Source: Rubripirellula sp. (GTDB taxonomy: Bacteria; Planctomycetota; Planctomycetia; Pirellulales; Pirellulaceae). Taken from it: 64,000 nt of DNA. The notes beneath the pieces were generated by a model. The model was not told the DNA's origin. It ran no database searches and was given only the letters and a program-made list of their open reading frames with translations. Shown here piece after piece: positions 1 to 64,000 of the stretch (within the stretch, counting starts at the first letter, position 1; every line of letters starts with the position of its first letter). The stretch is taken from contig OZ244207.1 in NCBI GenBank assembly GCA_965216875.1, positions 4,000,001 through 4,064,000 of the forward strand, in the 5' to 3' direction. The translations under genes and the position numbers were made by a program.

Positions 1-1
1 C

Positions 2-1897
2 CCGTTCAAACCGATCGGTGAATCGACTGACCTGGCAACGAAGATCGACAAGATCGTTGGTGAACTGCCCAGTGGCAATTCCAACGTCGACGGGGGCGAA
101 GGATCGCCGCAGCTAAGTGTCGTGATCCTCACCGATGGCCAACACAACGAACAGCGCAAAGACACCATCACGCCAATGCACTTGGCACGCCTCCTTGGAC
201 GTCGCGGCATCCCCGTCTACCCGGTAGGATTCGGTTCGGCCAGTCCTCCGCCCGACTTAGCCGTCCTCGCAGTCCAAACCCCAGAAGCGGTCTTTGCCGA
301 TGACCGTGTCAAAGGCAAGCTCGTTGTGAAAGACAACATGCCCGCCGGTTCGCCTCTGCAACTGCGTATTGAAGTGGACGGGCAACAGGTTTGGAGCGAC
401 CAGCTGACGACGGACTCATCCAACTTGCGGGATGTTGAATTTGATTTCCCAATCAAACAGCTCGTCGAAAACCGCATGGCGGGTTCGCTTCGCGATGTGG
501 CCGCCGTCTCGCTACCACTCTCGTTGAAGGTCACCGCAGAGCCGCTCGAAGGTGAAATCCGCGACGACAACAATACTCGCGAGGCGAGTGTCCGCGCCAT
601 CACGCGCCCGCGTAGCGTGCTACTTGTCGATTCACGTCCACGTTGGGAATTCCGCTACCTACGCAACCTTCTTGAGCGAGATGAGCATTGGTTTGTCAAC
701 GACATCATGATTGATCAAGTTGACGGACGCATGCGAATGCCACGTGGTGAATCAACTGGGTCCTTTCCGAATTCGCTCAAGCGTCTTTTCACTTATGACG
801 TGATCGTCATTGGCGACGTCCCCGCTGGCGTATTTCGCGACGAAGAACTTCAATGGATTCACCAATTCGTCGGAAGCAATGGTGGAGGCCTGCTGTTTCT
901 TGACGGCCAACGTGGCAAACAACGCTCCTTCGCCAGCTCCGAACTCAAGTCACTCCTTCCCATCCAATGGAAGAAGGGGCGGGGAATGTGGAAACCAAAG
1001 TTGTCATTGACGCCGCGCGGGATGTCGACACCTGCACTTGCTTTCTCGGGCGACTCGGACGAAAGCACTTTGAAATGGAACATGCTTCCCTCGCCGCGCT
1101 GGATGGCCGAGGTCGAAGCATTGCCGGGATGCGAAGCTCTTGTGCAAGGCGACTCAGGGCCACGTGGTCCCAAGAACCCGCCCAAGCAAGGTCCCGGCTT
1201 GGTCGTTCGTCGCTATGGCGCAGGCACCGTTCTTTACAGCGGTTTTGACGAATCGTGGCGATGGCGTTTCGAAGTAGGCGATGAATACCACGCCGCCTAT
1301 TGGAACCAGATCATCTCCTTCGTGATGGAATCGCCGTTTGCGATTCATGACCGCTACGTTTCCATCGACACCGGTGGTTTTAGCTACCAACCTGGCGACG
1401 CCGCAGACATCAAAATCCGCATCCGCGATGAGAATGGACAACCGATTGTCAACGCCGTCGCCGATGTCCAGCTCTACCAGGACGGCGAGGTCGTTGCGAC
1501 GCTACCGCTTGTTGGCGGCATGGAAAGTGGCGGAGTCTTTCGAGCGCAGACACAGCCACTTCAACCGGGCGCCTATCAGGTCGGTGTCACCTCATCCGCA
1601 CTCAACGCCGCCTCCAAGGATGTTCGTGCCGAGTTCATCGTGTTTGGCGAAGCTTCGGGAGAACTTGATGTGCTGTATTGCCACGAGGCATTGTTGCGGC
1701 AGATGGCCGAAAAATCGGGCGGACAATACCTGCGAGAAGAGGACATTGGACGGCTTCCTGAAATCCTTGCTTCTGAAGCAAGCCGAAAAGAAAAAACACG
1801 TGAACTCGTGGTTTGGCGCAGCTGGTATTGGTTTGTGCCACTGATCGGATTGTTCACAATGGAATGGTTGATTCGTAAACGATTGGGCATGATGTAG
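2..1897 (+). CDS. VWA + glutamine-amidotransferase-like domain membrane protein (5'-truncated by window edge)
   Basis: Frame is open from position 2 (PFKPIGESTDL...VVILTDG, VWA-like). Contains PRWEFRYLRNLL, YDVIVIGDV, GGGLLF, RYGAG...ESWRWR and a C-terminal TM ending EWLIRKRLGMM, typical of PVC MoxR/BatA-cluster proteins. Confidence 0.75.
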   Translation, partial: PFKPIGESTDLATKIDKIVGELPSGNSNVDGGEGSPQLSVVILTDGQHNEQRKDTITPMHLARLLGRRGIPVYPVGFGSASPPPDLAVLAVQTPEAVFADDRVKGKLVVKDNMPAGSPLQLRIEVDGQQVWSDQLTTDSSNLRDVEFDFPIKQLVENRMAGSLRDVAAVSLPLSLKVTAEPLEGEIRDDNNTREASVRAITRPRSVLLVDSRPRWEFRYLRNLLERDEHWFVNDIMIDQVDGRMRMPRGESTGSFPNSLKRLFTYDVIVIGDVPAGVFRDEELQWIHQFVGSNGGGLLFLDGQRGKQRSFASSELKSLLPIQWKKGRGMWKPKLSLTPRGMSTPALAFSGDSDESTLKWNMLPSPRWMAEVEALPGCEALVQGDSGPRGPKNPPKQGPGLVVRRYGAGTVLYSGFDESWRWRFEVGDEYHAAYWNQIISFVMESPFAIHDRYVSIDTGGFSYQPGDAADIKIRIRDENGQPIVNAVADVQLYQDGEVVATLPLVGGMESGGVFRAQTQPLQPGAYQVGVTSSALNAASKDVRAEFIVFGEASGELDVLYCHEALLRQMAEKSGGQYLREEDIGRLPEILASEASRKEKTRELVVWRSWYWFVPLIGLFTMEWLIRKRLGMM

Positions 1898-1909
1898 GCG
1901 ACGGAACTG

Positions 1910-4900
1910 ATGAGCAATCAACTCAACCCAAGCGTGCTTCGCAAACTCGACGACTTTCAAAGCCGACGACGACAGCTGATCGTCTCGCGCGGAATCTGTG
2001 CGGGCGTGGTCTGCACGGTGGCGGTGCTAATCGTCGTCGCGTTGGCCGACTGGCTTGTCTACCTTTCGGATCCGCTGCGCTGGTTTCTTAGCTTGGCCGC
2101 CTACGCTGCCATCGGCACCGCGATCTGGATGACCTGCGTGCGACTGCTGCTGCAAAACCAAAACTCATCACAGACCGCCAAACTTGTTGAACAAGCCGAT
2201 CCGTCGCTTCGCGAAGACTTGGTCTCGGCCGTCGAACTGTCCGATCCTGATGCCGAACGCCCCTGGCATTCCGTCGCGTTCCGATCGGTGCTTCAACAAG
2301 ATGTTTCCGAGCGAATGAGCGGGGTGCGCGTTGAGTCGCTGTTGCCGTGGGCAATGATTCGTCGCTGGTTGAACGTCGCATTGGCGGCGATGATCGTACT
2401 GCTGATCCTGCTTAGCATTCCAAGCTTGCAGTTCGGACGTCGCGTGACGCGAGCCATGTTGCCGATGGCCGATATCGATCGCGTTTCATTGACGCGCGTT
2501 GAAATCCTTGCACCCAACCCACCCGACGCTTCGGTGGCAACGGGAGATCAAGTTGACATTCAAGTTCGCATCGGCGGTCCGTCGCCCAGTGATACCGTCA
2601 CGCTCGAAACGACCAAAGAGGGTGGCGAACCCACGCACACCGCGATGACACCGGTGCCTGGGCAATCGCGCACTTATCAAGCTCAGGTGCGCATGGGGCC
2701 GCAATCGATTCAGTACCGCATTCTTGCCAACGACACTCGCACCAACACGCACGTACTGACGTCCCGCGAACGACCACAGGTGGTCTCATTCACCAAGACG
2801 TTTCGATTTCCCGATTACCTCAACCGAAAACCGCTCATCGAAACTGACACGCTCGGTGACTTGGTCGCATTAGAAGGCACCGAGGTCGACTTGGTGATCG
2901 ATGTCAATCAACCCGTTGACGTTGCCAACCTGGTGATCAGCACGACACTGGGTGATTCCACGTTGCCGATGAAGCAGACAGCGGGAACCGAAAGTGCCCC
3001 CAATCGCATGCAAGCGACCATCCCGATCAACGCGACGGGAACCTACAAGATCCATTTGGTCGGCTCAAAGTCAAAATTAGAAAACAAGTTCAGTCCCGAG
3101 TATGTCATCGGCGCCGATCCTGACAAACCGCCCACCGTTCGACTCGAACAACCGCCGCCGGCAATCTTGATTCCTTCCGATGAGATCGTCTCGATCAAAG
3201 GGGTTGCCGAGGACGACTGGGCGCTCGACCGAGTCGAACAGTTGATTCGCGTCGGCGACGCCGATTGGCAAGTCGTGAAAACGTTCCAGCCTGATCAAGC
3301 GACCGCCCAATGGGAACTCGAACAAGCTTGGGACCTTTATCCGCTCAAGCTTGCTCCCGGAAACGTCGCGTTCACCAAGCTCGTTGCCATCGACAAGAAG
3401 GGAGGCCGCGGCGAAAGCCAGACGGTGCGCGCGGTCATCAGTTCACACGAATTTGATCCGCAGCGTTGGAATGCACTCACACTGGCTCGCGCGGCGCACG
3501 ACAAACTTGTTGAGCTCCAAGCCGCCTCGGAAGTGCTCAAACGTGTTGTCGGTTCTTACGGTGGCGACAACGATCTTCCTGGTGCCCTTCAAGCCGCAGC
3601 CAACTGTGACGCGAAAGCGGGCGAGGCAATGTCGGCAATCGAGGCGGCGACAGCGGCCTCGCTCGGCGGTCGTGACGCAATCGATCTGGTGAGCGTAGGG
3701 CAATCGATCGCGCGAGCTTCTAACGTCGGCACCGGATTCGTACGCGAACATTTGGCGACGGACGATCGAGACGCAGCAAAGACGGCCGCTAACTTCGTGC
3801 ATTCGCGAGTCTCGGGTGCGTCCGATGCATTCGACCATCTACTGCGACTCTCGGAAACGGCCGCAGTCGCAAGTGACCTGTTGGCACTGCAAAAGATGCA
3901 CGGCACCGCGTTATCACGCCTCGACCAAGGCGGCCCCGAGCGACTGATGCACCGCATGCAAGCCATCGCCGGCGAAGCCGCGATCATGGCATCGATGGTC
4001 GACGCCATGTCAAAGCATGCCGACGCGACCGAATCGCGCGTGCTCGAACAAGTCGCCATCGACTTGCGGCAACTCGAATCGGCCGGTCTCGGAAATATCG
4101 ATCGCAGCGCTGTTGAATCGATTGAGCGTCCACTCGAAACGGCCTCCGAAAACGCGATGTCACTCTTCCGCGACACGCTTCTCGCCTCCGTCAACCCTCG
4201 AAAACAACTCTCCAAAGTCGCTGGCGATAGCGACACCGTTGCCGCGCGAATCGTCAATTTCACAACCAAGCGTCTCGGCGCTGCCGACGACGACCAAGCC
4301 AAAGCGGACCAGCTTGCCGCGGCTGCTTACGACGCCGCGATTGCAAACCTCATGACGATCGCATCCCTTCAACAGGCTCGACCCGACACCGACGCTGGCT
4401 ATGTCGCCGACTCGGCGCGCGCTTGGCGCGCACTGGAATCGGTCCGCACCCGGATCGAATTGGGGCAGCTTCCTGCGTCCGACGAACCGGCAGCCGTGCA
4501 GAACATTGTCGAGTCTCTTGAAGTGATCAACATCGTCCACCAGCTTGACGATTTGATCGGCGTTGTTTCCACCATGGCGACACGCGACGCCAAACCGCGC
4601 ATTCAATTGACCGACTCGGAACAAACCTCCGAAACCATGGTCAGCCCGAGTGACTGGTTCAGTGCCGAAAACCAGTACGAGCATCTCGGCAATCGGCTCG
4701 CCGCATCGGATTTGCCCAAAGAGGCGGGTAGCGCCATCTCAAAAACGCGCCGCAGCAACGATTACCTCGCCGTCCGCAAGGAGATGATCGCACGTCCGAA
4801 ATTGGGCCGACCGATCGTCGCCAAGACCGAGGAACTCAAACGGCTGCTCGCCGAACTCAAACGCGTGCGTGCACTTCTAGAAAATGACCTGGAACAAGCG

Positions 4901-7900
4901 CGTGACGCGATGATTCAGCTGGCACCAACGATCGACGAAATGATGGAACAGCTCGCCGATCAAGCTGCCGAAGACGCGGCCGACCTGGAGGCACTTGCCG
5001 ATCAAGAGCTTGCCGATGCCGAACTCGCCGAAGAAATCGCAAAACAACTTGCCGAGCTCGAAGAGCTCGAGCAACAGATGGATCGGTTGCGAGACGCGCT
5101 CCGCGAAGACGCCAACGAACAAGAAGTGTTCAATCAAGAAGGCCGCGAACGCATGCGTGACAACGATGCCGCTTTGGCCATGCTTGAAGATCAACCCGCC
5201 CAACAACAGCAATTGCTTGAGGAAGCGGCCAGCGTCGAGGGTGAACCGCAACGCGATGCACTTGAGCAAGCTGCCGATCGCCAAGCTGAGTTGGCGAATG
5301 AGCTGCAACAACTTGCCGAGCACTATGAGAACTTGCGTGAAGGCGATGCCGACGAGTCAAGGCAACGCTTACGCGATGCCGAGCAGGAGCTGGGAATCCG
5401 AGAACAGCTCGAAGCGAGACAGCAAGAGATGGAACGGCTCGCCGAACTCGCAGAGCTTTCCGCGGAAGAAGCCATCGACGAGCTGGAACAGGAGCTTCAA
5501 GAAAACGAAGCGATGCAACGTCAGCTCGACGCAATCACACAGCGTCAGATGCAACAAGCACAATCGAATCTTGCCAATGCCGAAGCGCAGCAACAACAGG
5601 TCGCTGAAACCGCACAGCGAATGGCAGACGCACCTCAGCGCTGGCAAGACGAACTGACGCAACTGCAGCAGGATGCCCGCGAACTGGCGGAACAAGAAGT
5701 CGCGCAAGCCGAAGAGGCTGTCGAGCAGGCAATCGAAAACGACCAACCGGTTGGCGAGCAAGACAAAGCGGCCGACGCTATCGACCAGGCACGACAACAA
5801 CTTCAAGAAGCCGCCCAACAAGCGGAGCAGGGCGCACGAGATGCAAACGACGGTGGTGAGATCGCCGAAGCGGCGCGCCAAGCCGCACAGTCTGCCCGCC
5901 AAGCTGCCAATGAACTGCGTGAGGCCGAAGAGCAAACCAACGACTCAAACGAGCCTTCGCCCGCGGCGGACGAAACGCGACAGGCCGCCGAGCAAGCCGA
6001 GCAGTTGGCCGATCGTGCGGAGCAGCTCGCCCGTCAAATCAGCCAAGGCCAACAGCAACTCCAGCAAGGTGCCGAACGCAGTTTGGCGAACAGCCGTCGA
6101 CAGCAACAAGTCGCTGACCGCTTGGATGCAGCCCAACAAAGCCTCCGCCAAGCATCACGCAACGAGCGCAGGCGAGGTCGTGAGGATTCGGCGGATCAAC
6201 TGGAACAGATCGCGGACGAAACCGAAGCTGCCGCCGAAATGCTCGAACAAACGCGACAAGACGCTTCACAGTCAAACGGCCCAAGCGAACCTCAATCGCT
6301 CGAACAACTCGGCGATGACCTCGAGGAAGTGGAAGAAGCGATCACGCAAGCCGCCGACCAACTTGATGAAATGTTGGGAACGCAGCGCCGTGCCGATGGC
6401 CAACGGCAAACCCAACCGCCGCAAAACGGACAAGCAGATCGCCAGAACGAGCCAGGTCGCCAGAACGCGCCAGGTCGCCAGAACGCGCCGCAAAACCGAG
6501 ACGCCGCGCAAGCGGGTGACGCCCAACGCAACCAGGATGGCAACCAGGAAGCAGGCAACCAAAACCAACGCCAAGAAAACTCGGGCCGAGAAAACCAGTC
6601 ACCGCCTCAAGGCCAGCCGAACGCAGGCGAAGACCAAAACGTAAATCAAGAAGGTGGCCAGCCGCGAGAACAAAACGGCGAAAGCAATTTCTCGGACGAA
6701 GTGTCACGTGAACTCGCCCAGGCATTGAACGACCTGGATCGGCAAGTCAACGAACCGGCACCAAGGCAACCGCCAACTCCAGCTGAAGATGCCCAGGCCG
6801 GCAACGCACAACCTCCGGCCGACAACGCCCAACCTCAGCAAGGTGAATCTCAGGTTGGCAATCCGCCCAACGATCCAGCAGCTGAAGCGCCGATGCAGCC
6901 CAACGGCCAAGCCGATCAGCCGCCGGCCGACAACGCTCCGTCAGGGCAGCCGACCAGCCGACAATCACAACAAGGGCAAAACGAGCAAGGACAGCAAGCC
7001 GACGGCAATCCACCGCCTCAAGGGGGCGAGCAAGGTGAGCCTGCGCAGAACGGGCAAGCCGCTGGCAATCAAAACGGCCAAGAGACCGCGCAAGGCAATG
7101 AACCCCAGCAGGGTGAACCGAACGCAGGTCAGCAAGACAGCCAACAGGGTGCGCAAAGTCCGTCCGGCCAGCAAGAACAAAACGGGCAAGGCCAACAAGG
7201 ACAGCAGGGCGCGTCCCAGCAAGGCGGACAATCAGGTCAACAAGGCGAGCAAGGTCAGTCCGGCCAGCAAGGACAAAGCGGGCAAGGACAGCAAGGACAA
7301 CAGGGCGCGTCGCAGCAAGGCGGACAATCAGGGCAACAAGGCGAGCAAGGTCAGTCCGGTCAGCAAGGACAAAACGGACAAGGCCAACAAGGACAACAGG
7401 GCGCGTCGCAGCAAGGTGGACAATCGGGACAACAAGGGGCGCAAGGTCAGTCCGGTCAGCAAGGACAAAACGCTCAAGGACAACAGGACGCGTCGCAGCA
7501 AGGTGGACAATCAGGGCAACAAGGTGCGCAAGGTCAGTCCGGCCAGCAAGGACAGAGCGGACAAGGCCAGCAGGGTCAACAGGGCGCGTCGCAGCAAGGT
7601 GGACATTCGGGGCAACAAGGTGCGCAAGGTCAGTCCGGCCAGCAAGGACAAAGCGGCGGACAATCGGGACAACAAGGTGCGCAAGGTCAGTCCGGTCAGC
7701 AAGGACAAAGCGGGCAAGGCCAGCAAGGCGGTCAAGGTTCCTCAGGTGGTCAAGGCGGCTCGCCAAACTCAAGCCAAGGGCAAGCGAGCGGGGGAGGGCA
7801 GTCGGGTGGACAATCTGCGAACGTCGATCCGAACGGCCTCGACAACTCGCTGCCTCCTGACGCTCCGATGCAACCTGCGACAACGCCAACCGAGGAAGCG

Positions 7901-8212
7901 CTCGTGCAAGCGGCGCAATCCCTGTCACGCGATCACGCCCGCGGCCGGTGCCCACCGGGACGAAGCGGACCTCCGAGTCCGATGGGTGATGGCTATGCCT
8001 CGCTGCCAAGTGGCGCGCCGGCGGAGGCCGCGCCCGAGGACTTTGAACCGCTTCCGCCGCTCGAGGAAATGAAAGATGCCGATTGGGCAAAACTGCCGCC
8101 GAAGATTGCAAACGATCTGTTAAATGGTCGCCGTGAAAAGATATCGCCAGAGTATCGTCGCGCGATTGAAACCTACTTTCGCTTGATCGCCGAAACGTCG
8201 AGGGAAGAGTAA
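1910..8212 (+). CDS. Large DUF4175-like membrane-anchored coiled-coil protein with Gln/Gly-rich tail
   Basis: N-terminal TMs, L.E.L.SAVEL motif, Ig-like segment with D.PP.V and A.DD..L, long EQ-rich coiled coil, C-terminal WAKLP...PEYRRAIETYFR motif. Confidence 0.75.
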   Translation: MSNQLNPSVLRKLDDFQSRRRQLIVSRGICAGVVCTVAVLIVVALADWLVYLSDPLRWFLSLAAYAAIGTAIWMTCVRLLLQNQNSSQTAKLVEQADPSLREDLVSAVELSDPDAERPWHSVAFRSVLQQDVSERMSGVRVESLLPWAMIRRWLNVALAAMIVLLILLSIPSLQFGRRVTRAMLPMADIDRVSLTRVEILAPNPPDASVATGDQVDIQVRIGGPSPSDTVTLETTKEGGEPTHTAMTPVPGQSRTYQAQVRMGPQSIQYRILANDTRTNTHVLTSRERPQVVSFTKTFRFPDYLNRKPLIETDTLGDLVALEGTEVDLVIDVNQPVDVANLVISTTLGDSTLPMKQTAGTESAPNRMQATIPINATGTYKIHLVGSKSKLENKFSPEYVIGADPDKPPTVRLEQPPPAILIPSDEIVSIKGVAEDDWALDRVEQLIRVGDADWQVVKTFQPDQATAQWELEQAWDLYPLKLAPGNVAFTKLVAIDKKGGRGESQTVRAVISSHEFDPQRWNALTLARAAHDKLVELQAASEVLKRVVGSYGGDNDLPGALQAAANCDAKAGEAMSAIEAATAASLGGRDAIDLVSVGQSIARASNVGTGFVREHLATDDRDAAKTAANFVHSRVSGASDAFDHLLRLSETAAVASDLLALQKMHGTALSRLDQGGPERLMHRMQAIAGEAAIMASMVDAMSKHADATESRVLEQVAIDLRQLESAGLGNIDRSAVESIERPLETASENAMSLFRDTLLASVNPRKQLSKVAGDSDTVAARIVNFTTKRLGAADDDQAKADQLAAAAYDAAIANLMTIASLQQARPDTDAGYVADSARAWRALESVRTRIELGQLPASDEPAAVQNIVESLEVINIVHQLDDLIGVVSTMATRDAKPRIQLTDSEQTSETMVSPSDWFSAENQYEHLGNRLAASDLPKEAGSAISKTRRSNDYLAVRKEMIARPKLGRPIVAKTEELKRLLAELKRVRALLENDLEQARDAMIQLAPTIDEMMEQLADQAAEDAADLEALADQELADAELAEEIAKQLAELEELEQQMDRLRDALREDANEQEVFNQEGRERMRDNDAALAMLEDQPAQQQQLLEEAASVEGEPQRDALEQAADRQAELANELQQLAEHYENLREGDADESRQRLRDAEQELGIREQLEARQQEMERLAELAELSAEEAIDELEQELQENEAMQRQLDAITQRQMQQAQSNLANAEAQQQQVAETAQRMADAPQRWQDELTQLQQDARELAEQEVAQAEEAVEQAIENDQPVGEQDKAADAIDQARQQLQEAAQQAEQGARDANDGGEIAEAARQAAQSARQAANELREAEEQTNDSNEPSPAADETRQAAEQAEQLADRAEQLARQISQGQQQLQQGAERSLANSRRQQQVADRLDAAQQSLRQASRNERRRGREDSADQLEQIADETEAAAEMLEQTRQDASQSNGPSEPQSLEQLGDDLEEVEEAITQAADQLDEMLGTQRRADGQRQTQPPQNGQADRQNEPGRQNAPGRQNAPQNRDAAQAGDAQRNQDGNQEAGNQNQRQENSGRENQSPPQGQPNAGEDQNVNQEGGQPREQNGESNFSDEVSRELAQALNDLDRQVNEPAPRQPPTPAEDAQAGNAQPPADNAQPQQGESQVGNPPNDPAAEAPMQPNGQADQPPADNAPSGQPTSRQSQQGQNEQGQQADGNPPPQGGEQGEPAQNGQAAGNQNGQETAQGNEPQQGEPNAGQQDSQQGAQSPSGQQEQNGQGQQGQQGASQQGGQSGQQGEQGQSGQQGQSGQGQQGQQGASQQGGQSGQQGEQGQSGQQGQNGQGQQGQQGASQQGGQSGQQGAQGQSGQQGQNAQGQQDASQQGGQSGQQGAQGQSGQQGQSGQGQQGQQGASQQGGHSGQQGAQGQSGQQGQSGGQSGQQGAQGQSGQQGQSGQGQQGGQGSSGGQGGSPNSSQGQASGGGQSGGQSANVDPNGLDNSLPPDAPMQPATTPTEEALVQAAQSLSRDHARGRCPPGRSGPPSPMGDGYASLPSGAPAEAAPEDFEPLPPLEEMKDADWAKLPPKIANDLLNGRREKISPEYRRAIETYFRLIAETSREE
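7184..7740 (+). repeat. Intragenic tandem repeat, ~96 bp / 32 aa unit (GQGQQGQQGASQQGGQSGQQGEQGQSGQQGQS)
   Basis: Unit starts at 7184, 7280 and 7376, followed by shortened or variant units; synonymous divergence between copies. Confidence 0.9.
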
Positions 8213-9277
8213 ATGAAGATTCCCGTCATCTTGTGCTTCCTCGCGATCACAGCTGGCCTTTGCTTTGCCCCGGCAAACGCAACCGCGGACAATCCGTTTC
8301 AAAAAGACGAAGTGGATGCTGCGATTGCCGATGGCATCTCCTACCTCATGGGCGAACAGGTTGTTCAAGGTCGTCTGAGCGGAGCGATCATTGACGGCCA
8401 GAACCGCAGCAACCGGACGGCGATGACGGCGCTCGCGATCATGGCTATGGCTGCGGTCGGACATCAACCGACCGACCCGACTCCCGAAGGCGACACGATG
8501 CGCATGGCGCTCGACTTCGTGCTGCACCCCGACAATATTCAAGAAGACCAATACTTTGGAGCCGACGGATCGCGAATGTACGGTCACGGCATCATCACGT
8601 TGATGCTCGCCGAGATGCTGGGGATGGGAATTGACGATGAACAAGACGCGTTGATTCGCGAGCGTCTCGAGCGGGCAGTGGCGCTGATCCTGGCTTCCCA
8701 GCGTGTGCGGAAGGGCTACAAGCACTTGGGTGGTTGGCGTTACACGCCGAAAACCAAAGAATCGGATCTTTCAGTGAGCGTTTGGCAAGTGATGGCACTT
8801 CGCTCTGCAAAGAACGCCGGTCTTCCCGTCCCCAAAGAGTCGATCGATCTCGCCATTGAATACATCCGCCGTTGTTACCATGACGGTCAGGGTGGGTTTG
8901 GTTACCAACCAGGCCGACCGCCCGACTATGCGATGGTGGCCGCCGGTGTGCTTTCAATGCAAGTCTGTGGTGCCTATGACGCCGAAGAGGTTTTGACGGC
9001 TGCCGATTGGCTGCACCAACGCGAACTCGACAGCAACAAGAATTGGTTCTTCTACGGCAGCTATTACTATGCCCAAGGGATGTACCAACGTGGCGGACGC
9101 TATTCGGATCGAGCGCGAGGGCGTGTCGAAGACTTGATGCTAAGGATCCAGCATGATGGCGGCTATTGGGCAGCAGTCGGCGGGCAAGAACGTTCGGCCG
9201 GCCGTATCTACGCAACCTCGATGGCCATCCTCAGCCTGTCGGTCAAGTATCACTATCTGCCAATCTACCAGCGATAG
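8213..9277 (+). CDS. Prenyltransferase/squalene oxidase repeat protein (secreted)
   Basis: Signal peptide; MYGHGIITL.LAE, GGWRY.P...SDLSVS.WQ.MALRSA, GGFGY and YATSMA.L motifs. ATG directly follows the upstream TAA. Confidence 0.8.
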   Translation: MKIPVILCFLAITAGLCFAPANATADNPFQKDEVDAAIADGISYLMGEQVVQGRLSGAIIDGQNRSNRTAMTALAIMAMAAVGHQPTDPTPEGDTMRMALDFVLHPDNIQEDQYFGADGSRMYGHGIITLMLAEMLGMGIDDEQDALIRERLERAVALILASQRVRKGYKHLGGWRYTPKTKESDLSVSVWQVMALRSAKNAGLPVPKESIDLAIEYIRRCYHDGQGGFGYQPGRPPDYAMVAAGVLSMQVCGAYDAEEVLTAADWLHQRELDSNKNWFFYGSYYYAQGMYQRGGRYSDRARGRVEDLMLRIQHDGGYWAAVGGQERSAGRIYATSMAILSLSVKYHYLPIYQR

Positions 9278-10345
9278 TCACTCCAGCTCCAACCGAAGCG
9301 CATCGATGCGCACGAGTGTTGGCACTTGGACGTCGAGCATCATCAGATCGACAAAGCGCATCGATTCCAGATTGAGCTCGCGATCATCGGGCCCGTCAAT
9401 CAACGCCTGACGAGGAATCGAAACACGCACGGATTCGCCGGGTCCCAAATCCCACTGCTTGCGAAACGTATCCTCATGTTTGCCGTTGTGGTCGCTGTCA
9501 GTCACTTTCAACATGAAGGTGGCCTGTGGCAAGTCATGACTTGCATCCAGCGTCACATCGACACAGAGCGACTTGACCTGAGACCAATCAGGGATCATTT
9601 CCACAAGTGTCGCCGACGGATACTCACCCGGTTCGTAAAGCACTTCCATCGAGTACTTGCCGGTGGTTGCGTCTTGCTTCGAGCGTCGCGGTTGACAACC
9701 ACGAAAGAAAAACCGCTGGAATTCGGTTTCCGTTTCGAACGAAGCCAACATCGGAAACTGCGTGTACTTGGCCGCGACGTCCAGCAACATGGCCACGGGG
9801 CCCCACCAAGCCACAACCAGCAACACGCAAGTCGCCAATCGCAATGTCCTCGGCAAGGACTTTTCACCAGGGCGTTGTTTTCGAACCAACATCGCCCAAT
9901 ACCAAAACAGTGCCGCGGTGATTCCCAATCCGTTGGCAACTGCATCGTGGATCGCAAAGCTTCGTCCACTGTAGGCTTGCGCGAATTCAATCCCAACGCC
10001 AAACAAGAACAACGCCATCCCGACCACGACCGAACGAACGACAAAAGCTCCGTCAGCGAACGATTGGCCGTCCATCGACAGGTCCGGTTCACTCGCGGGA
10101 GTGCTGACATCGATTGGCCAGACAAAGTTCCAAAGCAAGAGCACGCCCAAGGTCATCCCGCCGAAAAGGGGAGCGTGCATCAGATCGCCTAAAGCAACGG
10201 CCGCTCGACCACCAAACGGAATCGGGATCAGCAGGCCAGCGATCACGAACACAAGCGCTGTACCAGCAATCACCAGCGCACGGCGGAACCGACTGGGATA
10301 GGGAGGCGTTAGGTCGGCATCGGTTTCCAAACGTCGTTTTTCCAT
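9278..10345 (-). CDS. VanZ-family membrane protein with C-terminal beta-sandwich domain
   Basis: D..HAPLF, IE..Q...GR......D...N..G VanZ signature; several TMs. Start taken at MEKRR. Confidence 0.7.
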   Translation of the reverse strand: MEKRRLETDADLTPPYPSRFRRALVIAGTALVFVIAGLLIPIPFGGRAAVALGDLMHAPLFGGMTLGVLLLWNFVWPIDVSTPASEPDLSMDGQSFADGAFVVRSVVVGMALFLFGVGIEFAQAYSGRSFAIHDAVANGLGITAALFWYWAMLVRKQRPGEKSLPRTLRLATCVLLVVAWWGPVAMLLDVAAKYTQFPMLASFETETEFQRFFFRGCQPRRSKQDATTGKYSMEVLYEPGEYPSATLVEMIPDWSQVKSLCVDVTLDASHDLPQATFMLKVTDSDHNGKHEDTFRKQWDLGPGESVRVSIPRQALIDGPDDRELNLESMRFVDLMMLDVQVPTLVRIDALRLELE

Positions 10346-10479
10346 CAACCTCGGCAGCAAATCATGTTAACAATGAACGATTCTCGCCTCTTGCCGCCTT
10401 CGTCAGGTTTGGCAGCGTACACGATTCTGTACAATCTGCCGATCCTTCATCCAACCAACTGAATCAGATCGAGAATTCA

Positions 10480-10902
10480 ATGGCGCGACGCGTACTCATC
10501 CTATGCACGGGCAACTCTTGCCGTTCGCAAATGGCCGAATACCTGTGGAACCAGCTTGGCGAAGGCCAGTGGCAAGCAGAATCGGCGGGTTCCAAACCCG
10601 CGGGATATGTTCACCCGTTGGCGATCGAGGCGATGAAGGAACTTGGCGAAGACCTGTCCAGCGCCGAGAGCAAGCACGTCGACCAGTTCGTTGACCAATC
10701 GATCGACTTGGTCATCACGGTCTGCGATTCGGCCAAGGAGAACTGTCCCGTGCTGCCCGGGGTCCAACAAACGCTCCACTGGCCGTTCTACGATCCAGCC
10801 GACGCCGAAGGGAGTGACGAGGAAAAACTGGCCGTTTTCCGCCAGGTACGCGACCAAATCCGGGACCGTATCGAGACGTATCTCCGCGACGAGATCACGT
10901 AG
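10480..10902 (+). CDS. arsC: Arsenate reductase ArsC (LMW-PTP fold)
   Basis: LCTGNSCRSQMAE, SAGS.P...VHP.A, ITVCD.A.E.CP, HWPF.DPA, FR.VRD.I motifs. Start corrected to the ATG at 10480. Confidence 0.9.
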   Translation: MARRVLILCTGNSCRSQMAEYLWNQLGEGQWQAESAGSKPAGYVHPLAIEAMKELGEDLSSAESKHVDQFVDQSIDLVITVCDSAKENCPVLPGVQQTLHWPFYDPADAEGSDEEKLAVFRQVRDQIRDRIETYLRDEIT

Positions 10903-10988
10903 GCCGGCTCAAGGAGCGACAGCGAAACAGATCCGGCACAGATGATTTGATAAAGCAAGGCCCGACGCTAGCTAGCGCGTTCGGCTCA
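10899..10988. repeat. REP cluster: GTAG-type REP (GTAGGCCGG..CCGGCA) plus an inverted GTGAGCCG-type REP
   Basis: Near-identical copies at 19373, 38235 and 57250 (reverse). The arsC stop TAG lies inside the GTAG. Confidence 0.8.
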
Positions 10989-11102
10989 GGCAAAAAACGC
11001 GAAAAACTTTCGAAATCTCCAATCCAGCTCCCTGGGTCGTTCGTCTTTCTATTAGCAGGCGAGTTTTCTGCGCATCCACCGACTGACCCATCGGAGCTGA
11101 CG

Positions 11103-12782
11103 ATGAAAAAGCTATTCGTTTCCTTGCTCGTTTTCGGCCTGATCTTTCCGGGATGTGCCCGACAGTCGGAACCGCAGACGGCCGCTTCTGTGGATGAACG
11201 GGCGATGCCCAAAGCCACGGCCGATTACGCGATGGCTGCCGATTACGAAGCAGCTGAATTCGCAGCGCCAGCGGCCGGCGCGATCGGCGGCCTCGCCGAA
11301 GACCTACCGCTGCTGGCCGACCCAGACCAGGGACGCGGTGCTGGAGACGCCGGCGAACAGTACGACCACATCGTTGACAATCCCTTTGTCCGGGTCGGCG
11401 ACAATCCGCTGAGCACTTTTTCGATCGATGTCGATACTGCCTCCTACAGCAAGGTTCGTCAGTACCTCGTCGAATACAACCAGATGCCTCGGCCCGATGC
11501 CGTTCGAATCGAAGAGTTGCTCAACTACTTCCAGTATGACTACGCACCGCCAGCGGCCAGTCAATCGGAGCCGTTCGCAACGCACGTTGCCGTTGCCTCT
11601 TGTCCGTGGAACGACAACCATCGACTCGCGCGTGTCGCGTTGAAAGGGCGGGTGATCGAGAACGCCGAGCGTCCAAACAGCAACCTCGTTTTGCTGCTCG
11701 ACACCTCGGGATCGATGAAGCGTCCCAACAAGTTGCCACTGCTCAAACGCGGCATGCAGCTCCTCCTCAAACAGCTCGGCGAGAATGATCGGATTGCGAT
11801 CGTCGCCTACGCAGGTTCGGCAGGCATCGTGCTCGACAGCACGCCTGCGTCCGACACGAAAGCAATCATGACCGCCCTGACTCAGCTCTCCGCGGGCGGT
11901 GGCACGAACGGCGCGGGCGGATTGCAATTGGCCTACGATCTCGCTCGCAGCAACTTCATTGAAAATGGAACCAACCGCATCCTGCTTTGCACCGATGGAG
12001 ACTTCAACCTTGGTCAAACCAGCACCGACGAACTCGTGCGCATGGTCGAGGATCAGTCCAAGGCAGGTATCGAGTTGACCGTGCTCGGTTTTGGGATGGG
12101 CAACCTGAACGACTCGATGCTCGAACAGATTTCAGGAAAAGGCAATGGCAACTACGCGTTCATTGATACTTACAACGAAGCCAAGAAGGTGCTCGTTCAA
12201 CAACTTGCCGGGACGCTGGTCACGATTGCCAAAGACGTCAAGATTCAAATCGAATTCAATCCGTCCATCGTGGCCGGCTATCGTTTGATCGGATACGAAA
12301 ACCGCATGTTGGCAGATCAAGACTTTAACGACGACAAGAAAGATGCTGGCGAAATCGGCGCCGGACATACGGTCACAGCGTTGTACGAGATCGTGCCTAC
12401 AGGGGCTGACGAAGCCGTCCTGCCAACCACCGACCCGCTCAAGTATCAAGAAAAGGCCGAACCTTCGATCGCCGCCGAATCGGGCGAGATGCTGACGCTG
12501 AAGCTACGCTACAAACTGCCGGGTGAAGACACCAGCCAATTGATGGAGCACCCTGTGATCGACAGCGGGCTTGCTTTTGACCAAACCGATCAAGAGTTTC
12601 AGTTTGCTGCTGCCGTCGCTGGCTTTGGCATGCTGCTTCGCAACAGCGAACACGGTGGCGATTGGAGTTTCGACACGGTCAGCGAAGTTGCACAGGCGAG
12701 TATGGGCGTCGATCCTCACGGTCTACGAGAAGAGTTCGTCGACCTCGTCGCGACCGCCCAGTTGCTCGCCCAAGAGAATTAG
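11103..12782 (+). CDS. YfbK-like VWA domain lipoprotein
   Basis: Lipobox-like FPGC; PLSTFSIDVDTASYS, AVRIEE..NYF, DTSGSM MIDAS, TDGDFN, TIAKDVKIQIEFNP, YRLIGYENR, DAGEIGAGHTVTALYE. Confidence 0.9.
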   Translation: MKKLFVSLLVFGLIFPGCARQSEPQTAASVDERAMPKATADYAMAADYEAAEFAAPAAGAIGGLAEDLPLLADPDQGRGAGDAGEQYDHIVDNPFVRVGDNPLSTFSIDVDTASYSKVRQYLVEYNQMPRPDAVRIEELLNYFQYDYAPPAASQSEPFATHVAVASCPWNDNHRLARVALKGRVIENAERPNSNLVLLLDTSGSMKRPNKLPLLKRGMQLLLKQLGENDRIAIVAYAGSAGIVLDSTPASDTKAIMTALTQLSAGGGTNGAGGLQLAYDLARSNFIENGTNRILLCTDGDFNLGQTSTDELVRMVEDQSKAGIELTVLGFGMGNLNDSMLEQISGKGNGNYAFIDTYNEAKKVLVQQLAGTLVTIAKDVKIQIEFNPSIVAGYRLIGYENRMLADQDFNDDKKDAGEIGAGHTVTALYEIVPTGADEAVLPTTDPLKYQEKAEPSIAAESGEMLTLKLRYKLPGEDTSQLMEHPVIDSGLAFDQTDQEFQFAAAVAGFGMLLRNSEHGGDWSFDTVSEVAQASMGVDPHGLREEFVDLVATAQLLAQEN

Positions 12783-12786
12783 CCAA

Positions 12787-12840
12787 GTAGGTCATGCTCC
12801 GCATGACGATGCGACTCGTGTCATGCACAGCATGACCTAC
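12787..12840. repeat. Inverted pair of GTAGGTCATGC..GCATGAC REPs between convergent genes
   Basis: GTAGGTCATGCTCCGCATGAC (12787) and GTCATGCACAGCATGACCTAC (12820); further copies at 24248 and 57101. Confidence 0.8.
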
Positions 12841-15800
12841 GCGAAGCTTGAGTCCAATTCGACGCGATCGTCTTCCGAATCGCTTGAAGCGGACTCGGCT
12901 TGCACTGGATCCGCACTCGACGGCGCCGACACTTCGATTGCCCAGATCAACTTGGCGACATCAGGTTGCACCTCAATCGTACTTGGCACCTCCGGCCACT
13001 CGGCCCGGCGGCGTGCGATAACGCGATCCACATCTTCTGACAACCATTGAGGTGTTTCGACCCATTCACCTTCAACCGAGGCGGTGTCGATTCGCGCCAA
13101 CTCGTTGATCACGCGCAATGCATCAAGCGCCGTTGCCGAACCATCACCATTTTGATCGAAATAGAATCCGGGCCACGTTCCGACTTGATCAGGTCGAAAC
13201 AGTTTGGCACTCTCTGGATCTGAAAAGATTCTTCGGCCAAGTTCATTGATGATCCGCAAGGCATCGTTTGCAGTCACGTTGCCGTCGTTCCCAACGTCAC
13301 CTGGACGAACGAGGTTTTGCCAGGGGCTTGCAAAGTCGACTTGGACAAAGGTCCCGCGTGTGACAACGTTGCTAAATGCGAAACCAGCGACGCTGACCGG
13401 CTCAGCCATCGACCACGCATCGCGGTCACTCAATTGAATCGTGTCTTCGGTGCCCCCGGTCACGATGATTCCGCCGCCACCCGGATCCATTTGACGAGCA
13501 ACCACCGACTCCAACACCAGTGTGGTTGCGGCCGACGAAGACAGGTCGACCACATCGATGTTGTGCAAGCCAACGCCGGCAACGCCAGTCGCCTCAAAGC
13601 GGCTACGTGGTCCAACAATTCGCAATGTGTTCACGCCCGAACCCGCGTCATAGCGGAATCCTTGCTCGGGGATCGGATCACCACCTGAATCATCAACAAC
13701 CAAGATGTCACTGAATTGTGTACCAACAAGGTCGTAGCGCCCGACCGAGACGCGGGGTGCTTGAAAGAGCGTATTCGAACCTTGGAACACGAAGAACTCG
13801 CCGAGTTCAAAGGCCAGTCGAGTCGTGCCGCGTCCCGGAGCAACGGTCACGGTTGGCTGTTGTCGCCCATCGAGAATCTCTACCTCATGGTCTTCGACTT
13901 CTCCGTCGATTGCCGTCCCCGTTGGTAGCAGGCCACCGGTGCTGCTGATTCGGAACCGCGCGAAGGTGTTGCCGGGAACAGTGCCCGCCGGCAACGAAAT
14001 CTCAACCAGATTTTCGCCCTCGTCGAGTTCGAGACTCGTGCCAGCACCAATGTGTTCGGTCGGATGGTCAAACACGCCGTTGCCATCAAAATCGATCCAC
14101 GCATCGAGAAGCCCCGATTCCGATGCCGTGACCATCACCGTTGCAGTCGTGCCGGATGTCTCATCAGCAACCAGGCTTGTGATCCAGCGAATTCCATCAT
14201 CGTCCGTCCCATCACCCGAGGCTCGCACGCCAGGAGCGCCGTCCACTTCATCGTCGACCGATGCGCCAAGGTGCAACGCACTTTGGCCATGCCGAGGCCC
14301 ATCGCTGGCCAGTCGGGTCGCATAGGAATCGGGAGCGTCACCAAAATCGAGTGCGTCGACCACATCAATCGACGCCGAAGCCGAAGTCGCCGAAAAATAC
14401 TCTGGTAGATCGGGCTGAAATTGAACGGTCAACGTTTGCCCAAGCCCAGACGCCAACAAGGCTCCTGGTGCAGGATCGTAGACGAACGTACCAGCTGCCG
14501 TTGTCCTGGCATTCAGCTGTTGGCTCCCTAGCGGCGTCCCCGTTGCAATGGGCGCGGGGTCGTCCCAGTGCAACACCGGCTCCCTGGGCGGCTGCGTTTC
14601 GAAGGCTCCCATATCGAAGGCGGAACCAAACAAACGTGTGAACGGAGCACCGCGTTGATCAAACAGGATGCCGACCGCGACGGAGCTTCCCGCATCGATC
14701 GCAGGACTCGTGGGCAGCAACGGGTGCACCAAGGTGCCTGCGATTTCCGTGAGTGGATCAAGTCCCGCATCGATCAATCCACCGCCATCTGGCGTGGGCC
14801 GTCCCACGAGGTTGCCGTTGGCATCGGGCGTTTGCGACTCCGCAACCCCCGTCCCGGTATTGTCATCGATCAAACTGTTTTCGATCGTTAACTCAAAGGG
14901 ATTACGCAGCGGACGGAAGTTCGGGATCCCAAGGCTGTCCGTATTCCCCGCGAAAAGCGCATCACGAATCGTCAAGCTCGCATCAAGTGCCAACAGCATG
15001 CCGCCGCCGCCCGATGCCTGATTGTTCGCAACGGTGCTTGATTGGATTTCAAACCGTGTTGGGTTTCGGCTCCCTCCGGAAAAGAGGCCACCGCCCCGAA
15101 TTGCCTCGTTGCCCGAGAGCGTGCTGTTGGTGAGGGTGACAACGAAGTTGGATCCCGGCTGCTGCTCGCGCAAGTAGAGACCACCGCCGTCGGTGCCGGC
15201 TCGATTGAGCGATACGCTACTCGAAAGAACGGTTGCCACATCGGCATCGACACCGCCGCCATGCGTGCCAGCGACGTTACCCGTAACAACACTTGAACGA
15301 AGCTCGACCGAACCCGCGGCAATCCCGCCACCACTTTGATCCGCACGGTTCCCGGTGACGATGGAATCAAAGATCCGCACCGTTCCGCCATCGACACCAC
15401 CGCCAACACCCGAAGTTCCCGTAGCGATGTTGTTGGAAACGGTCGAATCGACGACCGACACGCTCGCAGCCGAAAGCCCGCCGCCGACATTCGCTTGGTT
15501 ATTGGTCACCACCGAATCAGTCATCACCAACTGGGTCGCACGCACGCCGCCAGCAACTTGGCTGGCAACGTTGGAATCGATCAAGACGTCATCAAGGACC
15601 ACGACTCCTTCCGCAAAGACACCGCCACCGTCGGACGCCGAAACATTGTCTCGAACAATCACGCTTGATAGCGACAGCGTTCCGCCGGGAGACACAAATT
15701 GAATTCCACCGCCAGATCGCTCTAACTCGCTTGCCCCGGCATCCAAGACGCTGCCACCCGAGATCGTTAACCCAGATAGGTTGAGCGATTGACCATTGCC

Positions 15801-18800
15801 TTGGAATCGAATTACGCGTGAGCGACCACCAGCATCGAGCGTCAACAATCCTGAGCCGGGTCCAACGATCGTCAAGTCGTTGGTGACAACAAGCTCGCCC
15901 AATTCCAGATCGATGGATTGAGTCGAACCGAACACTGATGTGTCAAACGAAACGACGTCGTGCCCATCGCTTCCATTGGCCGCCGCGATCGCTTCGCGCA
16001 AACTGACAACAGCGTCCGAGTAGTCCACTTCGTCGGCGGCAGTCGTCACCACAAACCGACTCAATGGCAATCGCTGTCGTTCCAGTGCCCCGGCATCCGG
16101 TCGTCCCGATGCCGAACGCGAGAAAGGCTCGCCGCGAGCGTCGTTAGTGAGCGTGGACACCAGCGTGTCGCTTCCCAAATTGACCGCTGGCGAATCGACG
16201 GCGAGTCCGTGCGTGCGAACGTTCCCACCGTTTCGCGTCAACGGTTCGACACCGGGATCAATCACGATCGTGGTTGGCCCGTCGCCGCCGATCAGATTGC
16301 CGTTGGCGTCAATCACCAGTGAAGCCGTCAATCCACTTCCTTCGGCATCGCCGATCAAACTATGGTTGACCGACAAATCAGCAAGAGCCGAAGTGAAATG
16401 CACATCGGTGCCCGCGCCGCCAGCCGAGTTTGCAGCAACGATAGAATTGGCCAAATCAAGCTGCGCGGCTGAGACACCTTCAATCGCAATCCCGCCGCCA
16501 CTGGCCGAAGAAACATTATGTACAACAGTGCTGCTTAGCACCGACGCGTCGCGGGAATAGAACCCACCTCCATCGCTCGACGCTCCGCGCGTCTGATTCC
16601 CCGACACCGTGGTATTGGTCATCGACACTTGGGTTGCGAAAACACCCCCGCCACGAGACGAGTCTCCGTCTGTTTCATTCTCGGCAATCGTGCTACTGAA
16701 AAGATTCACAGCCTGCCCGTAGACCGCCCCTCCACCCGACAACAACCCGCTCGTCCGGTTACCAGAGATCTCACTCTGCATAACTTCCAAGTTGGTTCCA
16801 GCTCCAGCGAAAACCGCTCCACCGGGCGAGCGATCACCAGAAGTAAAGTTCTCAAGCAACTCGCTGGAGGTAATCGTCACGTTGCCGGCGACCGAATAGA
16901 GTGCGCCCCCTGCGGCAGCGCTTCGCAGCGTTCGATTATTGGCAAGCAGGCTGTTATCGACCGATACGTTGCCGGCAATCGATGCGATCGCGCCACCTGC
17001 CGAATCAACACCGCCAGTCAAGTTACCGGTCAATCGGCTGTCGACTATCGTGACATCTCCGATGGCCGCAAAGAGCCCGCCGCCGGGTGCAAAGAAGCCG
17101 CGTGTTTGATTGTCGCTGACTTCGGATCGAATCAAGTCAACCGCGCCAACCGCAGAGTAGATCCCGCCACCGAACGCGCCGTCACCAAAGGTCGCATTGC
17201 CGCTTACTTTGGAATCGACAATCGCAAGCGTGCCGTCCGACTGTGACAGAATCCCGCCACCCTGTGAACTCGTTTGCGCGATCGGAACATTGGTGCGTGA
17301 CGTGACTCCTCCCGTGAGCGTCAATCCAGACAAGGTCACATCGCCAGCATCGTTGCCCACGCGCATCACGCGTGATTGCTGCATCGCATCGACAACCAAC
17401 TGTTCCGAACCCGGTCCGATGATCTGCAACGCGCTGTCAACCACCAATTCACCAAGCGACAATTCAATCGTCCCTGGTATTGCCGTTACGGTTTCATCAA
17501 ACGTGATCGTGTTCGCCCCTGGAAGACCGCCTGCAACATGAATCGCTTCGCGTAGCGACACGTCGTTGTTTGCAAAATTCAATTCGTCGGCGAGAGTGTT
17601 CACGACCAATCGATCTGGATTGACGAACTGAAATTCAAACGCCCCCATGTCGACCGTTCCAGCCGAAACTCGCAAGAAGGGTTCGCTCCGTCCGTCAAAC
17701 GATGTGGTCACAAAAGCGCCATTGCCGGCGCCGATCGCAGGGCTGTTTTCAAGCAAAGGGCGAACATGGGTCACACCACTAAAAAACAAAGGCCCGATCA
17801 ACGGGTCGATCACTCCCAGTCCACCCGCGTCGCCAACAAGGTTGCCGTCAGCATCCGCAGTCTGCGACTCGTCGAGACCTGAACCGGCTCGGTCACCCAC
17901 GAGTGTTGCCAGCACGGTCAACGAACCGGGCACTTCGCCTTGGCGGATATCGGGCGCGGCGCCGGAGTCTTGGTTCAAGGCAACGATCGAGTTCGAAATT
18001 ACGAACGTCTTCTCTGCATTGTCCGACAGAAAGATGCCACCACCTTCATTCAGCGCAACATTCTCGACAACCGTTGAACCAACAAGATCGACATCACCCA
18101 ACAGTGCGAGCAGTCCGCCGCCAATTCCTCCCGTTCCGTTTGCCGCGTTGGAAGAAAGCGTTGAATCAACCAGAGCGACCGTTGCGCGCACGGCGACTAT
18201 CCCACCGCCGCCCGAGGTTGAACCGAGCGTTTGGTTGGAAGTCACACTGCTTGTCGTCAGCGTCAAACTTCCGGAAGTCGCGGAGATCCCACCGCCGGCC
18301 GCATAGCGACCGTGCGTTTGATTTTGATGCACCGCCGTTTGCGTCAACGTCAAATCGCCACGGGACGAAATGCCTCCACCATCAGCATCTTCACCAAACG
18401 TCTGATTGCCTGAAACGCGACTTGCAACAATGGTCATCCCGCCACGAGCGAAGAGCCCACCGCCATTGCCATCTTCGGCGCCGGTTTGGTTGTCGATGAT
18501 CAAACTCTGGCTGATCGTCGCGTCGCCCGCGTAGGCATAGGCACCACCGCCGCGCGCATTGAGACCGAGCGTTCGATTGGATGAAATCTCCGTTTGCTCG
18601 ATCGTCAATGACGAACCGCGTGTGTAAAGACCGCCGCCATGCGAATTGCCACCTTCGGTCCGATTGCCCGAGACCAACGAATCGACGATCGTCGTCGCCC
18701 CGCGCGAAAAGAGTGCTCCGCCCGGTGAATCATTGCCTTGTGTCGCGTTGTCAAAGAGGGTCACGCGATGCAGCGAAAGCTGCCCGGCCGAATCGAATTG

Positions 18801-19226
18801 CAGTGCGCCGCCAGATTCAGCCTGCCCGGTCGTTCGACCACCTTGCAGTGTCAAATCACGAATCACGAGGTCGGCAACATTTTGGTTCGCCGAAAGGATG
18901 CGAGAGTCTTGTCCCGCCATCAAAGTCAAATTCGCCGCCGGACCGTTGATCGTCAGCGCGTCGGAAACCTCAAGCTGCCCGAGCGATAGATTGATTTGAC
19001 TCGGTGCCGCAAAAACAGCCGGCTCGAACTCGATGGTGTCATGCCCGGCAGTGTCGTTGGCCAGCGCAATCGCCTCGCGCAAACTTGTCGCCAAGTCACT
19101 TTCGGAGACAACGTCAACGGCTGTGTTGACAATAAAGGTCGCCAGGACCTGGCGGCGTTCGAGCGATTCGATCGACAATCGCCTCGGCCGCCTCTTTGCC
19201 GATTGCCTGGGTGATGGACGTGACAT
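12837..19226 (-). CDS. Giant surface protein: planctomycete extracellular leader, 3x CSLREA/beta-helix (choice-of-anchor Q-like) modules, GEVED, dockerin-like
   Basis: RRLSIESLERRQVLA; three SLREAI modules with GGG/GGA-N repeats, each ending SPA...D.GA.E; DFGDAP...GEVEDH; DVGNDG.VTA.DALRIINEL. Confidence 0.85.
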   Translation of the reverse strand: MSRPSPRQSAKRRPRRLSIESLERRQVLATFIVNTAVDVVSESDLATSLREAIALANDTAGHDTIEFEPAVFAAPSQINLSLGQLEVSDALTINGPAANLTLMAGQDSRILSANQNVADLVIRDLTLQGGRTTGQAESGGALQFDSAGQLSLHRVTLFDNATQGNDSPGGALFSRGATTIVDSLVSGNRTEGGNSHGGGLYTRGSSLTIEQTEISSNRTLGLNARGGGAYAYAGDATISQSLIIDNQTGAEDGNGGGLFARGGMTIVASRVSGNQTFGEDADGGGISSRGDLTLTQTAVHQNQTHGRYAAGGGISATSGSLTLTTSSVTSNQTLGSTSGGGGIVAVRATVALVDSTLSSNAANGTGGIGGGLLALLGDVDLVGSTVVENVALNEGGGIFLSDNAEKTFVISNSIVALNQDSGAAPDIRQGEVPGSLTVLATLVGDRAGSGLDESQTADADGNLVGDAGGLGVIDPLIGPLFFSGVTHVRPLLENSPAIGAGNGAFVTTSFDGRSEPFLRVSAGTVDMGAFEFQFVNPDRLVVNTLADELNFANNDVSLREAIHVAGGLPGANTITFDETVTAIPGTIELSLGELVVDSALQIIGPGSEQLVVDAMQQSRVMRVGNDAGDVTLSGLTLTGGVTSRTNVPIAQTSSQGGGILSQSDGTLAIVDSKVSGNATFGDGAFGGGIYSAVGAVDLIRSEVSDNQTRGFFAPGGGLFAAIGDVTIVDSRLTGNLTGGVDSAGGAIASIAGNVSVDNSLLANNRTLRSAAAGGALYSVAGNVTITSSELLENFTSGDRSPGGAVFAGAGTNLEVMQSEISGNRTSGLLSGGGAVYGQAVNLFSSTIAENETDGDSSRGGGVFATQVSMTNTTVSGNQTRGASSDGGGFYSRDASVLSSTVVHNVSSASGGGIAIEGVSAAQLDLANSIVAANSAGGAGTDVHFTSALADLSVNHSLIGDAEGSGLTASLVIDANGNLIGGDGPTTIVIDPGVEPLTRNGGNVRTHGLAVDSPAVNLGSDTLVSTLTNDARGEPFSRSASGRPDAGALERQRLPLSRFVVTTAADEVDYSDAVVSLREAIAAANGSDGHDVVSFDTSVFGSTQSIDLELGELVVTNDLTIVGPGSGLLTLDAGGRSRVIRFQGNGQSLNLSGLTISGGSVLDAGASELERSGGGIQFVSPGGTLSLSSVIVRDNVSASDGGGVFAEGVVVLDDVLIDSNVASQVAGGVRATQLVMTDSVVTNNQANVGGGLSAASVSVVDSTVSNNIATGTSGVGGGVDGGTVRIFDSIVTGNRADQSGGGIAAGSVELRSSVVTGNVAGTHGGGVDADVATVLSSSVSLNRAGTDGGGLYLREQQPGSNFVVTLTNSTLSGNEAIRGGGLFSGGSRNPTRFEIQSSTVANNQASGGGGMLLALDASLTIRDALFAGNTDSLGIPNFRPLRNPFELTIENSLIDDNTGTGVAESQTPDANGNLVGRPTPDGGGLIDAGLDPLTEIAGTLVHPLLPTSPAIDAGSSVAVGILFDQRGAPFTRLFGSAFDMGAFETQPPREPVLHWDDPAPIATGTPLGSQQLNARTTAAGTFVYDPAPGALLASGLGQTLTVQFQPDLPEYFSATSASASIDVVDALDFGDAPDSYATRLASDGPRHGQSALHLGASVDDEVDGAPGVRASGDGTDDDGIRWITSLVADETSGTTATVMVTASESGLLDAWIDFDGNGVFDHPTEHIGAGTSLELDEGENLVEISLPAGTVPGNTFARFRISSTGGLLPTGTAIDGEVEDHEVEILDGRQQPTVTVAPGRGTTRLAFELGEFFVFQGSNTLFQAPRVSVGRYDLVGTQFSDILVVDDSGGDPIPEQGFRYDAGSGVNTLRIVGPRSRFEATGVAGVGLHNIDVVDLSSSAATTLVLESVVARQMDPGGGGIIVTGGTEDTIQLSDRDAWSMAEPVSVAGFAFSNVVTRGTFVQVDFASPWQNLVRPGDVGNDGNVTANDALRIINELGRRIFSDPESAKLFRPDQVGTWPGFYFDQNGDGSATALDALRVINELARIDTASVEGEWVETPQWLSEDVDRVIARRRAEWPEVPSTIEVQPDVAKLIWAIEVSAPSSADPVQAESASSDSEDDRVELDSSFA

Positions 19227-19337
19227 CTATCGAATCATATCGGGGAACGAGCATTCTCGCCCCCGATTATGATTCAATCGTCCCAGCAAGCCAATTGGCT
19301 AAAACCGGCAATTTGGGCAATCGTGCACTCGCCAATA

Positions 19338-19412
19338 AGGCCCGACGCGAGCGCGGCAGATTGCATTTGCGCGTAGGCCGGATCAAGGAGCGACAGCGAC
19401 GCAGATCCGGCA
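19338..19412. repeat. REP cluster (partial GTGAGCCG-type + GTAGGCCGGATCAAGGAGCGACAGCGACGCAGATCCGGCA)
   Basis: Matches the copies at 10899, 38235 and 57250. Confidence 0.8.
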
Positions 19413-19499
19413 CAATCCCAAACCATGCGAGTCCGACTAGCCAACAATCCACCGACGCCAGCGTGTTCGGCTCACAGGGCCTCGTTCCACGAACGTGCC

Positions 19500-20603
19500 C
19501 TAAGGCAGATCGATTGCTTCCAGCGACACTTTGCCGTCCGCTTCGATCACAACCAATGCGTGTACGTCACTTAACGCAGCCAGCTGGGTGACACCTTTCA
19601 AATCGGAAATCGTCTCGTAGGTTTGGCCGGCTGTTTTTCCGCCTCGAACCGGTTCGGTCAACCCTTTGTTCTTGGCCAAGTTATCGGTACTGACCTTCAT
19701 CACGCCGCGTCGCGAATTGGCAATCAGAATAAAGTCCTTGCCCCCCTTCTTGTACGCGACCATGTCGTAAGGCTTATTGCGGTTGCCAAGTTCCGCGACC
19801 GTTGTTCCGGTGACTTTGCTTTTGCTGTTGAGGCTCTTCAGCGGGATCTTCACCAGGGGTGTGCAAACATAGCCAGCAAGAATCGTTGCCTCGCCACCAA
19901 CCGTGAATGGAATGAAGGTTTGAATGGCGCCAGAGTCTTCGGTTGCACCATGCGCGGCATGATAGATTTCGACTTGCATCCCTCGCGAATGCTCTCGGAA
20001 CGGAAAATCAAACTCGCGAACGGAGCTTGGGGCATCGTCGGCTGACAACCCCGAAACCAACACGCGTCCTTCCGAGAAAACCAGATCGGTAATGGACTCG
20101 CCGCGTTTGTTTCGCATACCGCGTCGGGTACGCTCCGCTTTGTCGGCTGGTGGATTGGGAAGTGAAACGAATCCGTGACCGATCTTATCGAGGTCCACTT
20201 TGCGAACCGTCGATCCCGTCACGCGAGCGATCCCAGGTTTGCCGTCGACAGTGACTGACAAGAAGGGCGTTCCTGTTTCAGGATTCACCGCCAAGTCAAC
20301 GATCGTTGCTTTCCCACCGCCAAAGGCCTTGGAAACGTGTCCGGCAAGATCACGAACGCCGACTTTTTGGTCCGTCACACCTTTCTTGTCTTCGGTGTTG
20401 ATCGCATAGATCTTGGCGGCCATGGGGTCACCAACGAAAAGCACACCGGAAGGGCCGAACGAAAGGGGGCCGGCCGACTTGAGCTCTACCGGACCGGGTG
20501 TCAAACCAAACAACTCGGCTGCAGAAGCCTGGCGGCTTGTAACGGCAATCGCCGAAACCATTAACAAAGCTACCGACAAGCGGTGAAGCAACGAGAGACG
20601 CAT
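19500..20603 (-). CDS. Secreted hypothetical protein (probable beta-propeller)
   Basis: Signal peptide; SAGPLSFGP.GVLFVGD, SITDL, YHAAHG, YVCTPLV, ELGNRN.P.DM motifs; gene-like codon usage. Confidence 0.7.
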   Translation of the reverse strand: MRLSLLHRLSVALLMVSAIAVTSRQASAAELFGLTPGPVELKSAGPLSFGPSGVLFVGDPMAAKIYAINTEDKKGVTDQKVGVRDLAGHVSKAFGGGKATIVDLAVNPETGTPFLSVTVDGKPGIARVTGSTVRKVDLDKIGHGFVSLPNPPADKAERTRRGMRNKRGESITDLVFSEGRVLVSGLSADDAPSSVREFDFPFREHSRGMQVEIYHAAHGATEDSGAIQTFIPFTVGGEATILAGYVCTPLVKIPLKSLNSKSKVTGTTVAELGNRNKPYDMVAYKKGGKDFILIANSRRGVMKVSTDNLAKNKGLTEPVRGGKTAGQTYETISDLKGVTQLAALSDVHALVVIEADGKVSLEAIDLP

Positions 20604-20767
20604 TGAATCTTTCCTCGAAAACACGAGATGAATCGAAACACCGGCGCTCATGACCGCCACCGTTGGCGACCCCAGTGGGGTCAGTGTACGCCTTGGCGAG
20701 TGGGCCGTGCCGGGCGCGGCGCGTTTTCTTCGAGAAAAAGTGTTGGTCGCAAATCCAGTGTCGCAAT

Positions 20768-21082
20768 CTACGAGCCGATCGAAACCTCGATCTTCCCCTC
20801 CCGCTCGCGGACTTCAAAAGTCTCCTGAAGGGGTTGGCGGTTGATCGTTTGGATCCCCGTCGCCAACTCATATTGCCAACCATGCCAGGGACAGGTGACA
20901 CATCCGTTTTCAACACAACCCTGGGCAATTGGGCCGCCCTGGTGGGCACACATGCCGTCGAGTGCGAAGAGCTGGCCACCATTGCGAAAGACCGCCAGGA
21001 TCTGTCCTTCAACGACGACCTCGATAGCCGAATCGTTCGCCAAATCATCGGCAGCCGCGACTTCGACCCAACGTTGTGACAT
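20768..21082 (-). CDS. Rieske [2Fe-2S] ferredoxin
   Basis: CAHQGGP...CPWHGWQY Rieske motifs. Confidence 0.9.
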   Translation of the reverse strand: MSQRWVEVAAADDLANDSAIEVVVEGQILAVFRNGGQLFALDGMCAHQGGPIAQGCVENGCVTCPWHGWQYELATGIQTINRQPLQETFEVREREGKIEVSIGS

Positions 21083-21262
21083 CTCTTTTGTTCCCTGTTA
21101 TCGGTGGTTGCCAATCACGTTACAATCGCAAACCTTCCTACAATTGGAAAGGCCCGGGACGGAACACCGCAAAGCTCCCCCAGCACTTGGCCCACAACTT
21201 ATGGGTCAAATCACACGGGCCACACAATATTCATCGGCACCACGCGACAACTGCACAGGAGT

Positions 21263-24091
21263 ATGACAGTGACGATCGCATCCCGACCGAATCGATGGAC
21301 TAGCCGGTTACGAAGAACGCCGCTAGCGGTTTTCACATTCAGTTGTTTGGCCATCCTCGCCCAAGCTTCTGTGATCTACCCCACTGCGGCTGCCGACGAC
21401 ACCGACAAGGCTGCGGAATCAAACGACGCAAAGGACACCGGGCTGATGAAAGTCACCGAAGTAGAAGGGATCTCCGAGTACCAACTCGAAAATGGTGTTC
21501 GCGTCTTGCTGTTCCCCGACAACAGCAAAGAGGTGGTGACCGTCAACATGACCGTCTTTGTTGGTTCGCGCCATGAAGGTTACGGTGAAGCTGGAATGGC
21601 ACACCTTCTCGAGCACATGCTCTTCAAAGGCACTCCCGAGCACCCCAACGTTCCCAAAGCTCTCCAAGATCGCGGCGCCCAATTCAACGGCACAACTTGG
21701 ATGGACCGCACAAACTACTACGAAACGCTCACCGCGAGCGACGAGAACCTCGAATTCGCCATCCGCTTGGAAGCCGACCGCTTGGTCAACAGCAACGTCA
21801 AGGGCGAAGACCTTGAGAGCGAAATGACGGTCGTTCGAAACGAATTCGAACGCGGCGAAAACTCCCCCATTCGTGTTTTGATGCAGCGCATGCAAGCAGC
21901 CGCCTACGAATGGCACAACTACGGCCAATCCACGATCGGCAACCGCAGTGATATCGAACGTGTGCCAATCGTCAACTTGCGACGCTTCTACAAAAAGTTC
22001 TATCGCCCCGACAACGTGATGGTGATCGTTGCTGGCAAGTTTGATCCCGAAAGCGCGCTCAGCCATATCCAAAACTACTTTGGTTCACTGAAAACGCCCG
22101 ACACACCCATCGACGACACCTACACCGTCGAACCGCCACAAGATGGCGAACGCACCGTCGTCTTGCGTCGCGTTGGCGAAATGCAAATCGCGGGTGCCGC
22201 CTACCACATCCCGGCCAGCAGCCACGAGGATTTCCCAGCCGCCAAAGCACTCGTCTATATCCTCGCCGATGAACCGAGTGGTCGACTCTATCGCGACATG
22301 GTCGAAACCGAGATCGCGACCAACGTGTACGCACTTGCTTACGCATTCGCAGAACCGGGACTCTTTATGACCCTCGCCGAGGTGTCAGGAGACAAACCGA
22401 TCGAGAGCGCGCGAGCCAAAATGCTTGAAGTGATGGAGACCTCGTTTGCCGAAGAACCGGTCACCGAAGAAGAAGTCGAACGCGCTAAACAGCAAATCTT
22501 GAAGCAACGCGAACTCGAAGCAGCCGAGTCAGAGCAGTTGGCAATTCGCCTCAGCGACTGGGCAGCCCAAGGCGACTGGCGACTTTACTTTCACTATCGC
22601 GATCTGATCGAAAAGCTGACCGCCGAACAGGTTCAAGCGGTCGCTCAAAAGTACTTTATGCGAAACAACCGCACCGTCGGCCTCTTCATCCCCACCGACG
22701 AGACGGAAAAGGTCCAAATCCCCGAATCGCCCAACTTGGCCGAATTGCTCGATGGCTACAAGGGACGCGAGGTCATCGCTCAAGGTGAAGATTTTGATCC
22801 GTCACCTTTGGCGATCGAAGGACGCACCGAACGCGGCAAATTGCTCGACGGCATCGAGTACGCGCTGTTGCCCAAAAAGACACGTGGCAACACGGTCTCA
22901 TTCGCCCTCACCCTTCGCTTCGGCACGGCCGATTCACTCAAGGACAAACTGGGCGCAGTCGAGTTGCTCGGCATCATGATGGCCCGCGGCACCGACAAAC
23001 TCGACTACCAGGAAATTCAGGACGAGCTCGCACGTCTTCGAGCTCAGCTCTCACTCAATTCAACCGTTGGCCTGCTTCAGGTCTCGGTCAAGACCAAGCG
23101 TGAATTCCTTCCCGAAGTGATCACACTGCTTGGTGATGTCCTGCGCCGCCCGCGACTCGAAGAAAAAGAACTCGAGGTGTTGCGACGCCAAATCGTCACC
23201 CAATTGCAACAGAATTCGACCGAACCCCAGGCGCTTGCCGTTCGGCATATTCGCAAGGCCCTTTCGCCCTACGAAAAAGACGACATTCGATACGTCCAAT
23301 CACTGGACGAAGAAATCGAGATGTACGAAAAGGTGACGATCGACGAAATCAAGAACCTGCACGCCAAGTTCCTGAGCAATCAGGATGGCGAAATCGGCAT
23401 GGTTGGCGATTTTGATGCCGAAGAGGTCAAAGCACTCCTGAAGACTCAACTCGAAAGCTGGGACACATCCGAACCCTACGTTCGAGTCGATCGCGATCCA
23501 CATCCGGAAATCCCCGGTTCGATCGAATTGATCCAAACGCCAGGCAAGGCCAACGCGTTCTTCTTCAGCCAACAACAATACTCGATGCCGGACGACGATC
23601 CGTCGTACGCTTCGCTCGTGCTCGGCAACTTCATTCTTGGCGGTGGCTCACTGAGCAGTCGTCTCGGCGACCGAGTCCGCCAACAAGAAGGACTGTCCTA
23701 CGGGGTCCGCAGCAGCCTCGGCGCTCGCCCCAAAGATAAACGCGTCGACTTCACGCTTTACGCGATCACCAACCCCGACAACAAAGATCGACTTCACGAA
23801 GTCATCAAAGAAGAGGTCAAACGACTGGTCGATGAAGGTGTGACCGAAGACGAACTGAAGCGAGCGAAGGAATCGTACCTTCAAGCCGCGCGGGTTCGCC
23901 GCACCAAAGACGCTGGCTTGGCCAACGAGTTGCTTGGCACGATCTTCAACGAGCGAACGATGCAATTCCATCACGACCACGAAGAACGGATTTCGAAAGC
24001 AACAGTCGAAAGCGTCAATCAAGCCATTCGAAGCTACATCGACATGGACAAACTCGTCATCGCCATCGCCGGCGATTTCAAGGAAGAGTGA
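21263..24091 (+). CDS. M16 family zinc metallopeptidase (pitrilysin/PqqL-like), secreted
   Basis: HLLEHMLFKG (HxxEH), NGTT..DRTNYYE, RQQEGLSYG. Start placed at the ATG after AGGAG. Confidence 0.9.
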   Translation: MTVTIASRPNRWTSRLRRTPLAVFTFSCLAILAQASVIYPTAAADDTDKAAESNDAKDTGLMKVTEVEGISEYQLENGVRVLLFPDNSKEVVTVNMTVFVGSRHEGYGEAGMAHLLEHMLFKGTPEHPNVPKALQDRGAQFNGTTWMDRTNYYETLTASDENLEFAIRLEADRLVNSNVKGEDLESEMTVVRNEFERGENSPIRVLMQRMQAAAYEWHNYGQSTIGNRSDIERVPIVNLRRFYKKFYRPDNVMVIVAGKFDPESALSHIQNYFGSLKTPDTPIDDTYTVEPPQDGERTVVLRRVGEMQIAGAAYHIPASSHEDFPAAKALVYILADEPSGRLYRDMVETEIATNVYALAYAFAEPGLFMTLAEVSGDKPIESARAKMLEVMETSFAEEPVTEEEVERAKQQILKQRELEAAESEQLAIRLSDWAAQGDWRLYFHYRDLIEKLTAEQVQAVAQKYFMRNNRTVGLFIPTDETEKVQIPESPNLAELLDGYKGREVIAQGEDFDPSPLAIEGRTERGKLLDGIEYALLPKKTRGNTVSFALTLRFGTADSLKDKLGAVELLGIMMARGTDKLDYQEIQDELARLRAQLSLNSTVGLLQVSVKTKREFLPEVITLLGDVLRRPRLEEKELEVLRRQIVTQLQQNSTEPQALAVRHIRKALSPYEKDDIRYVQSLDEEIEMYEKVTIDEIKNLHAKFLSNQDGEIGMVGDFDAEEVKALLKTQLESWDTSEPYVRVDRDPHPEIPGSIELIQTPGKANAFFFSQQQYSMPDDDPSYASLVLGNFILGGGSLSSRLGDRVRQQEGLSYGVRSSLGARPKDKRVDFTLYAITNPDNKDRLHEVIKEEVKRLVDEGVTEDELKRAKESYLQAARVRRTKDAGLANELLGTIFNERTMQFHHDHEERISKATVESVNQAIRSYIDMDKLVIAIAGDFKEE

Positions 24092-24109
24092 GGCCAGTGC
24101 GTGAGCATC

Positions 24110-24361
24110 ATCAGCCGAAACGCGATAGCGTGCGGTTTTAACATCCGCTAAGAACCGCGAGCTATCGCTCAGCGGCTGATGAAACGCGACGTGAGCCGAA
24201 CGCGCTAGCGTCGGGCCTTGCGTTCCATTACACGCCTGCTAGCGCCCGTCATGCGGAGCATGACCTACGAGGAGGACGCGGAGCGTCCGAAAAGTGCGTT
24301 ACCACGCAGAGCGGGGTAACGAGGTGGGGGAGAGTGAGCCGAACGCGCTAGCGTCGGGCCT
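24110..24361. repeat. Composite REP mosaic (at least 4 palindrome families)
   Basis: GTGAGCCGAACGCGCTAGCGTCGGGCCT twice (24191, 24334), an ATCAGCCG...CGGCTGAT inverted pair, GTCATGCGGAGCATGACCTAC, and GGACGCGGAGCGTCC..AACGAGG; all recur elsewhere in the window. Confidence 0.8.
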
Positions 24362-24451
24362 CTCTTCTTTATGCGATACGCACAGCCCGAGGCCTCACGG
24401 ACAACAGCCCGTCCCTCTACACGTATCCCTGGCACGACAACCAGTTGCCAA

Positions 24452-24883
24452 CTAGATCGACCGGCCTACAACGTGCAGGTCAATCGTTGGGTTCTTGGGA
24501 TCACTTGTCAGTAGCTGATAGGTCCAACGGTACTCTTGCGTCTGGGTCGTGCCTTGTTGAGATGACCGCAAGGTTGGCCTTGCCCATTTCACGGTGATCG
24601 ATTGCGTTTCGCCAGGCGGGATGGTGCGGTCACACGGACCGACGACGGGAGGCGTTCACATCGCCGCACCAATCATCACATGGATTGGATCGCTACCGGA
24701 GTTCCGCAGCTTGAAGGTCGACGTTCCGCTCGCACCCGGTGCCAAGGCCCCCACATCGATCTTGGTTTGAACTGCCGTGATCGAAGGCCGTTCAAGCGAA
24801 GCGTAAACCGCCATCCCAATCGCCGCCGCGGTCACCAACGCCACCAAGGTCGAAAGCCGGTACTGCCGAAATCGCATCATCAT
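24452..24883 (-). CDS. DUF1573-like Ig-fold protein with in-frame TGA at codon 76 (candidate selenoprotein, or pseudogene)
   Basis: Read through TGA (24656-24658) it gives F.LRNSGSDPI.V..AAM-*-TPP...TIPPGETQSITVKW...TSDPKNPTIDLHVVG, a complete DUF1573-type domain. SECIS-like hairpin immediately downstream. Confidence 0.65.
24624..24643 (-). promoter_or_regulatory. Candidate bacterial SECIS hairpin
   Basis: GT-CGGTC [CGTGT] GACCG-(C)-AC; loop starts 19 nt after UGA with GU at loop positions 2-3. Confidence 0.45.
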
Positions 24884-25141
24884 CTCATCCCGTCCAAAAT
24901 AGGTTTCAGGTCTCTTTTTACCTTGGAGGTTCGAGCAAACTGTTGCTGAAATGTCAAAAACAAGCAAAAGAAACCTCAAAGCGCATCCAGCATCGGTTGG
25001 CATCCCCGAGCAATCTCGTGTGCTACGATGCTTGGCATGCTGCCAGGTCGACACCAAAGTCACATCCCGCATCCCGATGATCGATTCCCCTCACGCCTAT
25101 CGCGACAGGTCCTACAGCAAGCGCCTTCCAACGACTCACCG

Positions 25142-26212
25142 ATGACCAGCCCCATGGCAAACAGCTCCCTCCGCATCTTGTTACTCTTGTTGACGTTGTC
25201 CGCTCTAACAACGAGTCGCCGCACCGTCGCAGACGACGGGTTCTTTTTGGCGATCGGTGGTGTCAACGGGCAAGCCGACGACGGAAACAAACTCGAGGGG
25301 CAATACGGAACGATCTACACCTCACGCGACGGCCAAGCGTGGACGAAGGTTTTCGAGGGCGGCCCAGTCAAAGACGGTTTCAATCACGCCAACAACAACC
25401 TGCTGCGATGTGCGACCTATGGCAGTGGCCGGTTCGTCATCACCGGCAATCCCAAATGCGCCGTCGTCTCGACCGATGGCAAGCAATGGCGTGTCGTCGA
25501 AGCTCCCTCCGGCGCTTTCAGTGTTGAATTCGGCAACGACCTGTTCGTCGCTCCCAACGCCTACGGGTTCATGACATCCAAGGACGGTCTCGCATGGAAG
25601 ATGAATCGGCCCAAAGTCGATTTCAAGATTTGGGGAAACGATGGTGCTGGCCATGTTCGCAAAATCGTCTTCGGCAACGGCGTCTTTGTTTGCGTGGGCG
25701 AGCAGCGAGTCGGCGTCACGAGAGATGGCAAGACATGGTTGCACCATCGCGTGCTACCGCCGAGTGAGCGGCCTGGGCGCAACGTGCTACTGTTCGGTAA
25801 CGGCCGGTTCGTGTGGCTGTGCGAAAAGACAGGGCCTCTTCAAAGTGTGGACGGTATCGAATGGAAGCCCATCACGACCTTCACGGACCTAACCGAGCAC
25901 TCCAAATTCGGCTACAGCGGTGTTTTTGACGGCACGCAATTCTTGACGTCACCATCGACCTACAACGACAAGAACAAGATCATTTACCGCTCGACCGACG
26001 GCGTAGCTTGGACCAAAGCAATCGAAAACGCCGGAGCAACCTCGTTCAGCGCTGCGGGCAACGGCCTGCTGCTGCAAAACCAAGGCTGGTCGAATTCGTT
26101 TGTCGTCTCCAGCGATGGCGGCAAGACGTGGAAGAAAACCAACGCTGACGTGCCCAGCCGAAAAGTCTATTTCTTCGACGGCAAACGAATGATCGGCCAA
26201 AGCGGTGGCTAA
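25142..26212 (+). CDS. Secreted BNR/Asp-box repeat beta-propeller protein
   Basis: Signal peptide; repeated S.DG..W motifs and FGNG.FV. Confidence 0.75.
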   Translation: MTSPMANSSLRILLLLLTLSALTTSRRTVADDGFFLAIGGVNGQADDGNKLEGQYGTIYTSRDGQAWTKVFEGGPVKDGFNHANNNLLRCATYGSGRFVITGNPKCAVVSTDGKQWRVVEAPSGAFSVEFGNDLFVAPNAYGFMTSKDGLAWKMNRPKVDFKIWGNDGAGHVRKIVFGNGVFVCVGEQRVGVTRDGKTWLHHRVLPPSERPGRNVLLFGNGRFVWLCEKTGPLQSVDGIEWKPITTFTDLTEHSKFGYSGVFDGTQFLTSPSTYNDKNKIIYRSTDGVAWTKAIENAGATSFSAAGNGLLLQNQGWSNSFVVSSDGGKTWKKTNADVPSRKVYFFDGKRMIGQSGG

Positions 26213-26370
26213 GGCGTGCCGAAAACGGTTGGATTGCACGGTTCGTATCGATGAAGATTGGAAAAAGCATCGTCGGGAACGCCCGATTCGAGCCCTGTGG
26301 CAGAACCCTCAAGTAACATAAAGCGTACTATTAGCTTAGTTCCGTTCTCACTAATAACCTTTGCGGCGCC

Positions 26371-27090
26371 GTGCACGATCACTCTCACGAACTCACGCTT
26401 GGATTGGCCTTTTTCCTTGGGGCAATCCATGCTCTCGAGCCCGGGCACGGAAAAACCGCGATGCTCGTTTACCTCTCCGGTGAACGACGCGGTTTTTGGC
26501 ATCCCTTCGTCATGGGACTCTCTAGCGCGGTCGCCCATTCGGTATCGCTGCTCGCGATCGCCGCCATCGTCCACCTGACACAGCACGCGATAACGGGCGA
26601 TCACCACCACGAAGACGAAAGCGTCGTGGTGGTGATGCAGTGGATCAGCGGTCTGCTGGTACTCGGCGTTGGCCTTTGGATGCTCGTGACCGCCTCACGT
26701 GCCAAGCCGGCGTCGTGTGGTTGCGGACACCACCACGACAAGGACCATGACCATACACACGAAACCACCGAAAAACAGTCGAAGAAACGAAGCTATTCGA
26801 TGAGCGCGCTGTTGGGCGTTGCCTTTGGGTTGCTCCCTTGCCCCTCCGCATTGGCCGCCTACTTCACCGGCATCGCAACAGGAACACCGGTCGCTGCTTA
26901 CGCAGTGATCGCTTTGTTCGCCGCCGGCATCGCCTGTTCACTGACGACCTGCGGCTTGCTTGTGCAAAAGTTTGGCCAGCGGCTTTTCAAACACGAAGGT
27001 CGGCTAAGCCGGTTGCCGTGGGGCCATCTTCGAGCCGCCGTGATCCTGCTCGTCGGCGTTGCCTATACCTACCGTGCCGCCATTTCCTAA
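26371..27090 (+). CDS. RcnA/NiCoT-like nickel/cobalt transporter (HoxN/HupN/NixA superfamily)
   Basis: LGAIHALEPGHGKT, His-rich loop CGCGHHHDKDHDHTH, GLLPCPSAL. Confidence 0.85.
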   Translation: MHDHSHELTLGLAFFLGAIHALEPGHGKTAMLVYLSGERRGFWHPFVMGLSSAVAHSVSLLAIAAIVHLTQHAITGDHHHEDESVVVVMQWISGLLVLGVGLWMLVTASRAKPASCGCGHHHDKDHDHTHETTEKQSKKRSYSMSALLGVAFGLLPCPSALAAYFTGIATGTPVAAYAVIALFAAGIACSLTTCGLLVQKFGQRLFKHEGRLSRLPWGHLRAAVILLVGVAYTYRAAIS

Positions 27091-27099
27091 AACGCACGC

Positions 27100-27930
27100 T
27101 TACGAAGCTTCTTCGGTACGCATCTCGATTTGGGCATAGGCGTTGTGCTGATGAATCGACTCAAAATTCTCTGAAGCACATCGAAACCAAGCGATTCGTT
27201 GATCGGACTTGAGCGCCAGGGCTAAGTCACGCACAGTGTCTTCGACGAATTTCGGATTGAGGTAAGCCTGTTCCGTAACATGCTTTTCATCCGCTCGCTT
27301 GATCGTTGGATAGACCCCGGTCGACGCCGCGTTCTCCATCACCTGAAACAGTTCCTCGATCGACAACGATTCGCCACGCCGCATGCGAATGCTCGCCGAA
27401 AGTTTGCAGCGTTGGTTATGGGCGCCGTAGTCCGAAATCTCTTTGGAACAGGGACACAGTGACGCGGCCGGCCCAGCGACCGTTAACACCAGATCCTCAC
27501 TCGCGCCCACCGTCGCGGTAAGTTCAACGTCAAGACGCAATTTCCCTGGCTCGCTCGAAATGGGAGCACTTCGGTCGACGAAGTAAGGAAAACGCACTGT
27601 GATCGACGCTGTCTCGGCGCCGAGCCGCTGCCGCAATGCGGAACACAATTCCTTCAAGCCGTCGTAGTCGAGCGGCCGGTCCCAATCTCGAAGCACCTGC
27701 ACGAACCGAGACATATGCGTTCCCTTTACCGTCGCCGGCAGCGAAACGAACATGTCAAACGACCCTACCGTCCCCTGGAGCGATTCGGTGCCTTGAAGTT
27801 CGGTGGAGGAACTTGATGATGATCGGAAGGTGACGGGATAGGGCACGCTGGTGACGCCCACTCGGTCGATACTCAGATTGCGCGCGTCCTGGTACGCCTG
27901 GACGTCGGGAAGGGTTTGTACGTGATTCAA
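27100..27930 (-). CDS. folE2: GTP cyclohydrolase IB (Zn-independent FolE2)
   Basis: LPDVQ, IDRVGV, KGTHMSRF, SLCPCSKEIS.YGAHNQR, KRADEK.VTE.AY.NPKFVED.VR, NFESIH.HNAYA. Confidence 0.93.
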   Translation of the reverse strand: MNHVQTLPDVQAYQDARNLSIDRVGVTSVPYPVTFRSSSSSSTELQGTESLQGTVGSFDMFVSLPATVKGTHMSRFVQVLRDWDRPLDYDGLKELCSALRQRLGAETASITVRFPYFVDRSAPISSEPGKLRLDVELTATVGASEDLVLTVAGPAASLCPCSKEISDYGAHNQRCKLSASIRMRRGESLSIEELFQVMENAASTGVYPTIKRADEKHVTEQAYLNPKFVEDTVRDLALALKSDQRIAWFRCASENFESIHQHNAYAQIEMRTEEAS

Positions 27931-28016
27931 GAGGATTCCTAGAAATGCAAAAAACTCATCGGTACCAGAAGCCTGGCCCGATGAGTCTTCATCAATGTTG
28001 ATTCGTTGCTGCAGTA

Positions 28017-28523
28017 TCAGTGATGAATGGATGATGCGAATTGAAACGTGTAGCTTGCCTCATCAAGTTCGCCGAGCATTCTAATCTCCAATGCATCGGA
28101 GACTCTGATTTCGGCATTCCCCCAGAGCAGTTCACGAAGCTCAGCCTCGCCGCTTCGTCGCAAGCTGGGCCGCGCCGTTGATAGGCGTCGGGCGAGGTCA
28201 AATGGCCGAGCGCCTCGGTTGGCAAGCCGCTCCATAAAAAGCCGCGATGCAGGCGTTACCCGGTCGCTTCGGTAAAGAACGTAGTCGGCATCACGCGATG
28301 CCAGGGCACGCTGGTTAACAGCTGAAAACGGCTCGTTTTCGCGAAGGACGATCACGCGCACGCTCACGGTCGGGAAATGCGTCCGCAGTAACGTCGCCGA
28401 TGGCTGGTCTAACGCGACGACCTTTGCAGGATGCGCATCGACAGGTTCCTCGGCATGGGCCAACGAAGGACTGATGAGTGCAATTCCTGCGCAAATCAGC
28501 ATCTTGTTGAATAGGGAACGCAT
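28017..28523 (-). CDS. Secreted hypothetical protein
   Basis: Signal peptide (AHA-EE); co-oriented within the metal cluster; candidate operator upstream. Confidence 0.55.
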   Translation of the reverse strand: MRSLFNKMLICAGIALISPSLAHAEEPVDAHPAKVVALDQPSATLLRTHFPTVSVRVIVLRENEPFSAVNQRALASRDADYVLYRSDRVTPASRLFMERLANRGARPFDLARRLSTARPSLRRSGEAELRELLWGNAEIRVSDALEIRMLGELDEASYTFQFASSIHH

Positions 28524-28567
28524 GAACTTGCTCTTCGAAAAAGGGTCCGTGACACGAATCTACCAAA

Positions 28568-28582
28568 TGCAATACGTGTGCA
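28568..28582. promoter_or_regulatory. Candidate Fur/Zur-family operator TGCAA-N5-(T/G)TGCA
   Basis: TGCAATACGTGTGCA; similar sites at 33704 and 33755. Confidence 0.45.
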
Positions 28583-28632
28583 TGTAGAGTCAGTTCGCAA
28601 ATTGGCGATTTTTTCGGCAAGTATTTCGCAAA

Positions 28633-29124
28633 TCAGAGTTGCGTGGGGTTGGGTGCGTCGCCGTAGACCTGTTCGGGGTCAAACACTTTCTGATCTTCGG
28701 TGAACTGAAGGGCATCCCCTTGGTTTCGCTGTGTTCCAACAGGAACGCTTCGATAGAAGCAAGAGCGATAACCGACATGGCAGCTCGCACCACCAGCGAC
28801 TTCCACACGTAGCCAAACACAGTCCTGGTCGTCGTCGATTCGCATTTCGCGTACCGATTGAACGAGCCCACTGGTTGCCCCTTTGTGCCAAAGCTGTTGA
28901 CGACTCCGACTCCAGTAGTGAGCCTCGCCAGTTTCAATGGTTTTCCGCAACGCCTCGCGATTCATGTAGGCGTGCATCAACACTTCGCCCGAGGAAATGT
29001 CTGTGGTGACGCAAGCGATCAGGCCTTGGTTGTCGAATTTGGGCGCAAGGACTTCTCCCTCTTCGACTTGTTCGACGCTTGTGCGCTGTGCGAAGGTGTC
29101 GCTATCTGGTTCTGCGGTGTTCAT
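28633..29124 (-). CDS. hisI: Phosphoribosyl-AMP cyclohydrolase (stand-alone paralog, DDD variant)
   Basis: [39 protein letters not shown]. Confidence 0.9.
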
Positions 29125-29756
29125 GTGGAAGTTTGCTGTGTTTCATTCTGAGTTGTCTGGTCGGTAAGTGGATTCCAAATGCCGTCGCCGATGGAAAGCG
29201 AAAGTTTTCGCCAAAGAGCGACCATATCGGTCGCCGCCACACTCCAGCGGTCTCCGTCCCGCCATGACTTCAGTGTTCGACGCCTATAAGTTGTCCCTAG
29301 CTGTGCCGTCGTTTCGAATTCGTAGTCGATGAACCAATCGATCAATTCGAGCAGCAAGAGTCTGGCTCGCGGCGATTCTTCCACCGAAGGTTCCCGCAGC
29401 ATGGGCAGCTCTTCTCGCGTCCACGGCACGCAGGTGAAGGTCGCTGCTGGTGCGACCCGGGGACGAAAGGTGAAACGCTCAATAAAGAGCGCACCGAACG
29501 TCTGGTTGCCGATAAAAACACCATAGCCGCGAAGGACAATGCGTTTGCCACCTTCGAGATCAAGCGAGTAGGCACTAGAGCAGTCTTCTCGCTCTGTTGG
29601 AGGTGGTATGCGACGAAAGCCTCGTTCGACCAACCAGTTGCCTGCTTTGCGTTTGATGTCCCGACCGAAGCACCAGATCTGTTGGCTCAACAACCCGGTC
29701 GCTTGTTCGCGAAACTCATGATCGTCAAATGTGGGGACTGTCACCGGGGCGTTCAT
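29121..29756 (-). CDS. Hypothetical protein
   Basis: ATGA overlaps with both neighbours; [10 protein letters not shown]...GN.L motif. Confidence 0.6.
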
Positions 29757-30454
29757 TCCTCTTCGCTCCCAGCCGGCTCCGGCGCTTCGCAGCAACCGCA
29801 CAGGCATCCGAAGCGGCGATTCAACAAATGAGCGACGACAAGGACGATTCCCCCAACGGGCGTGAGCCAAGGCGCAATTGCAGACAGAAAACCAGACGAG
29901 GGCAGGGGAGCGATGCTTGCTTGAGTCACTGAACTCGACGTCTCCGCCGTCGACGCAAGACTCTCACCTGCTGCTGGGGCTTCAGTCGCTGCAAGGGCCT
30001 CCGCTGCAATGGCTTCCTCTGCGGCGCAGTGCTCACAGCACGCATCCTCACACGCAACAACCTGCTCGCTTCCTTCAGGTACGAATTGGCAAGACGGGCA
30101 GCACTCACCTGCCAACCCGAATGCGGCCGTGCAAATGAACGTCAACCCAACAACGCCGACTGCCGCCGGCAACAATCGACGGTGCTTTCGCCATCCGGGA
30201 ACAAACGCGGCGAGTGCGATGACAAAACAGACAACCGCCATCCATTGATGGAACGATTCATCAGCCAAGAAACTCAAACCCAACGCCGGCAAGGAGGCGA
30301 TGACGAAGGGCATGGCAGCGCAATGGATCGCACAGCCAATCGAAGCGACCATGCCAATCCAATCGCTCCAGGAGGAGACGTTGCCTGGCTTTTCGCTCGA
30401 CTCACCTTCGTTCAAATTCACCAACTCAATCATCCATCTCTTCCTTTTGTCCAC
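29753..30454 (-). CDS. MerC-domain membrane protein with Cys-rich insertion
   Basis: D.IG..AS..CAIHC...P, E.FH, GWRKH, GG..LV.AH..N; extra ECCPSC, CEDACCEHC and CLCGCC. Confidence 0.8.
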   Translation of the reverse strand: MDKRKRWMIELVNLNEGESSEKPGNVSSWSDWIGMVASIGCAIHCAAMPFVIASLPALGLSFLADESFHQWMAVVCFVIALAAFVPGWRKHRRLLPAAVGVVGLTFICTAAFGLAGECCPSCQFVPEGSEQVVACEDACCEHCAAEEAIAAEALAATEAPAAGESLASTAETSSSVTQASIAPLPSSGFLSAIAPWLTPVGGIVLVVAHLLNRRFGCLCGCCEAPEPAGSEEE

Positions 30455-30487
30455 TTGGCCGATAGAGAATCAGTCATTGCGGGAGTG

Positions 30488-32188
30488 CTACTTGCCATCA
30501 ATCACATACAACCGCGTACCGGTGCGGACTGCGATCCGCCCGTCTGCCGCAGCAACGCCGTAAACGATGGGATCCCGCGACGACGCTTGTGCATTCTTAC
30601 GTCGCTCGGCAAAGCTTTTCGCCATCGCTTCCAGTTCTTTGTTGTCGATTTTGCCGTCACCGTCGGTGTCGATTCGCGACATCATAGCCCGAAACATCGA
30701 CGGGATCTCGTCGCCTTCGAGAACTCCGTCTTTGTTCGCGTCGCCCGCCAACATCCGCGCGACCATGCCACCACCTGGACGCCCCTTGCCATTCGCTGGC
30801 GTCCCATGACCATGACCGGCCGCACCGTCGACGTTGGAGGCTTCACCGTGTGCGTGTTTCCCGTGGGAAGGCTCTCCATGCGAATGCTCGCCCCCACCAC
30901 CATGCTTTGCTTCCCCATGGCCTCCCCCGTGGCTTCCTCCGTGGTGACCATGTCCACCTGCAGCCTCGACGTAATGCAGCGGTGCTGGCGGATCGTTCAC
31001 ATCCCACAGGCTGTTGCTGGCGATTTCGGTGAACTTGGCTCCGGAACCAACAACTCGCGACTGGCCATTTTTTGCAAAGAAGTAGATGGCGTTTCCGGAA
31101 ACGATTGGTGTTGCCCAACAATCGAGTGACAGTCGCTGGCGGTAAGAGATTTCGCCGGTCGCAACGTCAATGCAATGAAGAACATTCGCCTTGTTGACGA
31201 AGTAGGCGTGGTCGCCGCAAGTGACTGGACTGGCATACTCACAAATCGCTTTGTCTGCACGCCAAACCACTTCGGGCTTGCCGTTTTCGATGTTCGACAG
31301 ATCGAGACAACTGTTGGCTTTGACCTGTCCGTCGCTTGCAAATTCGGGCAAGCGAGCGCCAACCAAAAGGAAATCGCCAACCGAGGTGGGCGAGGGAATC
31401 GAATTTCCCTCAAAACCATCGATCTCCCAGGCTTGCTTGCCATCGGCGGCTGCGTATCCGGTCACGCGTCCGCCGCTGCTGACGATCACAAAGGCTTCGC
31501 CGCCGGCGAGCTGTGTCACGATCGGCGACGCCCATGATTTGGTCGACGTGCGCTCTGTCTGCCACACCGTGTCGCCCGTTTTCTTGTCGATCGCAATGAG
31601 CGACGAGGGGCCATCATGCTCGAGGAGCAAATAGAGGTGGCGACCGTCAATCGCAGGGGACGAACCGAGCCCATGGTTGTTCTTGAATCCGCCAATCGCT
31701 TTCGCTTCGTCGCGATACCACAGGAGTTCACCTTGATGGTCGAGGCAAACAAAATCACCCGTTTCAAAGAACACATACACCGCATGCTCGTCAACCAAAG
31801 GGGTCGGCGCGGCTCTGGCATTCATGTAATTCGAGGGATGACCGGACTTCGTTGGACGCTCATAACTCCAACTCGGCTCTCCCGACTTCAGATCAAAACT
31901 CTGGATCACCAAGGTTTCGCACATCGGACCGTCGACCGAGCTGACAAACACCCGGTCATTCCAAATCACGGGTGCCGATTGACCGTAGCCAACAAGCTCG
32001 CGCTGCCAGGCGACTCCCTTTTCGGGCGACCACTTCGTGGGCAGATCACTTGCAGCAGTCGACGCGCCTCCGTTGCGGAAGCTCGTCCAACCATTTCCAG
32101 CGTCAAGCCGCTCCGCAAACGTCCCGGTGGTCAACATCGCAAGCAACGGAACGATCGTGGTGAACTGTTTGATTGATGTGCCATTCAT
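30488..32188 (-). CDS. PQQ-like/BamB-type beta-propeller with His-rich and EF-hand insertion
   Basis: W..FR, G.S.PV, SSP, SW.SP propeller motifs; His/Gly tract; DANKDGVLEGDE and DTDGDGKIDNKE EF-hands. ATGA overlap with the upstream gene. Confidence 0.8.
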   Translation of the reverse strand: MNGTSIKQFTTIVPLLAMLTTGTFAERLDAGNGWTSFRNGGASTAASDLPTKWSPEKGVAWQRELVGYGQSAPVIWNDRVFVSSVDGPMCETLVIQSFDLKSGEPSWSYERPTKSGHPSNYMNARAAPTPLVDEHAVYVFFETGDFVCLDHQGELLWYRDEAKAIGGFKNNHGLGSSPAIDGRHLYLLLEHDGPSSLIAIDKKTGDTVWQTERTSTKSWASPIVTQLAGGEAFVIVSSGGRVTGYAAADGKQAWEIDGFEGNSIPSPTSVGDFLLVGARLPEFASDGQVKANSCLDLSNIENGKPEVVWRADKAICEYASPVTCGDHAYFVNKANVLHCIDVATGEISYRQRLSLDCWATPIVSGNAIYFFAKNGQSRVVGSGAKFTEIASNSLWDVNDPPAPLHYVEAAGGHGHHGGSHGGGHGEAKHGGGGEHSHGEPSHGKHAHGEASNVDGAAGHGHGTPANGKGRPGGGMVARMLAGDANKDGVLEGDEIPSMFRAMMSRIDTDGDGKIDNKELEAMAKSFAERRKNAQASSRDPIVYGVAAADGRIAVRTGTRLYVIDGK

Positions 32189-32649
32189 CGCTTTACGTGA
32201 CGCCTTGGGATTGGGAGTGGTGCAACGGCACCGTTGGGGATCTCGATTCGCTGACTTGGAGACGACTGAAGCGCGTTCAGTTGCGACGTTTCGGTAAGGC
32301 TTTCGCATGCTGCAGCATCAAGCATCCAGCCGCCATCACCGAGTGACTCAAGCGTGACGAAGTACTTGTCGGGCTCTGGTGACGGTACATCAGGAAAGTA
32401 AGCGTTGCCATTTTGCTGGCTTATCGCTTGAGCCAGGACGGGGCCACCGTGGTTCGCATGCAGCCGAACCTGAATGTCGCCGAGCGGTTTGCCCTGGTAC
32501 ATCACGCGAACCGTGGGTGCGCCATCGACGTGCATCTGCGAACCGGATTGACCACAACCGATCGCGACCACGCAACTGCAAAACAGCACACAACTACCGA
32601 ACCAGCGTTGGTGTCGCCTTGGTCGCGCCGTTTGCCTTATTCCGGCCAT
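32185..32649 (-). CDS. Small lipoprotein (carboxypeptidase-regulatory-like), typical DUF1559 partner
   Basis: Lipobox AIGC; V.Y.GKPL....V; position directly after DUF1559. Confidence 0.6.
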   Translation of the reverse strand: MAGIRQTARPRRHQRWFGSCVLFCSCVVAIGCGQSGSQMHVDGAPTVRVMYQGKPLGDIQVRLHANHGGPVLAQAISQQNGNAYFPDVPSPEPDKYFVTLESLGDGGWMLDAAACESLTETSQLNALQSSPSQRIEIPNGAVAPLPIPRRHVKR

Positions 32650-33671
32650 TCGATCGACTCCTTGCCGTTGCGAGTGAACAGGGCGTGGTACAGATCGCGA
32701 TCAATGGAGTCGCTGATGAACTGAACGCTTCCGTCAAGCATGGCGTGATGGGCACCCCCGGTGTGATGCGACCGAGCCGCGTAGAAGCCTCGCCCGTGCA
32801 AGCCGATGTCGGGGATGCGATAGTTTGGCGTCATGTAGCCGTTGATCACCGTTGCGTAAGGAACGCCGCGAATCCAAGACTGTCCGCGATTGCCGCGATA
32901 GGATGTGATCTGCGAAGGAAAGACGTCGTCGAGGTTAGGGTTTTCGATCAACACACCGCCGTGCATGAATCCTGGCCCATTGGGATTGCCCCGCGAACCG
33001 CCCCAATTGGCAATGCGGCGATGCGGGCCGGTCGGCGACGGCTCCGAGCCATTGATCTGGTCGCCAAGCACCGTCTCGGCCAACAAGACCGTTTGGCTCG
33101 TTCCATCGAGACAGTGCTTGAACCCTGCCCACGAGTTGGTCCAAACCATCCCGTCGGTTTTGTAGCGATCGTCGTAGTTCGTCCCCGTCCCACTGCCGTA
33201 ACTGAACATGTAGTTCAATCCGGCGCTGAAACCTTCAGCTCCGTCGGAAAAGGTCGTCCCAAAATACTTTTCGCCCGGATCACTCGGACAGAGGTAGGTG
33301 GGAACAAGTGTCTCCACCGCTTCTCGTTGTTCGGGGTTGAATCGGGCCAACCATGGCGGCCCGGTCAGCAGTGGCTTTTCGAAGTCGATCAGTTCGCTCA
33401 GCCCCGCCTGTTCGATGTAGGGAAGGATGCGAGCCTGGACCGAGAAATCGCTCGAGCCTGTCATCGCCGGGATGACCTTGAAAGCGCTCTCGTAGTTGTG
33501 CGTAGCCAGCGCGACTTGCTTGAGGTTGTTGCTACAGGACATCCTTCTCGCCGCCTCGCGTGCCGCTTGAACCGACGGCAACAAGAGGCCGACCAAGATC
33601 GCGATGATCGCGATCACGACAAGGAGTTCGACGAGCGTGAAGCCGTCGCGTGCTGATTTGAATGAAAACAT
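32637..33671 (-). CDS. DUF1559 prepilin-like protein
   Basis: GFTLVELLVVIAIIAILVGLLLP.VQ.AREAARR..C.NNLKQ..LA.HNY, CPSD, DGTS.T...E, S.H.GG....DGSV. Confidence 0.95.
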   Translation of the reverse strand: MFSFKSARDGFTLVELLVVIAIIAILVGLLLPSVQAAREAARRMSCSNNLKQVALATHNYESAFKVIPAMTGSSDFSVQARILPYIEQAGLSELIDFEKPLLTGPPWLARFNPEQREAVETLVPTYLCPSDPGEKYFGTTFSDGAEGFSAGLNYMFSYGSGTGTNYDDRYKTDGMVWTNSWAGFKHCLDGTSQTVLLAETVLGDQINGSEPSPTGPHRRIANWGGSRGNPNGPGFMHGGVLIENPNLDDVFPSQITSYRGNRGQSWIRGVPYATVINGYMTPNYRIPDIGLHGRGFYAARSHHTGGAHHAMLDGSVQFISDSIDRDLYHALFTRNGKESIEWPE

Positions 33672-33703
33672 CTGGGAGCCCGTACTTGTGAAACCGACTT
33701 ACC

Positions 33704-33769
33704 TGCAATTGTTGTGCAAGTAGAATGTCTCTACGCGAGGCCGTCAACCACAAATGCAATCGTTTTGCA
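33704..33769. promoter_or_regulatory. Two candidate Fur/Zur-family operators upstream of the DUF1559 operon
   Basis: TGCAATTGTTGTGCA (33704-33718) and TGCAATCGTTTTGCA (33755-33769). Confidence 0.5.
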
Positions 33770-33931
33770 GAAACAAGGCAATTGATTTTACACTGGTACG
33801 CTGTGATCGCGTTAGAGGGCCGGACTATTCATTCCCCGTCGCAAGCTTGGAACAACCAGAACGGCCAACCTAACGCGCCACCTACTGGCAAAGTTGGGCC
33901 GATTCTTGTGAGCCGAACGCGATGAGATGAC

Positions 33932-33974
33932 TTGACTCGAAACCGCACAGTTCTAAACTTGCACAGTCTTGCAA
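33932..33974 (+). promoter_or_regulatory. sigma70-like promoter with overlapping palindrome (putative ArsR/SmtB operator)
   Basis: TTGACT-N16-TAAACT followed by TTGCA-cagtct-TGCAA just before the ArsR start. Confidence 0.45.
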
Positions 33975-33984
33975 CTGTAAAGCT

Positions 33985-34365
33985 ATGAAACAGATCTCTC
34001 ACCAGCCGACCGTTTCAGCGAGCGAAGAAGAATCGCCCTCCTGCTGTGCTGAAGATCACGAGCAACACCCGGTCGGAGTCAACGACGCAACTTGCCAGCG
34101 CGCGGCCGCGATTTTTCGCGCCCTGGGCGACCCTCAGCGTCTCAGACTCCTGATCATGCTCGAAGCGAGGTCCTGTTGCGTCACCGAACTTGCCGACGCA
34201 CTTGGGGAACCGATGCCTGCGATTTCGCAGCGTTTGCGAATCCTCAAGAGTGAGCGGATCGTCAGTTCGCGCCGCGATGGCAAACATGTGTTTTACAGTT
34301 TGGCCGATGGACACATTTCGCGATTGGTGACCAATGCCGTCATGCACGCGATGGAAGAAGACTGA
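33985..34365 (+). CDS. ArsR/SmtB family metal-sensing repressor
   Basis: F.ALGDP.RL.L, CV.ELA, ISQ.LR.L, R.GK.V.Y.L.D.H...H..E (alpha5-type site); N-terminal CC..DH..H. Confidence 0.9.
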   Translation: MKQISHQPTVSASEEESPSCCAEDHEQHPVGVNDATCQRAAAIFRALGDPQRLRLLIMLEARSCCVTELADALGEPMPAISQRLRILKSERIVSSRRDGKHVFYSLADGHISRLVTNAVMHAMEED

Positions 34366-34436
34366 CCCGAACGCCCCAACTACCACCTTCGCCTCGCTTG
34401 GTGGTTCCGCCCAGACCGTGACCCCGCCGACAAATC

Positions 34437-34868
34437 ATGAGCACCTCATCCAACAAGACGGACTCCATCAAGGATGACATTCGTTCGGCGGGCTTGCGGG
34501 CAACGCCGGCACGCGTGGCGACGCTTCAATTGCTGCGTGAAGCCAGCTCGCCAGTGACCCATGCGGAAGTCGCCGAACACCTTTCCGATCTTGGTGTCGA
34601 CAAGGCGACCGCATTTCGAAACCTCAACGACATGGCCGAAGCCGGGCTCGTGCGTCGTACGGAACTGGGCGATCACGTCTACCGCTTCGAAGAGATCGGC
34701 CCCGATGAAGAGGCGGCCGATGCACATCCACACTTCCTTTGCACGGAGTGCGGAACGGTTTCCTGTTTAGACAACGTCAAGTTGACAGCGGGAAGCCTGC
34801 GTGAAAGCAGCAAGGTTGGCGATGTCGCCGAAATTCTACTTCGCGGCCGATGCAACAACTGCAAGTAA
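34437..34868 (+). CDS. Fur-family regulator (Zur-like by context)
   Basis: GLRAT..R, D.AT.FR.L, H.HF.C..CG...C, G.C..C. Confidence 0.85.
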   Translation: MSTSSNKTDSIKDDIRSAGLRATPARVATLQLLREASSPVTHAEVAEHLSDLGVDKATAFRNLNDMAEAGLVRRTELGDHVYRFEEIGPDEEAADAHPHFLCTECGTVSCLDNVKLTAGSLRESSKVGDVAEILLRGRCNNCK

Positions 34869-34975
34869 GGCTCGCTGCACGCCGGCTCAGTTAGACAACA
34901 GCATTCTCTTTGGCACCCGCTATGCTGCAGTGCCGACTAGCCGCCAGCTATGCGGCAGAGTTCACTAGCCGCCAA

Positions 34976-35668
34976 CTACGCGGCGCTGCTCATCTCTTGT
35001 GATGACGCTTCGACAGCATGACCATCAGCGATGTGAAAGACGCGGTGCGCGGTAGCCGAGACCGCCATGTCGTGCGTGACAAGGATGACCGTTTGCCCGT
35101 CATCACAAAGCTTGTGCAAGGTCTTCAGAACGAGGTCTCGGGACTCTGGATCAAGATTCCCCGTCGGTTCATCGGCCAAAATCAAACTCGGACGCATCGC
35201 GAGTGTTCTTGCCATTGCGACACGTTGTTGCTGGCCAGCGCTCAACTCGCTCGGCTTGTGATCGAGACGGTCGCCCAAACCAAAACGCTCAAGCAAGTCT
35301 TTCGCTTGGTTCTGTTGGCTCTCTTTCGCCGTGCCATAAAGCGACATCGGCAACTGAACGTTTTCGATAGCGCTGAGGTAGGGCACGAGATTGAAGCTCT
35401 GGAACAGAAATCCGATTCGCTCGTTTCGCAGACGGGCGCGCTGCTTGACGTTGATCTCGTAGAGGGATTCTCCGTCGATCACCACGCGTCCCGCCGTTGG
35501 CGAGAGCATCCCGCCAATCATCGACAAGAGCGTCGACTTGCCGCTGCCACTCGGACCGACGATCGCGATGAACTCGCCCGCTTCAACGTTCATCGAAGTC
35601 GGGTGCAGTGCGTGTACCGTACTGCGTCCGCGTGTGTAGTCTTTGCAAACGGAATCAGTCTGAATCAT
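34976..35668 (-). CDS. ABC transporter ATP-binding protein (LolD/MacB type)
   Basis: GPSGSGKST, LSAGQQQRVA, ADEPTGNLD, VTHD. Confidence 0.9.
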   Translation of the reverse strand: MIQTDSVCKDYTRGRSTVHALHPTSMNVEAGEFIAIVGPSGSGKSTLLSMIGGMLSPTAGRVVIDGESLYEINVKQRARLRNERIGFLFQSFNLVPYLSAIENVQLPMSLYGTAKESQQNQAKDLLERFGLGDRLDHKPSELSAGQQQRVAMARTLAMRPSLILADEPTGNLDPESRDLVLKTLHKLCDDGQTVILVTHDMAVSATAHRVFHIADGHAVEASSQEMSSAA

Positions 35669-35752
35669 GTCGTCGACTCGTTCTTTGTAGTGCGATTTCA
35701 GCCAGTTGCGGGCGATAGTGTGCTGCGAATGTCGTTGCAGCGATTGAAAGGA

Positions 35753-37003
35753 CTACGCCGTTTGGAAACAGACACAGGGGTCAAGGTGAGCCGCTTTGCG
35801 AGCAGGCGGGTAGCTCGCGACGACCGCTACGATGACGGCAACGATCAAACCGACCATCACCGCTTCGACCGAAACACTCGTGGCGACACCCAAAAGCTGT
35901 GGGCCAGCAATGATCGCCGCTGCCAGGCCGAGGCCCAGTCCGCAGAGTCCACCTACCGAACCGACCGCGAGCGCCTTGAGCAGAATCATGCGGCTGACCA
36001 TGCTTGGCGTCGCCCCCAGTGCCATCAGCGTCCCGAGTTCACGTTTGCGTTCGGAAACGTTGGCGAACATGACGCTCGCGATGCTCGCACCCCCGATCAC
36101 CATCAAGATGCCAAAGATCGCATAGGACAGTCGGTTCATGAGGCGGTTGACGGTCACTTGAGCTTGCACGATCTGCGAGATCGTGACAACGCGAGAATCG
36201 GGCAACAGCTCGCCCAATTCCCCGACCAAGCCAGTGGCCGCTTCTTCGCAGCAACCCATCACTTCGATCACGTTGACGATCGGCCCGGTGTCAGCAAGCT
36301 CTTGAACGCGATGCAGGTGGGCGAGTACGCGACCATCGTCGCTTGTTCCGGTTGCAGGCAGGATACCGGCAACACGAAAGGAATCGCCGAGTAGCTCGAT
36401 CGACTGTCCTTCTTTGATCCCCTGCGACTTGGCCAAGTCGGCACCGACCAGTGCCGAATCCATGTCCAGTTCATGAACGATTCGCGTGGCCGCATAGGAA
36501 CTCAGGTCCGTCTTTTCGTCCGACGCAATTTGACACGCTTTCCCACCACACCCTTCGTGCTTCTTGCCGACACCGTTCATTTCGAATCCGGCTGAGAGCA
36601 AATCGACACTCTGCCATGCCGATTTCTTGTAGAACTCGGTTCGCGGCAAGATGCCGGTCACGACAATCGCGTTGTCGCCAAGCTGGGCTGGAACGGAAAG
36701 CTTGGGGGCGAGTTCCTCGACTCCCACCTTTTGAGCCAACGTGATGCGCGTCACGTATTCCTCAGGCAGCGATTTCCCATGGGTGTCCGCGGCGTGATAA
36801 TCCTGCAGCGTCACGCCTTCGGGAAGAACAAGGATGTTGGCGCCAAGCTGCGCCATTTGCGACGCCACCTTCTGCTCGGACGAAGCCACAACGCTTTCAA
36901 CCGCGACGAGTGCCGAGACGCCGAGCGCGACGATCAGCAATGCGGTCAGGCTGTGCCCGGGTCGGCGCAACACTTCTTTCCAAACCAAAGAATGAAAGTT
37001 CAT
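35753..37003 (-). CDS. ABC transporter permease (FtsX/MacB type) with Cys motifs
   Basis: LGAN.L, NV.ER.RELG.L.ALGA, PAR.AA.LDP; CGGKAC and GCC in the periplasmic part. Confidence 0.85.
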   Translation of the reverse strand: MNFHSLVWKEVLRRPGHSLTALLIVALGVSALVAVESVVASSEQKVASQMAQLGANILVLPEGVTLQDYHAADTHGKSLPEEYVTRITLAQKVGVEELAPKLSVPAQLGDNAIVVTGILPRTEFYKKSAWQSVDLLSAGFEMNGVGKKHEGCGGKACQIASDEKTDLSSYAATRIVHELDMDSALVGADLAKSQGIKEGQSIELLGDSFRVAGILPATGTSDDGRVLAHLHRVQELADTGPIVNVIEVMGCCEEAATGLVGELGELLPDSRVVTISQIVQAQVTVNRLMNRLSYAIFGILMVIGGASIASVMFANVSERKRELGTLMALGATPSMVSRMILLKALAVGSVGGLCGLGLGLAAAIIAGPQLLGVATSVSVEAVMVGLIVAVIVAVVASYPPARKAAHLDPCVCFQTA

Positions 37004-37057
37004 GGACGGTTCCTACGTCTCAAGCGGCTAGATGGCGAACAACGGCAGCGGCGGTGA

Positions 37058-37783
37058 TTACTTTTTCTTCTGGCACTTGCTGCAGTTGCATTTGCCTGAC
37101 TTGTGAAGTTGCGTCGCAAGTTCCTCACCGGTAACCGTTGCTTGGTAGGTTCCGAGATGGGTTCCTGGAGGTGCGAACATGAGAACGACGGGAGCGTCGA
37201 GCGTGGTGTCGACATGCATGCGACGAAAGAACTCGCCCTCTTCCGCATTGGTTGCTGACGCGTTGATGCTGTAGAGTTTGTTTTTGAACGCGGGATCTTT
37301 CAGCAGTGCGGTGACGCCAGCGGGCATTTGTGATTGCGATGCAGGCATCAAGCAGACGACCGCGATTTTTTGGCTCTGCAGAGCCTTCACCATTTCGGCG
37401 TACTTGGGCGTCAAGATGGCGTTGGTCAATTGTTGCTCGTCGACCTTTTGGCGGTAGACACCGGTCACGGCACCATTGGGAGCCACACCGAAGACGGCCG
37501 GTAGCGGAATGCGCGATGCGTCGAACCGCTTGATCAGTGCCGCCTCTTTGCGATCGCGAACGTTGACGGTTACCCAAGTCGTTTTTTCGGACGTTTCGGA
37601 AACGTGATCGCGAATCGTGCTCGCCATTTTCTGGGTCGCCGAGTCGTTCGAGCGGTAGAACATCACGTAGGTGTATTTGCCCTTCTCACTCGCTGCATCG
37701 ACCTGCTCTGCCGTCGTTGCGGCTCGGCCAAGCGATGGAAACAGGACGGCGGCGGCGAGAAACAAACCGAGTGGACAGCGCAT
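37058..37783 (-). CDS. Secreted thioredoxin-like-fold protein with C-terminal CxCxxC
   Basis: Signal peptide; two ...APNG/APPG strand-turn motifs; tail HKSGKCNCSKC. Confidence 0.6.
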   Translation of the reverse strand: MRCPLGLFLAAAVLFPSLGRAATTAEQVDAASEKGKYTYVMFYRSNDSATQKMASTIRDHVSETSEKTTWVTVNVRDRKEAALIKRFDASRIPLPAVFGVAPNGAVTGVYRQKVDEQQLTNAILTPKYAEMVKALQSQKIAVVCLMPASQSQMPAGVTALLKDPAFKNKLYSINASATNAEEGEFFRRMHVDTTLDAPVVLMFAPPGTHLGTYQATVTGEELATQLHKSGKCNCSKCQKKK

Positions 37784-37959
37784 GGAGCACTCTCTAATTG
37801 GGTGGCGAAAGGAAAAACAGCACGGGCGGGATCGACCAACATTCCCGCTTGTGCTGATCGATCCAAAACTGACGAACAATCAAGTCAACGTCTCACGGCC
37901 GTCAAACCATCGCCAATCGGCATAAGTTCACATGGGTCGTCGATGCGCCGTTTGTACCC

Positions 37960-38274
37960 CCCTCGTTCCAACGCTCCGCGTGGGAACGCACTCTTCGGAC
38001 GCTCCGCGTCCACTTCACCTGAGCCGCTCGCGCTAGCGTCGGGCCCTTCGAGATATGCAGAACGCAATACGCGATCACCGCTCACCCATCTCCCACGCCT
38101 CACCTCAGTCGCTGAGCGATAGCGTGCGGTTTTCAAAACGGCAACCCGATGGGAAAACCGCACGCTATCGCGTTTCGGCTGACGCCGGCCGTGGAATTGA
38201 CGGTGCCTCGACGCTAGCGCGTTCGGCACGTGCCGTAGGCCGGATCAAGGAGCGACAGCGACGCGGATCCGGCA
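37960..38274. repeat. Composite REP mosaic
   Basis: CCTCGTTCC..GGACGCTCCGCGTCC, TGAGCCG..GCTAGCGTCGGGCC, a TCAG..GCGATAGCGTGCGGTTTTC / GAAAACCGCACGCTATCGC..CTGA inverted pair, and a GTAG REP at 38235. Confidence 0.8.
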
Positions 38275-38282
38275 AGCTCCAC

Positions 38283-39647
38283 TCACGCGATCGAAACGAC
38301 GGGTGGTTCTTTTTGCAAGGCATCCAGCGCGACCGGCAGGTACTCGGGGCTATCTTGAAGCAGCTGTTCCATGTGTGCCCGGGGATCATCGACCCAACGC
38401 GTGAACGCTTTGGCAAACAACTCAACGAATTCGTAATCACAGGCTTGCAGCGCGCGCAACAGATTGCGGTTGGCCAACTTGAGCGTCGCCTCAGGAACCG
38501 TTTCGAGTGTGCTGAGCGCGTAGACGCCAGCGAAGACGACATGACGTGCCGGACTTTCAAGCAGATGCGTGGCAACCTCAAGGGTGATGTCGTCCAGCTT
38601 TCCAAGTCGAGTCACCGTGCACATGGCCTTGGCACGGACTTCGTCATCACGGTGGTCCGACGATAGCTTGAGCTCTGCGACAATCGCTTCGCTTGCCACT
38701 TCTGGACATTGGCCTGACATTCTTTCAACCGCTTCGATCGCGTTCAACCGGATCGCTCGATTGGGTGATCGCAGTTTCTCGAGCACCAACGTCTCGTGCC
38801 GGTCGCTCAGTTTTGAACTCGATGACACGTGACGAAGGGCAATGACCTGCGAAGAAACGAACGGACTCGCAGCGAGCTCCCACCACTGAGGTTCCGACTG
38901 GTTGCACAGGCTCTGCTTCTTCGCCGGCTGGTAAAACGAGTCGTTGGTTTTGAGCAAGTATTTCAGCGAGCCTTGCATTGGTCGTTTCAGTTCGCCAAGC
39001 AGGTCGCTCGCCCAGTCCGGTTTGTTCGCTTCACGTGTCCATCCAGCAAGGGCGACTGCGTATGCCAGGCTCTGCGTATCGAGGAAGGGACGTGGCGCAA
39101 TGTTCCACTGGGTCGAGTCCCAAAACGTTGCAGCTTTTCCGACCAGCAAGACGCTGCTGCGCGGCATCCCCAATCCCGTCGCGATCACTGCCAGCTCGAC
39201 GACTTCGGGCAAGCGTGCTTCGGCGAGATCATTTTGGTGCAGCATGTCCTCGACAACGCCATGGATGAGTGTTGCCATCCCGAGCGCTGGCTCGCTGTCC
39301 AATTCTTCCGTCAATCGGATCGATCGTGTGCTTGGATCATATTGTCCCAACAGACCGCTGGGACCTTCGCATGAGCCGCCGCCTCATCCACCGCCGCCAC
39401 AACTGGCAGCTTTGGGTGAATGAACGACTTCGAATTGGACGCCCGAAGTGTCGTGGCGAAGATGGTCACCCAGGAAGCGAATGATGTCTGCCGGCGATTT
39501 TGAATCGACCCTCTCGACCAGCGACGAGAGACGCAAGATCGGCAGCTTCATACGTTCGAGCCCAATGCATTCGGCGATCTGCTGGAAATGGAACTCAATT
39601 CGCGCCTTCTCGGAGTCTGGCAAATTCGGCTTCGGCTTAAAAAACAC
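38283..39647 (-). CDS. Candidate selenoprotein: CGGGG-U-GGGSC motif protein with C-terminal HEAT-like repeats (ORF track splits it in two)
   Basis: ORFs 39384-39704 and 38283-39350 are in the same frame, separated only by TGA at 39384-39386. GTG start preceded by AGGAAG; SECIS-like hairpin downstream. Confidence 0.7.
39337..39374 (-). promoter_or_regulatory. Candidate bacterial SECIS element
   Basis: Upper stem GTCCCAGC/GTTGGGAC with loop GGTCT, lower stem TCATG/TATGA; loop 27 nt after UGA. Confidence 0.55.
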
Positions 39648-39973
39648 AGCTATCTTCCTGCAAATTGGGGCCCGGACGATTGCGGCCGGAGAATTAGGGA
39701 ACAATTGGGGCCTGCTGGCGTGACGGTACAGGATGTTGCTCGTGAAAGCACTCCCGATTCTTGGTGCGGCAGCCCTTGGCTATTCGCTCGGGACTGCGGG
39801 ACTCGAATGCTTGTATTTGCAGGATCCTGTCCGCAGGCAGCAACCCTGATTCATTTCCGCTTGGGTGCGAGAAGCGACCGGGGCGGACAAGCATCCATCC
39901 GCGACGCTGGATAGGCTGCAAGGGCTGATATGATATCTGTCTTTGCCGTTACCACATTTGAAGGTCGACGCCT

Positions 39974-42025
39974 GTGCTCGCGTCTTTGAATCTGATTGTC
40001 GGTTCTCTGGTTGCCGCTGGCGTGTTGTCAGGCGTTCTTTTTTGGTGGTTCAAGCGAGACTGGTTTGCTGGATTGGGAGTCGCTGCTGCATCCGGCGCCC
40101 TTGCCGGGCTCATCACGCTTACATGGCCCGACCCTGGCCCTCTGGACGTAGAAGGCCAGCGGGAGGCGGCGCACCTGGATACTCGCAATCTCAGAGCGAA
40201 ACCGAACCAGTCCGACTTGGCTGACCAAAGGGCCGACCAAGAACGTCAACGGCGGTTGATGTTGGCGAGCGTCGAGACGTACGCCCCCTACCGGCCAGCC
40301 GAAAAACCGAGCGCGGGATACGTTGCATCGGATGCGTGTCGGGAGTGTCACAAAGAGAACTACGAGACCTGGCACGATTCTTATCATCGCACAATGACAC
40401 AAGTCGCCACTCCCGATGCGGTCTATGCGAACTTCGACAATCACGAAATCACGCTCCGAGGACGTCACTACCGATTGACGCGCAACGGCGAAGTATGTCA
40501 GGCGGAGATGTTTGACCCCGATTATCCGCCCTCGCCTCAAACGCGAATGAAAGTCCCACTTGTGATGGTCACTGGCTCTCACCACATGCAAGTTTTTTGG
40601 TATCCGGGCTTCGCACCGCGGACTCTCGGTCAATTGCCCATCGTTTACCTGAAAGAAACCCAGCAATGGATTCCGCGTCGTGCTGCGTTCTTGGTGCCAC
40701 CGGACGAGCCGGTTTCGAGTGAGCTTGGGCGTTGGAACGAAGGTTGTTCCAATTGCCATTCAACTCATCGACGCGAGCGTTGGCGCGAGCCCGGCACCTG
40801 GGATACCGAAGTTACAGAGCTTGGCATTTCCTGCGAAGCTTGCCACGGTCCAGGCGAAGAGCACATCGCTCTCCATCGGGCACAGGCGTCAGACATTCGT
40901 AATGACCCAATTATCAACCCAGCTAGTCTTTCACACGTAGCCTCTTCACACACCTGTGGACAATGTCATGGCAAAACATCTCTCAAGACAAGCGGCAGTC
41001 ACCTGAACGAGTCTGGGCACGACTTCCGCCCCGGTGACGACCTGAACGACACGCATCATATTTGGGAGCGTGACAGCAAGGTCGTGCGTGACTTTGTTGC
41101 GTCGATGAATTTTAAAGAGGGAGCCGACGCGGCGCTGCGGCGCGTTTATTGGGACGACGGCAACATACGAGTATCGGGCCGAGAGTTTAACGGCATGGCC
41201 CATTCGGCTTGCTTCCAACGAGGGGAGATTTCATGTCTATCCTGCCACCAAATGCATCAATCTGAATCCGACCAACGCGATCGAATGGAGTGGGCCAACG
41301 ACCAGCTTTCGGTAACCGGTTTGGATGACCATGCTTGCACACAGTGCCACAAAGCAAGCGACTACGGCGAATCGCACACTCACCATGCCGCAGCTTCAGC
41401 TGGCTCACGTTGCTACAACTGCCACATGCCTCATACGAGTTATGGGCTCATCAAAGCGATGCGCAGCCACACGATCACCAGCCCCATCCTGGCAAAAGAC
41501 TTGAAAGTAAAACGCCCCAACGCGTGTAACCTCTGTCACTTGGACCAAACACTACAGTGGACGTCAAACCAGTTATCGAAGTGGTACGGCATCGAAGAGG
41601 TAGCGGATCTTTCCGATGAGCAAAAGACGGTCGCAGCGTCAGTGATTGGACTGCTCAAAGGCGATGCTGGTGAGCGAGCACTTTGGGTTTGTTCGATGGG
41701 TTGGCAACCAGCGCAACAAGCCTCAGGCAACGATTGGATGGCGCCATTCCTAGCCCGACTGATGGTTGACCCCTATCCCGCAGTACGCTTGATGGCGCGT
41801 CGATCTTTACGAACCTTGCCGGGATTGCATGATCTTCAATTCAACGCCGTCGCACCGGAACCAGAACGAGAAAACGTCCTGGCAAGGACGCTCGCGGGTT
41901 GGAGCCACGAAGCTGTCAAAGACAAACGCCCCGCGATCCTGATTGAAGACACCGGACTACAGACCGACCGGATTGAGGCAATGATGAAGCAGCGGGATGA
42001 CACCCGAATCAATCTGCTTGAGTGA
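39974..42025 (+). CDS. Membrane-anchored multiheme (8x CxxCH) cytochrome c with C-terminal HEAT-like region
   Basis: CRECH, CSNCH, CEACH, CGQCH, CLSCH, CTQCH, CYNCH, CNLCH; two N-terminal TMs. Confidence 0.88.
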   Translation: MLASLNLIVGSLVAAGVLSGVLFWWFKRDWFAGLGVAAASGALAGLITLTWPDPGPLDVEGQREAAHLDTRNLRAKPNQSDLADQRADQERQRRLMLASVETYAPYRPAEKPSAGYVASDACRECHKENYETWHDSYHRTMTQVATPDAVYANFDNHEITLRGRHYRLTRNGEVCQAEMFDPDYPPSPQTRMKVPLVMVTGSHHMQVFWYPGFAPRTLGQLPIVYLKETQQWIPRRAAFLVPPDEPVSSELGRWNEGCSNCHSTHRRERWREPGTWDTEVTELGISCEACHGPGEEHIALHRAQASDIRNDPIINPASLSHVASSHTCGQCHGKTSLKTSGSHLNESGHDFRPGDDLNDTHHIWERDSKVVRDFVASMNFKEGADAALRRVYWDDGNIRVSGREFNGMAHSACFQRGEISCLSCHQMHQSESDQRDRMEWANDQLSVTGLDDHACTQCHKASDYGESHTHHAAASAGSRCYNCHMPHTSYGLIKAMRSHTITSPILAKDLKVKRPNACNLCHLDQTLQWTSNQLSKWYGIEEVADLSDEQKTVAASVIGLLKGDAGERALWVCSMGWQPAQQASGNDWMAPFLARLMVDPYPAVRLMARRSLRTLPGLHDLQFNAVAPEPERENVLARTLAGWSHEAVKDKRPAILIEDTGLQTDRIEAMMKQRDDTRINLLE

Positions 42026-42059
42026 TTGGGAGATTTCACGCAACAACCGTGAGCATCCA

Positions 42060-42794
42060 TTACCGGGCGGGTAGACTGCGGATATCGGCGAATTCGCCGC
42101 TCGCAACCAGCCCGGTCAGGCGTTCGATCGCCTCCAAGATCTGCCTGCCCGCGGTGGCGGGATTCGGCATGGCATCGGTGCCGCTGGCTTGTTTGAGCTT
42201 GGCGACGCTGGGAAAAAGTGGGCTCTCGGGCATTGCGCGGATTTGATCCTGCATCCCCGTGTCGATCAAACCGGGAGCCAATGCGCTGAAATGAATCTCT
42301 TCATGCTCCTTGGCGTAGAGTTTCACGAGCATGTTGAGCGCAGCCTTGGAAAGTGAGTAGCCGCCCCAACCACGACTGCCGTTGACCGAGGCCCCCGAGG
42401 AGATGGCGACGACTTGGGCAATTCGCAGGTCGCGGCCAAGCAACAGGTCGAGCAAGACCTTGTTGGCCCAGACGTTCACCTCCATCACGCCCTTCATCAT
42501 CTCGAGCGATTGATCAGGCATGTCGGCGATCTTTCCCAGGATGCCGGCATTGAGGATGACGCAATCGAGTTGATCGCTGTCGCCAAGCAGATTGCCTAGT
42601 GCTGCGTCGCAGGCATCGGCATCGGTCACATCGGCCTTTGAGAAACGAAACCGAGGATGTTCGACGAGATCCGTAGCCGAGCTTCGACCGAGCCCAAGAA
42701 CCGTGTCCCCTCGTTCCAGACAGGCAAGAGCAAGCCCATAACCGAGCCCACGGCTAACACCTGTGATCAAGTATGTCTTATTGTTTGTTGACAT
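42060..42794 (-). CDS. Short-chain dehydrogenase/reductase
   Basis: ITGVSRGLG, NAG, YSLSK, PG..DT.MQ. Confidence 0.88.
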   Translation of the reverse strand: MSTNNKTYLITGVSRGLGYGLALACLERGDTVLGLGRSSATDLVEHPRFRFSKADVTDADACDAALGNLLGDSDQLDCVILNAGILGKIADMPDQSLEMMKGVMEVNVWANKVLLDLLLGRDLRIAQVVAISSGASVNGSRGWGGYSLSKAALNMLVKLYAKEHEEIHFSALAPGLIDTGMQDQIRAMPESPLFPSVAKLKQASGTDAMPNPATAGRQILEAIERLTGLVASGEFADIRSLPAR

Positions 42795-42834
42795 CGCAAA
42801 GTTCACTCACGCTCCTAGGCTGTGATGTTTTGAA

Positions 42835-42898
42835 TGTCGCCTTTCGCTCCGCGAATGTAGCATCCGCAAACGCAACTTTTGCGGAGCAAAAGGCGACG
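42835..42898. repeat. Inverted-repeat REP pair (TGTCGCCTTTCGCTCCGC..GCGGAGCAAAAGGCGAC)
   Basis: Long imperfect palindrome in the intergenic gap. Confidence 0.6.
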
Positions 42899-42923
42899 AT
42901 ATTGAAGCTCGGCCAACAAAAAA

Positions 42924-45573
42924 TCACTGCCTCTCCCAGACTGCAGGCAGGTTCTTCGATTCCTCTCCGTAGGTTTGCGAGACGATGAATCCGCTGGCTT
43001 GTGACATGTAAAAGATACGTCCGTTGGAAACGACGGCTCCGAGACATTCGCGTGAGTCGATGGCCGGACCGGTCGAAACAAGCTCACCATCCTTCGACAG
43101 GTCGATCATGTCCATGTTCGCGCCCAGGACGTAGGGCTCGGAGAGTGTAAAGCGGCAGCAAGCATAGTTGTGACCGATCGTGGCAATCACTTTCCCCGTA
43201 TCGCGATCGAAAACGTTGCCCACACCGCGGAGCGCATTGGAAAAGAGAAAGTTGTCACCGACCGACACCACATTGAGCGCGGAAGTCACCGGGTCGGACT
43301 GCCAAACAAGCGATCCATCCGTTGCATCGAGGCACCAAACGAAACGATCATTCGCTCCTTGCCGCGCCGCTGCGAATCCGCCGAGATACAGGCGACCATC
43401 GCGGGCACTGAGGGTGCACTTGGACGTGACGTGATACTTGGTGGTTGACCAGATGACGCGTCCCGAGGTGGGATCCATGCAGGCGGTCAGACCGTTGTTT
43501 TCGACCGGGAGACCGCGTCGCCGCTTTTGCTCGGTGTCGTAACCGAAGTAAACCGAGTAGTAGAGTTTTCCATCGAGCATGCAAATGCCGCAATCGTTTC
43601 CACCACGACCATACTCTGAGAAGTCCTTGTGCCAGAGCACCTCGCCAGTGTCGAGGTCCCACGCCCAAACTTGAGGCTTGTGGTCCTTGGGCGTGTAGGG
43701 CGTCGCGTTGGCAAAGATCCAACTCATGACTTCGCGGTCTTCTTCCGTCGGCTTCGGTTCGCCTTTGAAGACGAACGCCTTCTCTGAACCTTGAACGGCG
43801 TATTCACCAGAACCCGATGCGTAGATGGCAACGTTGCCGTGAACGACGGGAGGAAACTGACGACTCCAACCGGGTGAACCGGTAAACGGTGCTTCCCAAA
43901 GCAGACGCCCATTCTTGGCGTCGAGGCAGCGAACACGCGACTGACGAATGCCACCTTGGGGAATCAGCAGCTTTTCCTCGTGGTACAAGGGCGAGGTAAA
44001 CGAGAGATAGACGTGCGGCCAATGTCGACGCCAAAGTAGACGCCCTGTGTCCTGTTCCACCGCCATCACCTGGCCTTCGGCTGTGTGTAAGTACATTCTG
44101 CCGCCACCACAAACGGGCAAGTGCTTGACGGTGCCTTCGAGTCGCCTTGCCCAGCGCATGCGAAGCGGCGGTTTCAATTTCTGATCGTTGGCATTGGTTC
44201 CTTGAAAGTCACCGTAGTTCGAATACCAATTGAACGCTTCCCCAGCCATCGGCCCGGTCATCGGACTGCGGATTTCGGTCACCTTGAGATCTTTCTCGGG
44301 AAGCGATGCTCTTCCGTTGGGCCCAAAGATGTAAAGATAACCATCCTCGCATGCCGCGTAGACTCGTTCGTTGGCAACCGCGAGGGGCGCGGTGATCGGA
44401 GCGCTGCCTGCAGTCGCGAATGATCGCTTCGGTCCGCCATCGAGGGAGACAACGTGCAGTCTTCCATCCAAACCGCCATAGACCGCATGCTCGCTGGTGA
44501 CGATCGGCGGACTGATCGAAGGTGCCTCACAAAGCACATCGGTTTGATCGTTATTCAATGAGTGCCGGCAGAGCCCAAAGCCATGTTCAGGGCGCGTACG
44601 ATAAACCGCGTCATCGCCGACGGCGACGCTGGCAAACCCAAGCAGACCAGGAAGGTTGATCGCAGTCTCGGTGCCGCCAACGTGCCCCGCGATCACCTCA
44701 TCGCCATCGAGCCGCATCGTCTCGACACGGCCCGCGTTGTCGCGCCGGTGCCACTGGACGTAAACGTTGCCCGCTCCGTCCGCGCTCTGCCCGAACGTTG
44801 CGGGGTACTCACGTCCAGCGTATTGGGGCACTTCGCCAACGGCGCGCAACTTCGGTCCCTGTTCGGTGTCTTCAACAAACACAGTCCTGCCACCAGCGGG
44901 CATGACCACCGTGTTGCCAACCAAACTGATGTCGCGCGAACAAACGAAGTGATCCTTCCAGTTGACTCGCTCGCCACGAAACTTGACCCAATCGGCACCG
45001 AGCCACCGATCGCCTTTGAAACCAATGACCTCTTCGACAAAGTCCCAGGTCCAACTCTGTTTACCATCCGGTTCCACGGCGTAGATGCGAGCACCAAGCG
45101 TGGCAAAGAAGACCCGTCGATCGCCGACAGCGGGTGCAGAAAAGATCGGCTCGCCGCAATCGATTTCAGCCACGACGTTTCCGGTCGCGACGTCGAAGAC
45201 GTAGTAGTAACCAGCCGTTGTTCCGACATGCAGATAGTTGCCAACCACCGCGGGAGTCGACACGTTGTTGCAGTTGCCCTTGCCGCCGCGGGTGGCATAT
45301 GTCCAAAACACTTCGTGTGACGTTTCATCGATCGCGGTCACCACCCCCGACCCATCGACCACGAACACCCGCCCCTCCGCGATCACCGGCGCAGCAAAGA
45401 TTGCATCGGTGGTCGGAACAGCGGCAAGCAGGCCGAGATCATCAGCGACCACCATCTCACGAGCGTCCCCCGAACGCATCGCGTTTCCTTGAAGCTGCTC
45501 CCACTGAGCCGCCGCATTCGAGGCGATCATCAATACGATCGCGTCTACGAAAAGAGGTCTCATGTTTTTCATG
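42924..45573 (-). CDS. Tandem PQQ-like beta-propeller protein (secreted)
   Basis: Signal peptide then W.Q..GN..RSG; multiple SxP and G...W blades in two propellers. True start likely MKNM; the ORF's upstream extension looks non-coding. Confidence 0.75.
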
Positions 45574-46079
45574 ATTTTGATCACCATGCAGTCCAGTCGG
45601 ATGCTCGTGGAGATTGTGGATCCCTGTTCAACACCTGACCTGAACGGAGACGCGTTCGATTCTAGCAAAGCCCTCGAGCCCCAACTTGTCCGCCGGCACG
45701 CGAGGCGATTTTCAATCACCATGCCGCTACCAGCAGAATGACCGGAAAGTGCAGGGCATAAGCGAAGCTTGTAACGAGGCGTCAACAAACGGAACAAAGT
45801 TTCAGTGGCCGATGGACTGTTTCTGTGTTTTTGCACGCAATCGCAGCCCAGAGACGTTACTTGGGAACGACGATGAGGTAGCGTGGGCGTTGGGGCGTTC
45901 CGATGACGCGGATCGAGAGCATGTGATCGAACGTTGTGGCCGCCCAATGCAAATGTCTTCATTCGAGAGACCGCTGTTGTTTTGTGTTCGATCGAAAAGA
46001 ACAGCCGTGTCCCACTCGCTTTGCGATTACACCGTAACGAAACGACTGTGCAGACTTTTTGGCATCTTGGGGTCATCCT

Positions 46080-49000
46080 ATGTTTGGAAGAGATGAAATC
46101 CGGAAACGATCCTCGCGTACAAGTCGATCTTCTCGCTCGCGACAGCAACGACGACAGTATCGACGCATGCAGCTTGGGATTGAGATTCTGGAGTCTCGAC
46201 GCATGCTAGCTTGGTCATTCGATGGATTCGAACAGAACATCGGCCAGCACTCGGAAGGGGATTTCCTGTTCTATGGTGATGGCCATCGCACCTCGATCGA
46301 CAATGGAACACTGACATCCGTTTCGAATGCTGGGTCGAGCTCTCCACTGGTGATCACCTTGCTCGATGCCGATCCGAATGCGGAGGCAACAGGAGTTGAT
46401 GAACGCGATTTCATCACCAACTACTACTTCGGCAACAATTCAAGTCAATGGTATGAACGTGTGCCTTGGCACCGTGCGGTGCGTTACGACGACATCTTGA
46501 GCGGAGTGGACCAGTGGATTCACAAATCGAATTCTGGCCGTGCGGAATACACGTTCGTGGTAGCTGCAGGAAGTGACCCCGATTCGATCCAACTGGAGAT
46601 CGCGGGCGCAGATAGCTTGGCGCTTGATACGAACGGGAATCTCGTTGCGACTCAAGGCGCCCATACTTTCGTGCAGGAGGCTCCGATCGCGTTTCAGTTG
46701 GATGACGAAGGAAATCAACTGTCTGTCTCTGCGCAGTTTGTATTGACCGGTGATTTCACGTTCGCATTTGACATCGGCGTGTATGATGTGAACCGCGATC
46801 TGACCATCGACCCAACCTTCTTCTGGGCCTCGACACGAGGCGGTGGTACCTCGAGTGATTCCATCGAAGCAATGACAGCCGATCTGGTCGGCCATACGTG
46901 GTCGACCGGCACGACACGATCAGTGAAAGTCCCCATTTCCGTGGGCGACTCAAGTCCTGCGGCAAGCACAGAAGTGTTCGTGGTCAAACGGGATCCGTTT
47001 GGAACCGATCTTGGCGCAACGTTCGTCGGTGGCTCCAACGCAGAAAGCGGATCGGGGATTGTTCGTGACGATGATGGCAATGTCTACGTGACCGGTTGGA
47101 CACAGTCGACGAACTTTCCAACCCGCTCTGCATCACAGACGTCACTCGGTGGACTGACCGATGCATTCCTACTTCGTTTAAACGATGATCTGACAATCGA
47201 CTGGTCAACCTACTGGGGCGGCACAGGTTTCGAGCGAGGAAACGACGTCGCTGTCGATGCCGGAAACAACCTGTTTGTATCGGGCACAACAGGGTCGACG
47301 GACTTCCCACTTGTTGGATCGACCACCGAACCTGCCGGTGGATCTGACGCATTCGTGATGCGTGTGTTGCCCGATGGACAGATCGCGACCTCACGAACGA
47401 TCGGAGGATCCAGCAGTGATTTCGGAAAGGGGATCGCCGTCGCGCCAGATCAATCGGTGGTCTTGGTCGGCGATACGAGTTCGATGAATTACCCCACCAC
47501 TCCGGGCGTTGTGCAACGAGAACATGGTGGGCAAAACGACCTCTATGTCACCATCTTTTCGAATGATCTCGGAGAGGTTTTGCGGTCCACCTATTCTGGC
47601 GATGACGGACACGAAGTCAGCAGCGACGTCGCGATCCAAAGCAGTGGTGTGATTGCAATCGTTGGGACCGACGGAAAGGTCGGGGATTCGAATCCAGTCA
47701 ACGGTGACATGGCTATCTATTTGATCGATTCGACACTCGCGACGCCCGCAACGACAAGGCGGATTGGAGGCTTCGCCCGCGACAATGGCCATGCGATCAC
47801 GGTCGATACCGAGGACAATCTGCATGCCGTCGGAACGGCACAAGCTGGAAGTAACGAGTTCAGTGACGTCAACTGGACGCCGCCTGGCACCAGTGCTGGG
47901 ATCGACGGGATCTATGCGATGCTGGATCCGCAAGGCACGATCCTTACCGCTGGACGCTATGGCGGCATCGGTGACGACGAAGGCAACGCGGTCGCCGTCG
48001 ATTTCTCCGGGCATGTTTACGTTGGCGGCAGCACCGACAGCGAAACATTCCCGCTCGGACAGGGCGATGATTTGCAGGTCGGCGGTGGCGACTTCTACAT
48101 CGCAAATTTCCTGCCCGAGAATCGGGACATGACATGGCAGCAACTGCAACAGCGAGCACTTCTGCGCAAGCAACAGCCCTATGCCCGTTTCAACCCGCCC
48201 CCCAATCCGATCATCGATTTCCCCGCCGTCACGAACCTCGATGAGGCATCGATCTCCTACACCGGACTGATCCCCTTCGAGGATCTGTTTGTCGATGGTC
48301 GGGTCCGGCTTCACGACACGAAGCTTCACTTCGATCTCTTCACCGATTTGGAATCCAACGGAAGCTATCAGCATCGTACATGGGATGAAACCCATGCCGA
48401 TTACAGCAACACCCCCGTCGACCCAGCCGACATTGGTTTGTCCGGAAAAGTGATTGCACGTATCTCGGCCGGACTCACTTCCACCTTCCAAACCTCGTAC
48501 ACGATCGTCGGAAACGGCTACGCGCGATATCAGGGCGCGCCGCCGATGAAGGAAGGGGCGTCGCATCGTACCGCTGGTCTTTTTGATGTTTTCGATTCTG
48601 ACGAAAAGTTCGCGTCGATCTCCGAAGCGTATGTCCGCGTGATCCCCGGAACCGATCAGCTTGAACTGATGTTGCTGATCGACAATGACTTCTACGTGAT
48701 GGCACAGCGCCAAGTCTTTACTCCCGGTGATGTTGCATCGCTCATGGTCGAAAACGTCATCCTGCCACGCATGGACATCGACCCAGCATTGCACCCCGAA
48801 TCAGGCCCCGGAGGATTCAGTTCTCTTCACGTCAGGGATGAGGAAGATGGCCCGGGTCAAGAACTGCACGACTCCGATGTCTTTTTTGTCGGGCTTGATC
48901 TCAACGATGATGGCCAGGCGGACGAGCTTGTCACGACACGACTTGTCAATCCAGGTGAGGGCATCATCACCGTCCGGCACTTCGAGGACATGTACGACGG

Positions 49001-50684
49001 GACCCCGGTCTTTTTCGGGCTCGATCAACGCGATCTCAATCCGGAAAACTACTTTGACGACGATCCAACGGTTCGATATGTCGACCGGGCAAGCTACGTG
49101 ACGGTCGTCGACACGAGCGTGACCGATGTGAATCTAGGCGTGCATTTGCACGAAGAAGGCCAGCCGTCCGACCTTGAATTCAATGACAACATTGTGGCAT
49201 TCGCCTCCTACGACCAGACGCTCAACGAAGCTCAAACGCTAGAGGATGCCTATCACTACAAGACGACAACCTTCGCCTATTTCGCAGTGGACGACGACCA
49301 AAATGGAATCACCAACCAAGTCGAGAGCCTTATTGACGTGGCATCAGTCGACCACCACACCGATTTGGTGGTCGGCTTCAGTTGCAGCGAAGTGGCTCAG
49401 GACGTCAGCACCGTCGTCGCAACCATTACTCGGAATAACCGAGTCCCCTCCGACGAACCGATCACGATCGAATTGACCAGCGACAACCCGAGCCGAGCCT
49501 CCGTGCCGTCGTTTGTGACACTGCCTGCCAATGCGGATTCGGTCTCTTTCGATGTCACCGTCGCAGGTGGTGATCTGGGCCAAGTCGAGATTGCGGCAAA
49601 CGCCGAATACCACTTCCCGGGAATCGCAACACTGACCATCGGAAATGATGCGAAGTGCGATTTCGGCGACGCGCCGGCTCCCTACCCCACGCTTGCCGCC
49701 GACGGAGGAGCGAGCCATCTCGATACCGGACCGAGACTGGGTGCCATGCGTGACGCCGAAAACGATGGAGCGCCCGCGGCCGATGCCGATGGTGACGACC
49801 TCACAGCCGACGATGACGAGGATGGCGTCATGTTTGGTGTCATCCGCGAGCGACAGGTACTCGCCGGTGTGAACGTGCATCTACAAAACGCGGCGACAGC
49901 AAAGGTCGATGCCTGGATCGACTTCAATCGCAATGGTGCGTGGGAAGCGTCCGAAAAAATACTCGATAGTGTCGTGATTCAAAATGGATTGCAAACGCTC
50001 AACTATCACATCCCAGCAGGGGTAGCGACAGGCGATGCGATCGCGCGAGTACGCGTCAGTTCGGATGGAAACTTGCTGCCGACAGGGTTTGCTGCCGATG
50101 GCGAAGTCGAGGACCACGTTGTCACGATCAGCGATTCATTGATTGTCGAAAGCGTGATCGTCAACGATGGCGATCCGCAGCGATCGTCCGTCGAAAAGGT
50201 CACCGTGACATTCGATCGAACGGTCGATATCGATGGTGACCCGTTTGAGTTCATCAATACGGACACCGCAACAGCTGTCACCGAGATTCCCGTCGTATCG
50301 GTAGAGAACGGCAAGACGGTGGTGAACTTTACTTTCCAGCCGGGGCCATCGGTCAACCCAGCCGGCTCACTGCTTGACGGAGTCTATCGGCTGACGATCG
50401 ACGCAACCAAAGTCACCGCTGGTGGCCAATCACTTGATGGAGATGACGATGGCGCCGCAGGCGGCAACTTCGTCTTTGGCGACGAAACGCACGACAACTT
50501 CTTCCGCAAGTATGGCGACCACAACGGAAACAACTTGGTTGAACTGTTCGATTTCGCCGCCTTCCGAGGGACGTACAACAAACCCGACACCGACCCCGAT
50601 TACCTAGCGATGTTCGACGCCGACGGCGACACAGACATCGACCTATTTGACTTCGCCGCCTTCCGAAACAATTTCGGAAGCTAA
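46080..50684 (+). CDS. Surface protein: planctomycete leader, SBBP beta-propeller repeats, OpgG/OpgD (GH186)-like domain, GEVED, dockerin/EF-hand-like C-terminus
   Basis: IEILESRRMLA; F..N.GQ; D..GN.YV.G.T.S..FP repeats; ELHDSD, FGL.QR, EFNDNIVAF; DFGDAP...GEVEDH; D.DGD.DID..DFAAFR. Confidence 0.8.
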   Translation: MFGRDEIRKRSSRTSRSSRSRQQRRQYRRMQLGIEILESRRMLAWSFDGFEQNIGQHSEGDFLFYGDGHRTSIDNGTLTSVSNAGSSSPLVITLLDADPNAEATGVDERDFITNYYFGNNSSQWYERVPWHRAVRYDDILSGVDQWIHKSNSGRAEYTFVVAAGSDPDSIQLEIAGADSLALDTNGNLVATQGAHTFVQEAPIAFQLDDEGNQLSVSAQFVLTGDFTFAFDIGVYDVNRDLTIDPTFFWASTRGGGTSSDSIEAMTADLVGHTWSTGTTRSVKVPISVGDSSPAASTEVFVVKRDPFGTDLGATFVGGSNAESGSGIVRDDDGNVYVTGWTQSTNFPTRSASQTSLGGLTDAFLLRLNDDLTIDWSTYWGGTGFERGNDVAVDAGNNLFVSGTTGSTDFPLVGSTTEPAGGSDAFVMRVLPDGQIATSRTIGGSSSDFGKGIAVAPDQSVVLVGDTSSMNYPTTPGVVQREHGGQNDLYVTIFSNDLGEVLRSTYSGDDGHEVSSDVAIQSSGVIAIVGTDGKVGDSNPVNGDMAIYLIDSTLATPATTRRIGGFARDNGHAITVDTEDNLHAVGTAQAGSNEFSDVNWTPPGTSAGIDGIYAMLDPQGTILTAGRYGGIGDDEGNAVAVDFSGHVYVGGSTDSETFPLGQGDDLQVGGGDFYIANFLPENRDMTWQQLQQRALLRKQQPYARFNPPPNPIIDFPAVTNLDEASISYTGLIPFEDLFVDGRVRLHDTKLHFDLFTDLESNGSYQHRTWDETHADYSNTPVDPADIGLSGKVIARISAGLTSTFQTSYTIVGNGYARYQGAPPMKEGASHRTAGLFDVFDSDEKFASISEAYVRVIPGTDQLELMLLIDNDFYVMAQRQVFTPGDVASLMVENVILPRMDIDPALHPESGPGGFSSLHVRDEEDGPGQELHDSDVFFVGLDLNDDGQADELVTTRLVNPGEGIITVRHFEDMYDGTPVFFGLDQRDLNPENYFDDDPTVRYVDRASYVTVVDTSVTDVNLGVHLHEEGQPSDLEFNDNIVAFASYDQTLNEAQTLEDAYHYKTTTFAYFAVDDDQNGITNQVESLIDVASVDHHTDLVVGFSCSEVAQDVSTVVATITRNNRVPSDEPITIELTSDNPSRASVPSFVTLPANADSVSFDVTVAGGDLGQVEIAANAEYHFPGIATLTIGNDAKCDFGDAPAPYPTLAADGGASHLDTGPRLGAMRDAENDGAPAADADGDDLTADDDEDGVMFGVIRERQVLAGVNVHLQNAATAKVDAWIDFNRNGAWEASEKILDSVVIQNGLQTLNYHIPAGVATGDAIARVRVSSDGNLLPTGFAADGEVEDHVVTISDSLIVESVIVNDGDPQRSSVEKVTVTFDRTVDIDGDPFEFINTDTATAVTEIPVVSVENGKTVVNFTFQPGPSVNPAGSLLDGVYRLTIDATKVTAGGQSLDGDDDGAAGGNFVFGDETHDNFFRKYGDHNGNNLVELFDFAAFRGTYNKPDTDPDYLAMFDADGDTDIDLFDFAAFRNNFGS

Positions 50685-50734
50685 GACCTGCGTTTGCCGC
50701 CGGTGCGATGCCAAGAAAGCATAAGAGAAGCAGA

Positions 50735-50764
50735 CAGAATCACTGATTTCACAGCGTGATTCTG
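50735..50764. terminator. Hairpin between convergent surface-protein gene and tRNA
   Basis: CAGAATCAC...GTGATTCTG inverted repeat. Confidence 0.4.
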
Positions 50765-50771
50765 ATTTTGA

Positions 50772-50847
<76 letters not shown>

Positions 50848-50940
50848 GGATTTGGACATCGTGTGCTGATGTCGCTGAAATGTTTCGCTTGTATCGGAGG
50901 CGGCTAGGCAAGATACCGCCTCGCGTTGTGTCTTTATAGA

Positions 50941-51135
50941 CTACCGAGAGAGCATTCGGGTTCGGCGTGCTCGGCGCTCAGCTCGCAGGCGTGCGCGGCG
51001 GTTGGTTTCGCTCGGCTTTTCGTAGTATTCGCGGCGTCGCATCTCTTTCTTGATGCCACTGCGTTCGACCAATTTGCGGAATCGGCGGACGGCTTCCTGA
51101 ATCGTTTCTCGATCGCGAACTACTAACTTGACCAT
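50941..51135 (-). CDS. rpsU: 30S ribosomal protein S21
   Basis: [21 protein letters not shown]...[10 protein letters not shown]. Confidence 0.95.
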
Positions 51136-51620
51136 TTTTGCTCCGGTTTCATTGTCTTGAGCGACTCCCCATTTCGAGGGATGTGGTTTGAGTCTGTACC
51201 GATACCGCGGCACCGACGAGGGGTAGAAAGTGTAGCGAGACCCTTGCGGGAACGCTAGAGCATGCGAGAGCCCGTTTTTCCCTTTTTGCAACCTTGTTTT
51301 CAAGGCGGCTGAGACCGGGTTGGGGCTCGCACCCCATCTTCTCCATTTTCGTGGTTTGCCCCCGCCAAACTCCAGTTTTTCAAGGCATTTTGCGAAGTGA
51401 GCCACTGGCCGCCAGGCCTCGGGCCCTGGCCTCGTCCGCCAGGTAAAGTGCAAAGCCCGGCCGCTTACGCGATCGCGGCTCACGTCAGTCGAGCACCGGT
51501 GGCTAGCGCCAAAGCCGCTCATGGTTGGCCGGATAAGACCATTTTCTTGTCGCCCATCTTTCTGTCCCTCTTTTCGAAGCTCCATCGTTTGCCACAGAGT
51601 TCACCGAGGCCACCGAGACT

Positions 51621-53033
51621 CTATTGAATCTCGGTCGAGCTGGTGAAGACGAGGCCGACTTGGGTGTTCTCGGGCGGGCCATCAATGCCGTAGCCTGGCA
51701 TTTGGTGATGGTTCCAGAGCTTCGCGACAGGTTTGCCGTCGACGCTCTCGGGAAGGATCAGGTAGTCGTAGGGCTCGCCATCGACGTCGACATCAAAACG
51801 CATCGACGGATCGACTCTGCTTTGCTTTAGTTCACCAAGCGTCACGGGGAGCCGCCCCGTCTCGAGCTGGAATTGCTTGATGGCAACGGCACACCGCGTC
51901 CAACGAATGTCGTTCGAACTGATCGCCATCGATTGCGACAAACCTTGCAGGGATGCGACCATGCCGTTTCCAACCGCGGCTTTCATGAACGGCACCTTCA
52001 ACCACGTGTCGGGCTGAAAACGTATCTCGCCGCTGCGCCCCAGGCTGGCGACCATCGTCGTGATGGCGTGGTGATGGTGGCGGGTGCCGACGTCGGGAAT
52101 CTTGTGAATCGCTTCAAGTGCCACGGCTGTATCGCGGAGCTCGCTCGGCGCGATCGTCGACCACGAGGCGATCTTGCGATTCTTGCTGCTGCGATAAGCG
52201 AATCGTTGCTGGTAGACCAAATCGCTGTATTGGCGATCCACAAAACCGGGCATGACGATTAAGAAGTTGATCGGCGCTGCGAAATCCCAGTACGCGGCGA
52301 CCTCATCCTGCTGACTTAACAATTCTTGAATCCGCGCGAGTTCCTCCGCAGACCAAAACTCACCGCTAAGTGAATCTCGGATCATGATGGTCAAGATGGC
52401 GCTGAATCCGTACGCCCCAAACCCGGTGCCGTTGGTTTCGCCGGAAGCAAGTTTTGCGAGCACCTCCAGTGTCTCCATCGCGCGCTCCGAATCACCTTGG
52501 TGATAGGCGTCGAGGAACTCTGTTTGAGGAACTTGGAGGAGGCCGCTGTTGGTCATCTGCGTCATCAGTTCACCGCTTGGCATGTAGACCAGCGGCATCC
52601 ACGTGACTTCGTTCTGTTGTTCGGCGAGCACTTTCAAGCGTTCATAAATCGGCTTACCACGTTCGGCGCAGACCCGCACGAATTCATGGCTTTCTTTTTC
52701 AGTCGTCCCAGGCGTGTAGATCGCGCGTGCGGCGTGGTGTTCGTTCCCTTCGATCGCATCACGCATGTCGAAGTACCAGTCGTCCGCAGCCGCTGCGACC
52801 TGTTTCAATTCCAGCGTGTGCCTTTTGGAAGTCTGATCTTCGTACCAGGTGGTGAAGGCGGTTGCTGGTGTACCGCCCGCGCCCGGCACAATCTGTTCGA
52901 CCGATCGAGCAACGGTCGCTCGATTGCTGCGCCAATTCACAGCCGCGATGATGCACAGGCTGGCGACCAATGCGATCGGCAACAACACCATTGGCAAATA
53001 GAGACGGTCGAGTCGATGGAGTGGTAATCTCAT
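51621..53033 (-). CDS. Membrane-anchored hypothetical protein (ABC operon accessory)
   Basis: ATGA-coupled to the upstream permease; N-terminal TM; C-terminal A..A...F....G.LP..L..L motif. Confidence 0.65.
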   Translation of the reverse strand: MRLPLHRLDRLYLPMVLLPIALVASLCIIAAVNWRSNRATVARSVEQIVPGAGGTPATAFTTWYEDQTSKRHTLELKQVAAAADDWYFDMRDAIEGNEHHAARAIYTPGTTEKESHEFVRVCAERGKPIYERLKVLAEQQNEVTWMPLVYMPSGELMTQMTNSGLLQVPQTEFLDAYHQGDSERAMETLEVLAKLASGETNGTGFGAYGFSAILTIMIRDSLSGEFWSAEELARIQELLSQQDEVAAYWDFAAPINFLIVMPGFVDRQYSDLVYQQRFAYRSSKNRKIASWSTIAPSELRDTAVALEAIHKIPDVGTRHHHHAITTMVASLGRSGEIRFQPDTWLKVPFMKAAVGNGMVASLQGLSQSMAISSNDIRWTRCAVAIKQFQLETGRLPVTLGELKQSRVDPSMRFDVDVDGEPYDYLILPESVDGKPVAKLWNHHQMPGYGIDGPPENTQVGLVFTSSTEIQ

Positions 53034-55540
53034 GGTGTCACCTCGAGCATTTCCTTGCGAAAAGCTTGAATCTGGTTTTCCCATTCCATGCCCCAGTACT
53101 GACCTGGATACAGTTTGCCGACTTGGTACGAGAAACCGGTTTGCAGCGACATGATGGCCGGTATCTTCCGACGACGTTCGCTGTAAGGGCCAAACTCAAA
53201 GGGCATGGTTGGACCGAGCATCACTTCGTGCATGGCTTCGCGCCAGGGCCGGCCAAGCACCTCACGCAAGAGTTCGGCCTGACGCAAGTCAACTGCAACA
53301 AGGGCCGCAGCCGCAATCGTGTCCGCGCTGTCCCCATTCATCTTTGCGGGAAAGATTCCGCCGATGGTCGCAACGACGGCGGGTGTTTTTCCTCGGTTGA
53401 GGAACTTACGTCGACTCGCGAGCGTCGCTGCACGGCGAGCTTTGTTTCGCGAGTCGATCGTTGACATCCTCGAAGCGATCGCAACCAACTGCTCGCGGGA
53501 AACATGCTCGCGAATCTCTTTACGGGAAACCGTATCGATCAACCAGATTTCAACTTGGTCCGCCGTCTCTTGATCGGCCAACACGGGACTCTTGCGAAGC
53601 GAGGCGGCCAACCTTGAGGTCGCGTTGAGCCAATCCGAAAATGCCTCGACCGATTCATCGGGCGGAGCATTCGGTTTGTTGCCAGCGGTCGCATTTTCGA
53701 ACACGAGACGCTCGTGCATCAAACGCAACAAGATGTCTTGCCAATAGCGAAACTCGATGGTCGCCGTGGCCTCGGCTCCCAATAGCTGGTCCAAGCCAAC
53801 GATGAACTGCGACGGCGTAGCGCTGCGGCGAGAAATCAGCTCAATCGATTGGGTGATGTTCGTCGGCTTTTGATCAAAACGGTCTGGCGAACCTGGCTGG
53901 AATCGTCGCGTTTCGATCCGAACCGCCTTGGTAGCTCGATGGAGTGCCAGGTCGCCGTCGCCATTCATTTGCGAGCGAAGTGCCGTGGGTAGCGTGACGG
54001 AACTCGCGCTCGGCGCTGCCGCCCAAACCCAGAAGCCACACATCGCGCCCAACAAGACACATGAAACGATCGGCCCGATCGGTCGATCGCGAGCGTCCAT
54101 GTATCGCGGCATCAACCACCATGCCAACAGCATTGGAATGGCCGCCCAGAAACCAAGCCACATCGGTGAAACGTCAAAGAAAAGCGTCGCCTGAATCAGC
54201 CATCCAAACGCCCAAATCGAAATCACCGGAGCACACAGAAGTGACAACGTGATCGTGCGGAACTGCATCGACGCCAAGAGAGAGAACGAATAGACGATCC
54301 CCAAAGAACAGATCTGTGTCGCAAGGCTCGGTAGCGTGTAAGCCGCGAGATTGATTTGGTACACCACCGTGTTGGTCGCCCAGTACGTATAGAACAGGAT
54401 GGTGGTCGAAAGGATCGAAAGCGGCACCAATTGCCGCGCCCAAAACAGCTTCGTTGGCGAGACACCGCGGTCGGCCAGAAAACGTATCCGAGTGATGTTG
54501 GCGTCGCTTTTGAAGACAAGAATGCCAAGCAATGAGGCTGCGACGATGATCGGGAACGCACCGACGATCGACTGGGGGGCCTCCGCAAAGCTTGCCTTCG
54601 CAAAATGCATTGAACGCTCCATGCCGAAACAGATCAACGCAATGATTCCGACGATGGACCATCGCGAAGCATGGACGAACTGCCAAACCAGCGAGGCATA
54701 GGAGGTCGCAAACAGGGGCGGCTTCGAATCGATCGTTTCCGTTGTTTCGATCGCAACCGAAACGGTGGGAACATGTCGCGGCGCGCGTTGTGGCGACATG
54801 ACCTTGACCGCTCGCAAGTAAGACAGCGGGAGCACCACGGCGGTCGCGCCGAGCGAACAGATCATCCACCCCCACTGCTCGGCATCGCCACGCGTGTGTG
54901 CACCATAGAACGTCAAGTTCGTCCAAGAGAAAAGACTCGAAATCGCAAGGGGAGCCGCTGCGAGCGCGACGAAGACGGTCAACGCAAAGATTGGTTTTTC
55001 CAGCCGCCAAGATGCATAGAAACTGGCCGCCGCCAAATAGACCGAGTGCACCATCCACATTGGATAGGAAACCGGTGTGATCCCGTCATTGCTGCCGCTT
55101 AGTTCCGAAAACCGCCATCGAGTGATGTAGTTGTTCGTTAAGGATTCGATCAAAACGATGGTCAACAGCCATAGCCCGGCCAGTGTGACAAAGCCCAGAG
55201 CCATCTTCGTCAGTACGATCTGACGCGGTGATGGGGGAAGAGTCATCATCCAATCGAGCGTGCGATGCTCACGTTCTTGTCCGACCGACACCAGCCCCAC
55301 ACCGGTGGTGAAGAGGCCCGGAATCAACAACAACGTCATCTCCATCACCGCATCATCGTTCCAGCCGAGCTCTCGCGGTTGGCCAAAGACTTGTTGCAGA
55401 AAGCCGATCAAAACGGAAATGGTGACGACGGCGGCAACAAGCGGAAAGAGCAGTCTCGCCTCTTTCCAAACGAGCCAGCGATTGACCCACGACGGAATCA
55501 ACGGCGACGCTCCAACGGTCGATGCCTGCACCTGACTCAT
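53030..55540 (-). CDS. ABC-2 type transporter permease (fused, large)
   Basis: LVWKE.R, E.E..TL.W...LP......K; many TMs; ATGA overlap with the ATPase gene. Confidence 0.75.
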   Translation of the reverse strand: MSQVQASTVGASPLIPSWVNRWLVWKEARLLFPLVAAVVTISVLIGFLQQVFGQPRELGWNDDAVMEMTLLLIPGLFTTGVGLVSVGQEREHRTLDWMMTLPPSPRQIVLTKMALGFVTLAGLWLLTIVLIESLTNNYITRWRFSELSGSNDGITPVSYPMWMVHSVYLAAASFYASWRLEKPIFALTVFVALAAAPLAISSLFSWTNLTFYGAHTRGDAEQWGWMICSLGATAVVLPLSYLRAVKVMSPQRAPRHVPTVSVAIETTETIDSKPPLFATSYASLVWQFVHASRWSIVGIIALICFGMERSMHFAKASFAEAPQSIVGAFPIIVAASLLGILVFKSDANITRIRFLADRGVSPTKLFWARQLVPLSILSTTILFYTYWATNTVVYQINLAAYTLPSLATQICSLGIVYSFSLLASMQFRTITLSLLCAPVISIWAFGWLIQATLFFDVSPMWLGFWAAIPMLLAWWLMPRYMDARDRPIGPIVSCVLLGAMCGFWVWAAAPSASSVTLPTALRSQMNGDGDLALHRATKAVRIETRRFQPGSPDRFDQKPTNITQSIELISRRSATPSQFIVGLDQLLGAEATATIEFRYWQDILLRLMHERLVFENATAGNKPNAPPDESVEAFSDWLNATSRLAASLRKSPVLADQETADQVEIWLIDTVSRKEIREHVSREQLVAIASRMSTIDSRNKARRAATLASRRKFLNRGKTPAVVATIGGIFPAKMNGDSADTIAAAALVAVDLRQAELLREVLGRPWREAMHEVMLGPTMPFEFGPYSERRRKIPAIMSLQTGFSYQVGKLYPGQYWGMEWENQIQAFRKEMLEVTP

Positions 55541-56514
55541 TGCATCGCCTCCGCCGTGTGGCCAGCGTTGTCGGCTGCCTCGTCCATTGGGTCGGGTGGC
55601 CATGGCGGATCGACGTCATCTTCGATGTCTCCGCTTGTATAGGCAACGAAGATCTCCTCGAGCGTCGCGACTCGAAACCGCACATCGATGACGCCCGGTG
55701 TTTCGCGAATGACCGAAGCCATCTCGGGATCAAAACCTCGAACAAAGAGTTGATGTTGGCGCGCCTCGGTCGACTCGCTCAGCACCTTCGCAGGCTGCGG
55801 AAGCATCAACATGGCGCGGAACGGATCTTCGACATCGATGATCACTTCCCAAATCGATTCACGCAGTTCAGCTAGCGGCGAAACGAGCTTCAGCCGCCCT
55901 TGATGCATGATCGCGATCGTGTCCGCAACCCGCTCAACTTCGCTAATCTGATGGCTCGACAAAAAGACGGTCCGCCCTGTAGCCGCTCGGTCGATCATGC
56001 TCTCCAAAAAGTTGCGACGCACCTTGGGATCAAGGCCCGAAGTCGGTTCATCCATGATCAAGAGCGCCGGATCGTGTGCAAGGGCAAGTGACAGGGCCAC
56101 CTTCGCGCGTTGTCCCTTACTGAGGTGTTTGATTTTCCGATCGACAGGCACGTCATAGCGGCGAATCGACTCTTCGTACCGCGGCAGGAACTTGGCATCG
56201 TAAAACGAGGCGGCAAACCCGCCGATCTGGTTCACGGTCATCCAGTCGTACAGTGCGGGGGCGTCGGAGACGTATCCGATTTGCCGCCGTACCGCTTGAG
56301 GGTCACGGCTCGGGTCAATCCCGCCGACGCGGCAGCTCCCGCCGGACGGTTTCAGGTATCCCGTCAGAATCCGAATCATCGTCGTTTTGCCAGCGCCGTT
56401 TTCGCCAAGCAATGCGAACACGTTGCCGGGTCGAATATCAAGGTCAACGCCGTCGAGCGCTTTGCAGCGACGAAACCGCATTCGCAGGTTTTGGGCTGTG
56501 ATCACCGAATCCAT
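55537..56514 (-). CDS. ABC transporter ATP-binding protein (YtrB-like)
   Basis: GENGAGKTT, LSKGQRAK, MDEPTSGLD, SSH. Confidence 0.9.
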   Translation of the reverse strand: MDSVITAQNLRMRFRRCKALDGVDLDIRPGNVFALLGENGAGKTTMIRILTGYLKPSGGSCRVGGIDPSRDPQAVRRQIGYVSDAPALYDWMTVNQIGGFAASFYDAKFLPRYEESIRRYDVPVDRKIKHLSKGQRAKVALSLALAHDPALLIMDEPTSGLDPKVRRNFLESMIDRAATGRTVFLSSHQISEVERVADTIAIMHQGRLKLVSPLAELRESIWEVIIDVEDPFRAMLMLPQPAKVLSESTEARQHQLFVRGFDPEMASVIRETPGVIDVRFRVATLEEIFVAYTSGDIEDDVDPPWPPDPMDEAADNAGHTAEAMQ

Positions 56515-56568
56515 CGAGAGACTCCGAAGACAAGAGCGTGCAACAAGACAAAGAGGTTCGACAACAAA

Positions 56569-57006
56569 CTAAGAATTGACTTCTTCGGCCGACGCATCGG
56601 GTGATGGCGTCAGGACGCTGGGAGTGGTTTTGGCCAATCCCTTTAAATGCTTGGCAACGATCGCTTCAATCCGCTTGCGATCAAGCCCCGCGTTCCATGC
56701 CTCTGAAATGGCAGTACCAATTCGGTCGGCGATCACTCCCTCGCGTTCCTTGCGGCAGACCGCGACGGCACCGTCACAAACGGCCATCCCTCGGCCACGA
56801 ATCGATTCAATCACCCCAGCGTTCTGCAGTTCGCTGAACGCGCGTGCGACCGTATTCGGATTGATCGTCAAGCGATTGGAGAGGACGCGCGCACTGGGCA
56901 GCAATTGCCCCGGCGTGATCGTCCCGGCCGCGACCGCAAATTTGACTTGTCGAACGATCTGCAAATAGATCGCGACATCGCTATGAACATCGATAGATAA
57001 AAACAT
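56569..57006 (-). CDS. GntR family regulator, YtrA subfamily
   Basis: IY.QI..Q, LPS.R.L, INPNTVARA..EL, RGRG; short C-terminus; upstream of ABC genes. Confidence 0.9.
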   Translation of the reverse strand: MFLSIDVHSDVAIYLQIVRQVKFAVAAGTITPGQLLPSARVLSNRLTINPNTVARAFSELQNAGVIESIRGRGMAVCDGAVAVCRKEREGVIADRIGTAISEAWNAGLDRKRIEAIVAKHLKGLAKTTPSVLTPSPDASAEEVNS

Positions 57007-57044
57007 CTCGCCCAGCCGTATCAATGAAACGAGTAAGACACCAG

Positions 57045-57091
57045 ATGGGTTCACTAGTTAGATAGTACACCCATTCAGGAGAGGCTGTCAA
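57045..57091 (-). promoter_or_regulatory. sigma70 promoter overlapped by YtrA-type palindromic operator
   Basis: TTGACA-N18-TACTAT; palindrome ATGGGTGTACTA-tctaac-TAGTGAACCCAT. Confidence 0.7.
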
Positions 57092-57100
57092 GCGTTTTTT

Positions 57101-57289
57101 GTAAGCCATGCTCCGCATGACATCCGCTGGTAGGCCGAACGCGCTCGCGGCGGGGCTTTGTCAGCAACAGAATCACCCTCCCGCTTGCGGGAGGGTCGGG
57201 CGTTAAAGCCCGGGGAGGGCATCCCGAAGGGCCCACCGGGTAAGTGCGGTGCCGGATCGGTGTCGCTGTCGCTCCTTGATCCGGCCTAC
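57101..57289. repeat. Composite REP mosaic
   Basis: GTAAGCCATGCTCCGCATGAC, GTAGGCCGAACGCG, CCCTCCCGCTTGCGGGAGGG and a reverse GTAG REP at 57250. Confidence 0.8.
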
Positions 57290-57306
57290 GAGTTGCAGCC
57301 TACGGA

Positions 57307-60300
57307 TTACTGACGAATGAACTTCAGCAGATCCGATAACTCGGTGTCGCTGATCGATTCGCCGAGGTTGCTTGGCATCAGCGATCGGCCCGCTTCTTTG
57401 CGGCGTTCGATTTCATCAACCTCGATGCGATGTTCCTTGCCCTGGTTGTCCACGATGGTGACTTGTTGGTCGTCTTCAGCGCGGACCAGACCAATCAGGA
57501 CACGGCCGTCGTCGAGCAAGAAGCTTGTCGAACGAAAGGCTTTGTCGACGTTTTGATCGGGCGTCAAAATATCTTCGAGCAAACGTGCAGCGGTTCGCGT
57601 CACGGCTCCATCAAGTTGCGGGCCGACCACGACTCCTTTGCCGCGCAGTTGGTGACAGTTCATGCAGTGCTTCTTGAAGACCTCACCACCGCGTGAAGCG
57701 TTTCCACTAGCAACGTCGATCGAGTCTTGCAGCTTCGCCAAGCGTTCGGCTGCTTCTCCCTGCGGCTGCACGTCTGCCGTAAGACGCTCGAAGGTTTTCT
57801 TTTGAACGTCATCGAGTCGTGGCAGAAGCGATGCAGAGACATTGGCGTCGGCAATCGCAGCGCGACCAATCAGTCCTTGTTGGGTCCAATCGAGCAAGGT
57901 TCCTGGTCGACCGCCACCGGCGCTCCATGCGGCCGCAAAATCGCGTTGCTGACGCGCCGTCAACGTCGCCAACCATTTCTGTGCCGACTCATCATAAGAA
58001 ACAGGGTCGTCGGCCAAAGCGTGTTGGACCAGAGTCGTCTGCAACGATCGTGGCGTCGGGGTTTCCTTGACTCGACTTAACAGGATCTGCCGGTCGGTGT
58101 GACCGCGAAGCGTGCAAAGCGTGGTGGCAAAGTCGAGCTCAAGCAGCGGAGAGAGGTTGCCGCTGGCAACCAGTTGCTCGAGCGATGGTTCGAAACGTTT
58201 CAAACGCAGACGCTGAATCCATTGATTGGCCTTTTGCAGTGACGCGGTGGACTCAAGATCCATGACCCAAGCCGGTTCAAATCCGCCGACCGCTAGCCAT
58301 GCGTACGCGTTACCGTTGTCGCCATCGACGCACTCAAGATGGACCGGACGCCCGTCCATGGAGGTGAGGTCCCAGCGAACTCGATAAGCCGTATCATTGC
58401 GCGGCGGAAACGCTTCTTTGACAACTCGGCCAGTCTCCGATTCGACGAGCCGGACGCCGTTTTTTCGGTGATCCTCCTCGTCGGGGTGTCCATTGTGACC
58501 AGCGAGCCAGAAGTGGATGCTTTGCGGCGCAGCGAAGCGGTCACTGCGCAGCGTGCCGGTGTATCGCTCGCCGCGCGTGATGCTGTCCACCAAGTCGGCT
58601 TCCGTTTGATTCTCGGACCAAACCTTCCGAGCCCGACGGGCCCACATCGTGCCGTCGCTGGTTGTCCAAGTCACGGTCGGCCGCGGGCTTTCGTTCGTCG
58701 TCTGCTCACCAAGCTCGCTTGCAACCAACGCTTCCGCCCAACCGGCGAGCGCGTCGTTGGAGCGCGCCGATGCTGTCCCCTGGGCGGTAACGAGCGTCTC
58801 AAGCAAACGCCACTGGTCCTGTTGGTCCGTCGCGATACTCTTTGCGACTTCGATGCACTCACTCAGGTCCTCGTCGGCGACATGATTGACCAAGTGACTG
58901 AGTAACTCGCTGCGATCCTTCGTATTGGGATGCTTCCTCAAGAACGCAAGCAACGGCTCCGAAACCTTCGGGTCGGACAATCCAAGCAGGATCGACGCGA
59001 GTTCGACGTTTGCGGGCTCTCGCCAAAGCGGATCGGTTGCCGGCGTGCGATCTAGGATGTCACGCATTGTGATGCGAAACGTTTGCCGAAGGATGACATC
59101 GTCTGCATCAACGTTGCCGAGATGTTCAAGCAGCGTTGCGACGTCGCCGGCATTCCCCAATTCACGTAGCGCTTCCGCAGCAGCTTGCACCACGAAAGCG
59201 TTGGAATCAGCCAGCAGGTCGATGCAAACAGAATGCAGCGCTGCGGGCGGAGCGTTCGCAGCAAGCTGACGCATCGCTTCGACGCGAATTCGCGGGTCGT
59301 GATCCTTACAAAGGGAAAGAAGGTCAACCGTTTCGATCTTGCCGGTGCGGCGCAACGCGTGAATCTCGGCGACCCGCTCTTGAGTGTTTGAGGCAGGCGT
59401 TTGGGATGCGGCATGCTTGTCGCCAACGTACCGAATTTGCCAAATGCGACCGCTGGTTCGATCACGACCCGGATGATCGAGCGGCACTTCGTAGTGTCCA
59501 ATGATCCGATTGTAAAAATCGGTCACGTAAATGCATTCGTCGGGGCCAAGACGCAAGTCGACGGGACGAAACCAGGGGTCATCGCTGGTCAGGAAGTCGC
59601 CAAGTTCCGTTCCCACCGCCGTCGCACCCTGGTAGCTCAGGCGATTTCGGTTGATCCGTGACGTCATCACGTTGCCGCTAAGCAATTGGTCGCGCAGCGG
59701 GACGATGGGCGAATCAGGACCGAAGTGAACGATGCCGCATATCGCCGTGCTGCCGTGCAAGTGTTCCACCGTTGGTGGTACAAAGCCCAATCCGTCATGT
59801 GGTCGTCCAAAACTTGGGTAACACCCGCCACGCAGTAACTGTGTGATCGGTTTGCTGTGGCAGTCGGCAGAGTAAAAGAAGCCCCAATGATCCTGGGTCA
59901 TCCCAAAGGGATTGACCTGACCATGAGTGACCACTTCGATGCGGCTGCCATCCGGACGGAACCGAAACGTGTTCCCGGAACTCATCTTCACCGTGTGGCC
60001 ATCTTTGCCAGTCACTTCGCTTTGGTTGTTGAAACCGTGACACGCATAAATCCAGCCGTCGCCTCCATCACGCAGCGCATTGACCATCCCGTGGGTATCA
60101 CGTGTGGTGTCAAACGGCCCGAGCACGACTTCGCGGCGATCACATACACCGTCGTTGTCGGTGTCGCGCAGATACAAGATATTCGGGATGCTGAAACAGA
60201 GGCATCCGTCACCGTAGGGCAAGATGCCGATTGGGATATTGAGTTTGTCGGCGAACTTGGTGACCCGATCGGCGGTACCGTCACCGCTTGAGTCTTCAAG

Positions 60301-60762
60301 GATCATGACGGCATCGGACGGCTCGGCCTCCTTCGACGGATACGGATACTCGATGCTTTGCGTCAGCCAAACGCGAGTCTTGTTCTTTCCCGTTCCCTTT
60401 TCGTCAAAGGCGATGTTGAGCGGCTTGGCGATTTGAGGTTCAGACGCGAAAAGCCGAATCTCGAAACCCGGAGGAAGGTGGAAGCCGAGTCGTTCTTTTT
60501 CGGGTTCTAGCCAAGGCGTCGACCGGACGCCCTCGCCATAGACTGCTGCGGCCGTCTTGGGTTCTGCTGAAGCCTGGGCAAGCGAGTCGGTGGTCTGCGC
60601 GAAACTGTGTTGGCTACAAAACAACAACGGCATGATCGTCGCGATGACGCACGATCCAACGGGGCCAGTAAGAGCGTTTTTCAAAGGTGTTGCCGAGAGA
60701 GAGGTGGGGGCGGGGGTAGGGCTTGGTTCGCCGGTAAGACCGTCAGCAGTTGGTACGACCAA
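57307..60762 (-). CDS. PVC-type heme-binding CxxCH protein (membrane-bound dehydrogenase domain + HEAT + cytochrome c)
   Basis: LPPGFEI.LFA.EP, NPFG..D, D.WFRPVD...GPD..YV.D.Y, GRIW, CMNCH, GP.L, SLMP. Start uncertain. Confidence 0.88.
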   Translation of the reverse strand: MVVPTADGLTGEPSPTPAPTSLSATPLKNALTGPVGSCVIATIMPLLFCSQHSFAQTTDSLAQASAEPKTAAAVYGEGVRSTPWLEPEKERLGFHLPPGFEIRLFASEPQIAKPLNIAFDEKGTGKNKTRVWLTQSIEYPYPSKEAEPSDAVMILEDSSGDGTADRVTKFADKLNIPIGILPYGDGCLCFSIPNILYLRDTDNDGVCDRREVVLGPFDTTRDTHGMVNALRDGGDGWIYACHGFNNQSEVTGKDGHTVKMSSGNTFRFRPDGSRIEVVTHGQVNPFGMTQDHWGFFYSADCHSKPITQLLRGGCYPSFGRPHDGLGFVPPTVEHLHGSTAICGIVHFGPDSPIVPLRDQLLSGNVMTSRINRNRLSYQGATAVGTELGDFLTSDDPWFRPVDLRLGPDECIYVTDFYNRIIGHYEVPLDHPGRDRTSGRIWQIRYVGDKHAASQTPASNTQERVAEIHALRRTGKIETVDLLSLCKDHDPRIRVEAMRQLAANAPPAALHSVCIDLLADSNAFVVQAAAEALRELGNAGDVATLLEHLGNVDADDVILRQTFRITMRDILDRTPATDPLWREPANVELASILLGLSDPKVSEPLLAFLRKHPNTKDRSELLSHLVNHVADEDLSECIEVAKSIATDQQDQWRLLETLVTAQGTASARSNDALAGWAEALVASELGEQTTNESPRPTVTWTTSDGTMWARRARKVWSENQTEADLVDSITRGERYTGTLRSDRFAAPQSIHFWLAGHNGHPDEEDHRKNGVRLVESETGRVVKEAFPPRNDTAYRVRWDLTSMDGRPVHLECVDGDNGNAYAWLAVGGFEPAWVMDLESTASLQKANQWIQRLRLKRFEPSLEQLVASGNLSPLLELDFATTLCTLRGHTDRQILLSRVKETPTPRSLQTTLVQHALADDPVSYDESAQKWLATLTARQQRDFAAAWSAGGGRPGTLLDWTQQGLIGRAAIADANVSASLLPRLDDVQKKTFERLTADVQPQGEAAERLAKLQDSIDVASGNASRGGEVFKKHCMNCHQLRGKGVVVGPQLDGAVTRTAARLLEDILTPDQNVDKAFRSTSFLLDDGRVLIGLVRAEDDQQVTIVDNQGKEHRIEVDEIERRKEAGRSLMPSNLGESISDTELSDLLKFIRQ

Positions 60763-60861
60763 GACGCGTACGTCTTCAGTCTACTCGACTCGCCATCCCT
60801 GTTCGTAGTAATGACAGTGCGAAGAGGTGATTTGCTTGCCGAGGCAAACGTGCGCACCAAC

Positions 60862-60970
60862 AATCACCCTCCCGCTTGCGGGAGGGTCGGACGCAAAGTC
60901 CGGGGAGGGAACAATCGTTCCAAGACAGACCCTCTCCGGGCCTTAGAGCCCGACTCTCCCAAGGGAGAGT
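60862..60970. repeat. CCCTCCC..GGGAGGG-type REP
   Basis: AATCACCCTCCCGCTTGCGGGAGGGTCGG, identical to the copy at 57171. Confidence 0.7.
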
Positions 60971-61053
60971 GTTAGCCAAAGCGCAATTGCAATCTGTAGC
61001 TCTGCGCCTCCGGATTCCTTTCGGGAGATCGGCGAGCGGATATAATCCCGGAC

Positions 61054-61989
61054 ATGAACAGGAAATACGCGATCATTGGTGCCGGTGCTCTCGGTGGACT
61101 CTACGGTGGGATGCTGGCACGCCATGGCTTTGAGGTGCATTTTCTTTTCAACCGCGATTACGACCACGTTGTGGCAAACGGTCTGAAAGTTGACAGTACT
61201 TGGGGCAATTTTCATTTAGAGAACGTCAACGCACACGCCTCGGCTGCGACCATGCCAGCTTGCGATGTGACGCTCGTCGGTCTCAAGACAACCAACAACC
61301 ACTTGCTTCCCGAACTTCTTGCCCCGCCAACCCGAGACGACGGACTTGTGTTGGTCCTACAAAATGGGCTCGACGTGGAAGCCGACGCGGCAGCGATTGT
61401 CGGAAAAGACCGCGTGTTGGGTGGCTGCTGCTTCTTATGCAGCAACAAAGTGGGTCCCGGACACATTCACCACCTCGATTTTGGCCGGATTGTTTTTGGT
61501 GAATACGACCCGGCGACGCCACTCGACCTGCGTGCCGAGTCGATTTGCAAAGACATGACCGATGCGGGCATCGATGCACAAACGACCCACAATCTGCTGC
61601 TCGCTCGTTGGCGAAAATTGATGTGGAACATCCCGTTCAATGGTTTGTCCGTCGCACTCGATGCGACGACCAAAGACTTGGTCGACAACGCCGACTCACT
61701 TGCGCTCTGCGAAACGATCATCGCCGAAGTTCACTCGGCCGCGAAGGCGTGCGGCGTTGAGATTCCAACAGAGATGATGGAAAAGACGATCGACAACACC
61801 AAGAAGATGGTCCCCTACGACAGCAGCATGCGATTGGACTTTTTGAACAAGCGTCCGATGGAAATCGAATCCATCTTTGGCAACCCCATTCGCGCGGCGC
61901 GTGCGGCCGGTACCGCGATGCCGCAAGTCGAAATGCTGTACCGTCAGCTTCGCTTCATCGATCGCGAAAAAATCACTTCGTCATCGTGA
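61054..61989 (+). CDS. panE: 2-dehydropantoate 2-reductase
   Basis: IIGAGALGG.YG, LQNG, W.KL.WN.PFN, SSM..D, E.E.I.G. Confidence 0.85.
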   Translation: MNRKYAIIGAGALGGLYGGMLARHGFEVHFLFNRDYDHVVANGLKVDSTWGNFHLENVNAHASAATMPACDVTLVGLKTTNNHLLPELLAPPTRDDGLVLVLQNGLDVEADAAAIVGKDRVLGGCCFLCSNKVGPGHIHHLDFGRIVFGEYDPATPLDLRAESICKDMTDAGIDAQTTHNLLLARWRKLMWNIPFNGLSVALDATTKDLVDNADSLALCETIIAEVHSAAKACGVEIPTEMMEKTIDNTKKMVPYDSSMRLDFLNKRPMEIESIFGNPIRAARAAGTAMPQVEMLYRQLRFIDREKITSSS

Positions 61990-62091
61990 AATGGATTGCA
62001 AACTCTGACAATCACGATTGAGCGGCGATCGCGTAAGCGGCCTGAGTTTTTGCACCAACCTGCGCGTAGCAAGTGCCCGAGGTCTCACGGG

Positions 62092-63492
62092 CTAGGTCGC
62101 CGGAAGCGGCGCCGGAAGCGGCGCCGGAGTCAATTGCCGATCAGGCACATTCAAGTCCCCGGTTGCCAATCCCCGTGCGTAGACGGTCATCGCGATCCCG
62201 CCAAGGAAGAACAGGAACATGTGGACCATGGGAATGATCAAGACGTCTTGGAACATGCCGTTGCAGAAGTAGGCGATCAAGCCACCAAGCATCATCAAGC
62301 CGACACCGCGCTGATCGTTGCAGCCTGGACTTCGAGCCAATTGCCACGCGACGCCCGCGAGATTGACGAGCACGCCGACAAACAAGGTCAATCCAATCAG
62401 GCCTGAGTCGACCAGAATGGACAAAAAGATGTTGTGCTGTGCGTAGGGCCGAGCCGTTTCCAAGGGCAGGCCGTAGCTGCGGATTTCGTGGTACGGCGGC
62501 GAGTGTTCGAAATAGTGCCCGAACCCGTGCCCCACCAGCGGCTTGTCTTTGAACATTTCGTAGCCAACGATCGCCAACAGCGGTCGAAGTTGGACCGACT
62601 TTTCAGCATCCGCAGCCGTGAGGTGTTTGTCACGTTTGAGTCGCAATAATTGGTCCTTCAATCCCATTGCCATCGCGCCGCCGAACAAGATTGCCGTGGC
62701 CACTCCCAGCACACGTACCCAACGCGGTGCATGGACCATCGCGATGATACCAATGGTTGCCGCAGCACCGAGCCAAGCACTCCGTGTCAGCGTTGCGTAG
62801 ACTCCGCCCATGATCACCACCGTCGCAATCGCGTAAAGCAGCTTGCCTTGGCGGTCGCTTCGGAAGAAGCCTAGGACCGAAGCGACCAACGCGATCGACA
62901 TGACGATCCCGTTTCCGGCGGGATTGAGCAGTGGACCGCGACCACGTCCGTAAAACTCCCACGTCTCGGCGCTGACGATAAACTTGGGAAAGACCAGACT
63001 GTGCAAACCGGTGACTTCGCAGACAGCGGTGACGGCAAGGTAGACGCCGAGCGCGACCATTGCATTCATGAACCAGCGAACGTCGCGCTGATGCAGTTGG
63101 ACAAATCGACTGATCATGTACATTCCAACAGGCATGGCGATGTAAAAGATCCATCGCGCCGTCGGGGAACCTCCCGCGGGTGCTCCGCCGCCAGTGACCG
63201 CACTGACCAGAAGCCAGCCAGTGAGCGCGATCAGCATCCAATCGACTCGACTCGGTTTGGAAAGGGTCAGCAATCCCATTCGCCATCGAATCGCGAGGAT
63301 ACCGAACATGGCGACCCAAAGGATTCGATCGGCGCTGAATTGAATCGGTCCATTGAGTGCAAAGAAGGCTGGCCCGAACACGGTACCAACGATCAACACC
63401 GTCGTGGCAAGTGGTGTCATTCGTCCGCTCTGGACGATCGGGATCATCCACACCATAGCGGCGAGACCAAATAAGACTGCAAGGAACGTCAC
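62092..63492 (-). CDS. O-antigen ligase/Wzy-like polymerase family protein
   Basis: R..GP..NP, T.TRS.W, S...R, PL.G.GFG, HN.FL...V..G.IG. Confidence 0.85.
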   Translation of the reverse strand: MTFLAVLFGLAAMVWMIPIVQSGRMTPLATTVLIVGTVFGPAFFALNGPIQFSADRILWVAMFGILAIRWRMGLLTLSKPSRVDWMLIALTGWLLVSAVTGGGAPAGGSPTARWIFYIAMPVGMYMISRFVQLHQRDVRWFMNAMVALGVYLAVTAVCEVTGLHSLVFPKFIVSAETWEFYGRGRGPLLNPAGNGIVMSIALVASVLGFFRSDRQGKLLYAIATVVIMGGVYATLTRSAWLGAAATIGIIAMVHAPRWVRVLGVATAILFGGAMAMGLKDQLLRLKRDKHLTAADAEKSVQLRPLLAIVGYEMFKDKPLVGHGFGHYFEHSPPYHEIRSYGLPLETARPYAQHNIFLSILVDSGLIGLTLFVGVLVNLAGVAWQLARSPGCNDQRGVGLMMLGGLIAYFCNGMFQDVLIIPMVHMFLFFLGGIAMTVYARGLATGDLNVPDRQLTPAPLPAPLPAT

Positions 63493-63998
63493 GACTGAGT
63501 TCCTTTCAGGCTGATTTTCTGGGCACTCTCAGGAGTGCGGCCGCCCGTTAGCATCGCAACGGCCGACGGCACGAGTCGATTCATTAGCGTCGCAGCAACA
63601 AAGCAGATCACAATCGCCGTCGGAAAGGTGACGTAGAACCAACCCGGCTTATCCATCGTCGATTCCGCAACCCGCTCGACGACCGCGCGCAACGGAAACT
63701 CGTGAACGAGGTAGACGAAGAATGCCATTCCGCTAAGGCGAACAAGGACTTCACTACGAATCTTCCAACAGCAGGCGAACAACGCACCGCACCCGACGAC
63801 GATCGAGATCTTGTGCATCAGCAAGTTGGTGATCGAGTAATCGCCGCGGTACCAACAGTCAAAATCGGCTCGCATCATGATGCGCGTCACGACCAGGTCG
63901 AACCAGAGAATCATCAAACCGGCAACGGCTGACACGCTCAGTTTGCCGAGGCTTTCCACCATCCAGCTTCGATCGACGAGCGCTGCGCCGATGGAAAA
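63489..63998 (-). CDS. Acyltransferase-3 family membrane protein (5' part outside window)
   Basis: Frame open to the window edge; LS..AFFVYL.H.P and LTGGR C-terminal motifs. Confidence 0.7.
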   Translation of the reverse strand, partial: FSIGAALVDRSWMVESLGKLSVSAVAGLMILWFDLVVTRIMMRADFDCWYRGDYSITNLLMHKISIVVGCGALFACCWKIRSEVLVRLSGMAFFVYLVHEFPLRAVVERVAESTMDKPGWFYVTFPTAIVICFVAATLMNRLVPSAVAMLTGGRTPESAQKISLKGTQS

Positions 63999-64000
63999 GA

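Follow-up and report, generated by a model that had tools for sequence, protein, structure and literature searches.

Insertion of selenocysteine (Sec) is signalled by an RNA hairpin, the SECIS. In Escherichia coli fdhF, the SECIS is an apical hairpin that is bound by SelB and that carries a G and a U in its loop and a bulged U on its 5′ side. OS_HP2 / DUF1573 selenoproteins have been listed since 2007-2008 (Zhang & Gladyshev, PMC1976440, PMC2398784), and in the available excerpts of this literature their Sec motif is given as UxC (PMC2398784) or as UGC (PMC9312934, PMC13188914). The UGC form is also the only one that a full-text literature search for DUF1573 together with selenocysteine returned, as far as the excerpts of PMC9312934 and PMC13188914 go. 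No DUF1573-type protein appears by name in a published list of planctomycete selenoproteins (PMC4807772, Table S9), where one entry is designated just as 'hypothetical', and the main text of the BSepDB paper (PMC13326102), in the part that is available, makes no mention of DUF1573 or Planctomycetes. The locus described here encodes a small planctomycete protein related to DUF1573 whose reading frame is interrupted by a single TGA. Because the genome carries the Sec machinery, the UGA is conserved, the frame continues downstream, a hairpin follows the UGA and homologues have Cys, we hold with considerable confidence that the gene is a genuine selenoprotein gene and that the TGA, codon 76, is its Sec codon.

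A reading frame with one TGA in a Sec-decoding genome

The whole selenoprotein gene occupies positions 24452..24883 on the minus strand of the window, that is, of the complete 64-kb stretch of DNA under analysis (C1:4000001-4064000 of an 8.26-Mb single-contig genome). It consists of 143 codons followed by the TAG stop at 24452-24454, and from the ATG at 24883 to this TAG the minus-strand frame contains a single in-frame TGA, at 24656..24658. The original prediction, made from the sequence, had the frame resuming past this TGA and running up to the TAG, and this is what is seen; the read-through translation, …RNSGSDPIHVMIGAAM-U-TPPVVGPCDRTIPPGETQSITV…TSDPKNPTIDLHVVGRSI*, also agrees with the strings given there. 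The ATG triplet run at 24883 was chosen as the start because homologues start there (at MMxRRFRQF). As had likewise been pointed out, ordinary ORF calling misses codons 77-143, the 3′ half (24455..24655, minus strand): in the Table-11 ORF listing the gene is represented by nothing more than its 5′ part (24656..25072) and, towards the 3′ end, a fragment of 46 aa (24452..24592). In public collections it is reduced to a 75-aa fragment, and the orthologue described below is entered as a 91-aa 'hypothetical protein'. The codon usage of the 3′ half scores +0.07 per codon, which is the top value of the six frames and the 28th percentile of ORFs of 250-450 aa, a score that by itself is too weak a discriminator for a piece of 67 codons. 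A scan of the 64-kb window for another in-frame TGA gene yielded only frames antisense to, or within, long ORFs, and a scan of 24100-25100 gave no promoters or terminators. The neighbouring genes encode an M16 peptidase, an Asp-box-like secreted protein without Pfam match, a NicO/DsbD_2-like His-rich membrane protein and folE2. None of these neighbours is conserved next to the orthologue, which has only small unrelated ORFs beside it, and gene context says nothing on function.

The organism is equipped to make selenoproteins, with SelA, SelB, SelD and tRNA-Sec all encoded. On C1, selD (325282-326163), selA (327405-328478) and selB (around 328768) form a cluster at 325-330 kb, and a tRNA-Sec with anticodon TCA lies at 7784438-7784530. 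We scanned the genome for in-frame TGAs with coding-like flanks and checked 17 candidates in Pfam with the TGA read as Cys. A Pfam domain extended across a single TGA in six of the 17, namely HMA, CMD/AhpD, ArsC, AhpC/TSA, rhodanese and a molybdopterin (fmdB-like) enzyme, the last of which has the sel genes as neighbours. Around the U, the sequence reads MV-U-GGC in HMA, CVF-U in CMD, G-U-TSC in ArsC and GG-U-TKEC in AhpC/TSA, and the TGA positions in these genes are those that we take to be the known active-site Cys positions. Strong hairpins, with no Pfam domain across the TGA, are found in two more genes, one for an FG-GAP/DsbD_N protein and one for a protein of 1102 aa. The other nine candidates were dropped, since they had either no Pfam match or a match without bearing on the TGA. 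A within-genome paralogue BLAST for Sec/Cys pairs, which served only to nominate reference genes, returned mostly antisense or repeat-family noise and did not pick up the gene under study. Taken as the six genes with a Pfam domain across the TGA plus the present candidate, the selenoproteome of this genome comprises at least seven genes.

An Ig-like domain across the TGA and its conservation

Read-through was originally proposed to restore a complete Ig-like domain of the DUF1573 type, and both the profile matches and the structural model bear this out. With Cys in place of Sec, Pfam HYDIN_VesB_CFA65-like_Ig matches residues 39-111 (28.2 bits against a cut-off of 25.5, 2.3e-6) and DUF1573 (PF07610) matches residues 36-101 (26.6 bits against a gathering cut-off of 26.1, 6e-6), both of them across codon 76; when the stop was left in, in a six-frame search of the genome, DUF1573 scored 20.0 bits. 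The best NCBIfam match is OS_HP2 (NF041425), with 23.8 bits against a cut-off of 100 and residues 49-141 aligned on profile positions 13-96, so that the profile matches reach into the 3′ half, up to residues 111 and 141. An AlphaFold model built from a 49-sequence alignment has a mean pLDDT of 90.5 and consists of a helix at residues 10-30 followed by eight β-strands, four on either side of codon 76, with the Sec loop as its least confident block (69). In Foldseek the model is ASH/PapD-like, its best match being the OCRL ASH domain 3qbt (E 5e-8, TM 0.68), and it also matches the HYDIN PapD-like domains 2e6j and 2ys4 and CEP192 (6fvi). The 3′ half supplies four of the eight modelled strands as well as the C-terminal TSDPxxPxIxLxVxGR motif of the family, and as modelled the fold needs the part after the TGA for its completion. 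The N-terminal helix (24794..24856, minus strand; pLDDT >90) is a predicted transmembrane signal anchor. It is preceded by Arg4, Arg6 and Arg9, and by the positive-inside rule the Ig-like domain would lie outside the cytoplasm.

When 1.84 billion representatives were searched exhaustively with HMMER, 249 matches were obtained at E ≤0.001. The best 150 of these 249 include the 75-aa fragment of the window gene itself, the homologue P0004 (full-length, 140 aa, 45% identity) and other full-length proteins that share this architecture and measure about 130-205 aa. Also among them are P0016 (91 aa) and P0098 (75 aa), both short and both ending at the residue just before codon 76. The DNA behind P0016, locus L070, comes from a Planctomycetota MAG (G061) in which SelA and SelD were found. 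There, the stop of P0016 is a TGA at the aligned codon, after which the frame stays open to the same end as in the window gene. The L070 read-through protein is 46% identical to the window protein over 142 aa with 0 gaps. L070 is thus far the one verified TGA-bearing orthologue; judging from its truncation at the same column, P0098 is probably a further Sec-type homologue.

The closest homologue without a TGA among the matches listed is 45% identical to the window protein and is represented by a metagenome locus (L069), the one locus that a metagenome scan gave, and by a locus of genome G457 (L087), the latter genome having SelA and SelD. This Gly-type homologue has GGA at the Sec codon and Arg at the position of Cys84.

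A homologue with GGA, a codon one base away from TGA, raises the question of whether we are dealing with a pseudogene, in which a Gly (GGA) or Cys codon became TGA and left either a dead gene or one for a 75-residue stub, with the downstream similarity as a residue of the past. The rarity of the gene in the genomes searched would agree with such a view, and so would public gene calls that end at 75 aa and the syntenic site of a same-genus genome (G002), where there is no orthologue and where a different, convergent 451-aa ORF follows the M16 peptidase gene. Against it, the TGA is shared with an ungapped gene as divergent as L070, with the same end, in which the frame after the TGA, whose integrity in relatives was the obvious check, is intact and conserved about as much as the 5′ part: amino-acid identity is 42% downstream of the TGA and 48% upstream. 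Since the 3′ half of L070 is open, ungapped and equally conserved, a dead or untranslated tail is unlikely at this divergence. The hairpin that follows the TGA is conserved as well, and it is of the SECIS type of this genome.

Variation within a close strain points in the same direction. Contigs of this strain (run X5) span 24334-25100 with 11 differences in 767 nt, and the TGA is unchanged, which answers the concern that the stop might be a strain-specific nonsense mutation. Six of the differences fall within the gene, without indels or frameshift: four are synonymous third-position changes (codons 64, 66, 93 and 109) and two are replacements in a variable loop (S107T and Q116R). In two further runs (X6, X7) the sequence across the TGA is identical to that of the window; their depth is low, and they may not be independent. 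Altogether, we regard the pseudogene explanation as very unlikely.

Selenocysteine-encoding relatives are scarce. No TGA orthologue was found in 60 related genomes, where the best match, with 35% identity, lay in the first domain of long-form proteins, whose open frames mostly measure about 390-540 aa, nor in two sets of 400 genomes, one from the order and one from the phylum. A word-indexed homologue search and a related-locus search of genome contigs, each with the single protein as query, returned nothing, and the word-indexed search with a nine-sequence profile returned seven matches only, with no new truncated forms among them.

The Sec column and the candidate SECIS hairpin

The original prediction had the stop aligned with a Cys of the family and, more specifically, Sec in place of the Cys that precedes a Thr. 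The first part largely stands, since at the Sec column the 47 other sequences of the 49-sequence alignment have Cys in 33 cases, Gly in 7, Asn in 5, and Arg and Pro in 1 each. The 14 of 47 without Cys, and the Gly of the closest full-length homologue among the matches listed, count against the Sec reading. The second part does not: ungapped alignments place Sec at the first Cys of the C-x-C-T motif, and not at the Cys before T. The spacing agrees, with Sec, or the first Cys, lying 15 residues after an invariant Asn and 14 before the Pro of a Pro-Gly motif, also in the Cys paralogue of the genome. Going by these sequences, the Thr that follows U is coincidental, the orthologue reading G-U-S-S. 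The second Cys of the CxC motif is absent from both proteins (U-T-P here, U-S-S in L070). In its stead there is a candidate Sec partner further on, Cys84 (codon TGT, 24632..24634, minus strand), which is conserved in L070 and replaced by Arg in the Gly type; a Cys at +8, giving U-x7-C, is found in both Sec forms and in only 2 of the 47 other sequences.

The codon for Cys84 lies in the loop of the candidate SECIS hairpin (24626..24643, minus strand). The arms CGGTC (24641-24637) and GACCG (24631-24627) form a 5-bp Watson-Crick stem that begins 14 nt past the TGA, and the loop CGUGU (CGTGT in the DNA, 24636-24632) begins 19 nt past it, exactly as had been claimed. Beneath this stem there are a bulged U (24642) and one further G-C pair (24643 with 24626), and the codons that make up the hairpin read V-G-P-C-D-R. 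A lower stem of CGCC and GGCG had also been suggested; it appears in the minimum-free-energy fold, but the orthologue has no conserved lower stem. The fold energy of the 76-nt region is unremarkable (z = +1.03, with 173 of 200 shuffles folding at least as well), and therefore fold energy alone shows nothing. An Rfam search of 24300-25000 returned one match at chance level (HOTAIRM1_3, E 8.8) and reported no match to a bacterial SECIS.

More can be learnt from the other selenoprotein genes of the genome. Eight of them served as reference, namely the six with a Pfam domain across the TGA and the two further ones with strong hairpins. Seven of these eight share a stem of 5-8 bp, perfect or with G-U pairs, which starts 11-17 nt after the UGA and carries a GU loop of 3-5 nt (GUC, GUU in three genes, GGUC, AGUUG and CGUGA); the exception is the molybdopterin gene, whose interrupted stem falls outside the strict pattern. 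These hairpins have too little sequence in common to be aligned reliably by automatic means, and a pattern was counted instead: stem length 5 bp or more, stem onset 11-17 nt past the UGA, loop length 3-5 nt, and GU at loop positions 1-2 or 2-3. Its limits are those of the eight reference genes, and it was written down after the candidate had been seen. With G-U pairs allowed, it occurs after 1,065 of 59,999 sampled plus-strand TGAs (1.8%), after 21 of 1,743 TGA stops of ORFs of at least 300 aa and after 681 of the 42,127 in-frame TGAs of the scan; with Watson-Crick pairs only, the corresponding counts are 225 (0.37%), 8 and 144. The candidate belongs to the stricter class (14 nt, 5 bp all Watson-Crick, loop CGUGU). 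Its geometry is nearly that of the AhpC/TSA gene (14 nt, loop CGUGA), and its 5-bp stem is the shortest of the genome's set. The hairpin is thus informative, and by itself insufficient.

The SECIS-like character proposed for this element, which matches the genome's pattern, gains from its conservation in the TGA-bearing orthologue. In L070 the hairpin, again 14 nt after the TGA, is UGGUC-CGUGU-GACCG, the sole stem change being C to U with the pairing kept as G-U. Codons 82-86 (GGT CCG TGT GAC CGC; G-P-C-D-R) are identical in both genes. Beyond codons 76-90, the two genes use the same codon at only 21 of 53 conserved residues; on this basis five identical codons would be expected about once in a hundred, if codons are independent. 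This suggests constraint on the RNA and counts as support rather than proof, as the GPCDR peptide is also conserved and protein and RNA constraints overlap. The Gly-type homologue has GGG CCG CGT GAT TAC at these codons and cannot form that hairpin. UGA, Cys84 and hairpin are therefore all present (window gene and L070) or all absent (Gly type).

Could the UGA be read by other means? A near-cognate tRNA might insert small amounts of Trp, Cys or Arg, or the main product might be the 75-aa protein and read-through an occasional event, the hairpin doing no more than slowing termination, and the short stem and the unremarkable overall fold energy would be compatible with this. Yet the organism has a full Sec system and uses the same type of hairpin in at least six enzymes with Sec at what we take to be active-site Cys positions, the UGA falls on the Cys column of the family, and the nearby Cys is lost along with the UGA in the Gly-type homologue, all of which makes such read-through a very improbable account of this gene. 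Least credible of all is that the locus holds two small genes, with a true stop at 24656 and an independent 46-aa ORF from the GTG at 24592, as the two pieces of the Table-11 listing would have it, because profile matches and predicted β-sandwich cross the TGA, because codons 77-97, between TGA and GTG, hold the conserved VGPCDR and PPGE motifs, and because the full-length homologues are single proteins.

Decoding, origin and comparison with known selenoproteins

Insertion of Sec at codon 76 being the reading that we favour, expression of the gene most likely proceeds as follows. As the ribosome reaches UGA76, SelB, presumably bound to the hairpin 14 nt downstream, would deliver Sec-tRNA(Sec), which would decode the UGA. 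The product would be a 143-residue protein made of an N-terminal anchor and an eight-stranded Ig-like domain (ASH/PapD-like, DUF1573-related), the latter probably on the outer side of the cytoplasmic membrane. In the structural model, strands 4 and 5 are joined by the loop that holds Sec76, and strand 5 begins with Cys84; the two residues may pair as a selenol/thiol site. By analogy with the general behaviour of Sec/Cys sites, the role of such a pair might be redox or soft-metal binding. As a tentative extension, for which we would claim limited confidence, the proteins could represent a separate U-x7-C subfamily with a Sec-Cys selenylsulfide redox or soft-metal site on an Ig-like scaffold that faces outward and is not of the thioredoxin kind. 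The SECIS would here be made of the codons of the partner Cys and its surroundings (V-G-P-C-D-R), so that RNA signal and active-site peptide would coincide and be gained or lost jointly, the Gly-type sister having lost Sec, Cys and hairpin in one go.

As to the origin of the Sec codon, maximum-likelihood analysis of 22 sequences, taken from the small family and from outgroups, groups the two Sec forms with the Gly form (support 80/78) and sets the Gly form beside the window protein (89/84). Cys forms come first in the sister clade, and the outgroup has Cys too. With this moderate tree support, the simplest reading of the sequences is a change from Cys to Sec followed by loss to Gly in one lineage. 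A direct change from Gly to Sec may be an alternative. Two Sec forms and one Gly form that differ in UGA or GGA, Cys or Arg, and presence or absence of the hairpin provide a natural case of the joint loss or gain of a Sec codon, its partner and its SECIS.

How does this locus compare with the systems already described? Like the SECIS of fdhF, the candidate hairpin lies within the ORF just after the UGA and has an apical-loop GU as well as a short upper stem with a bulged U beneath it. It differs in that its upper stem is 5 bp and its loop 5 nt, that the two orthologues do not share a conserved lower helix and that it is a predicted SECIS.

At the protein level, one comparison is with the long-form membrane-anchored DUF1573 proteins of planctomycetes (about 390-460 aa, with the motif G-x-T-C-K-C-T), which were matched in 49 of 60 related genomes and of which the window genome has two paralogues (C1:2635321 and C1:6949813). 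They share the N-terminal anchor and the first domain with the candidate, with 25-35% identity over residues 30-141 and no gaps around the motif, and are the Cys counterparts of the Sec column. They differ by about 250 extra C-terminal residues, by their Cys-x-Cys and by the absence of a TGA, with one exception among the long forms, a homologue from genome G049 that reads C-K-TGA-T.

With OS_HP2, as far as the available excerpts describe that family, the candidate has in common an Ig-like domain of the DUF1573 type, Sec at the first Cys of CxC and an in-ORF SECIS directly after the UGA. It differs in scoring 23.8 bits where the family cut-off is 100, and in having its Cys at +8 and none at +2, whereas the U-G-C of the OS_HP2 excerpts has Cys at +2. 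It is, moreover, a small single-domain protein with an N-terminal anchor, so far found in planctomycete genomes only, and in its nearest relative the Sec column is occupied by Gly. Because its score is so far below that of the OS_HP2 model, the Sec form escapes family-based selenoprotein catalogues, and it adds an extracytoplasmic member without a thioredoxin fold to the planctomycete selenoproteome. What is new is thus a small, membrane-anchored planctomycete U-x7-C subfamily far below the OS_HP2 cut-off, together with its Sec/Gly sister pair. The mechanism of decoding is standard for bacteria and the family is already known to include selenoproteins, and therefore we see this gene as a refinement of the existing picture of DUF1573-type selenoproteins and not as a new kind of thing.

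Probable and possible selenoprotein genes in this genome and its order

The gene at 24452..24883 (minus strand), with its in-frame TGA at 24656-24658, is not the only candidate of its kind in the genome. Outside the window, six genes (loci L040, L041, L042, L043, L046 and L047) carry a single TGA inside a Pfam domain, the domains that extend across the TGA being HMA, CMD/AhpD, ArsC, AhpC/TSA, rhodanese and that of an fmdB-like molybdopterin enzyme, whose gene adjoins selD-selA-selB. The selenoproteome, including the gene in the window, is at least seven genes. Two additional TGA genes (L044 and L045) have strong hairpins.

A further Sec form may exist in another genome of the same order (G049). 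There, a 396-aa homologue of the long-form, membrane-anchored DUF1573 proteins (locus L022, 769-1959, minus strand) has the motif S-C-K-TGA-T, in which TGA takes the place of the second Cys of CxC, and a hairpin of 10 bp with loop GAC starts 8 nt past the TGA. In G049 SelA was found at 332 bits, and selD gave only a match below the cut-off (57 bits). Possibly, this is a second, independent Sec form within the same protein family.

In public protein collections the gene in the window is present only as a 75-aa N-terminal fragment (P0002). The entry for its orthologue (P0016/P0152) is a 'hypothetical protein' of 91 aa, with its start placed at an ATG farther upstream.

Repeats downstream of the probable selenoprotein gene

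The interval that separates the M16 peptidase gene from the selenoprotein gene holds two copies of a 28-nt palindromic element, identical in sequence (24191-24218 and 24334-24361). Its 22-nt core occurs 167 times genome-wide when both strands are counted (89 + 78), and Logan contigs break at the element, where depth spikes several-hundred-fold. The element appears to be a dispersed, REP-like repeat of intergenic regions. Immediately 3′ of the M16 peptidase stop codon there is also a 30-nt inverted repeat (arms 24108-24137 and 24153-24182, 80% complementary, 15 nt apart), which was not called by a consensus terminator scan.

Neighbouring genes

Divergent from the selenoprotein gene is the gene of a 394-aa protein (25028-26212, plus strand). 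Judged by eye, this protein has Asp-box-like S-x-D-G-x-x-W repeats; a Pfam search returned zero matches at E up to 0.001. Further along, a His-rich NicO/DsbD_2-like membrane protein gene adjoins folE2, which encodes GTP cyclohydrolase IB (the pair occupies 26371-27090, plus strand, and 27103-27930, minus strand). Such a side-by-side arrangement of a NicO/DsbD_2-like membrane protein and folE2 is typical of metal-limitation regulons.

Follow-up and report, generated by a model that had tools for sequence, protein, structure and literature searches.

An in-frame UGA codon predicted to encode selenocysteine in a Rubripirellula protein with a probable degenerate zincin-like domain and HEAT repeats

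Does a solitary in-frame TGA in the genome of a Rubripirellula species end a gene, or is it read as selenocysteine (Sec)? The codon lies on the minus strand of a 64,000-nucleotide stretch of contig OZ244207.1 (the window), at positions 39384..39386, where, as an initial annotation had noticed, it alone parts two open reading frames that share one frame. Translated through this codon, the gene occupies 38283..39647 (minus strand, as do all features described below) and comprises 454 codons plus a terminal TGA at 38283-38285; codon 88 is the sole in-frame TGA. Translation would begin at a GTG codon (39645-39647) with AGGAAG about 9 nt upstream, in agreement with full-length Cys homologues of ~458 aa that begin at the aligned MFFKPK. 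The gene is entered for the window as a C-terminal piece of 331 aa, and lengths of 260-368 aa are recorded for many relatives. The 454-residue protein appears to be cytoplasmic, since no signal peptide is seen by eye in its sequence. The bases of UGA-88 are unchanged in contigs from three public runs that cover them, and a near-identical strain from a second study, which differs at 8 of 1422 nt, has no difference at UGA-88. Its contigs also keep TGA, so that neither TGC nor TGT turned up in the assembled contigs of public runs.

A search of 401 family-level genomes at E <= 1e-30 returned 47 orthologues in 46 genomes. At the codon homologous to UGA-88, 29 of the 47 carry TGA and 18 carry Cys (13 TGC, 5 TGT), and Gly, Trp, TAA, TAG or any other residue is absent, although these orthologues are kin and the counts overstate their independence. 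In the TGA forms both flanks are conserved in frame, the N-terminal 87 residues as well as the C-terminal 366. Continuous-frame orthologues with either TGA or Cys were what the initial annotation had predicted, and the two halves are one conserved protein and not separate genes elsewhere. The residues flanking UGA-88, AASCGGGG-U-GGGSCEGP, had also been described as a symmetric C-x4-U-x4-C motif with Cys expected at the UGA. Cys is indeed the alternative residue at the site, but the symmetry did not hold, and the conserved part is U-x4-C only. The upstream Cys stands at -5 in 14 of the 29 TGA forms and at -6 in 4, and is missing in 11, while Cys93 is missing in 2 of 29. The Cys forms bear additional loop cysteines, arranged as CC or C-x3-C.

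The distribution of the two forms follows the Sec machinery. selA is present in 25 of the 27 other genomes with a TGA form, the two misses being assemblies 88% and 92% complete, versus 2 of 18 genomes with a Cys form. The genome under study has all four genes that had been proposed as a check: selA (507 bits), selB (343 bits) and selD (249 bits), all above cut-offs, and selC, the tRNA-Sec (71.5 bits), which ARAGORN calls SeC with anticodon tca. UGA also stands at the canonical sites FTGG-U-T, W-U-PHC and CLT-U in other Sec genes of the genome. Four of these other Sec genes were examined, and they have hairpins with GU-containing loops 23-29 nt past the UGA. At our locus the GU of the loop falls 31-32 nt past the U of UGA-88, farther than in those four.

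The candidate SECIS element (39337..39374) overlaps codons 95-103 (EGPSGLLGQ). Its upper stem-loop (39344-39364) is GUCCCAGC-GGUCU-GUUGGGAC, with an 8-bp stem closing a loop that starts 27 nt past the TGA, just as first described. As the initial annotation proposed, the GGUCU loop may resemble that of the E. coli fdhF SECIS. The lower stem that had been added to it, UCAUG/UAUGA (39370-39374 with 39337-39341), does appear in the minimum-energy fold, but it shows no covariation, its middle pair fails to form in 27 of 29 TGA forms, and it is not conserved. The 7-bp hairpin core, by comparison, is intact in 26 of 29 TGA forms versus 1 of 18 Cys forms, and an apical loop [AG]GU[CU]U is found in 29 of 29 versus 5 of 18; the final base of the Gly/Ser codon in the loop is always U in TGA forms. 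Pairs 38/52, 40/50, 41/49, 42/48 and 43/47 form in all 29 TGA forms, a conservation that is partly protein-level because the helix overlaps conserved codons. Three pairs carry compensatory double changes among the TGA forms (CG to UA in 3, GC to AU in 3 and CG to UA in 4), and the helix covariation score of the 29 TGA forms, 0.170 against a shuffled mean of 0.125, was reached by none of 500 shuffles. Of 17 distinct Cys-form rows, 14 cannot form pair 40/50 and 7 cannot form pair 41/49.

The stability of the fold is unremarkable: a 101-nt fold has z = 0.16 relative to shuffles, and TGA and Cys forms are not distinguished by their local folding energies (means of -10.0 and -9.5 kcal/mol, p = 0.77). 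Since thermodynamics does not discriminate, we used the specific helix and loop as evidence instead. A strict scan of the genome, requiring at least 60 open codons on either side of a TGA and a stem of at least 6 bp with an [AG]GU[CU]U loop at +18 to +41, returned four sites in 8.26 Mb, the UGA-88 site among them. An Rfam gathering scan of the whole window matched only a tRNA and no SECIS model; a permissive Rfam scan of 39250-39450 likewise matched no SECIS model and gave only a chance lncRNA match.

These observations bear directly on two readings in which no Sec is made. If the TGA were a true stop, the locus would hold two genes or a pseudogene and the hairpin would be incidental; the split made by gene callers, here and in the relatives, and the unexceptional hairpin energy are what this reading would predict. 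It leaves unexplained why TGA is kept at the exact codon in 29 assemblies with 18 others having Cys there, why TGA forms track selA, and why the helix covaries in TGA forms only, and we regard it as very improbable. Reading of the UGA as some other residue, whether Trp, Cys or Gly through a near-cognate tRNA or by a reassigned code, is equally hard to credit: TGA terminates this gene itself and other genes of the genome, the residue in orthologues is always Cys, the Sec machinery is complete, and the GU loop is like that of the genome's other Sec genes.

We conclude that UGA-88 very probably encodes Sec, as judged from comparative sequence evidence, and there is nearly as strong a case for one gene specifying a 454-residue selenoprotein. 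The initial proposal of a Sec-containing protein of 454 aa is supported by the Sec and Cys orthologues, by hairpin conservation and by the Sec machinery. The organism's SelB and tRNA-Sec would decode UGA-88, presumably recruited by the intragenic SECIS hairpin beginning 22 nt downstream of the UGA. The arrangement resembles that of bacterial selenoprotein genes with an intragenic SECIS, for which E. coli fdhF is the paradigm and Zhang and Gladyshev gave a consensus, in having an in-frame UGA at which homologues carry Cys, an intra-ORF hairpin that directly follows the UGA and has a small apical loop containing G, and a dependence on selA, selB, selC and selD. A G in the small apical loop of a hairpin immediately 3' of the UGA is described as a common bacterial feature in PMC1088965.

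To what kind of protein does the Sec belong? AF2 models were obtained with pLDDT of 90.8 and 88.7. The C-terminal part (residues ~252-445; 38313..38894) is a HEAT/ARM-like helical repeat domain. With the full model, Foldseek found HEAT/ARM repeat proteins only, alphaRep and armadillo at E about 1e-4; the family profile matched alphaRep chains at E = 8.3e-9, and a sequence-profile search of the PDB returned repeat proteins only. Pfam HEAT_2 matched at E = 0.0013 and 19.4 bits, below its 27.7-bit cut-off. HEAT-like repeats had been noticed at the outset and are there at the C-terminus; what had been missed is a probable degenerate zincin-like N-terminal domain (minigluzincin/SprT-like; residues ~38-170; 39138..39536). 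The N-terminal model drew no Foldseek match at E <= 0.001. VIA-align placed SPRTN (6mdx, Z 8.5), abylysin (Z 8.3), jannalysin (Z 8.0) and selecase (Z 7.7) at the top, scores of about 8 being 'middling', and most of the 50 rows shown were zinc peptidases or zincin-like proteins. With ESM Atlas, a natural Cys homologue as query had unnamed hypothetical proteins as its nearest clusters.

The likeness to minigluzincins (abylysin, jannalysin, selecase) and SprT-like proteases (SPRTN, Wss1) extends over 92-100 aligned residues at Z 7.7-8.5 and rmsd ~3 A, and the elements come in a shared order: a backing helix, a three-stranded sheet, an active-site helix and a Glu helix. Identity is only 10-17%, and the Sec protein has in addition a 26-residue loop and the HEAT domain. 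Together with the homology to HExxH proteins described below, this makes us fairly confident that residues ~40-170 adopt a zincin fold of the minigluzincin/SprT-like type. M1 aminopeptidases (ERAP1, aminopeptidase N, LTA4 hydrolase; Z 3.7-5.4) similarly have a zincin domain followed by a helical ARM/HEAT-like domain. The similarity is one of architecture only, the Sec protein being without the N-terminal beta domain, HExxH and GxMEN, the last a motif of M1 aminopeptidases.

Sec88 and Cys93 lie in a Gly-rich loop (residues 75-100; 39348..39425) between strands 71-74 and 101-104. Residues 84-92 have pLDDT < 50 in the AF2 models, and the place where the loop docks is therefore not readable from them. 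By BLASTP and alignment, the loop core SCGGGGUGGGSCEGPSG is a ~19-residue insertion relative to HExxH homologues. A selenoprotein of the thioredoxin-fold CxxU/UxxC type was also considered and does not fit the U-x4-C in a Gly-rich loop or the model with its zincin-like and helical-repeat domains.

The N-terminal domain would descend from a large uncharacterised HExxH-plus-HEAT family. A full-length BLASTP alignment links the Sec protein to an HExxH homologue (E = 1e-15), with the Sec loop falling opposite a 19-residue gap. This parent family numbers 1682 cluster representatives at E <= 0.001, and 113 of the best 150 of these 1682 relatives carry HExxH. Its members have ~250 aa when the domain stands alone and ~450 aa when HEAT repeats are attached, in the same domain order as the Sec family, and this genome has a paralogue (G000:C1:1962333-1963106). 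No Pfam or NCBIfam model covers the parent family, for which we found only weak matches to Peptidase_M78 and SprT-like (E about 0.005). Glu18, Tyr103, Gly158, Gly160, Trp181, Ala199, Trp203 and Arg205 are invariants common to both families. An N-terminal C[PS]x motif occurs in 69 of the 113 HExxH relatives, and Cys at position 60 in 87 of 110 aligned ones.

Compared with this parent family, the Sec family lost HExxH, the C[PS]x motif and Cys60, and gained a U/C-GGG-S-C loop, His62, Arg108 and Asp134. The former active-site helix, ATLIHGVVEDMLHQ (residues 120-138; 39234..39290), corresponds in the alignment to the parent family's ATLAHELAHELLLG; it no longer has the catalytic Glu or the second His of HExxH, and Asp134 is invariant. 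HExxH is absent among 46 orthologues: the first His position is H in 21 and N in 21, the Glu position is G in 27, H in 7, A in 5 and F in 4, and the second His position is C in 17, S in 6 and R in 5. The 17 with Cys at this last position are made up of 12 of the 18 Cys forms and 5 of the 28 Sec forms. The third zinc ligand of the parent, a Glu present in 110 of 110 relatives, aligns at Pro147-Glu148, and Glu148, one column away, is found in 46 of 46 orthologues. His62, Arg108, Asp134 and Thr179 are family-specific invariant polar residues, each in 46 of 46. Having no HExxH, the Sec family is not an active zinc peptidase of the minigluzincin/SprT kind.

In the tree of the family, whose root is set by a single, very long outgroup branch, every deep branch carries Sec, and the Cys forms make up one clade of 16 and two singletons. 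The minimum number of Sec/Cys changes is three, with the starred branches forcing at least two. Sec thus looks ancestral within the family, and Cys looks to have replaced it at least two or three times, chiefly in a clade of selA-less genomes.

What the Sec does on this scaffold can be approached through the conserved residues. A flexible Gly-rich loop, (C)GGGG-U-GGGSC, would have been gained by insertion just ahead of the cleft-edge strand in a lineage that lost its zinc site, the C-terminal part forming a HEAT-repeat solenoid. Sec88 and Cys93 might then form a redox-active selenenylsulfide on a mobile arm. Working in the vestigial substrate cleft, this arm would act on a peptide or protein that the cleft holds together with the HEAT solenoid. 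We favor this redox function only tentatively. It is suggested by the conserved U-x4-C, by the flexible Gly flanks and by the mostly redox roles of prokaryotic selenoproteins. The C-terminal Gly-Cys-Sec-Gly arm of thioredoxin reductase, where Sec next to Cys in a flexible, Gly-flanked segment can form a selenenylsulfide, offers a likeness within this preferred model only; the Sec segment here is internal, has U-x4-C spacing, comes without a flavin/NAD(P)H domain and has no homology to that arm. According to PMC9312934, redox chemistry is the presumed role of most prokaryotic selenoproteins. The 454-residue protein contains no partner redox domain, and its gene neighborhood is not conserved, the best cluster in an all-against-all BLAST of flanking ORFs being present at 5 of 47 loci. 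Its neighbors in the window, an FtsX/ABC pair, an unnamed 273-aa protein and a divergent multihaem cytochrome, offer no functional link.

A metal-binding role for the Sec is a rather unlikely but serious competitor. In such a scheme Sec88, along with Cys93, Asp134, Glu148, His62 and, where present, His129 or Cys133, would ligate a new metal centre in place of Zn(His2Glu), and the protein would be a metalloenzyme, a metal sensor or a chaperone. The loop is inserted beside the former metal-binding helix, the gluzincin-type Glu148 is retained throughout, His62 and Asp134 are invariant in this family specifically, the lost second-His position has become Cys in 17 of 46 orthologues, and the Cys forms have extra loop cysteines. 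Sec may be a metal ligand in several predicted families, as noted in a 2026 review (PMC13188914). Only 21 of 46 orthologues, however, have His at position 129, and position 133 varies, so that the helix offers no fixed ligand set, and no conserved metal-handling genes lie near the gene. A regulatory loop is less probable still, and we would be surprised by it: the zincin-like domain would be an inactive scaffold and the Sec loop a non-catalytic redox or selenium switch, regulatory or sensing, that occupies the cleft like the cysteine switch of a protease. The loss of HExxH and the flexibility of the loop in the AF2 models accord with this, and the parent's C[PS]x motif and Cys60, both lost here, hint at thiol-based control in the ancestor. 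Yet to see a cysteine switch in the parent motif is conjecture by analogy with matrix metalloproteases, which have such a switch; Sec is costly and, per reviews, usually sits in active sites; and several family-specific invariant polar residues suggest a working site.

A further reading, to which we give somewhat less than an even chance, is that an ancestral HExxH zinc peptidase capped by HEAT repeats shed its zinc ligands along with its conserved cysteines, and that a Sec on a mobile Gly-rich loop then evolved as a new catalytic or metal-binding centre in the old substrate cleft, Sec being ancestral and Cys a fallback where the Sec machinery was lost.

The initial annotation did not recognize the protein as belonging to any known selenoprotein family, and our comparisons agree. 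The read-through protein matched none of the NCBIfam families at E <= 1, GOS_B (NF041374) and GOS_C (NF045500) included, a Cys homologue gave only a chance-level match, and the family is not in the selenoprotein catalogues that were checked. The main texts of PMC13188914, PMC12013277 and PMC13326102 make no mention of HEAT, Planctomyc*, Pirellul* or peptidase. Searches for a bacterial HEAT-repeat selenoprotein found no related literature; for Rhodopirellula selenocysteine, PMC4807772 alone proved relevant. Its Table S9 lists a 'hypothetical' candidate of planctomycete P1 as two split genes with a SECIS present and a closest match in Rhodopirellula sallentina (Cys). An R. sallentina Cys form is among the homologues of our family (P0030), and the P1 candidate, for which Table S9 has no sequence, motif or description, may belong to the same family. 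The same may be true of GOS_A (PMC2398784), the text of which carries no sequence. Judged by the catalogues and family models checked, this is probably an undescribed selenoprotein family.

The finding matters for how these genes are recorded and for how selenium sites evolve. Public records of the TGA-form orthologues comprise only the C-terminal 260-368 residues, and the N-terminal domain and the selenium site are consequently missing from databases for at least 28 genomes of this bacterial family. Unlike the usual CxxU of thioredoxin-like proteins, the Sec site lies in a disordered, Gly-rich stretch inserted into a protease-like fold that has lost its zinc site, and it offers a natural example for studying the grafting of a new active centre onto an old scaffold. 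TGA forms in genomes with selA are cleanly separated from Cys forms in genomes without it, which makes the family a good marker for Sec-to-Cys replacement after loss of the Sec trait, and the protein gives an entry into a large uncharacterised family of HExxH and HEAT proteins. If a Sec centre did replace the zinc site in this way, the protein would be the first known case of selenocysteine built into a metalloprotease (zincin) scaffold, with catalytic chemistry changed on a conserved substrate-binding frame.

Read on the minus strand, the gene occupies a single frame from a GTG at 39647 to a TGA at 38285-38283, interrupted only by the TGA at 39384-39386. Because homologues start at the aligned MFFKPK, read-through translation yields a 454-residue product in which the UGA is codon 88, flanked by the residues AASCGGGG-U-GGGSCEGP. 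The frame, the single TGA, the downstream hairpin and its lower stem are all present in the sequence as the initial annotation described them.

We searched 401 genomes of the organism's own taxonomic family in six frames (orthologue cut-off E ≤ 1e-30) and obtained 47 orthologues from 46 genomes, representing 12 of 126 genera; all 47 were extracted. At the site of the UGA, 29 of them have TGA, 13 TGC and 5 TGT, establishing a Sec/Cys pair. None of the 47 carries a residue other than Cys, or a stop other than TGA, at codon 88, and the frame is continuous in every one, as had been predicted for orthologues of a selenoprotein. In the TGA forms the protein is conserved in frame on both sides of the codon. 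Full-length protein database entries (∼458 aa) are Cys forms, while many relatives are entered as 260-368 aa proteins starting just past the motif, as expected when a gene caller meets a UGA. No strong family match was found in 24 genomes from other families of the same order; across the 401 genomes and these 24, the selenoprotein family was detected in one taxonomic family only.

The hairpin GUCCCAGC-GGUCU-GUUGGGAC (39344-39364, minus strand) places its loop 27 nt past the TGA. Five of the seven core pairs form in every one of the 29 TGA forms, and double changes occur at three pairs (C-G to U-A in 3 rows, G-C to A-U in 3 rows, C-G to U-A in 4 rows), counts that are non-independent since the rows come from related genomes. 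The closing pair of the helix is G-U or A-U in TGA forms. Of 17 distinct Cys-form rows, 14 and 7 have the respective central pairs disrupted. An unbroken 7-bp core occurs in 26/29 TGA forms versus 1/18 Cys forms, and the apical [A/G]GU[C/U]U is present in 29/29 versus 5/18. Free local folding energy did not separate the two forms (p = 0.77), the stability of the fold is unremarkable (z = 0.16 versus shuffles), and the helix overlaps conserved codons. The lower stem (UCAUG/UAUGA) belongs to the minimum-energy fold and showed no covariation across the 29 TGA forms. No Rfam model matched the hairpin region. The loop GU lies 31-32 nt after the UGA, compared to 23-29 nt in other Sec genes of the host genome. 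Judged from these alignments, the hairpin is an RNA feature conserved in TGA forms only, as befits a SECIS.

The host genome, a single contig of 8.26 Mb, possesses the recoding apparatus: a tRNA-Sec (71.5 bits; ARAGORN call SeC, anticodon tca) and a selD-selA-selB cluster, each member above its curated cut-off. The search for selA, selB, selC and selD called for by the initial annotation thus recovered the full set. The three cluster genes are adjacent at G000:C1:325282-330621 (contig coordinates of the host genome), and, since the selD match lies within an open frame of 749 aa, it may be part of a fusion protein. selA was found in 25 of 27 other TGA-form genomes, the two without it being 88% and 92% complete, and in only 2 of 18 Cys-form genomes. 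Reads showing TGC or TGT had been named as counter-evidence; the TGA is retained in contigs assembled from public runs, among them those of a near-identical strain sequenced in another study. One metagenome run yielded a second, deeper 12.8-kb contig, which matches only the 38-nt Gly-UGA-Gly stretch at 39364-39401, with three differences, and is probably an orthologue from another organism. Together, the Sec/Cys orthologues, the hairpin in TGA forms and the sel genes support the reading as a Sec-containing protein, and we consider it very probable that 38283..39647 is a selenoprotein gene with a putative Sec at UGA-88.

Other host genes carry UGA at classical Sec positions, with GU-loop hairpins 23-29 nt past the codon. 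Three AhpC/TSA-like frames, at G000:C1:6090313-6090681 (minus), 1772056-1772424 (plus) and 4481535-4481927 (minus), each have one in-frame TGA and a downstream hairpin; with redox-motif contexts FTGG-U-TKEC, HW-U-PHC and CLT-U-PPF, they are likely further selenoproteins. An FG-GAP/VCBS-like repeat protein at G000:C1:5002400 (minus strand) has an in-frame TGA in PVY-U-CIASSPQFVDYDNDG and, past it, an 8-bp hairpin whose loop is GUU. This putative Sec codon is less certain, since the closest homologue of the FG-GAP 'hypothetical' candidates in Table S9 of PMC4807772 has Gly at the site.

We computed a quick maximum-likelihood tree from 46 orthologues and one HExxH outgroup, with the trait codon masked and a 242-residue partial row omitted. 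Its deep branches are all Sec, and Cys forms fall into one clade of 16 and two singletons; the latter, nested among Sec forms, are the two selA-bearing Cys forms. A minimum of three Sec/Cys changes is required, and well-supported branches alone force at least two. Tree and selA pattern together suggest an ancestral Sec that gave way to Cys upon loss of the Sec trait, a direction that is provisional because the root hangs on a single very long branch.

With the read-through protein, Pfam gave HEAT repeats below threshold and nothing else, and NCBIfam gave no match. The AlphaFold models are confident, with a pLDDT of 90.8 for the complete protein and 88.7 for a model of residues 1-253, except in the Gly-rich loop (residues 84-92), where it falls under 50. 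The HEAT-like repeats proposed initially correspond to the C-terminal half, which is modelled as a HEAT/ARM solenoid; the N-terminal half, predicted to be zincin-like (minigluzincin/SprT-like metalloprotease), had gone unnoticed. For this half, a structure search independent of Foldseek ranked SPRTN first (Z 8.5), then the minigluzincins abylysin, jannalysin and selecase (Z 7.7-8.3), followed by Wss1, PprI, Ste24, BepA and M1 aminopeptidases. Since these Z values are moderate and Foldseek returned nothing significant for the N-terminal model, the predicted fold rests on structure and sequence jointly. Weaker homologues from related genomes, and a host paralogue, carry HExxH exactly at the position of helix 120-138. 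BLASTP against one HExxH homologue aligned the full length (E = 1e-15), with the Sec-bearing segment as a 19-residue insertion.

Against 1.84 billion representatives, a profile search retrieved 1682 relatives (E ≤ 0.001). HExxH is present in 113 of the best 150 of these, 83 of the 113 being at least 400 aa long. We aligned 46 selenoprotein-family members with 110 HExxH relatives. The first His of the motif (position 129) is H in 21 and N in 21 of the 46; the catalytic Glu (130) is replaced by G in 27, H in 7, A in 5 and F in 4; the second His (133) by C in 17 (12/18 Cys forms, 5/28 Sec forms), S in 6 and R in 5. The downstream Glu, at 147 in 110/110 parents, corresponds to Pro147-Glu148 in 46/46. 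Positions 62, 108, 134 and 179, variable in the parent family, are His, Arg, Asp and Thr in 46/46 each, and position 60, Cys in 87/110 parents, is Gly in 45/46. Of the 113 relatives with HExxH among the best 150 of 1682, 69 have an N-terminal C[PS]x motif, which is absent from the selenoprotein family. These alignments show descent of the domain from the HExxH family with loss of the zinc motif. Of the symmetric C-x4-U-x4-C motif first proposed, only the downstream part, U/C-G-G-G-[STAN]-C, holds generally, with Cys93 in 44/46 and the two exceptions both Sec forms. In the host paralogue (257 aa; G000:C1:1962333-1963106, locus L037:1114-1887) HExxH is intact (GTMAHELAHL) and there is a CPVD motif at the N terminus, whose Cys, we conjecture, might be a cysteine switch; the paralogue has no Pfam or NCBIfam match.

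The Gly-rich loop precedes the strand that in zincins edges the substrate cleft, and Sec88 could therefore reach the former active site. There, Sec88 and Cys93 would form a redox-active selenenylsulfide on a mobile arm, with the vestigial cleft and the HEAT cap holding the peptide or protein on which it acts. We tentatively prefer this reading. Its main rival, a new metal centre formed by Sec88/Cys93 with Asp134, Glu148 and His62, seems to us somewhat less likely, and the distribution of Cys133 is compatible with a redox arm and a metal centre alike. A purely regulatory Sec loop is improbable. Orthologue loci share no conserved gene neighbourhood that would help in choosing a mechanism.

The divergent neighbour (39974-42025, plus strand) encodes a 683-aa protein whose translation shows eight CxxCH haem-binding motifs, with Pfam Cytochrome_C7 and C554 matches; its adjacency to orthologues is not conserved. 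A long imperfect inverted repeat (38093-38194; 49-nt arms, 73% complementary, 4 nt apart) lies in the ∼400 bp that separate the stop codon of the selenoprotein gene from the neighbouring gene on the minus strand; it may be a terminator or repeat element and was not flagged by a consensus terminator scan. A tRNA gene (50774-50847, minus strand) was the sole Rfam match above threshold in the window.

Recoding follows the standard bacterial mechanism; the selenoprotein family appears new. No NCBIfam model matches it, including those that a 2026 review (PMC13188914) assigns to once nameless families such as GOS_B and GOS_C. The family is unmentioned in the main texts of the 2025-2026 selenoprotein catalogue papers (PMC13188914, PMC12013277, PMC13326102) and is not among the entries in the accessible part of a 2022 family table; the BSepDB family table lies outside this comparison, and GOS_A was published without sequence in the text. 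An undescribed 'hypothetical' candidate in Table S9 of PMC4807772, whose closest match is a Rhodopirellula sallentina Cys protein, could well belong to the same family. New selenoprotein families are reported regularly; we regard this one as solid; it is widely conserved, has been mis-annotated and sits on an unexpected scaffold, with a function that we infer.
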